DNA of 26,027 nucleotides from Actinomycetes bacterium (GTDB taxonomy: Bacteria > Actinomycetota > CALGFH01). Of this stretch, positions 1 through 26,027 are shown one piece after another (within the stretch, counting starts at the first letter, position 1; each line of letters opens with the position of its first letter). The DNA is taken from positions 1-26,027 of the forward strand of contig DATABK010000656.1 of the NCBI GenBank assembly GCA_036259695.1, in the 5' to 3' direction. Below the pieces are notes generated by a model. It saw nothing but the letters and a program-made list of their open reading frames with translations. It was not told where the DNA came from and ran no database searches. Position numbers and translations under genes: made by a program.

Positions 1-1490
1 CGGAGCCGGGTCCGCTCGGGCGGGCCCCGGACCACCGGGAGGGTGACCACGAAGGTCGTGCCGTGGCCGACGGCCGACTTCACCGTGATCGTCCCCTCGT
101 GGGCCTGGACGACCCAGCGGGTGATGGCCAGGCCGAGCCCCGACCCGGCCATGCCGCGGACGCCCGGGGCGCGCCAGAAGCGGTCGAACACGTGGTCCAG
201 GTGGCCCTCGGCGATGCCCATGCCGGTGTCGCGCACGGCCAGCTCGGCCGTCCCGTCCTCGGCCCCCAGGCGCAGGTCGATCGTGCCCGCCCGGGTGTAC
301 TTGAGGGCGTTGTCGACCAGGTTCCAGACCGCCCGGCGCAGGTCGTCGCGGTCGCCCGAGACCCAGACCTCGGGCAGCGGGCCCAGCGTCACCTCGACCT
401 CGGGGGCGGCCATGCGCAGGGCGTCGCGGTGCACGTCGGCCAGCAGGTGGTCGAGCCGGAATGTCCGCCGGGCCGGGGTGGCCACCGCCGCCTCCAGCCG
501 GGCCAGGGCCAGCAGGTCGCCGACCAGCGACTCCATCCGGCGCAGCTCGATGAGCACGTCGCCCAGCGCCTCGACCCGGTCCTCGGTGCGGGCGCCCGGT
601 ACCCGGGCCAGGAACTCGACGTTGGTGCGGATCGCGGTCAGCGGCGTCCGCAGCTCGTGGGAGGCGTCGGCGACGAAGCGGCGCTGGGAGTCCAGGGTCG
701 TCTTGAGCCCCAGGTTGGCCTGCTCGAGCTCGGCCAGCATCTGGTTGAACGACAGCGACAGGCGGCCGAGCTCGTCATGGGGGTCGCCGTCGACCGGCAT
801 GCGGTGGGAGAAGTCGCGCTCGTCGCCGATCCGCTGGGCGGTGGCCCGCATGCGGGCCAGGGGCCGGAGCAGGGCCGCGGCCAGGCCGAGGCCGAGGAGG
901 GCGGCGACCAGCAGCACGGCCAGCCCGCCGGCGATCAGGATGGTCCGCAGCAGCCGCAGGGACCGCTCGACCCCGGCCAGGGACCGGGCCACCGTGACCT
1001 GGCCCTCCAGCCGGACGGTCTCCCGTGGCGTCTCGGGCGCCTTGATGCCGGGCTGCCGCACGGCCTTGCTGGCCTTGAAGCGCTCGGCGTAGACGGCCAG
1101 GGGCAGGCCGAGCTGGTTGGCCGACGGCCGCACGTTCACCACCTTGCCCGGCTCGACACTGGGCAGGTCGACCCCGGCCAGGGTGTCGGCCGGGTGCTTG
1201 GCCTCGATGGCCAGCGCCAGGTCCTGCTCCTTGCGGGTCTCGACCACGATGTAGGTGTCGCGTTCCTGCCCGTTGGACCACTGGGCGAGGGTGGCCCCGG
1301 CCCGCTCGGCGGTGGTGTCGTAGTCGTCGGCCAGGACCTTGGCCAGCTGGATGCTCTGGCGCTGGACCGAGCCGTAGAACTCCTGGTGGAGGTTGCGGTC
1401 GACGTAGGCGTAGACCCAGAACCCGAACCCGGACAGGGCCGTGGTCAACAGGACCAGGTAGGCCAGGGTGAGCCGGGCCCGGAAGGTCAC
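1..1490 (-). CDS. Sensor histidine kinase (HAMP-HisKA-HATPase, MprB-like); 3' end runs off the window
   Basis: My translation from GTG at 1490 (GTGA overlap with the regulator stop) shows an N-terminal TM, a second TM plus HAMP, H-box FVADASHELRTPLT, N-box WNLVDNALKY, G1 RDTGMGI, F-box VFDRFWR and G2 GSGLGLAI. No stop before base 1, which is why the ORF track lacks it. Confidence 0.93.
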   Translation of the reverse strand, partial: MTFRARLTLAYLVLLTTALSGFGFWVYAYVDRNLHQEFYGSVQRQSIQLAKVLADDYDTTAERAGATLAQWSNGQERDTYIVVETRKEQDLALAIEAKHPADTLAGVDLPSVEPGKVVNVRPSANQLGLPLAVYAERFKASKAVRQPGIKAPETPRETVRLEGQVTVARSLAGVERSLRLLRTILIAGGLAVLLVAALLGLGLAAALLRPLARMRATAQRIGDERDFSHRMPVDGDPHDELGRLSLSFNQMLAELEQANLGLKTTLDSQRRFVADASHELRTPLTAIRTNVEFLARVPGARTEDRVEALGDVLIELRRMESLVGDLLALARLEAAVATPARRTFRLDHLLADVHRDALRMAAPEVEVTLGPLPEVWVSGDRDDLRRAVWNLVDNALKYTRAGTIDLRLGAEDGTAELAVRDTGMGIAEGHLDHVFDRFWRAPGVRGMAGSGLGLAITRWVVQAHEGTITVKSAVGHGTTFVVTLPVVRGPPERTRL

Positions 1491-2179
1491 CGGCTCCCCT
1501 CCGGGTCCTCGCGCAGGACGTAGCCGACCCCGCGGACGGTGTGGATGATCCGCGGCTCGCCCTCCGTCTCGAGCTTGCGGCGCAGGTAGCCGACGTAGAC
1601 CTCCAGGACGTTGGAGTCGCGGCCGAAGTCGTAGTCCCACACCCGCTCCAGGATGGTCGAGCGGGTCAGGACCTGGCGCGGGTGCTCCAGGAACAGGGCC
1701 AGCAGGTCGAACTCCTGGCGGGTCAGGGAGATGGTCCGCTCGCCCCGCCAGACCTCGTGGGTCGAGCGGTCCATGCGCAGGTCGCCGAAGCGCAGCTCGG
1801 CCGACCCGGAGCCGTTGCGGCCCCGGCGCAGCAGCGCCTTCACCCGGACCAGCAGCTCCTCGAAGGCGAACGGCTTGACCAGGTAGTCGTCGGCTCCGGC
1901 CTCGAACCCGGCCACCCGCTCGGGCACCTCGCTGCGGGCGGTCAGCATGAGCACGGCCACCTCCCCGGCCTGCCGGAGCCGCCGGCAGACCTCGAGGCCG
2001 TCGATCCCCGGCAACAGCACATCCAGGATGACCAGGTCGGGCGGGTGGTCGAGGGCCCGGCCGAGGGCCTCCTCGCCGGAGGCGGCCACCTCGACCTCGA
2101 ACCCCTCGTAGGCGAGCGGCCGGCGAAGGGCGGCGGCCAACAGGGGATCGTCGTCGACGACCAGGATGTGCGCGCCCAT
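1487..2179 (-). CDS. OmpR/PhoB-family response regulator (MprA-like), 230 aa
   Basis: MGAHILVVDDD acidic pocket, LVILDVLLPG phospho-Asp, MLTA, GADDYLVKPF, winged helix ending IHTVRGVGYVLR. The upstream extension to 2392 in the ORF track does not look like protein. Confidence 0.95.
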   Translation of the reverse strand: MGAHILVVDDDPLLAAALRRPLAYEGFEVEVAASGEEALGRALDHPPDLVILDVLLPGIDGLEVCRRLRQAGEVAVLMLTARSEVPERVAGFEAGADDYLVKPFAFEELLVRVKALLRRGRNGSGSAELRFGDLRMDRSTHEVWRGERTISLTRQEFDLLALFLEHPRQVLTRSTILERVWDYDFGRDSNVLEVYVGYLRRKLETEGEPRIIHTVRGVGYVLREDPEGSR

Positions 2180-2202
2180 GCACCTGCCGTCCTGACCGAG
2201 CC

Positions 2203-2311
2203 GCCCGAGGCGGCGACCTCGACCTCGAAGCCCTCGTAGGCCAGCGGCCGGCGAAGGGCCGCGGCCAGCAGGGGGTCGTCGTCGACGACCAGGATGTGTG
2301 CGCCCATGCAC
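2203..2311 (-). repeat. Second, truncated copy of the response regulator 5' end (direct repeat of 2075-2183)
   Basis: 109-nt direct repeat with a 128-nt period and a 19-nt spacer. 8 substitutions, all synonymous; both copies encode MGAHILVVDDDPLLAAALRRPLAYEGFEVEVAASG. Confidence 0.95.
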
Positions 2312-2396
2312 TACCACCGATGGACCGGCCGCCGTCGGGGCGGCGCTCGCTGGTTGCTGCCTTGATCCCATTCTGCCTGCTCGGCAGCCCAATTGC

Positions 2397-5021
2397 CTAG
2401 CTCGGCGCTGTCACCGGGTGCTCGCGGCGGGCGTCGGTGGGCAGTCGGTCGGGGCGGAGGCCCTTGAACGACGCCGCCCGGAGCTTGTCGTCCTGGGTCC
2501 ACTTGAGGTACTCGACCTCACACACCAGCTCCGGCCGGACGAAGCGGGCCCCGCGGGGCCGGGGGGTGCCCTCGAAGCCCTCGAACTGGGGCTTGTCGAC
2601 CTGGAGGGCCTCCAGCTTGGCCAGCAGGTCGGCCAGGAAGGCGTGGGTGAAGCCGGTGCCGACGTTGCCGGCGTAGCGGAGCCGGCCGCCGTCGTAGGTG
2701 GCCAGCAGCAGCGAGCCCAGGGTGGCCGACCGGCCGCCCTTGCCCGGGGTCCAGCCGACGATCACGCAGTCCTGGAGACACAGCGCCTTGATCTTGCGCC
2801 AGTCGTGCGAGCGGGTCCCGGGCCGGTAGGGGCTGGCCGCCCGCTTGGCCACGATCCCCTCCAGCTGGAGCGCCTTGACGTGGTCGAAGAAGTCCCGGCC
2901 GGCCCCCTCCACCACCTGGGAGAGCCGGATGTCCTTGGTTTCCACCAGCACCTCGACGAGCCGGGCCCGCCGCTCGACCAGGGGCAGCTCCAGCAGGGAC
3001 TGGCCGTCCAGCCACAGCAGGTCGAAGGCCAGGAACTGGACCGGGACCCGGCCCTTGTTGCGGGCCAGCTCGTCCGGGGTGCGGTGGAAGCGGTCCTGCA
3101 TCCGCTCGAACGACGGCCGGCCGTCCCGGTCCAGGGCGACGATCTCGCCGTCGACCACGGCGTTGCGGGCCGCCAGCTGGCGGTGCATGTCGATCAGCTC
3201 CGGGAACTGGGCGGTCATGTCCCGGGTCGTCCGCGAGGTCAGCCGGGTCGAGGTCCCCAGGTTGGCCAGGCAGCGGTGCCCGTCCCACTTGACCTCGAAC
3301 AGCCACTCCTTGTCGTCGAACGGCTCGCTGGTCAGCACGGCCATCATCGGCTCGTAGGTCGGCGGCGGGGCCGGCTGGGGGAGCGACACCTTGCCCTTGA
3401 GGATGACCAGCCAGTCCCGGTCCCGGGTCCGGAACAGGTGGTACTCGGCCCCCTGGTAGCGGCTCCCGTGGAGGCGGACGGTCAGCTTGCCGTCGGCCAC
3501 CTCCAGCGGCTCGTAGGTCCCGAGGTCGAACAGCCGGACCTCGCCCCCGCCGTACTCCCCGGCCGGGATGGTCCCGGAGAAGGTCAGGTACTCGAGCGGG
3601 TGGTCCTCGGTGTTGACGGCCAGGTGCCGCAGCCCCGGCTCCTCCGGCAGCCGCTTGGGCACGGCAAAGGAGACCAGCACCCCGTCCTGCTCGAACCGCA
3701 CGTCGTGGTGGAGCCGCCGGGCATGGTGCTGCTGAATGGTGAACCGCCGCCCCTCCTCCAAGGGCGCCACCTCGGTCAACCCGGCAGGGTGGGGCTCGTC
3801 CGGAAGGGGGGCTGTGGAGAGCGGAGCCGCCCCTTCCCCGGGGTCGGCTACCCTCCCGGTAGGGGCCCCGTTTCCCGGAGGCTGAGGGTCCCGCGCGCCC
3901 ACCGCCGGGCCGGGTGCGGGGGTGCCCGAGGGCTCCGGGGTGCGCTGGAAGTCGCGTTTGGCGACGTACTCGTCCAGGCTCGCCCGCGAGGCGGGGCGGG
4001 TGGTGCGCTTGGCGGGGAACCGGGGGCGGCCCCGGGGCTCCTCGGGGGCGCCTGGGGTGAGGCCGAGGGCCTCCATGGCCGCGGTCAGGGACTGCCTGTC
4101 GTCGAGGACCGGCCGGAACCGGTCGCCGTCGGCGAACCGGTCCCAGACGTTGTCGATCCGGAAGTCGTCCGGCTCGAGGTCGTCGTCCAGCTCCTCCCAG
4201 TCCAGCGGGGTCGACACCGGCGCCCCGGGCCTCGGCCGCAGCGAGTAGACGCTGGCGATGTTGGCCCCCGAACGGTTCATGTTGTGGTCGATGAAGACCT
4301 TGCCGGCCCGGTCGGCGACCGGCCAGGCCATGGTCGCCTTCTCGGGGTAGGCGCGGACGACCAGCCGGCCCACCCGCTCGACGAACTCGCGGGCGTCGCT
4401 ATGGGTGTGGGTGCCGTCCAAGGGGACGAACACCTGCATGCCGGTCGCTCCGGACGTCTTGGGATAGCCGCGCAGCCCGAGGCCGTCCAGCACCACCTTG
4501 ATGAGCTTGGCCACGGTGCGGACGTCCGCATAGGTGTAAGGCTCGAAGGGGTCGAGGTCGAAGAAGGCGTAGTCGGGCCGGTCGAGGGAGCCGGCCCGCG
4601 AGTGCAGGGGGTGCATCTCGATACAGCCGAGGTTGACCACGTACAGCAGGCTGGCCCGGTCCTGGGCGAGCACGAACTCGACCACCCGGGAGTCCTCCTC
4701 GGTCGGCACGGCCGCGGTGGGCAGCCAGTCAGGGGCGTGGGCCGGGACCTGCTTCTCGTAGAAGGGCTCGCCGGCCAGCCCGTCCGGCATCCGCTTCATG
4801 GTCAGCGGGCGGTCGCGCAGGTGGGGCAGGAGCAGGTCGGCGACGTTCCAGTAGTAGGCGAGCAGGTCGCCCTTGGTGATGCCATCGGCCGGCCAGTAGA
4901 CCTTGGTCAGGTTGGACAGCCGCAGCTCGCGGCCGCCGGCCTGCAGCCGCCAGGCGTCGCCGGACCGCCGGGCCGGCAGCGGCAAGGGAAACGGCAGGTC
5001 ACGGCGTTTGGCGCGAGCCAA
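2397..5021 (-). CDS. ligD: NHEJ DNA ligase D, polymerase-phosphoesterase-ligase order, 874 aa
   Basis: Pol domain (LSNLTKVYWP, FFDLDP, KTSG); PE domain (HHARRLHHDVRFE, TEDHPLEY); ATP-dependent ligase (EVKWDG, FLAFDLL, EGIVAK, WRKIK, VGTGF, LRAASFKGLR). TTG start preceded by AAGGAGG. Divergent from ku. Confidence 0.95.
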   Translation of the reverse strand: MARAKRRDLPFPLPLPARRSGDAWRLQAGGRELRLSNLTKVYWPADGITKGDLLAYYWNVADLLLPHLRDRPLTMKRMPDGLAGEPFYEKQVPAHAPDWLPTAAVPTEEDSRVVEFVLAQDRASLLYVVNLGCIEMHPLHSRAGSLDRPDYAFFDLDPFEPYTYADVRTVAKLIKVVLDGLGLRGYPKTSGATGMQVFVPLDGTHTHSDAREFVERVGRLVVRAYPEKATMAWPVADRAGKVFIDHNMNRSGANIASVYSLRPRPGAPVSTPLDWEELDDDLEPDDFRIDNVWDRFADGDRFRPVLDDRQSLTAAMEALGLTPGAPEEPRGRPRFPAKRTTRPASRASLDEYVAKRDFQRTPEPSGTPAPGPAVGARDPQPPGNGAPTGRVADPGEGAAPLSTAPLPDEPHPAGLTEVAPLEEGRRFTIQQHHARRLHHDVRFEQDGVLVSFAVPKRLPEEPGLRHLAVNTEDHPLEYLTFSGTIPAGEYGGGEVRLFDLGTYEPLEVADGKLTVRLHGSRYQGAEYHLFRTRDRDWLVILKGKVSLPQPAPPPTYEPMMAVLTSEPFDDKEWLFEVKWDGHRCLANLGTSTRLTSRTTRDMTAQFPELIDMHRQLAARNAVVDGEIVALDRDGRPSFERMQDRFHRTPDELARNKGRVPVQFLAFDLLWLDGQSLLELPLVERRARLVEVLVETKDIRLSQVVEGAGRDFFDHVKALQLEGIVAKRAASPYRPGTRSHDWRKIKALCLQDCVIVGWTPGKGGRSATLGSLLLATYDGGRLRYAGNVGTGFTHAFLADLLAKLEALQVDKPQFEGFEGTPRPRGARFVRPELVCEVEYLKWTQDDKLRAASFKGLRPDRLPTDARREHPVTAPS

Positions 5022-5037
5022 CGAAGGCCAGTCCTCC

Positions 5038-5066
5038 TTCAGTTGCGTTGCTCGCCAGCGTACAGT
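5038..5066. promoter_or_regulatory. Putative bidirectional promoter core between ligD and ku
   Basis: AGCGTACAGT (5057-5066) reads TACAGT on + and TACGCT on -, both TANNNT. TTCAGT lies 17 nt upstream of the + hexamer. Motif match only. Confidence 0.35.
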
Positions 5067-5143
5067 TGTCCTGGTCCGTGATCGTCGCCTTCGACGTGCC
5101 CGCCGCTCGCGGAGTGTTTCGACGTCAAAGGAGGCCTGGCTTC

Positions 5144-5971
5144 GTGAAGACGATCTGGAAGGGGGCGATCTCCTTCGGGCTGGTCACCATCCCCGTCCGG
5201 GTGTATGGGGCCACCGAAGCGAAGAGCCTCCGGTTCAACCAGCTGCACGAGCCCGACGGCGGCCGGATCCGCTACAAGCGGGTGTGCTCGATCGACGGGG
5301 AAGAGGTCGACTACTCGGAGATCGTCAAGGGCTACGAGTACGAGAAGGACCACTACGTCACCATCACCGACGAGGAGCTCGACCAGCTGCCGGTGCGCAC
5401 GGCCCGGGCGATCGAGATCGAGCGGTTCGTCGAGGCCGAGGAGATCGACCCGATCTACTTCCAGAAGGCCTACTACCTGGTGCCCGAGGGCACCGGGGTC
5501 AAGGCCTACCACCTGCTCCGGGAGGCGATGGCCGACGACGGCAAGGTCGCCCTGGCCAAGGTCGCCTTCCGAGACAAGGAGCACCTGGCCACCCTGCGGC
5601 TGCGGGACAACGTGTTCGTGCTGGAGACGATGTACTGGCCGGACGAGATCCGCACCCCCAAGTTCGACGTCCTGGACGAGTCGGTCGAGCTGCGGCCCCA
5701 GGAGATCCGCATGGCCCGCAGCCTGATCGACAGCCTCACCGACGCCTTCCAGCCCGAGGAGTTCCACGACGAGTACCGGGCGGCGCTCGAGGAGCTGGTC
5801 CAGAAGAAGATCCAGGGTGAGGAGATCACCTATACCGAAGAGGCCGAACCGTCTAAGGTGGTCGACCTGATGGAAGCGCTCAAGGCGAGCGTCGAGGCGG
5901 CCAAGGCCGGGAAGCCGGCCTCGGAGCCGAAGACCACCGGCCGGCGGCGCAAGAAGGCGGCAGGCGAGTAG
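5144..5971 (+). CDS. ku: NHEJ protein Ku, 275 aa
   Basis: GTG after AAGGAGG; KTIWKGAISFGLVTIPV, IVKGYE, DPIYFQKAYYL, VVDLMEALKAS and a basic C-terminal tail (GRRRKK). Confidence 0.97.
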   Translation: MKTIWKGAISFGLVTIPVRVYGATEAKSLRFNQLHEPDGGRIRYKRVCSIDGEEVDYSEIVKGYEYEKDHYVTITDEELDQLPVRTARAIEIERFVEAEEIDPIYFQKAYYLVPEGTGVKAYHLLREAMADDGKVALAKVAFRDKEHLATLRLRDNVFVLETMYWPDEIRTPKFDVLDESVELRPQEIRMARSLIDSLTDAFQPEEFHDEYRAALEELVQKKIQGEEITYTEEAEPSKVVDLMEALKASVEAAKAGKPASEPKTTGRRRKKAAGE

Positions 5972-6009
5972 TCGAGTAGCAGGCGTCCCGCTCCGGGGCG
6001 TCGTGGGGG

Positions 6010-6960
6010 GTGGACGTGGGGCTTGACCTCTGCCCGTCGACGGCGTTCCGGGACGCGGTCGCATCGATGGTTGACGGCCTGCCGGCCCGGACCGGCCTCG
6101 GCACCTGGCTGCTGGTCCGCCTGGCCGACGACGGCGGGTCGGTGGTCCTGGCCGTCCGCGACGACACCTACGGCCTCACCGTCGACCAGCACCTGTCCGA
6201 GGCCGACCTGCCCGTCCGGGCCCTGATCGACGGCCGCGGGCCCCGGGTGGCCCGGGTCGCGGCCGAGGTCCAGGCCTACGCCAGCGCCTCGCCCGGCGGC
6301 GGGGTGCCCGTGGGCGCCCTGGCCGGCGTGCCCGTCCTGGCCCCCGACGGGTCGGTGTTCGGCTGCCTGTGCGGGCTCGACCCCGAGCCGGGGCGGCCGG
6401 AGCTGGCCGCCGAGCTGCCGACCATCGAGCTGCTCGGGCGGATGCTGGCCGTCCTGCTCGTCCAGGAGCTGGACCGCCAGGAGCTGCAGCGGCGGTTCGA
6501 GCTGGCCGAGCTGGACGCCCTCACCGACCCGCTCACCGGGGTCGGGAACCGTCGCGCCTGGGACCGGCTGCTGGAGGCCGAGGAGGCCCGCTGCCGCCGC
6601 TACGGCTCGGTGGCGTCCCTGGTCGCGATCGACCTCGACGAGCTCAAGCGGGTCAACGACGGCCAGGGCCACGCCGCCGGCGACCGGCTGCTGCGCCGCA
6701 CCGCCCAGGTGATCGACTCCTGCCGCCGGGCCGCCGACGTGGTCGCCCGCCTCGGCGGCGACGAGTTCGGGGTCCTGGCCGTCGAGTGCGACGAGCCGGC
6801 GGCCAAGGTCCTCGCCGACCGCCTCCGGGGCGCCCTTGAGGCGGCCGGCATCCGCGCCTCGGTCGGCCACGCCACCCGCCAGCCCACCGGCACCCTGGCC
6901 CAGGCCTGGTCGGCCGCGGACGCCGAGATGTACGCCCACAAACGGCGGGTGGCGCGTTAG
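6010..6960 (+). CDS. GAF-domain diguanylate cyclase
   Basis: N-terminal GAF-like region (GVPVLAPDGSVFGCLCGLD), DPLTGVGNRRAW, IDLDELKRVNDGQGHAAGD, intact GGDEF with an RxxD I-site (RAAD). Start codon uncertain. Confidence 0.9.
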   Translation: MDVGLDLCPSTAFRDAVASMVDGLPARTGLGTWLLVRLADDGGSVVLAVRDDTYGLTVDQHLSEADLPVRALIDGRGPRVARVAAEVQAYASASPGGGVPVGALAGVPVLAPDGSVFGCLCGLDPEPGRPELAAELPTIELLGRMLAVLLVQELDRQELQRRFELAELDALTDPLTGVGNRRAWDRLLEAEEARCRRYGSVASLVAIDLDELKRVNDGQGHAAGDRLLRRTAQVIDSCRRAADVVARLGGDEFGVLAVECDEPAAKVLADRLRGALEAAGIRASVGHATRQPTGTLAQAWSAADAEMYAHKRRVAR

Positions 6961-8087
6961 GACTCGGCCGGGGGGTCGCGGCGCCCGATCCGCACCCGGT
7001 GCTCCTCCGACTCGCGCAGCGAGCGCTCGGCCAGGCGGCGCAGCTCGGCCGCCTTGCGCCGCTCGTCGATGCGGCGGCGGCCCTCAGGGGTCTCCTGCTC
7101 GACCTGGAGCGACAGGTAGGCCAGGGCGCCAAGGGGGATGGGGAGCCAGAAGTTGATCAGCCGGTAGGAGACGACCCCGAGCGTGGCCGTGCCCCGGTCG
7201 GCGCCGAAGAACGTCAGCAGGGCGATCATGGTCGCCTCGACCACCCCAAGGCCGGCCGGGGTGATCGGGATGGCGGCCAGCACATAGGCCAGCCCGAAGG
7301 CCACGATCAGCCCGTCGATGCCGGCCCGGTACCCGAAGGCGAGCAGGAACACCCAGAGCGAGGCGGCCGAGCAGAGCCAGAAGGCCAGGTCCCACAGCAG
7401 CCCCCGGATCAGCCGGGGCCGGTCGGCGACCAGGGTCTGGAGCCGGGCCGCCAGGCGCAGGACCAGCCGGTAGACGCTCTCCTCGTCCAGGAACGGGACC
7501 CGGCCGGCCATGGTCCGCATGACCTTGGCCGCCCCCTGCTCGCCCCGCATGAGCAGCACCACCGCGGCCGAGAAGCCGCCCAGCAGCAGCACCCCGACCA
7601 GGGCGGCGGTGGCGTACAGGGGGTTGTAGGCACCGCCGATGATCGACACCAGCAGGCCGACCCAGAGCAGGAGGTTGAGGACCACCGCCGAGCCGATGCC
7701 CTGGGCGGCCATGGCGAAGGCGGCGTCGGTGCCGGTCAGCCCGAACCGGGTCAGCAGCCGGAACCCCAGCGCCCCCCCGACGGCCGCGCCCCCCGGGACG
7801 ACGTGGCTGACGGCCAGGGTGGAGAGGTTGATGCGAAGCAGGGTCAGGTAGGGGGGCGGGGTGCCGTGGATCATCGCCCTGGTCAGGTTGGCGTAGCTGA
7901 GGATGGAGGCTCCCTCGAGCGCGACCGCGAGGAGGATCAGCCACAGGTTGACCCCGGCCAGCAGGTGCAGCGCCCGGCGGGCCCCGGCGATCTGGGGCAG
8001 GACGAAATAGATCACCACAAAGGCGACCAGCAGGAGCTGGCCGAGGCGCCTGACCGGCGTGACCAACCGCGCTCGGGTCCTAGCCAT
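6957..8087 (-). CDS. Lysylphosphatidylglycerol synthase TM-domain / flippase-like (UPF0104) membrane protein
   Basis: About 8 hydrophobic segments, with SHVVPGGAAVGG, AIPITPAGLGVVE and VVSYRLINFWLP typical of the family. ATG at 8087 has TATACT 10 nt upstream. Confidence 0.85.
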   Translation of the reverse strand: MARTRARLVTPVRRLGQLLLVAFVVIYFVLPQIAGARRALHLLAGVNLWLILLAVALEGASILSYANLTRAMIHGTPPPYLTLLRINLSTLAVSHVVPGGAAVGGALGFRLLTRFGLTGTDAAFAMAAQGIGSAVVLNLLLWVGLLVSIIGGAYNPLYATAALVGVLLLGGFSAAVVLLMRGEQGAAKVMRTMAGRVPFLDEESVYRLVLRLAARLQTLVADRPRLIRGLLWDLAFWLCSAASLWVFLLAFGYRAGIDGLIVAFGLAYVLAAIPITPAGLGVVEATMIALLTFFGADRGTATLGVVSYRLINFWLPIPLGALAYLSLQVEQETPEGRRRIDERRKAAELRRLAERSLRESEEHRVRIGRRDPPAES

Positions 8088-8137
8088 GGGTGACAGCAGT
8101 ATAGGCGGACGGTCCCGGAACCCCTGGTAGACGGGGC

Positions 8138-9358
8138 CTAGACGCCTGGCTGCCTGGCCCCGAGCCGGGCCAGCAGGCCGGCCAGGAGGGCGGTGCGGGG
8201 GACCACGCTGTCCAGGTCCAGCCACTCGGTCGGCCCGTGGGCCTCGCCGCCCACCGGGGCCAGGCCGTCGATGGTGGCCAGCCCGGCGGCCGCGGTCGTG
8301 TTGGCGTCCCCGGCCCCGCCGGTGGCGGCCTCGCCGACCTCGAACCCGAGGTCGCGGGCGACCGCCTGGGCCTGGGCGACCAGCGCGGCCACGGCCGGGG
8401 TCCGCTCCATCGGCGGGTGGCGGTGGGCCGGCGACAGCACGGCGCTGGCCCCGGAGACGGTGGCCGCGGCCACGATCCGCTCGACCTCGTCCATGGCCTG
8501 GTCGAAGGCGGCCCTGGTGGCCGCCCTGACCTCGACCTGCATGACCGCCCGGTCGGCGACAACGTTGGTCCGGCTGCCGCCCTGGAGCACCCCGACGTTG
8601 CAGGTCACCCCCGGCCAGCGGCCGTTCAGGGCCTGGAGGGCGACCGTCTTGTGGGCCGCCTCGAGCACGGCGTTGACCCCCTCGTCGGGCCGCACCCCGG
8701 CGTGGACGGCCTTGCCGGTGACCTCGATGGTGAAGGCCGAGATGCCCTTGCGGGCCGAGACCAGCTCACCGTTGACCCGGGCCGCCTCCAGGCCCACGGC
8801 CACGTCGTGCTCGCCGGCCAGGGCCTCGATCAGGGGCCGGCTGAACGGCGAGCCGATCTCCTCGTCGGGCGAGCAGACCAGGGTGATGGCGGCGAAGTCG
8901 TCGAAGCCGGCCAGGTCGCAGAGGACCTCGACGGCCTCGAACCCGCACACGACCCCGGCCTTGTCGTCGGTCACCCCCGGCCCGTAGGCCCGGCCGTCGC
9001 GGGTCCGGAAGGGCCGGGCGGCGGCCGTGCCCTCGTCGAACACCGTGTCCATGTGGGCCAGCAGCAGCAGGCGCCGGCCGCCCTCGGCCACCGGCCGGCC
9101 CCCGGCCCGGCGGCCGACGACCAGGTCGCCCAGCGGCGCTCCGGTCCACTCCTGGTCCGGCCGGTGGCGGTGGCGCTCCACCTCCCAGCCGCCGGCCTCG
9201 AAGCGGGCCTGGCAGAGGTCGGCGACCCGGTTCACCCCGGCGGCCGTGAACGAGCCGGAGTCGATGTTGACCAGCTCCTCGATCCGGCCGAGCACCTCGT
9301 CGTAGCGCTGGCGCAGCGGCGCCAGCAGACGGGCAGGCTCGGCTCGGGGGTCGGTCAC
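8138..9358 (-). CDS. M20-family metallopeptidase (glutamate carboxypeptidase-like)
   Basis: ELVNIDSGS, LLLAHMDTVF, GPGVTDDKAG, PDEEIGS, GKAVHAG, AHGPTEW. GTG at 9358 overlaps the ldh stop (GTGA). Confidence 0.92.
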   Translation of the reverse strand: MTDPRAEPARLLAPLRQRYDEVLGRIEELVNIDSGSFTAAGVNRVADLCQARFEAGGWEVERHRHRPDQEWTGAPLGDLVVGRRAGGRPVAEGGRRLLLLAHMDTVFDEGTAAARPFRTRDGRAYGPGVTDDKAGVVCGFEAVEVLCDLAGFDDFAAITLVCSPDEEIGSPFSRPLIEALAGEHDVAVGLEAARVNGELVSARKGISAFTIEVTGKAVHAGVRPDEGVNAVLEAAHKTVALQALNGRWPGVTCNVGVLQGGSRTNVVADRAVMQVEVRAATRAAFDQAMDEVERIVAAATVSGASAVLSPAHRHPPMERTPAVAALVAQAQAVARDLGFEVGEAATGGAGDANTTAAAGLATIDGLAPVGGEAHGPTEWLDLDSVVPRTALLAGLLARLGARQPGV

Positions 9359-10314
9359 AGGCCGAGGCTCTTGATGACGCCCTTGACCGTGTCGGCCGAG
9401 CGGCGCAGCCCGACAACCTCGTCGTCGGACAGCGGGCTGGGCAGCACCAGCTCGACCCCCTGGCGGTCCACCACCGACGGCAGCGACAGGCAGACGTCGT
9501 GGATCCCGGCCTGGCCGTCGAGCAGGTAGCTGACCGGCAGGACCTGGCGTTGGTCGCGCAGGACGGCGTCGACGATCCGGGCCGCGGCCAGCCCGACGGC
9601 GTAGTTGGTGGCCCCCTTGCCCCGGATGATCTCGCCGGCGGCGCCGACGACCCGGCGGTGGATGTCCTCGCGGGCGGCCGCGTCCAGCGGCGGCCGGCCG
9701 GGGACGTCCCAGGCCAGCAGCGGCACCGACCCGATGGAGGCGCTGCTCCACAGGGGGATCTCGGAGTCGCCGTGCTCGCCGGCGATGTAGGCGTGCACGT
9801 TCTGGACGGCCACGCCGCAGTGCTCCGCGACCAGCAGCCGCAGCCGCGAGCTGTCCAGGACCGTGCCCGATCCGAAGACCCGCTGGGGCGGCAGGCCCGA
9901 GAACTTGAGGGCGGCGTAGGTGATCACGTCGACCGGGTTGGTGACCAGCAGCAGGACCGCCTCGGGGGCGACCTCGAGCAGCTGGGGGACGAGCTTCCTG
10001 GAGAGGGCGACGTTGGCCTCGGCCAGCTCCAGGCGGGTCTGGCCCGGCTTCTGCTTGGCCCCGGCGGTGATCACCACCAGGTCGGCCCCGCGGCAGACCT
10101 CGATGTCGTCGGAGCCGAGAACGGTGGCCTGGGGGACGAACTGGAGGCCGTGGTTGAGGTCGAGCACCTCGGCCCTGGTCTTGTCGGCGTCGATGTCGTA
10201 GAGGGCGATGGTCCGGCCGATCCCCTGGATCAGGCAGGCGTACGCGCAGGTGGCCCCCACGCTGCCCGCGCCGACCACCGCGAGCTTGGTGGTGCCAGCC
10301 GACGACCGAGTCAT
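9355..10314 (-). CDS. ldh: L-lactate dehydrogenase
   Basis: VVGAGSVG Rossmann motif; GAKQKPGQTR has Gln at the specificity position (LDH rather than MDH); NPVD, GTVLDSSRLR, GEHGDS, KGATNY. TAGGGT lies 7 nt before the ATG, suggesting a leaderless mRNA. Confidence 0.92.
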   Translation of the reverse strand: MTRSSAGTTKLAVVGAGSVGATCAYACLIQGIGRTIALYDIDADKTRAEVLDLNHGLQFVPQATVLGSDDIEVCRGADLVVITAGAKQKPGQTRLELAEANVALSRKLVPQLLEVAPEAVLLLVTNPVDVITYAALKFSGLPPQRVFGSGTVLDSSRLRLLVAEHCGVAVQNVHAYIAGEHGDSEIPLWSSASIGSVPLLAWDVPGRPPLDAAAREDIHRRVVGAAGEIIRGKGATNYAVGLAAARIVDAVLRDQRQVLPVSYLLDGQAGIHDVCLSLPSVVDRQGVELVLPSPLSDDEVVGLRRSADTVKGVIKSLGL

Positions 10315-10450
10315 GGCAGGAACCCTACCGGATACTGTCCGGGCCATGGCCGAGACGGCGGGACCGACGCTGGTCGAGCTGCGGGCCCGGGTAGTGGCGG
10401 CCACGGCCGGGTAGCCTCCGGGCAGGACCCGCCACGACCCGGAGGACACC

Positions 10451-10840
10451 GTGCTGGAGGAAGGCGTGCGCCGCCTGGCCAAGGGAAGGAACTTCGCCGC
10501 GTTCACCACCCTGCTGCCCGACGGCCAGCCGATGACCCATGTCATGTGGGTGGACTGCGACGACGAGCACGTGCTGATCAACACCGAGACCCACCGCCAG
10601 AAGGCGAAGAACATCCGCCGCGACCCCCGGGTCACGGTCACCATCTGGGACGACGCCGACCCCTACCGCTACGCCGAGGTCCGCGGCGAGGTCGTCGAGA
10701 CGGTCGCCGGCTCCGAGGCCAGGGCCCACATCGACAGCCTGTCGATGAAGTACAACGGCCACGAGTACCGCAACCGCATCCAGTCCGAGCGGCTCCTGGT
10801 CCGGATCAAGCCCGTCCGTCAGGTGCTGCGGAAGGCCTAG
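10451..10840 (+). CDS. PPOX-class, probably F420-dependent, oxidoreductase
   Basis: 129 aa: FAAFTTLLPDGQP, VMWVD, RQKAKNIRRDPRVTV, YRYAEVRG; GGAGG RBS before the GTG. Confidence 0.88.
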   Translation: MLEEGVRRLAKGRNFAAFTTLLPDGQPMTHVMWVDCDDEHVLINTETHRQKAKNIRRDPRVTVTIWDDADPYRYAEVRGEVVETVAGSEARAHIDSLSMKYNGHEYRNRIQSERLLVRIKPVRQVLRKA

Positions 10841-10944
10841 CTCGGGCCTGGAGCCGAGCTTGTGCTCCGCACCACCGATGGCCACCAGGACGCCGGCTCC
10901 GGCCCGGTTGGTGTCGGAGCCATGGGCGGCTACCAAGCTGGCCT

Positions 10945-10978
10945 CTTACACCTGCTTGATGGCGGTGACGGCTACCAT
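10945..10978 (+). promoter_or_regulatory. Putative promoter of the CutR-like gene with a CTTA-N6-CTTGA box and a TACCAT -10
   Basis: Box at 10945-10959; -10 at 10973-10978, 6 nt before ATG 10985 with no SD (leaderless geometry). Confidence 0.5.
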
Positions 10979-10984
10979 TCAGGC

Positions 10985-11665
10985 ATGCGGGTGCTGGTCG
11001 TCGAGGACGAGGCCGACCTGGCCGACGCGATCGCGCGCGGCCTGCGTCGGGAGGGCTACGCCGTCGACGTGGCCTACGACGGTGACGAGGCCGTCGACAA
11101 GGCGAGCGTCAACGACTACGACGTGGTCTGCCTCGACCTGAACCTGCCCCGCCTTGACGGCATCGAGGTGGTGCGGCGCATCCGGGCCGACGACGTCGGC
11201 CAGCCGACCCGGGTGCTGATGCTGACCGCCCGCGACTCGACCCGTGACCGGATCACCGGCCTGGACGAGGGCGCCGACGACTACCTGGTCAAGCCGTTCG
11301 ACTTCGAGGAGCTCAAGGCGCGGGTGCGGGCCCTGCTGCGCCGCGACGCCGGCCGGTCCGGGGCCGTGCTCCGGGTCGACGACATCGAGCTCGACAGCTC
11401 CCGCCACGACGCCCGCCGCAACGGCCACCAGCTGCCCCTGACACCCAAGGAGTTCGCGCTGCTGCGCTACTTCATGTCCCGGCCGGGGCAGGTGCTCAGC
11501 CAGGAGGACTTGCTGGAGCACGTCTGGGACGAGAACGCCGACCCCTTCACCAACACCGTCCGGGTCACCGTGATGACCCTCCGCCGCAAGCTGGCCGACG
11601 CGGGCGACGGCCAGCCGATCGAGACCGTCGTCGGTCGCGGGTACCGCCTGCGCGAGCAGCCGTGA
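10985..11665 (+). CDS. OmpR-family response regulator (CutR-like)
   Basis: MRVLVVEDEADLADAIARGLRREGYAVDV, CLDLNLP, MLTAR, GADDYLVKPF, ADPFTNTVRVTVMTLRRKL, IETVVGRGY. The resemblance to Streptomyces CutR is from memory. Confidence 0.93.
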   Translation: MRVLVVEDEADLADAIARGLRREGYAVDVAYDGDEAVDKASVNDYDVVCLDLNLPRLDGIEVVRRIRADDVGQPTRVLMLTARDSTRDRITGLDEGADDYLVKPFDFEELKARVRALLRRDAGRSGAVLRVDDIELDSSRHDARRNGHQLPLTPKEFALLRYFMSRPGQVLSQEDLLEHVWDENADPFTNTVRVTVMTLRRKLADAGDGQPIETVVGRGYRLREQP

Positions 11666-13002
11666 ACCCGCCCGGCTGGCTGGTCGACCGCCTGCCGGAG
11701 TGGGCCAGGTCGATCCGCTTCCGCTACACCCTGCTGTACTCGGCCGTGCTCTTCGGCCTGGCCGCGGTGGTGGTCGCGGCCATCTACCTGGTGCTGCTGA
11801 TGGCCCTGCGGAACCAGCCGGTGTCGGCCGGGCGCGGGCTGTGGTGCCGGTACGGCGAGTGCATCCGGTTCCTCTCCCTGAGCGAGTTCGAGCGCCTGGT
11901 CAACTCCCAGATCCTGACCAAGCTGCGCAACTACTCCTTCGGCGCCCTCGGGGTGCTGTTCGTGGCCAGCCTCGGCGTCGGCTGGGTTGTGGCCGGCCGG
12001 GTGCTGCGTCCCATCGGCCGTATCACCTCGGTGGCCCGGGAGATCCAGGCCACCGACCTGTCCCGCCGCATCGAGCTGCCCGGGCCCGACGACGAGCTCA
12101 AGCAGCTGGCCGACACCTTCGACGCCATGCTGGCCCGCCTCGACGCCGCCTTCGCCGCCCAGCGCCAGTTCACCGCCGACGCCTCTCACGAGCTGCGCAA
12201 CCCGCTGGCCATCATCCGCACCAACGTCGACGTCGCCCTGGCCGACCCCCACGCCGACCCCGACGACCTGCGCCACACCATCACCGTGGTCAAACGGGCC
12301 AGCGACCGCATGGCCCGCCTCGTCGACGACCTTCTGGCCCTGGCCCGCCGCCAGGAGCCGACCCTCGAGTTCGAGCCCTTCGACCTCGGCGTCGCCGTCA
12401 CCGAGGCCAGCGACGACTTCGTGGTCCCGGCGGCCGCCCGCAACATCGTCCTCGACCGCGCCATCGCCCCCGGCGTGGTTGTCACCGGCGACCGCGACGT
12501 CCTCAAGCGGGCCGTCGCCAACCTCCTTGACAACGCCGTCCGCCTCGCCCCGGCCGGCTCCCGGGTCCGCCTCGCCACCGGCAGCGAGGGCGACCGGGCC
12601 TGGATCGCCGTCGCCGACGAGGGCCCCGGCATCGCCCCCGAGGACCAGCCCCACGTCTTCGACCGCTTCTGGCGCGCGGACAAGGCCCGCTCCCGCGCCG
12701 ACGGCGGCACCGGCCTCGGCCTGGCCATCGTTCGCCAGATCGTCGAGAGCCACGGCGGCCAGGTGCGCCTGCAGTCCAAGGTGGGGCTGGGGTCGTCGTT
12801 CGTGATCTGGCTCCCGGTGACCGCGGCGAGGGTCGGGGGGGCGGTGGGTCCGGCGGGGTCCTTGGCGGCCGCGGGGTCGCCGGGGTCTTCCGCCGAAGGG
12901 TTCTCCCGCCCTCCCGGCGCCCCATCGCCGGCCCCGGCCCCGGCGCCGACCCCGGCCGAGCGCGCCCGCACCCGGCCGTCGTTCGGCCCGCCTCCGAAGT
13001 AG
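11662..13002 (+). CDS. Sensor histidine kinase (CutS-like) with a short extracytoplasmic loop
   Basis: Two TMs, HAMP (GPDDELKQLADTFDAML), ADASHELRNPL, NLLDNA, DEGPGI, FDRFWR, GTGLGLAI; GTGA-coupled to the regulator; Pro/Ala-rich tail. Confidence 0.94.
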   Translation: MNPPGWLVDRLPEWARSIRFRYTLLYSAVLFGLAAVVVAAIYLVLLMALRNQPVSAGRGLWCRYGECIRFLSLSEFERLVNSQILTKLRNYSFGALGVLFVASLGVGWVVAGRVLRPIGRITSVAREIQATDLSRRIELPGPDDELKQLADTFDAMLARLDAAFAAQRQFTADASHELRNPLAIIRTNVDVALADPHADPDDLRHTITVVKRASDRMARLVDDLLALARRQEPTLEFEPFDLGVAVTEASDDFVVPAAARNIVLDRAIAPGVVVTGDRDVLKRAVANLLDNAVRLAPAGSRVRLATGSEGDRAWIAVADEGPGIAPEDQPHVFDRFWRADKARSRADGGTGLGLAIVRQIVESHGGQVRLQSKVGLGSSFVIWLPVTAARVGGAVGPAGSLAAAGSPGSSAEGFSRPPGAPSPAPAPAPTPAERARTRPSFGPPPK

Positions 13003-13009
13003 GCGCGTC

Positions 13010-13064
13010 CTTATCTCCCCTTGAGGAATGGCTTACCGGTGCTTTAGCGCCGGTCGCCTAGCCT
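13010..13064 (+). promoter_or_regulatory. Putative htrA promoter with two tandem CTTA-N6-CTT(G/T)A boxes and a TAGCCT -10
   Basis: Boxes at 13010-13024 and 13032-13046 (22 nt apart); TAGCCT at 13059-13064. Confidence 0.5.
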
Positions 13065-13108
13065 CGTCGACAACGAGGCTTGCCATGTTCGACCGCAGGA
13101 GGCGACCG

Positions 13109-14622
13109 ATGTCCATCCGGGACGGCCTGGAGCCATCGCGCTCCCCGGACTCCCAGACCCACACCCAGCCACTACCGCGCGACGCGGACGCCACCGCCCA
13201 GCCGGACGGCGCCGCCGACCCGCGACCCGCCGCGCCCGAGTCCCCGCCTCCCGCGTCCGCGGCGACCCCGAACGACCACGCGACCTCCCCGGCCGCCGAG
13301 ACCTGGCCGCCCTCCTGGGGTGAGTCGCCCTCCTCCTGGGGGCGGGACCCGGCGGCCTCCGACAGCGGCCACACCTGGACCCAGGCCCCTTCCGAATCTG
13401 CGTCCAGCCAGCCGCCGGCGCCCGAGGCCGGGGCACCGTCCTGGACCCCGCCGAAGGCCGCCCAGGGTCCCTCGTGGACCCAGCCGAACGACCCCGGCAC
13501 CCAGGCCGACCCGGCCCAGCCCGGCGGGGGCCAGGGCGGCGGCGGCTACCCGACCGTGCCCGCCTGGGGAACCCGGTCGCCTGACGCCGGTTCACCTGGC
13601 GGCCGCCGGCCGTCCCGCTGGCTGGCCGGCCTGGTGGCGGGTGTCGTCCTGCTCGGCGCCGGCTTCGGGATCAGCCAGGCGCTCGACCGCAACGACGAGC
13701 CGGCCGGCGCCGGCATCCCGACCGCGGGCCAGCCCCGGTCGCCGCCGCCCCCACCCCCGCGGGCGAGGAGCCGGCCGCCGCCGTGGCCAAGGCCCTGCTG
13801 CCCACCGTGGTCGAGATCCGCCACGGGAGCGGCGTCGGCTCCGGCTTCGTCTACGACAAGGACGGCTACATCATGACCGCCGCCCACGTCGTCGACGGCG
13901 TGGACGAGGTCGAGGTCCGGCTCTACGACGGCACCAGGCTGGAGGGCAGGGTCGTCGGCACCGACGACCTCAACGACGTGGGGGTGGTCAAGGTCGACCG
14001 CACCGGTCTCGCCGTGGCGCCGCTCGCCGTCGGCCAGGAACTCCAGGTCGGCCAGCTGGCCATCGCCATCGGCAGCCCGTTCGGCCTCAACGAGACCGTG
14101 ACCGCCGGCATCGTCAGCTCCACCGACCGGGTCCTCGAGGACGGCCGTGAGGTCATCCAGACCGACGCCCCGATCAACCCGGGCAACTCCGGCGGGGTGC
14201 TGGCCGACCGCAACGGCCGCGTCATCGGCATCAACAGCGCCATCCGCCCGGGCGCCGGGTCCAGCGGCAACGTCGGCATCGGGTTCGCCGTCCCGATCGA
14301 CCTGGCCGCCAGGTCGGCCACGGCCATTGTCCAGGGCAGGCCGATCCAGACCGGCTACCTCGGCATCCGCATGGCCGACCCCACCGGGAGCCAGGACGGG
14401 GCCATCGTCCAGGAGGTCACCCCGAACAGCCCGGCCTCCCGGGCCGGCCTCCGGGCCGGCGACGTGGTCACCTCGATCGACGGGCAGGCGATCCAGAGCT
14501 ACAGCGAGCTGATCGCCGGCATCCGGGGCCACAAGCCCGGCGACAAGGTCACCCTCGGCGTGACCCGCGGCGGAAACGAAACGACCATCACGGCCACCTT
14601 GACCCAACGCCCCGCCGGTTGA
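13109..14622 (+). CDS. htrA: HtrA/DegP-family serine protease with TM anchor and one PDZ domain, split by a -1 frameshift near 13733-13736
   Basis: ATG 13109 after AGGAGG. Frame A gives a disordered N-tail and a TM (WLAGLVAGVVLLGAGFGI). Frame B gives the triad TAAHVV / DDLNDV / GNSGG and PDZ GYLGI. One extra C in CAGCCCCGGTC joins the two frames. Confidence 0.88.
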
Positions 14623-14741
14623 TCGGGGGACAGACGTCGCGGCATGGTCCGACATGAGGTACGTCGACCGAATCTGGTAGTTTGGCTGATAACGATTTGG
14701 CGACGAGGGAGCCAAGAACGGGAACGACCCTTTACGCTTGA

Positions 14742-14873
14742 TAGGCGAACACGGAGCTGGTCCGAACGGGCGCTGGGGGGCGTTCCAAGAGGACCACTTC
14801 CGCCCGCAGGACGGCCCAGGCCGTTCGGCCTAGGCCGAGAGGACACGGGAGGCGCGGGAAGCACGTTCGCCTA
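14742..14873. other. Structured intergenic element (candidate ncRNA or MITE)
   Basis: Perfect 9-bp terminal inverted repeat TAGGCGAAC / GTTCGCCTA enclosing three hairpins; no convincing ORF. Confidence 0.45.
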
Positions 14874-14931
14874 GCGACGGCCGCGCCGTCCGGTGTGTGG
14901 ACCGGTGGTTGGGGGACTACCGGGACCCCCC

Positions 14932-14951
14932 GGACGGCAGGCCGTCCTTTA
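14932..14951 (+). terminator. Putative intrinsic terminator
   Basis: GGACGG-CAGG-CCGTCC hairpin followed by TTTA (short U-tract), between the convergent htrA and nuclease genes. Confidence 0.4.
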
Positions 14952-15008
14952 CGTTCCAGGGCGGTTCGTGGTGCCCGGTCCCGGTCCTCCAGGTGCTCGA
15001 GCTCGGCC

Positions 15009-15644
15009 TCAGGAACCGGCCTGGTTCTCCTGGGCCCAGAGCCCGCGGTCCTCCCGCCGTGCCTGGCCGACCAGACGGCGGAAGAGGCGCTCGTAGGTGA
15101 CGTTCGGCGGGACCGTGAGCTGCTGCGCATATCCCTCGGCGACCAGCAGCGCGTTCCAGAACGTCCCGTCCTCCAGCCACACGTAGGCGAGCATCCGGCC
15201 ATACCGGTCCCGCGGCTCGGCGTCCCCGGCGAGGCGCACGGTCTCGCCGTCCAGATGGTGCTTGGCGAAGTCCGACGCCTCCTCCCCGTACGGCTCATCC
15301 GGCTGGTTGGGCGACACCGACTCCGGGGTGTCCACCCCGATCACCCGGATCCGTTCCCGCCGCCCCTTGACCGTGGCCACGAACGTGTCACCGTCCGAGA
15401 CCCGCTGCACCTCCGCCGCCACCGCGTCCTTCGGCGCATCCGGCCAGGCGGCCCGCTCCGCCTTCGTGGTCGTCAGGTCCGCCGGCGCCCGGGTCCCCCC
15501 GCCGCCCCCGCCATTCCCGCCGCCCGCGATGTCCTCGACAAGGCCGTCGCACCCGGCCACCAGCACAACAGCCAGCAGGAGCAGGGCAAGGCGCCAGACC
15601 GGCCGCGGACCTCCCGGCTGCCGGCGGTCCGTCTTGGCAGTCAT
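15009..15644 (-). CDS. Thermonuclease (SNase-like) family lipoprotein
   Basis: ATG after GAGGAGG; signal peptide with lipobox VAGC; VSDGDTF, RIRVIGVDTPE, DRYGRMLAYVW, NALLVAEGYA, RGLW. Confidence 0.92.
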   Translation of the reverse strand: MTAKTDRRQPGGPRPVWRLALLLLAVVLVAGCDGLVEDIAGGGNGGGGGGTRAPADLTTTKAERAAWPDAPKDAVAAEVQRVSDGDTFVATVKGRRERIRVIGVDTPESVSPNQPDEPYGEEASDFAKHHLDGETVRLAGDAEPRDRYGRMLAYVWLEDGTFWNALLVAEGYAQQLTVPPNVTYERLFRRLVGQARREDRGLWAQENQAGS

Positions 15645-15819
15645 CGACCTCCTCGGCGTTGTCGGGCTCCTCGATCTCTCACCGGGCGCCCACTGCGGAC
15701 GCCGGATCACGCGGAAGCATAGATGCCCGCCCCGACGGTCACGTCGGTTCATCCACATCCTGCCTCTCTCTCCCCGCCACGCCGAACGGCCGTGGGGGCT
15801 GTGGACAGCATCCAGCCGG

Positions 15820-15841
15820 CGTCGTAGGTGGTCGCTAGGAT
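15820..15841 (+). promoter_or_regulatory. PafBC-type (RecA-independent DNA damage) promoter candidate for adnAB
   Basis: CGTCGT-N10-TAGGAT versus the mycobacterial consensus TGTCGG-N10-TA-N3-T; 9 nt before ATG 15851. Confidence 0.5.
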
Positions 15842-15850
15842 GCCCGCATC

Positions 15851-18800
15851 ATGAACCGGCCAAGCATGCCAACCTCGAACCAGCCGCCCAGCGGCCTCCC
15901 GAGCGCCACCCCGGCCGCCCCGGACACGGCCCCGGCCGCCTCGGCGACAGCCCCGGCGGCGGGGTCGGTCATCCGCGCCCTGCCTGGCGCCGGCCCGGTG
16001 GGGCTTCCCGACGGGCCTCCGGGTGACCTGGCGGCCATGCTCCCACCCGGCAACGTGGTCATTCTCGGCGGCCCGGGCAGCGGCAAGACGGCCCTGCTCG
16101 AGGCGACCATGCACCACCTGCTGGGCCGGCCGGGCGGCACCGCCCGGTTCCTGACCTCCAGCCGCCAGGCCGCCGTCGCCTCCACCGAGCGGCTCCTGGC
16201 CGGGCTCAGCCGTGCCTCCGGCGGCGAGCTCGGCTGCGTGACCTGGCACGCGTTCGCCCGCGGGCTGGTCACGAGCCATGCCGACCTGCTCGACTACCGC
16301 GGCGAACCGCGCCCGCTGAGCGGCCCCGAACAGTGGGCCCTGGTCCGATCGCTGCTCACGCTCGACCACCCCGAGGTCGACTGGGGCCCGCTGGCGCCGC
16401 TGGTCGACACCCGTGCCTTCACCGACGAGCTGGCCGAGTTCGTCCTGGCCTGCGAGCGCCGCCTCATCGATCCCGAGGAGCTGCTCGAGCGCGCCCGGGC
16501 CGAGGGGCGCCCCAACTGGGTCCCGGTCGCCGCCTTCCTCTCCCTCTATGGCGAGCACCTGGCCCTCCAGGACTCGGTCGACCAGGCCGGCCTCATCCTC
16601 CAGGCCGGCGACCTGCTCGAGGACCGCCCCGACGTCCTCGCCACCACGGTCGCCCAGGTTGGCACCATCCTGGTCGACGAGGCCCAGGAGCTCGACCCGG
16701 CCCAGCTCCGCCTGCTCACGCTGCTGGCCGAGGGCGGGGTCAGGACCATCCTGGCCGGCGACCCCGCCGGCAGCACCGACGCCTTCCGCGGCGCCACCCC
16801 GGGCGCCCTGCCGGCATGGGCGGGGCGCCTCGGCGCCAGCGTGGTCCTGCTGGAGCGCAGCCGGCGTCTCGGCGGCCCGGGTCTCGACGCCGTGCGCCGC
16901 CTCCAGGCGGCCGGCCCCGGCCCGGTCATCGCCCTCACCGGCGGTGGGACCACGACCGTGGAGGCCGCCCGCTACCCCGGGCCCGCCGAGGAGGCGGAGG
17001 CCAACGCCCGCCTCCTGCGGGTGGCCCACGAACGGGACGGCGTCCCCTACGGCCGGATGGCCGTCCTGCTGCCGTCGACCCGGCGGCTCAGCGCGCCCAC
17101 CCGCCGGGCCCTTGAGCGGTTCGGCGTCCCCTACCGGCTGGGTGCCGGCGAGCGCCAGCTCGTGGCCGAGCCGATCGTCGGGCACGTCCTGGACCTGTTC
17201 CGCCTCGCCCTCGACCCGGCCCGGGCCGACGAGCTGCTCCCCTCCCTCCTCACCTCACCCCTGGGCGGCCTCGACCCGGGCGAGCTGCGCGCCCTCCGCC
17301 GCGCCGCCCTCCTCGCCGACCGCTCCCTGGCCGACCACGTCCGCGCCCGGGCCGTCCCGCCGCCCCAGCCGGAAGCGCCCGCGGGCCCGGCCGAGATCGT
17401 TCAGGACACCGACGGTGGGGGAGCGGCCGGCGCTCCGGAAGCGGAGGCCGCAGGACCGGCGGGGAACGGTTCGAAATCGGAGGCCGCAGGGCCGGCGGCG
17501 GCCGGTCAAGAAGCGGAGTCCGAGGGACCAGCGCGGGTTGGTTCCGCGCTGGTGCTCGACCCGGGGCTGGTGGCCCGGGTGCAGGCGCTCTGCGACCTGA
17601 TCGAGCGGGCCCAGCGCTGGGTCGCCGAGCTGGACGCGGACGCCTGCTTCTGGGAGGTGTGGCGCTCCGCCCCCGCCTTCTCCGACCTGATCCTGCGCGC
17701 CGAGGCGGACCCGGCCGACGCCGACGTGCAGCGCCAGCTCGACGCCCTGACCGCCTTCTCCCGTGCCCTCAGCCTGTTCGTCGACGGCCGTCCTGGCGCC
17801 AGCATGCGCACCTACCTGGACGTGGTCGAGCGGGCCGACTTCGCCAGCGACCCCTGGCTGGCCCCGGCGATGGCCAGGAACGACGCGGTCGCCGTGCTGT
17901 CGGTCAACGCCGCCAAGGGCCAGGAGTTCGACCTGGTGATCGTGGCCGGGTGCCTGGAGGGCGCGCTGCCGCAGGTCGCCCGCCCCCAGGGGCTGTTCGA
18001 AGCCTGGCGGCTGGACGGCGACCCGGGCCCGGTGGCCCGCGCGAACGCCCTCCTGGACGCCGAGCGGCGACGCTTCACCCTCGCGGCCAGCCGGGCCAGG
18101 GACCGGGTGGTCCTCACGGCCGCACGGGTCGACGGCCGCGGCGAGCCCTCCCGCTTCCTGCGCGAGCTCGGGCTGGAGCTCCCTACCGACCCTCCGACCC
18201 TGGACACCGCCCCGCTGGGCTCCCTGGAAGCCGCCGGCGCCCTGCGGCGGGTCGCCGGCGACCGGGACCGGCCGGCCGCCGAACGGCTGGCCGCGGCGAC
18301 CACCCTGGCCGCCATCCCGGGCGTCGACCCGGCGACCTGGTGGTGGCGGCGCGACTACACCGTCGACCCCGAGCCGATCGCCGCCGAGGGCCGCCTGCGC
18401 ACCTCCTACTCGCGGATCGGGACCTACGAGGACTGCCATCTCAGGTACTTCTTCGGCAGCGTCGCCGGGCTCGACGACCGCTCCTCCTACCAGATGGCCT
18501 TCGGCCGGCTGATGCACACCATCTTCGAGCTGGCCGCCAAGGGCGACATCAGCAATGAGCCGGACGACCTGAAGGCCGCCTACCGCAAGCGGTTCAACCC
18601 CGCCTGGTTCCCGACCAGGGCCATCGCCTACCAGTACTGGCGCGACGGCATGGGCATGCTCGAGCTCTGGCACCGCGGCGAGGCCGAGCTCGCCCGCCGC
18701 GCCCTCCGGTTCGAGGTCGGGTTCGAGATGGAGGTCGGGGGCCACCTGGTCCGGGGGCGCATCGACCGGGTCGACCCCGGCCCCGACGACGGCATCATCC

Positions 18801-19303
18801 TCCTCGACTACAAGACCGCCCGCTACCCGGCGTCCGAGGAGGAGGCCGAGCGCTCCCTCCAGCTCGCCATCTACTACCTGGCCGCTCTCCGCGACCCGGA
18901 GCTGGCCGCCCTCGGCCGCCCGGTCGAGATGCAGCTGGTCTACCCGGCCAGGGTCATGCATGGCCGGTTCACCCGGGTGAGCCAGCACCCGGGCCCCGAC
19001 CACGACATCAAGGTCGAGCAGCGACTGCTCACCCTCCTCGAGGGAGCGGCCGCCGAGTCCTTCGACCCCGACCCGCACGCCGACTGCCGCATGTGCGCCT
19101 TCAAGCCCATCTGCCCCATGTGGCCCCAGGGCGAGGAGTTCCTGGCCCCGGCCCACCCCCCGTCGGGCCTGGGTCCGACCGGTACCGCCCCGGAGGCCCC
19201 AGGACCCACCGCCGCCCCAGGGAGCGACCCGGGAACCACCGCGGTGGTACCCACCGCCGCCCCGGCCGCCAACGCGGCCGCCAACGGGGGTGGTGACCGG
19301 TGA
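15851..19303 (+). CDS. adnA: UvrD-like helicase fused to a PD-(D/E)XK nuclease, AdnA-type subunit
   Basis: GGPGSGKT, degenerate LVDEAQE, KGQEFD and a diverged motif VI; nuclease GRIDRVD...LDYKT; Cys862 plus CxxC-x5-C (1079/1082/1088); GTGA-coupled to a second such gene. Confidence 0.85.
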   Translation: MNRPSMPTSNQPPSGLPSATPAAPDTAPAASATAPAAGSVIRALPGAGPVGLPDGPPGDLAAMLPPGNVVILGGPGSGKTALLEATMHHLLGRPGGTARFLTSSRQAAVASTERLLAGLSRASGGELGCVTWHAFARGLVTSHADLLDYRGEPRPLSGPEQWALVRSLLTLDHPEVDWGPLAPLVDTRAFTDELAEFVLACERRLIDPEELLERARAEGRPNWVPVAAFLSLYGEHLALQDSVDQAGLILQAGDLLEDRPDVLATTVAQVGTILVDEAQELDPAQLRLLTLLAEGGVRTILAGDPAGSTDAFRGATPGALPAWAGRLGASVVLLERSRRLGGPGLDAVRRLQAAGPGPVIALTGGGTTTVEAARYPGPAEEAEANARLLRVAHERDGVPYGRMAVLLPSTRRLSAPTRRALERFGVPYRLGAGERQLVAEPIVGHVLDLFRLALDPARADELLPSLLTSPLGGLDPGELRALRRAALLADRSLADHVRARAVPPPQPEAPAGPAEIVQDTDGGGAAGAPEAEAAGPAGNGSKSEAAGPAAAGQEAESEGPARVGSALVLDPGLVARVQALCDLIERAQRWVAELDADACFWEVWRSAPAFSDLILRAEADPADADVQRQLDALTAFSRALSLFVDGRPGASMRTYLDVVERADFASDPWLAPAMARNDAVAVLSVNAAKGQEFDLVIVAGCLEGALPQVARPQGLFEAWRLDGDPGPVARANALLDAERRRFTLAASRARDRVVLTAARVDGRGEPSRFLRELGLELPTDPPTLDTAPLGSLEAAGALRRVAGDRDRPAAERLAAATTLAAIPGVDPATWWWRRDYTVDPEPIAAEGRLRTSYSRIGTYEDCHLRYFFGSVAGLDDRSSYQMAFGRLMHTIFELAAKGDISNEPDDLKAAYRKRFNPAWFPTRAIAYQYWRDGMGMLELWHRGEAELARRALRFEVGFEMEVGGHLVRGRIDRVDPGPDDGIILLDYKTARYPASEEEAERSLQLAIYYLAALRDPELAALGRPVEMQLVYPARVMHGRFTRVSQHPGPDHDIKVEQRLLTLLEGAAAESFDPDPHADCRMCAFKPICPMWPQGEEFLAPAHPPSGLGPTGTAPEAPGPTAAPGSDPGTTAVVPTAAPAANAAANGGGDR
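17438..17545 (+). repeat. Three imperfect 36-nt tandem repeats inside adnA
   Basis: EAEAAGPAGNGS / KSEAAGPAAAGQ / EAESEGPARVGS, in frame. Confidence 0.8.
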
Positions 19304-22300
19304 GCGCGACCCTCACCGGGGTCGTGACCCCGGGGGTCCGGGCGGCGCTGCGCGGGCAGGACCCGACGCCGGAGCAGCTGGCCGCGGTCACGGCCCCGAT
19401 CGGGCCGGTGCACGTGATCGCCGGGGCCGGGTCGGGCAAGACGGCGGTGATGGCGGCCCGGATCGTCTACCTGATCGAGCGGCTCGGGGTCGCGCCCGCG
19501 TCCGTGCTCGGCCTGACCTTCACCAACAAGGCGGCCAGCGAGCTGGAGACCCGGGTCCGCGAGGCCCTCGCCGACATCCCGATCGACGTCGGCGAAGAGG
19601 TCACCGTCGACACCTACCACGCGTTCGCCGCCGACCTCGTCAAGGCGTACGGGATCCGGGTCGGGGTCGAGGTGGACGCCGACCTCCTCAGCGAGGCCCA
19701 GCAGTACCAGATCCTGCTCGGGATCCTCGACAGCGAACGGTTCGAGCACCTCAGCGTCCGCACCGCCGGCACCACCATCCGCAAGACCCTCGAGCTGGCC
19801 TCGGCCTGCGCCGACCACGTCGTCCCGGCCGAGCGCGTGGTCGAGGCGTCCCGCCGCCTCCTCCAGCGGGCCGACGAGGGCGAGCGGCTGCCCGACTGGA
19901 TGCTCCAGGCGGCCAAGGAGCGGATCGAGCTGGCCCGCCTGGTCGAGCGCTACGCGGCCGAGAAGCGGCGGCGGGGCCGCCTCGACTTCGGCGACCAGGT
20001 GGCCAAGGCGGTCGAGCTGGTCGAAGGCCATCCGGAGCTGCGCGAGGAGCTCCGGACCCGGTTCCAGCACGTCCTGCTCGACGAGTACCAGGACACCAAC
20101 GTGGCCCAGCGCCGCCTCATGCAGCGCATCTGCCCACCCGGCGCCTCGATCATGGCCGTGGGCGACGCCCGCCAGGCCATCTACGCCTTCCGCGGCGCCA
20201 CCATGTACAACCTCCTCTCCTTCGCCGACCACTTCCCGGCCACCGCCGCCGCCACGCCCGTCCTCCCCCCGCCTCCCCCGGCGCCGGTACCCACCCTCGG
20301 CGAGGGCCAGGAAGCCCCAGCCGCCGCCGGGGCGGCCCCGCTGCCACTGTCGACCAACTTCCGGTCGGGACCGCGGATCCTGGCCCTGGCCAACTCGGTG
20401 ATCGACCGGATCCCCGAGGAGCGGCGCGGGGGCACATCGCTGGTCGCCAGGCCCGGCGCCGCCGACGGCGAGGTCCGGGCGGCCCTGCTCGCCGACCAGT
20501 TCGCCGAGGCCGCCTTCGTCGCCGACCAGGTCGTGCAGGCCCACGAGACCGGCCTGCCCGACGGCACCTGGCCGGCGTGGCGGGACGTGGCCGTCCTCGT
20601 CCGGTCCAAGCGGCTCCTCGGCCCGCTGCGCGAGGCGCTCGAGCAGCGAGGCGTCCCGGTCGAGGTGGTGGGCCTGTCCGGCCTGCTGGAGACGCCCGAG
20701 ATCGTCGACCTGGTCTCGACCCTGCGCGTGATCGCCGACCCGGGGGCCAACGTCGCCCTGGCCCGGCTGCTCCTCGGTCCCCGCTGGCGGATCGGCCACC
20801 GGCACCTGGTCCGCCTGGCCCGCTGGGCGGCCCGGAACAACTGGAGCCTCAAGGACGAGCTGCCCGGCGAGGACCCCGACCCGGGCGACGTGAGCTTCGC
20901 GCTCGCCGAGGCCCTCGACCACCTGGACGAGGTCGAAGGGCTCGACGAGGAGGCGCGCAACCGCCTCGACGCGTTCTGTGAGGAGCTCCGGGAGCTGCGC
21001 GCGGCCGCCCGTGGCCCCCTGCTCGACCTGGTCCAGACCATCCTCGAGCGCACCGGGGTCTGGGCGGAGCTCGAGGCCTCCAGGGACCGCCGGGCCACCA
21101 CCGCCCGGCAGAACCTGGCCACCTTCCTCGACCGCGTGGCCGCGTTCGCCCCGGTCCAGGGCGACCCGTCCCTGGCCGCGTTCCTCGTCTACCTGGACGC
21201 GGTCGAGGACGCCTCCGAGCCGGTCGAGGCGGTGCAGCCGGCCCCGGTCGACTCGGTCAAGCTGATGACCGTGCACATGGCCAAGGGCCTGGAGTTCCCG
21301 ATGGTGGCGGTGGTCGGCCTGTCCGCCGGCACCGGCAAGGACGGTTCGCCCAGGTACGGGATCTTCCCGGACGCCAGGGTCGCCGACCCCCGCCGGGCCC
21401 AGGGCTTCCCCTACGAGCTGCGCGAGGACGCCGGCCACCTGCCCCGCTTCACCGGCAACGCCAAGGCGTTCCGGGGGGAGCTGGAGCAGCGCGCCCTCGA
21501 GGACGAGCGGCGGCTGTTCTACGTGGCCATCACCCGGGCCAGGCAGCTGCTGGTGCTCACCTCGGCCTGGTGGTACCAGGGCTCGGAGAAGATCCCCAAG
21601 GGCCCCGGGCCGTTCTGGAGGGAGGCGGCCGACCATCCGGCGGTGGAGGTCCTCGTCCAGGCCGACCAGCCCGCCGCCAGCCCCCTCACCGAGCGGCTCA
21701 GGGAGCGCGTGAGCTGGCCGCATCCCGGACGCCGGCCCGAGGACCAGGACGACCCGGTGTTCAGCGAGGGCCTCGCCGAAGCGGTCGAGCTGGAGCGTGC
21801 CGCCCCAGGGACGCTGGAGGCCCGGGTGCCGCCCGGGCAGGCCGACGCCTTCCGGGCCGGCATCGAGGCCGGCCGCCACCTGCTCGACGCGGCCCGGGTC
21901 GACCTGACGGCCGTCCGGGTCGAGCCGCCCCGGATCCTCTCGGTCATCCAGGTGCTCGACTACGCCCGCTGCCCCCGCGACTTCTACTGGTCGGTGGTGC
22001 GGCCACTGCCCTCGGCCCCCAAGCCGGCGGCCCGGCTGGGCTCCGTGGTCCACCGCCTGCTCGAGCGCCGCGCCCGCAACCTCCCCGACCTGCTGGACAC
22101 CGACGACCGCCCCGGCGGCCACCTGGCACCCGAGCTGATCGAACGGGCCAGCCGCAACGTGGCCGCCACCCGCTACGCCAGCCTCCCCCCGCCCGAGGCC
22201 GAGGCCGGCGTCATCCTCCGCCTCGGCCCGTGGGTGATCCGCGGCCGCATCGACGCCATCTTCCGCCAGCCCGGGGCCGAGGGCGCCGAGGTCGAGCTGG

Positions 22301-22638
22301 TGGACTGGAAGACCGGCCAACGGGTCGACGAGACCATGGGAGGGCTGGACCAGCTCGCCGTCTACGCCCTCGCCCTGCGAGAGCTGGGGAAGCTCCCAGG
22401 CGACCGCTGCCTCGTCTCCTACTGCTACCTCGGCGGGGAGGAGCCGGTCACCGACACCCGCACCCTCGGCCCAGCCGACCTCGACCAGCAGCGCGCCCGC
22501 CTGGAGGCCGTCCTCGCCGACCTCGACAAGGGCGACTACCAGCGAGCCTGCCGCCGCCCGGAATGCGAGTCGTGCCGCCGCGGCCTCGGCCCCCCGCCCC
22601 GCCCACCCTCCAGGACCGCGGAGGCGGAGCGCCGATGA
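19300..22638 (+). CDS. adnB: UvrD-like helicase fused to a PD-(D/E)XK nuclease, AdnB-type motor subunit
   Basis: Intact SF1A motifs: TPEQ, AGAGSGKT, TFTNKAA, LLDEYQDTN, VGDARQAIYAFRG, TNFRS, TVHMAKGLEF, DERRLFYVAITRA; nuclease GRIDAIF...VDWKTG. Confidence 0.88.
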   Translation: MSATLTGVVTPGVRAALRGQDPTPEQLAAVTAPIGPVHVIAGAGSGKTAVMAARIVYLIERLGVAPASVLGLTFTNKAASELETRVREALADIPIDVGEEVTVDTYHAFAADLVKAYGIRVGVEVDADLLSEAQQYQILLGILDSERFEHLSVRTAGTTIRKTLELASACADHVVPAERVVEASRRLLQRADEGERLPDWMLQAAKERIELARLVERYAAEKRRRGRLDFGDQVAKAVELVEGHPELREELRTRFQHVLLDEYQDTNVAQRRLMQRICPPGASIMAVGDARQAIYAFRGATMYNLLSFADHFPATAAATPVLPPPPPAPVPTLGEGQEAPAAAGAAPLPLSTNFRSGPRILALANSVIDRIPEERRGGTSLVARPGAADGEVRAALLADQFAEAAFVADQVVQAHETGLPDGTWPAWRDVAVLVRSKRLLGPLREALEQRGVPVEVVGLSGLLETPEIVDLVSTLRVIADPGANVALARLLLGPRWRIGHRHLVRLARWAARNNWSLKDELPGEDPDPGDVSFALAEALDHLDEVEGLDEEARNRLDAFCEELRELRAAARGPLLDLVQTILERTGVWAELEASRDRRATTARQNLATFLDRVAAFAPVQGDPSLAAFLVYLDAVEDASEPVEAVQPAPVDSVKLMTVHMAKGLEFPMVAVVGLSAGTGKDGSPRYGIFPDARVADPRRAQGFPYELREDAGHLPRFTGNAKAFRGELEQRALEDERRLFYVAITRARQLLVLTSAWWYQGSEKIPKGPGPFWREAADHPAVEVLVQADQPAASPLTERLRERVSWPHPGRRPEDQDDPVFSEGLAEAVELERAAPGTLEARVPPGQADAFRAGIEAGRHLLDAARVDLTAVRVEPPRILSVIQVLDYARCPRDFYWSVVRPLPSAPKPAARLGSVVHRLLERRARNLPDLLDTDDRPGGHLAPELIERASRNVAATRYASLPPPEAEAGVILRLGPWVIRGRIDAIFRQPGAEGAEVELVDWKTGQRVDETMGGLDQLAVYALALRELGKLPGDRCLVSYCYLGGEEPVTDTRTLGPADLDQQRARLEAVLADLDKGDYQRACRRPECESCRRGLGPPPRPPSRTAEAERR

Positions 22639-23078
22639 CCCGGCCCGGCGACGACAACCTCCGCGACCGGCTCCGCCGGGCGTTACCGGTGGCCATGAAG
22701 GCACGGGACCGCCCGGCGATGGCGGCGCTCCGGTCGGCGCTGGCGGCGATCGACAACGCCGAAGCCGTCGATCCGGCCCATGGATGGTCGGACGGTCTGG
22801 CCTGGGACCCTGGACCGGCTGGTTGGGAGGCTGCGGACACCGGCGCCGGTGTCGTGGACGCCGGGCATCCGGGGTTCGCTGGAACGGTCGCGGGGGTCGG
22901 CGCGACCGAGGCGGAGCGGCGCAGCCTCAGCCCGGCACAGATGGAGGACATCGTCCGCGCCGAGATCGAGGATCGAGAGGTGGCTGCGGCCGCCCTCGAA
23001 CGTGCCGGCCAGCGAGAGCCAGCCGAGCGATTACGGGCCGAGGTCAGGGTCCTGCTCTCCCACGTCAACAGGACCTGA
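22635..23078 (+). CDS. YqeY/GatB-domain-like helical protein, 147 aa
   Basis: ATGA overlap with the adnB stop. LRDRLRRALPVAMKARD...LRSALAAIDNAEA and IVRAEIEDR...AGQREPAERLRAEVRVL resemble YqeY, with a central insert. Confidence 0.65.
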   Translation: MTRPGDDNLRDRLRRALPVAMKARDRPAMAALRSALAAIDNAEAVDPAHGWSDGLAWDPGPAGWEAADTGAGVVDAGHPGFAGTVAGVGATEAERRSLSPAQMEDIVRAEIEDREVAAAALERAGQREPAERLRAEVRVLLSHVNRT

Positions 23079-23086
23079 TCCCGGCC

Positions 23087-23854
23087 TCAGCCCAGGCGGG
23101 TGGCCCGGCTGGTGTTGAAGCGGTCGGCGATCGCGTCCTTCAGGCCGAACGGGAAGCGGGACTTCACTCGCCTGTGGGCGGTCAGGAGGGCCTGCTGGGC
23201 GGTGGGGTCGCCGGCGAAGGCGGCGATGGCGTGCTCGGGGTCGACGTTGGCGACGGCGAGGATGGCACCGGGGAGGCCGAGGGAGCTGGCCATGAGGAGC
23301 ATGGAGGAGGCGCCGACGTAGAGGGGGTGGTGGAACACCTCGAGCTCGGCCAGGAGGCGCTCGGGGTCGCCGGTTGAGTCCTTCATGCCCTGGACGGGGA
23401 GGTCGGGCAGGGCGTCGAGGGGGATGCCGGGCGGGGCGGTCTGGGGGAAGTGGTAGGCGAGGACCGGCAGGTCGCCGGCGGCCTCGGCGACCGCCTCGTA
23501 GTAGGGGCGGGGGTCGTTGTTGCGGGGTGGGCAGAGGGCCAGGACGGCGTCGGCGCCGGCCTCGCGGGCGGCGCGGGTCAGGGCGGCGGCCTGCCGGGCC
23601 GATGGGCCGCCGGTGCCGGCGATCACCGGGACGCCGGCGGGAACGGCCCGTCGGGTCTCGGTGACCAGGGCGACCTGCTCCTCGGCGGTCAGGGCGGACG
23701 CCTCACCGGTCGACCCGGCCACCACCACGCCCCGGATCCCCAGGTCGACCAGGTTGGCGGCGAAGTCCGCGGTCGCCTTGAGGTCGACCTCGCCGTCCTC
23801 CTCGAACAGCGTCGCCAGCGCGACCCCAACCCCCGTGAACACCGGCTCCGCCAT
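23087..23854 (-). CDS. Dihydrodipicolinate synthase (DapA)-family class I aldolase; substrate unknown
   Basis: [29 protein letters not shown] (Tyr) and GMKDSTG (Schiff-base Lys); GAGGAGG upstream. Confidence 0.87.
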
Positions 23855-23947
23855 CCCGCCACGCCTCCTCAGGCTCCACCTGGGCAAGTCTCCAGCCGTT
23901 CCCACCACCCTACGGCCCCAACGCCAGCCCGACCCACCCTCAGAGGT

Positions 23948-24002
23948 TTGCTCTTGCCGCCGTCGCCTGCGTAGACTGGCTAAGGAAACATAGTTGTTTC
24001 CT
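23948..24002 (+). promoter_or_regulatory. sufR promoter and palindromic operator
   Basis: TTGCTC-N18-TAGACT (23948-23977), followed at the expected start site by AGGAAACA-TAGT-TGTTTCCT (23983-24002). Confidence 0.65.
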
Positions 24003-24028
24003 AAATATTCTGGAGGAGCGGGAGGCCG

Positions 24029-24721
24029 ATGACGTCCGAGCGTGCCGGGGGCACGAGGGAGCGGATCGTCGTGCTCCTGCGGCGGCATGGGCGGTTGTCC
24101 GCGCCCCAGCTGGCGGAGCTGTTGCAGCTCAGCTCGGTGGGGCTGCGGCGGCATCTGGCGCTGCTGGAGCGGGACGGGCTGGTCTCCTCGGAGACCGAGA
24201 AGCTCAAGCGGGGGCGGCCGACCGCCGTCTACCGGCTGACCGACGCCGGGCTGGAGACCTTCCCGCGGCACTACGACGAGGTCGCCCGGGAGGCGCTGGC
24301 CTTCCTGAAGGGGCAGGACGCGGCCACCCTGGCCCAGTTCCTGGCCTGGCGGAACGAGCGGCTGGCGGCCAGCTACGCCGGACGGGTGGAAGGCGCTACC
24401 CTGGCCGAGCGGACCGACGCCCTGGCCGAGGTCCTGAACGAGCAGGGCTTCATGGCCGAGGTCGAGCCCGCCGAGGGCGGCCTGCGACTCTGCCAGCACA
24501 ACTGCACGGTGGAGCACCTGGCCACCGAGCTGCCCGACCTGTGCACCTCCGAGGCCGAGCTGTTCGAGCGCCTGCTCGGCACGCGGGTCGAGCGCGAGAC
24601 GACCATCGTCGATGGGGCGATGCGCTGCGAGACCCGGATCGACCTCGAGGCGCGACCGAGACACGCCCCGAACCGAACCACCCTGACACCGAACCACAAG
24701 GCAGCAAGGAGCCCAGCCTGA
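24029..24721 (+). CDS. sufR: SufR-type HTH transcriptional regulator of Fe-S assembly
   Basis: N-terminal HTH ([23 protein letters not shown]), FPRHY, C-terminal HNC...LCxxE...RC ligands; TGATG-coupled to sufB. Confidence 0.85.
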
Positions 24722-26027
24722 TGGCAACGGAAGCCCGAGACCTGACGCCCGAGGCGCCGGAGCGGATCAACCCCGTTCCGGAGAACGTCGACCTGGGTGC
24801 CTACAAGTACGGCTGGCACGACCCGGTGCGCTCGGTCTTCACGCCCAAGAGGGGCCTCTCCCACGACGTCGTCGAGGAGATCTCGGCGATGAAGGGCGAG
24901 CCCGAGTGGATGCGCACCTTCCGTCACAAGTCGCTCGACTACTTCCTGCGCCGGCCCATGCCCCAGTGGGGCGGCGACCTGGACCAGATCGACTTCGACA
25001 ACATCTTCTACTTCCTGCGGGCGACCGAGAAGCAGGCCACCTCCTGGGAGGAGCTGCCCGCCGACATCAAGAACACCTACGACCGCCTGGGCATCCCCGA
25101 GGCCGAGAAGCAGCGCCTGATCGCCGGGGTGGCCGCCCAGTACGAGAGCGAGGTCGTCTACCACAAGGTCCGCGAGGACCTGGAGGAGCAGGGCGTCCTG
25201 TTCCTGGACACCGACACCGCCCTCAAGGAGCACGAGGAGCTGTTCCGCGAGCACTGGGCCACGGTGATCCCGCCCAACGACAACAAGTTCGCGGCGCTGA
25301 ACTCGGCCGTGTGGTCGGGCGGGTCGTTCATCTGGATCCCCGAGGGCGTCCACGTCGAGATCCCGCTGCAGGCCTACTTCCGGATCAACTCCCAGAACAT
25401 GGGCCAGTTCGAGCGGACCCTGATCATCGCCGAGCCCGGCTCCAGCGTGCACTACGTGGAGGGCTGCACCGCCCCCATCTACTCCTCGGACTCGCTGCAC
25501 TCGGCGGTGGTCGAGATCATCGTCAAGCCGCACGCCAAGGTCCGCTACACCACCATCCAGAACTGGTCGACCAACGTCTACAACCTGGTCACCAAGCGGG
25601 CCGCGGCCTACGAGGGCGCGACCATGGAGTGGATCGACGGCAACATCGGCTCCAAGCTGACCATGAAGTACCCCGCCGTGCTGCTGCTGGGCGAGCACGC
25701 CCACGGCGAGATCCTGTCGGTCGCCTTCGCCGGCAACAACCAGCACCAGGACGCCGGGGCCAAGCTGACCTTCGCCGCCCCCAACACCACCGGCCAGATC
25801 GTCTCCAAGTCGATCTCGCGGGACGGCGGCCGCACCTCCTACCGCGGCCTGGTCAAGGTCGAGGAGGGCGCGCCCGGGGTCAAGGTCAACGTCCGCTGCG
25901 ACGCCCTGCTGCTGGACGAGGAGTCGCGCTCCGACACCTACCCGTACACCGACGTCAAGGAAGAGGACGTCACCCTCGGCCACGAGGCCACCGTCTCCAA
26001 GATCGGCGACGACCAGCTCTTCTACCT
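24721..26027 (+). CDS. sufB: Fe-S cluster assembly protein SufB; 3' end runs off the window
   Basis: [108 protein letters not shown]. Confidence 0.97.

Follow-up and report, generated by a model that had tools for sequence, protein, structure and literature searches.

The direct repeat at the start of the response regulator gene is, by our estimate with a probability of about 0.85, the product of a local assembly error in a soil metagenome-assembled genome (MAG) of mixed strains and low contiguity, and probably corresponds to the structure of no real chromosome. This estimate was reached by sequence comparison. The window, i.e., the whole stretch of DNA that was analyzed (26,027 nt), is the entire contig C656, the longest of the 880 contigs of genome G000. 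On both sides of the repeat it was compared to the common single-copy haplotype, designated T, for which the JGI contig L035 (10.8 kb) served as the reference. The two further alleles that were recognized in the repeat are designated V1 and V2.

A repeat search revealed 110 nt at positions 2074-2183 that recur at 2202-2311 with 93% identity and a start-to-start spacing of 128. This similarity is far above chance, and the repeat is the sole one of its kind in the window. Codon-by-codon comparison on the minus strand showed that copies A and B agree in 35 of 35 residues and differ in eight codons, all of them synonymous (A/B: codon 3, GCA/GCG; codon 11, GAC/GAT; codon 14, CTG/TTG; codon 16, GCG/GCC; codon 22, CTG/CTC; codon 26, GGC/GGG; codon 31, GTC/GTG; codon 34, TCG/TCC). 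Seven of the differences affect the third codon position, and the remaining one affects the first. The longest stretch identical between the copies comprises 23 nt, and they have no 31-mer in common. With the boundaries taken from an earlier note on this DNA, the spacer is 19 nt long (2184-2202). That note, made from the letters alone, had described a repeat with eight silent differences, which both the repeat search and the codon comparison bore out. It had also described a CCGAG pair at the junction, which we indeed saw at 2196-2200 and 2205-2209, and an ATG of the upstream copy (at 2307) followed by a frame shift into a 121-codon open reading frame (ORF), in agreement with the ORF coordinates. 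The features of the region are listed in Table 1.

Table 1. Features in and around the duplicated 5' end of the response regulator gene (window coordinates)
Feature	Position	Strand	Basis or remarks
Histidine kinase, 3' of the regulator	3-1493		Truncated by the contig end; HAMP, HisKA, HATPase_c
OmpR-family response regulator, 230 aa	1487-2179	-	Pfam Response_reg and Trans_reg_C
121-codon ORF made by the duplicate	1942-2307	-	35 receiver residues, rest out of frame
Copy B, the regulator's true 5' end	2074-2183	-	4 nt of leader and codons 1-35
Block with every non-T variant	2108-2268	none	12 substitutions, foreign leader, insert
Stretch missing from near-identical contigs	2115-2242	none	128 nt
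B-type leader (..GGTCAGGACGGCAG)	2184-2201	-	Alignment with relatives
Junction	2200-2214	-	Copy A codons 32-35 and GGC
Copy A, the upstream duplicate	2202-2311	-	4 nt of leader and codons 1-35
Native A-type leader and ligD-regulator intergenic region	2312-2396	-	Hairpin 2328-2344; motif GAGCAGGCAGAATGG at 2368-2382
ligD, upstream on the regulator's strand	2397-5021	-	Pfam: primase-polymerase, phosphoesterase and ligase domains
ku, divergent from ligD	5048-5971	+	Pfam

The regulator shows matches to PF00072 Response_reg (5.6e-31, 107 bits) and PF00486 Trans_reg_C (2.9e-28, 98 bits). With a receiver, a winged-helix Trans_reg_C domain and an adjoining histidine kinase, it belongs to the OmpR family, and the same 230-aa protein is encoded on 15 other contigs. 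The gene order ku-ligD-regulator-kinase was also found in L035 and in the relatives. A promoter and terminator scan of positions 1900-2600 detected none. The 121-codon ORF reached 19.9 bits for Pfam Response_reg, which is under the cut-off.

The regulator 5' end is present in one copy in 10 of 10 other genomes of the genus and in 10 of 10 other genomes of the family. In six relatives from the genus, the regulator body and the ligD end lie 125 to 128 nt closer to each other than in the window (e.g., 195 versus 323 nt). Furthermore, ten independent contigs, derived from nine JGI samples and one NCBI MAG, encode the identical 230-aa regulator, all of them with a single copy. From the ligD stop to the regulator ATG they comprise 89 nt (9 of 10 contigs) or 85 nt (L043), versus 217 nt in the window. 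The 95 nt ahead of the start codon, which correspond to the 89-nt spacer and the ligD end, are the same as in the window in five of eight spanning T-type contigs, while the other three (L037, L038 and L040) differ at one T/C site.

Logan contigs built at k = 31 from the runs X1, X8 and X9, which belong to three studies, align to 1866-2114 and then to 2243-2900, skipping exactly 128 nt, with one to three mismatches to the window per aligned piece. Since copies A and B share no 31-mer, these contigs do not represent a collapsed true duplication, and the single-copy haplotype T is therefore real. In summary, the duplication is absent from the independent assemblies of the near-identical population, comprising ten contigs and three Logan runs. 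When indexed public runs were searched with the words of 1900-2600, the maximum share was 0.69, which is about the share calculated for a single-copy T strain. In a second search, restricted to the 16 non-T words of 2102-2298, shares peaked at 0.38 (6/16), with several runs at 0.31; shares this small indicate no more than that the whole insert is contained in no indexed run. The public runs with the highest shares carry the single-copy form alone. In run X12, the G of the window and the A of the T type were present at similar depth at 2268, which suggests that letters of the copy A type (V1) occur there. This run also contains 6 of the 16 non-T words, and its depth over 2151-2232 stemmed from short contigs at 90% likeness or more. 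An exact look-up of the ORFs made by the duplication (121 aa and 301 aa) found neither on record, and gene callers may have skipped them.

Comparison to L035 revealed how the repeat is composed. The window has no mismatch to this contig over 94-2013 (1,920 nt) and three mismatches over 2269-5307 (3,039 nt). The earlier note had proposed comparing allele similarity on either side of 2190, and no allele break was observed there at large scale. Instead, the divergence is restricted to 2108-2268, where 12 substitutions, a different leader and a 128-nt insert lie between flanks that are 99.9 to 100% identical to T. Between the intergenic region and codon 13, copy A corresponds to T, and over codons 14-35 it corresponds to allele V1; it differs from T at codons 14, 19, 22, 24, 26, 31 and 34 (positions 2268, 2251, 2242, 2236, 2230, 2215 and 2206). 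Copy B corresponds to T from codon 26 onward and to allele V2 from codon 24 towards the start; it differs from T at codons 24, 19, 16, 11 and 3 (positions 2108, 2123, 2132, 2147 and 2171) and in the leader. The copies thus depart from the single-copy strain in complementary halves, which argues against slippage or unequal crossing-over. Moreover, codons 14, 16 and 22 are in conflict between the copies, and neither copy agrees with T throughout. Therefore, at least three haplotypes are threaded through 161 nt.

The leaders also differ in origin. The copy A leader (..CATCGGTGGTAGTGC) is of the type found in T and in G002. The leader in the spacer (..GGTCAGGACGGCAGGTGC) is B-type, as in G007, G008, G009 and the JGI contigs L033 and L034, and this type belongs to other species of the genus, unlike the strain that supplies both flanks. 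A tandem duplication from a single parent would not combine a B-type spacer with an A-type outer leader, the two being types of different species. With two natural leader types and at least three haplotypes among them, the joined pieces are alleles from different genomes. The exact 23-mer of the B-type leader had no match in the JGI metagenome contigs, and a relaxed 22-mer had only two there, both single-copy and from other lineages. Two other origins were considered and rejected. T is not a deletion derivative of a real duplication, since its private codons 19 (CGG) and 24 (TAT) occur in neither copy and the flanks are identical. Another locus of G000 did not qualify as the donor of copy A, since a search with 2184-2420 returned only the window itself and weak paralogues at 73 to 90% identity.

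In its natural context, the B-type leader is preceded by a hairpin, the sequence being GCCGCC-loop-GGCGGC-T-GGTCAGG (L029, L033 and L034). The place of this hairpin is taken in the window by copy A codons 32-35 (GCC GCC TCG GGC) together with GGC, reading GCCGCC-TCG-GGCGGC. The match that contains the out-of-register join thus measures between 4 and 13 nt. To the left of the join, only 94 nt are non-T, followed by 1.9 kb with no mismatch. To the right, the non-T stretch is limited to 67 nt (2202-2268), after which 3 kb show three mismatches. These are not the donor tracts of homology-facilitated illegitimate recombination, which would extend from the illegitimate join to a homologous anchor.

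These data can be accommodated by the following model. The contig would follow haplotype T on both sides and would switch, in register, to two co-occurring alleles at the conserved 5' end of the regulator gene. V1 would be reached from the ligD side, giving codons 14-35, and V2 from the regulator side, giving the B-type leader and codons 1-24. In homologous coordinates, the V1 and V2 stretches would overlap by approximately 130 to 140 nt, and they are too different to merge, the longest identical run being 23 nt. They would then have been concatenated out of register via a chance GC-rich match, GCCGCCTCGGGCG (4 to 13 nt), between the V1 codons 32-35 and the hairpin that precedes the V2 leader. 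The joining step itself was presumably a local-assembly or gap-closing stage operating at small k, or a chimeric library molecule that was taken up by the assembler.

The traces of the assembler are relevant to this step. In G000, 13 exact terminal repeats of at least 55 nt were found, 10 of them with a length of 57, 67, 77, 87, 97, 117 or 127 nt. These lengths suggest a de Bruijn assembler whose k rose in increments of 10 between 27 and 127, which we take to be the "meta-large" setting of MEGAHIT. As a point against misassembly, the match at the junction, of at most 13 nt, is below every main k of this inferred assembler, so that an artefact requires either local assembly or gap closing at small k, or else a read that was itself chimeric. 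Local assembly of the MEGAHIT/IDBA-UD type and gap closing of the SPAdes type use words or overlaps of about 10 to 11 nt. Notably, the period of the repeat (128) exceeds the largest k inferred here (127) by exactly 1; we found no mechanism for this, and it may be a coincidence.

G000 comprises 4.5 Mb with an N50 of 6.5 kb and is 94.8% complete, with 3.8% contamination. Its sequence is held only by soil-type metagenome runs, and thus the genome is metagenome-assembled. Between its contigs we detected 312 overlaps of at least 100 nt with 85 to 98% identity; most of the 60 longest ones listed run from contig end to contig end. We conclude that the bin mixes pieces of more than one closely related population. 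The unpublished genome G022 was not used in support of any claim.

Similar joins were observed elsewhere in G000. In contig C226 (L051), positions 1-196 duplicate its own 639-834, and 12 of 12 differences fall in one codon phase. Among nine matching relatives from the genus, five align to this contig only from position 185, one from 190, and three from further in. The join lies at a match of 7 to 12 nt (GGCGACAGCTCG versus GGCGGCAGCTCG). In contig C251 (L052), positions 4964-5414 at the contig end copy its own 3999-4450 (452 nt, 93.6% identity), and 22 of the 30 differences share one codon phase. G003, the sole relative that aligns up to this join, diverges beyond it, and the join is located at a 10-nt match, GGCCGGGCCG. 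Neither the C226 nor the C251 duplicate is present in the relatives from the genus. In the window itself, positions 1-93 show 21 mismatches to L035 within the 3' part of the histidine kinase gene, which looks like a strain-variant tail at a contig end. Further end duplicates were noted in C770, C298, C562, C183, C730, C711 and C493. The assembly thus contains mixed strains as well as other errors of the same type, as exemplified by the 312 overlaps, C226, C251 and window positions 1-93. That one fragmented bin shows three allele-like joins, each out of register and at a short GC-rich match, favors an assembly process over three biological events. Among the options of the earlier note, a two-strain assembly chimera is accordingly the one favored, by the single-copy state in relatives, contigs and Logan runs, by the presence of at least three haplotypes, by the strain mixing and by the joins in C226 and C251.

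The silent nature of the differences had been taken to mean that both versions were under selection at the protein level. To evaluate this, we refer to the same 35 codons in 13 single-copy orthologues, in which 586 of 632 codon differences (93%) are synonymous. Nine of the 13 orthologues encode the identical 35-residue peptide, and eight of eight silent differences have a probability of about 0.55 for two alleles. Alleles come from working single-copy genes that are under purifying selection in their own genomes, and therefore all differences are silent. The claim thus holds for the two versions as alleles of a single-copy gene in different genomes, but not for a fragment working in this one. 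As judged from these codon counts, the silent pattern reflects purifying selection on the gene in separate genomes and says nothing in favor of selection on the fragment. More generally, silent-only divergence between repeats in a MAG is no evidence that both copies function in one genome.

A real, recent and strain-specific rearrangement, in which a cell similar to T took up DNA from relatives and retained 35 codons of it as a dead fragment ahead of the intact gene, is unlikely. Its route would be homologous exchange at the outer ends combined with a microhomology join at the hairpin, by illegitimate recombination or by Ku/LigD end joining. Indeed, illegitimate joining could plausibly occur at a junction with GC-rich microhomology and a hairpin, natural alleles of the genus match the duplicated piece, and V1 letters are suggested by the data from X12. 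The independent contigs carry T and neither V1 nor V2, and hence speak only in part against a rare strain with a real duplication. However, such an event needs two donors, given the conflict between V1 and V2 at three codons, or a donor already carrying the junction, and it needs in-register exchange at both ends within 161 nt of a genome that is otherwise T. It was found in 0 of 20 relatives, 0 of 10 contigs and 0 of 3 Logan runs, and the two further joins of this kind at contig ends in G000 point to the assembly process. A few-base microhomology join beside homology, with DNA from close relatives, resembles homology-facilitated illegitimate recombination or capture by nonhomologous end joining. 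Unlike in these processes, the tract is only about 160 nt long, is a two-allele mosaic and has both outer ends in register; no donor-type flank follows, and it was seen in no independent sample. The proposal of the earlier note that a diverged allele arrived by transfer or end joining together with the adjacent ligD-ku block fits poorly, since the flanks on either side are identical to the common strain and the two outer switches keep the register. That the end-joining genes ligD and ku adjoin the repeat is a point contrary to misassembly, but the same gene order is present in single-copy relatives. It is likewise doubtful that the duplication exists in a rare soil strain as a 161-nt two-allele mosaic captured at the ligD-regulator hairpin, from which an expressed receiver fragment could titrate the kinase. 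If true, it would be a natural snapshot of the illegitimate integration of relatives' DNA beside end-joining genes, and modestly interesting.

An old tandem duplication kept by selection, with a receiver-fragment peptide or an upstream ORF that tunes the two-component system, is very improbable, even though both copies retain an ATG, a Shine-Dalgarno-like leader and an identical 35-residue peptide. It is absent from the searched relatives and the near-identical strains, and one lineage would not bear two species-type leaders between flanks identical to a single-copy strain. Silent-only differences are expected of alleles even without a function of the fragment, which in addition does not reach the cut-off of Pfam and continues in a shifted frame. 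As a short ORF that has its own start and lies ahead of the main gene while overlapping it, the structure is reminiscent of upstream ORFs and leader peptides of bacterial regulators. Unlike these, the ORF in the window occurs in no relative and copies the gene's own first 35 codons instead of being a dedicated leader. Conserved presence, as for an upstream ORF, was not observed (0 of 20 other family genomes, 0 of 13 independent contigs), and the regulatory ORF or receiver-fragment peptide considered in the earlier note found no support, since the search of relatives and near-identical strains did not turn up the duplicate in any of them. We regard as similarly remote a chimera formed in vitro, in which a template switch at the GC-rich 13-mer during library amplification bridged two low-coverage contig ends. 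The join at a GC-rich match and the low-coverage, fragmented assembly agree with it, and the facts in favor of misassembly count equally for it; however, chimeric molecules are rare, and for three like joins in one MAG an algorithm is the better-fitting cause.

Local assembly errors in MAGs that lack read support have been described, including 13 in one 1.1-Mb genome (Chen, Anantharaman, Shaiber, Eren and Banfield, 2020; PMC7111523). The window resembles these cases in having a short consensus stretch that is absent from independent assemblies of the population, in a fragmented bin with co-assembled strain variants. As in those cases, a gene start is damaged, a spurious ORF is made and several errors occur in one genome. 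Unlike those errors, which are defined by no read perfectly supporting the region, the case in the window is known from assembled contigs, and it looks like a tandem duplication with silent-only differences. It is also comparable to the unmerged allelic overlaps at contig ends, in that two allelic versions of one interval (about 128 to 141 nt) were both kept. Unlike the 312 overlaps left separate in G000, the ends in the window were concatenated out of register in one contig.

Most likely, then, the feature is not real biology. There is nothing unusual about the regulator, the kinase, ligD and ku, whose arrangement is that of all relatives, and the biological import is small. The case calls for caution, since a strain-mixed MAG may hold out-of-register allele splices within contigs that resemble duplications under purifying selection. 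Furthermore, the genome is a species representative, and annotations can therefore inherit both the altered gene start and the spurious ORF of 121 codons.

Several additional observations were made in the window. A 128-bp element at 14742-14873 was considered as a similar insert and rejected; relatives align straight through it, and it is therefore unrelated. A GCCGCC-loop-GGCGGC hairpin with a loop of 3 to 8 nt is kept between ligD and the regulator start across the genus, as seen in the intergenic region of the window and at the equivalent positions of L010-L020, L033 and L034. Two leader types occur among the aligned species of the genus, one containing AGGACGG and the other GGTGGT. The intergenic motif listed in Table 1, located directly past the ligD stop, is invariant in 12 of 12 aligned spanning sequences, namely, window copy A and 11 relatives, one of which is from another genus of the family. 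A second GGCAG follows 16 nt downstream of it, at 2355-2363 on the minus strand (AAGGCAGCA). This site is a candidate for the promoter or an operator that serves the regulator-kinase operon, and may be an autoregulatory direct repeat.

What the first reader, a model, noticed from the sequence alone, without database searches (positions are those of the whole stretch)
10945..13064. Same CTTA-N6-CTT(G/T)A box at the CutR-like promoter and twice at the htrA promoter
Seen: CTTA-CACCTG-CTTGA (10945-10959), CTTA-TCTCCC-CTTGA (13010-13024) and CTTA-CCGGTG-CTTTA (13032-13046). In both promoters the proximal box has nearly the same offset to a TANNNT hexamer (second half-site starts 18 nt before TACCAT and 17 nt before TAGCCT), so it overlaps the -35 zone. 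The two htrA boxes are 22 nt apart, about two helical turns. Such AT-rich words are rare in this GC-rich DNA. Established: OmpR/PhoB regulators bind tandem direct repeats with a 10-11 bp period, often at -35, and commonly autoregulate. Inference: this is the binding site of the local regulator, defining an autoregulated regulator-kinase-HtrA circuit.
Basis: partly seen in the sequence, partly recalled or inferred. Interest (0 to 1): 0.7.

Follow-up and report, generated by a model that had tools for sequence, protein, structure and literature searches.

The report
Regulator binding boxes at envelope-stress promoters
The repeated CTTA…CTTGA boxes are a real, conserved promoter element, most likely the docking site of the neighbouring two-component regulator, which would switch on its own gene, the HtrA protease gene and a few other cell-envelope genes in an uncultured soil actinobacterium; this is a new example of a well-known type of circuit.

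Summary

- **Rarity:** CTTA-N6-CTT(G/T)A occurs 7 times in the 4.55-Mb, 73% GC genome, against 0.5 expected (P about 7e-7). No other spacing from N0 to N30 gives more than 3.
- **Placement:** All 7 lie between genes and point at the downstream gene. The six promoter-proximal boxes end 11-13 nt before a -10-like hexamer, with no -35 hexamer.
- **Targets:** the regulator-kinase operon, htrA (two boxes), htpX, a YceI-like gene, a sugar-dehydrogenase lipoprotein gene and a 51-aa protein gene.
- **Conservation:** The boxes persist in orthologous promoters across about 20 related genomes while the flanks diverge.
- **Better description:** pentamers YTKAY on an 11-bp period, two at the regulator promoter (inferred leaderless mRNA) and four at htrA.
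- **Identity of the regulator:** It is not the CutR orthologue. It sits in a sister clade that is linked to a protease gene across Actinomycetota. Other lineages of that clade carry different 11-bp repeats at the same place, together with different recognition-helix residues.

Most likely mechanism: the phosphorylated regulator activates promoters that lack a -35 hexamer (class II activation), giving an envelope-stress regulon. No binding or expression data exist. This is a new member of a known kind, of moderate interest.

The parts
10945..10960 (+). Operator at the regulator promoter: half-sites CTTAC (10945-10949) and TTGAT (10956-10960), about -40 to -25 from the inferred start
   Evidence: Sequence. 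Conserved in 20 orthologous promoters while the flanks vary.
10973..10978 (+). -10 hexamer TACCAT. It ends 6 nt before the ATG, so the mRNA is inferred to be leaderless with its start near 10985. No -35 hexamer.
   Evidence: TA(C/G)(C/G)AT lies 6-8 nt before the ATG in all 21 orthologues. The sigma-70 scan finds no -35/-10 pair.
10985..11665 (+). OmpR/PhoB-type response regulator, 226 aa (receiver domain plus winged helix; phospho-acceptor Asp51 is inferred)
   Evidence: Pfam Response_reg 5e-30 and Trans_reg_C 9e-27. Clade placement.
11662..13002 (+). Sensor histidine kinase. Its start overlaps the regulator's stop codon. An external loop of about 45 aa carries C62-x4-C67.
   Evidence: Pfam HAMP, HisKA and HATPase_c. 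Translation.
13010..13047 (+). htrA operator: four half-sites on an 11-bp period, CTTAT 13010, TTGAG 13021, CTTAC 13032 and TTTAG 13043 (about -61 to -24)
   Evidence: Sequence. Both boxes are conserved in 9 other genomes of the genus plus G013, and the proximal box is kept in more distant family members.
13059..13064 (+). -10 hexamer TAGCCT of the htrA promoter; inferred start near 13071
   Evidence: Same 12-nt spacing from the box as at the other promoters. TA(C/G)(C/G)CT is conserved in orthologues.
13097..13102 (+). AGGAGG ribosome-binding site of htrA
   Evidence: Sequence.
13109..14622 (+). htrA: N-terminal membrane anchor and Pro/Ala-rich linker, then a trypsin-like protease domain and a PDZ domain. 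In this assembly it is split by a 1-nt deletion after 13731.
   Evidence: Pfam Trypsin_2 1.6e-32 and PDZ_2 5.6e-22. Two reading frames. Orthologues are intact. A contig of run X1 has the extra G.

Best explanation
The boxes are the operator of the locally encoded OmpR/PhoB-type response regulator (10985-11665).

**Proposed mechanism**
1. The kinase phosphorylates the regulator after an envelope or secretion-stress signal.
2. The phosphorylated regulator binds as a head-to-tail dimer to two YTKAY pentamers spaced 11 bp apart. These span the -35 position and end 12-13 nt before a housekeeping-type -10 hexamer.
3. Because these promoters have no -35 hexamer, the bound dimer is needed to recruit RNA polymerase, as PhoB does at pho boxes (class II activation).
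4. One dimer site drives the leaderless regulator-kinase operon (positive autoregulation). Two adjacent dimer sites drive htrA.
5. Single sites drive htpX, a YceI-like gene, a glucose/sorbosone-dehydrogenase-type lipoprotein gene and a 51-aa protein gene.

Together these form a small envelope protein-quality-control regulon.

**Shown:** the element exists, is non-random, is fixed in position and is conserved.

**Inferred:** which protein binds it, the sign of regulation, the transcription starts and the inducing signal.
For: - **Statistics:** 7 genomic matches against 0.48 expected, and only at spacing N6.
- **Position:** All 7 are intergenic and co-oriented with the downstream gene. The six promoter-proximal ones lie 11-13 nt upstream of a -10-like hexamer. 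No canonical -35/-10 pair is found in the locus.
- **Footprint at the regulator promoter:** In 20 orthologous regulator promoters the box and the -10 hexamer are kept while the flanks and spacer vary. The -10 hexamer is always 6-8 nt from the ATG.
- **Footprint at the other promoters:**
  - The double box at htrA is kept in 9 other genomes of the genus plus G013, and partly in further family members.
  - The htpX box is kept in 12 of 13 family orthologues that share 73-96% protein identity.
  - The yceI box is kept in 7 orthologues of the genus.
  - The dehydrogenase and small-protein boxes are each kept in 3-4 relatives.
- **The regulator is the right kind of protein:** it has a receiver domain and a winged helix.
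- **Link between repeat and regulator:** Its orthologues in other lineages carry different 11-bp direct repeats at the same place, and these track the recognition-helix signature:
  - TNT/VMTL with the YTKAY class, 27 of 27.
  - TKT/VMTL with TAAAR, 7 of 8.
  - The GTTTCS repeat was seen only with TNT/VGTL (7 of 43 loci of that signature; 34 show none of the four words).
  - The GAAAR repeat was seen with TQ(S/T)/VGTL (8 of 15) and once with TNT/VGTL.
- **Function of the targets:** HtrA, HtpX (M48 peptidase), YceI and a lipoprotein are all envelope proteins.
Against: - There are no binding, transcription-start or expression data.
- A paralogous regulator on contig C504 has a nearly identical recognition helix and a CTTAC-N6-GTTAG repeat at its own promoter. 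Cross-recognition cannot be excluded.
- Overlap with the -35 zone could equally mean repression.
- The link between helix signature and repeat follows clades, so it is not independent evidence.
- The exact pattern also hits 16S rRNA in relatives, so the word alone is not fully specific.
- Reversed-pattern controls in some relatives are not far below the forward counts.
Confidence: 0.75

Rival explanations
1. The element is a real operator, but the regulator represses. Binding over the -35 zone blocks RNA polymerase, giving negative autoregulation and release of htrA and htpX under stress.
For: The box covers about -40 to -25. Streptomyces CutR represses htrB from a site at -17.
Against: None of the promoters has a -35 hexamer that a repressor would need to occlude. 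The strict phasing of box and -10 hexamer (11-13 nt) across unrelated genes is the pattern of activator-dependent promoters such as pho-box promoters. Related systems autoregulate positively: C. glutamicum MprA and, from recall, M. tuberculosis MprA.
Confidence: 0.12
2. The boxes are bound mainly by a different OmpR-family regulator, for example the CutR-like paralogue on C504. The local regulator would then be a target, not the binder.
For: The C504 regulator has the helix TNTVRVTIMNLRRKL, against TNTVRVTVMTLRRKL here. Its own promoter carries CTTAC-N6-GTTAG.
Against: The strict motif sits at the local regulator's own promoter and at the adjacent htrA in every orthologous locus. In other lineages the repeat type follows the local regulator's helix signature.
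Confidence: 0.08
3. The box is a recognition element of an alternative sigma factor, or an UP-like element, rather than a regulator site.
For: Fixed distance to a downstream hexamer. In mycobacteria the envelope-stress sigma factor SigE is linked with MprAB (from recall).
Against: The element is a direct repeat on an 11-bp period and is doubled at htrA. The downstream hexamers are housekeeping-type TANNNT, not the CGT-type of extracytoplasmic-function (ECF) sigma factors. The spacing from either half-site to the -10 hexamer (11 or 22 nt) fits no sigma factor's -35/-10 geometry.
Confidence: 0.04
4. Chance clustering of AT-rich words in intergenic DNA.
For: CTTA is commoner in non-coding DNA. 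A 16S rRNA false positive exists.
Against: Within crude non-coding DNA, 0.32 matches are expected and 6 are seen (P = 1e-6). The excess is specific to one spacing. The boxes are conserved in orthologous promoters.
Confidence: 0.01

Closest known systems
PhoB and pho-box promoters (E. coli), the archetype of class II activation by the OmpR/PhoB family
   Same: Tandem direct repeats on an 11-bp period take the place of the -35 hexamer, at a fixed short distance upstream of the -10 hexamer. The regulon is autoregulated. This description of PhoB is from recall. The architecture of the present locus is shown.
   Different: The half-site word differs: YTKAY here, against CTGTCAT-type in pho boxes. 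The signal and regulon are also different, and the regulator is only a family-level relative (NCBIfam PhoB score below cut-off).
MprAB-PepD (Mycobacterium, Corynebacterium) and CssRS-HtrB (Streptomyces, Bacillus)
   Same: Regulator, kinase and an HtrA-like protease are adjacent. The regulator binds its own promoter and the protease promoter, and the system responds to envelope or secretion stress. The C. glutamicum MprA motif TKTTAAGAAM contains CTTAA on the complementary strand.
   Different: The tree places the MprA/CssR-like regulator of this genome at window 1490-2173, in another clade, and not with this one. The kinase here has a loop of about 45 aa, not a sensor domain of about 170 aa. 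The M. tuberculosis MprA box could not be read here.
CutRS of Streptomyces
   Same: It is the sister clade of regulators. The kinase has two external cysteines. It controls htrA-family genes.
   Different: It is not the orthologue: the genome has its own CutR-like paralogue on C504. The published CutR site is a single TAWATAAA word, and no site was found at the cutRS promoter. The cysteines are separated by 4 residues here, against 17 in S. venezuelae (C85 and C103). Here htrA is adjacent to the system.
CpxAR of E. coli (GTAAA-N5-GTAAA box; degP and htpX in the regulon) and the PmrA box (CTTAAT-N5-CTTAAT), both from recall
   Same: An envelope-stress regulon that couples an HtrA-family protease with HtpX. 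The operator is a direct repeat of a 5-6-bp AT-rich word. The sister lineage here uses CTAAAG-N5-GTAAAG. PmrA (BasR) is among the better PDB matches.
   Different: These are distant paralogues in another phylum, so the resemblance is one of function and word only. No orthology is claimed or tested.

Membership tests
OmpR/PhoB-type operator at a class II promoter | The adjacent regulator has a receiver domain plus a winged-helix Trans_reg_C domain | tested here: met
   Pfam E-values 5e-30 and 9e-27.
OmpR/PhoB-type operator at a class II promoter | Tandem direct repeats on a 10-11-bp period | tested here: met
   CTTAC-N6-TTGAT at the regulator promoter. Four pentamers 11 bp apart at htrA. TTGAC-N6-TTGA and CTTAC-N6-CTTAC in relatives.
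OmpR/PhoB-type operator at a class II promoter | The site overlaps the -35 position at a fixed distance from the -10 hexamer, and there is no -35 hexamer | tested here: met
   11-13 nt from box to hexamer at the six promoter-proximal sites in the genome and in 21 orthologous regulator promoters. No sigma-70 promoter pair is found. The transcription starts are inferred, not mapped.
OmpR/PhoB-type operator at a class II promoter | Sequence-specific binding by the phosphorylated regulator, and regulator-dependent transcription | not testable with these tools
   Needs gel-shift or footprinting assays and reporter assays.
CutRS (Streptomyces) | The regulator is the orthologue of CutR | tested here: not met
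   The reciprocal best hit in S. lanatus is a different locus, L162. The tree separates it, with 100/99 support, from the clade holding the S. lanatus regulator whose kinase has the two-cysteine loop, and G000:C504 falls in that clade. The CutR label on that clade is inferred.
CutRS (Streptomyces) | Binding word TAWATAAA | tested here: not met
   Published motif against the boxes here.
CutRS (Streptomyces) | Two conserved extracellular cysteines in the kinase | tested here: inconclusive
   C62 and C67 lie in the loop. The spacing differs from CutS C85/C103. The S. lanatus orthologue of this kinase has no loop cysteine.
MprAB-PepD / CssRS-HtrB | Regulator, kinase and HtrA-like protease are adjacent | tested here: met
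   The linkage is conserved across Actinomycetota in three arrangements.
MprAB-PepD / CssRS-HtrB | The regulator is the orthologue of MprA/CssR | tested here: not met
   The S. lanatus htrB-like-regulator-kinase locus (L166) groups with the regulator at window 1490-2173, not with this one. The naming of that clade rests on synteny, on the two-cysteine large sensor domain and on recall.
Envelope-stress regulon of the Cpx type (analogy only) | One operator is shared by an HtrA-family protease gene and htpX | tested here: met
   Boxes at htrA and htpX, both conserved in relatives.

The most novel reading that the evidence does not exclude
This regulator-kinase pair belongs to a third protease-linked envelope-stress two-component family of Actinomycetota, not characterised to my knowledge. 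It is sister to CutRS and distinct from MprAB/CssRS. Its operator word was rewired between lineages (YTKAY, CTAAAG, GTTTCG, CGAAAG), in step with one or two substitutions in the recognition helix (N to K or Q, M to G), while the 11-bp direct-repeat autoregulatory architecture was kept. That would make it a natural series for studying how the DNA specificity of response regulators evolves.
Probability: 0.4. Interest if true: 0.55.

Novelty: new member of a known kind. Interest (0 to 1): 0.38.

Why it matters
- **Testable operator and regulon:** The work gives a concrete predicted operator, promoter architecture and small regulon for a two-component system in an uncultured soil actinobacterial family. 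The regulon comprises htrA, htpX, yceI, a dehydrogenase-type lipoprotein gene, a small-protein gene and the system's own operon.
- **Third system:** The family carries a third HtrA-linked system beside the MprA/CssR-like and CutR-like ones.
- **Specificity:** The lineage-specific repeat words paired with helix substitutions offer a cheap experimental handle on how regulator specificity changes.
- **Limit:** The principle itself is textbook: an autoregulated OmpR-type activator controlling an envelope protease.

Tried and rejected
- **RNA evidence:** Only contigs of soil metatranscriptomes were available. They cover parts of the locus, and two contigs begin at 10872 and 10873. Contigs cannot show transcript starts and may hold DNA, so they are not used as evidence.
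- **Names from the protein database:** Only generic names were returned, such as 'OmpR family regulator'.
- **M. tuberculosis MprA-box papers:** They are not held, so the comparison with that box rests on recall.
- **Rfam on the htpX leader:** no match.
- **Repeats upstream of the protease gene:** I looked for 11-bp-period repeats in Micromonospora, Actinomadura and Streptomyces loci, where the protease gene precedes the regulator. A crude scan found nothing convincing.
- **Markov-chain simulation of the genome:** It timed out and was replaced by a word-frequency expectation.
- **Relaxed patterns:** They add a few candidates (C120:1790, C601:2139, C466:4487) that I did not validate.
- **CTTACCAGGGCTTGA in relatives:** This recurrent match is inside 16S rRNA and is a false positive.
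- **Calling the S. lanatus best hit 'CssRS':** I considered this and dropped it. Its kinase has no external cysteines, and a second protease-regulator-kinase locus in the same genome does.
- **Complex prediction and structure prediction:** not used, because they cannot test protein-DNA binding.
Full report
**1. The observation**

The offsets to TACCAT (10973-10978) and TAGCCT (13059-13064) are 18 and 17 nt, as stated.

Shuffles of the window expect 0.01 matches.

The window is contig C656 of a metagenome-assembled genome of 880 contigs, 4.55 Mb and 73.3% GC. Across that whole genome CTTA-N6-CTT(G/T)A occurs only 7 times. Word frequencies predict 0.48, giving P = 7e-7. Within crudely defined non-coding DNA they predict 0.32, against 6 seen.

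The excess is specific to one spacing. N6 gives 7 matches, and every other spacing from N0 to N30 gives 0-3.

**2. What surrounds it**

| Coordinates | Feature | Evidence |
|---|---|---|
| 10451-10840 | Unrelated PNPOx-like gene; it ends here | |
| 10985-11665 | OmpR/PhoB-type response regulator | |
| 11662-13002 | HAMP-HisKA-HATPase kinase; start overlaps the regulator's stop; external loop of about 45 aa holds C62-x4-C67 | |
| 13097-13102 | AGGAGG ribosome-binding site | |
| 13109-14622 | htrA: membrane anchor, Pro/Ala-rich linker, trypsin-like domain, PDZ domain | |

No canonical -35/-10 pair exists anywhere in 10800-13200.

**3. The other four sites in the genome**

All four lie between genes, point at the downstream gene, and end 11-12 nt before a -10-like hexamer.

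| Site | Downstream hexamer | Downstream gene |
|---|---|---|
| C44:1222 | TACACT | htpX (Peptidase_M48, 6e-37) |
| C34:3703 | GATGAT | Membrane-anchored YceI-like protein |
| C180:3076 | CACCAT | Lipoprotein of the glucose/sorbosone dehydrogenase family (9e-77) |
| C358:3754 | TACCAT | 51-aa basic protein with no family |

The genome has six trypsin_2 proteases, and only the one next to the regulator carries the boxes.

**4. Conservation**

*Regulator promoter.* Orthologues with 82-98% identity exist in all 20 other genomes of the family.
- In every one, the box and a TA(C/G)(C/G)AT hexamer are kept, 11-13 nt apart. In L007 the script anchored on a second TTGA and printed 4; read by eye, the spacer there is 13.
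- The hexamer ends 6-8 nt before the ATG and there is no ribosome-binding site. I therefore infer a leaderless mRNA starting at about 10985.
- Among the 11 orthologues outside the genus, only the TTA, C and CTTGA columns exceed 80% identity. The flanks sit at 30-60%.

*htrA promoter.* The double box is kept in 9 other genomes of the genus plus G013. The proximal box is recognisable in more distant members.

*Other promoters.*

| Promoter | Where the box is kept |
|---|---|
| htpX | 12 of 13 family orthologues (73-96% protein identity) |
| yceI | 7 orthologues of the genus |
| Dehydrogenase lipoprotein | 3 relatives |
| Small protein | 4 relatives |
| Tat-signal lipoprotein | 3 relatives; not matched in this genome |

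The recurrent match CTTACCAGGGCTTGA in relatives lies inside 16S rRNA and is a false positive.

**5. A better description of the repeat**

In distant family members the first half-site reads TTGAC, giving TTGAC-N6-TTGA. YceI paralogues there have CTTAC-N6-CTTAC.

Equivalent positions are therefore 11 bp apart: CTTAC (10945) and TTGAT (10956). At htrA the four pentamers start at 13010, 13021, 13032 and 13043, a regular 11-bp array that would fit two dimers.

With the inferred starts, the sites cover about -40 to -25 at the regulator promoter and about -61 to -24 at htrA. They bracket the -35 position.

**6. Which regulator family**

- **Best Streptomyces match:** In Streptomyces lanatus the reciprocal best hit (65% identity) is a protease-regulator-kinase locus whose kinase has no external cysteines.
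- **Likely CutRS:** A second S. lanatus regulator (58%) is paired with a kinase that has two loop cysteines 19 positions apart. This resembles CutS C85/C103 and is probably CutRS.
- **Likely CssRS/MprAB type:** A third (46%) follows an HtrA-like gene and is paired with a kinase whose large sensor domain has two cysteines.
- **Tree:** The tree puts the window's regulator with the first of these loci, together with orthologues from Acidimicrobiia, Kribbella, Micromonospora and Actinomadura.
- **Paralogues in this genome:**
  - The CutR-like clade is its sister (100/99 support) and contains the paralogue on C504.
  - The CssR/MprA-like clade contains the regulator at window 1490-2173, which has its own kinase at 3-1490.
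- **Caveat:** These clade names rest on synteny, the cysteine signatures and recall, not on named reference sequences.
- **Protease linkage:** Across the orthologous group the pair is nearly always next to a trypsin-like or HtrA gene. That gene lies downstream, divergently upstream, or directly upstream.

**7. Different words in other lineages**

At the same position upstream of the regulator gene, other lineages carry other 11-bp direct repeats:
- CTAAAG/GTAAAG in a 68-74%-identical group.
- GTTTCG in Acidimicrobiia such as Aquihabitans.
- Four copies of CGAAAG in Kribbella.

These classes track the recognition-helix signature.

| Helix signature | Repeat class | Count |
|---|---|---|
| TNT…VMTL | YTKAY | 27 of 27 |
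| TKT…VMTL | TAAAR | 7 of 8 |
| TNT…VGTL | GTTTCS | 7 of 43 (34 with none of the four words; 1 GAAAR, 1 YTKAY) |
| TQ(S/T)…VGTL | GAAAR | 8 of 15 (7 with none) |

This is what one expects if the local regulator reads these repeats. The classes are clades, however, so the association is not statistically independent.

**8. Mechanism**

The most likely reading is class II activation by the phosphorylated local regulator at promoters that lack a -35 hexamer. It would give positive autoregulation and cooperative double occupancy at htrA.

The regulon resembles Cpx or MprAB/CssRS envelope protein-quality control in content. I put this at 0.75.

The main alternatives are repression from the same site, recognition by the closely related C504 paralogue, and a sigma-factor element.
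- The C504 paralogue has a near-identical helix, and its own promoter carries CTTAC-N6-GTTAG.
- A sigma-factor element is unlikely given the repeat geometry.

Published motifs for the nearest characterised systems differ:
- Streptomyces CutR: TAWATAAA.
- C. glutamicum MprA: TKTTAAGAAM. It shares only a CTTAA core on the complementary strand.

**9. Novelty**

The principle is well known. New here are the predicted operator and regulon for an uncharacterised, protease-linked sister group of CutRS in an uncultured soil lineage, and the apparent co-divergence of operator word and helix. Everything about binding and regulation remains to be shown experimentally.

Noticed in passing
window 13724-13741 (after 13731): htrA is split into two reading frames by a 1-nt deletion in CCAGGCCCC, relative to the intact orthologues L031 and L032. 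A contig of soil run X1 carries the extra G. This is probably an assembly error or a strain variant rather than a fixed pseudogene.
   Followed up: yes
G000:C44, L115:1041-1203 (- strand); also L116-L118, L123, L125, L126: The htpX 5' untranslated region holds a conserved element of about 125 nt, closed by a long-range helix (GTCnGGTCGAGG with CTTCGACCnGAC) and with an invariant CGAGGGGAGTAGC. It has no Rfam match at E <= 0.1 and few compensatory changes so far. It is a candidate structured leader RNA.
   Followed up: partly
window 3-2173 (- strand): A second two-component system: a regulator at 1490-2173 and a kinase with a large sensor domain at 3-1490. In the tree it groups with the Streptomyces htrB-linked, CssR/MprA-like regulator.
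   Followed up: partly
G000:C504:700-1503: A CutR-like paralogous regulator, 60% identical and with a nearly identical recognition helix. Its own promoter has CTTAC-N6-GTTAG on an 11-bp period, so cross-talk with the boxes studied here is possible.
   Followed up: partly
L037-L043, L051; L049, L052, L055, L067, L068, L070-L072, L077; L099-L110 (upstream of the regulator start): Orthologous regulators of other actinobacterial lineages carry other 11-bp direct repeats at the same place (CTAAAG/GTAAAG, GTTTCG, four copies of CGAAAG), together with different helix residues.
   Followed up: partly
window 13062-13078: The inverted repeat CCTCGTCGACAACGAGG lies right at the inferred htrA transcription start and is partly kept in relatives. 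It could be a 5' hairpin or a second operator.
   Followed up: no
L002-L010, about 45-60 nt upstream of the regulator ATG (window 10920-10940): The genus-wide conserved word GCAGTCTAACAAGC lies just upstream of the box. The window itself reads GGCTACCAAGC there. Its function is unknown.
   Followed up: no
G003:C677:5958, G007:C296:20097, G008:C331:4857 (L155-L157): In three relatives a box, CTTA(C/T)CGACACTTTA, precedes a Tat-signal lipoprotein gene. No exact match exists in this genome.
   Followed up: partly
window 10872-11102: Contigs from two metatranscriptome runs of one soil sample begin at 10872 and 10873, about 112 nt upstream of the inferred leaderless start. Contigs cannot define transcript ends, so the meaning is unclear.
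   Followed up: no
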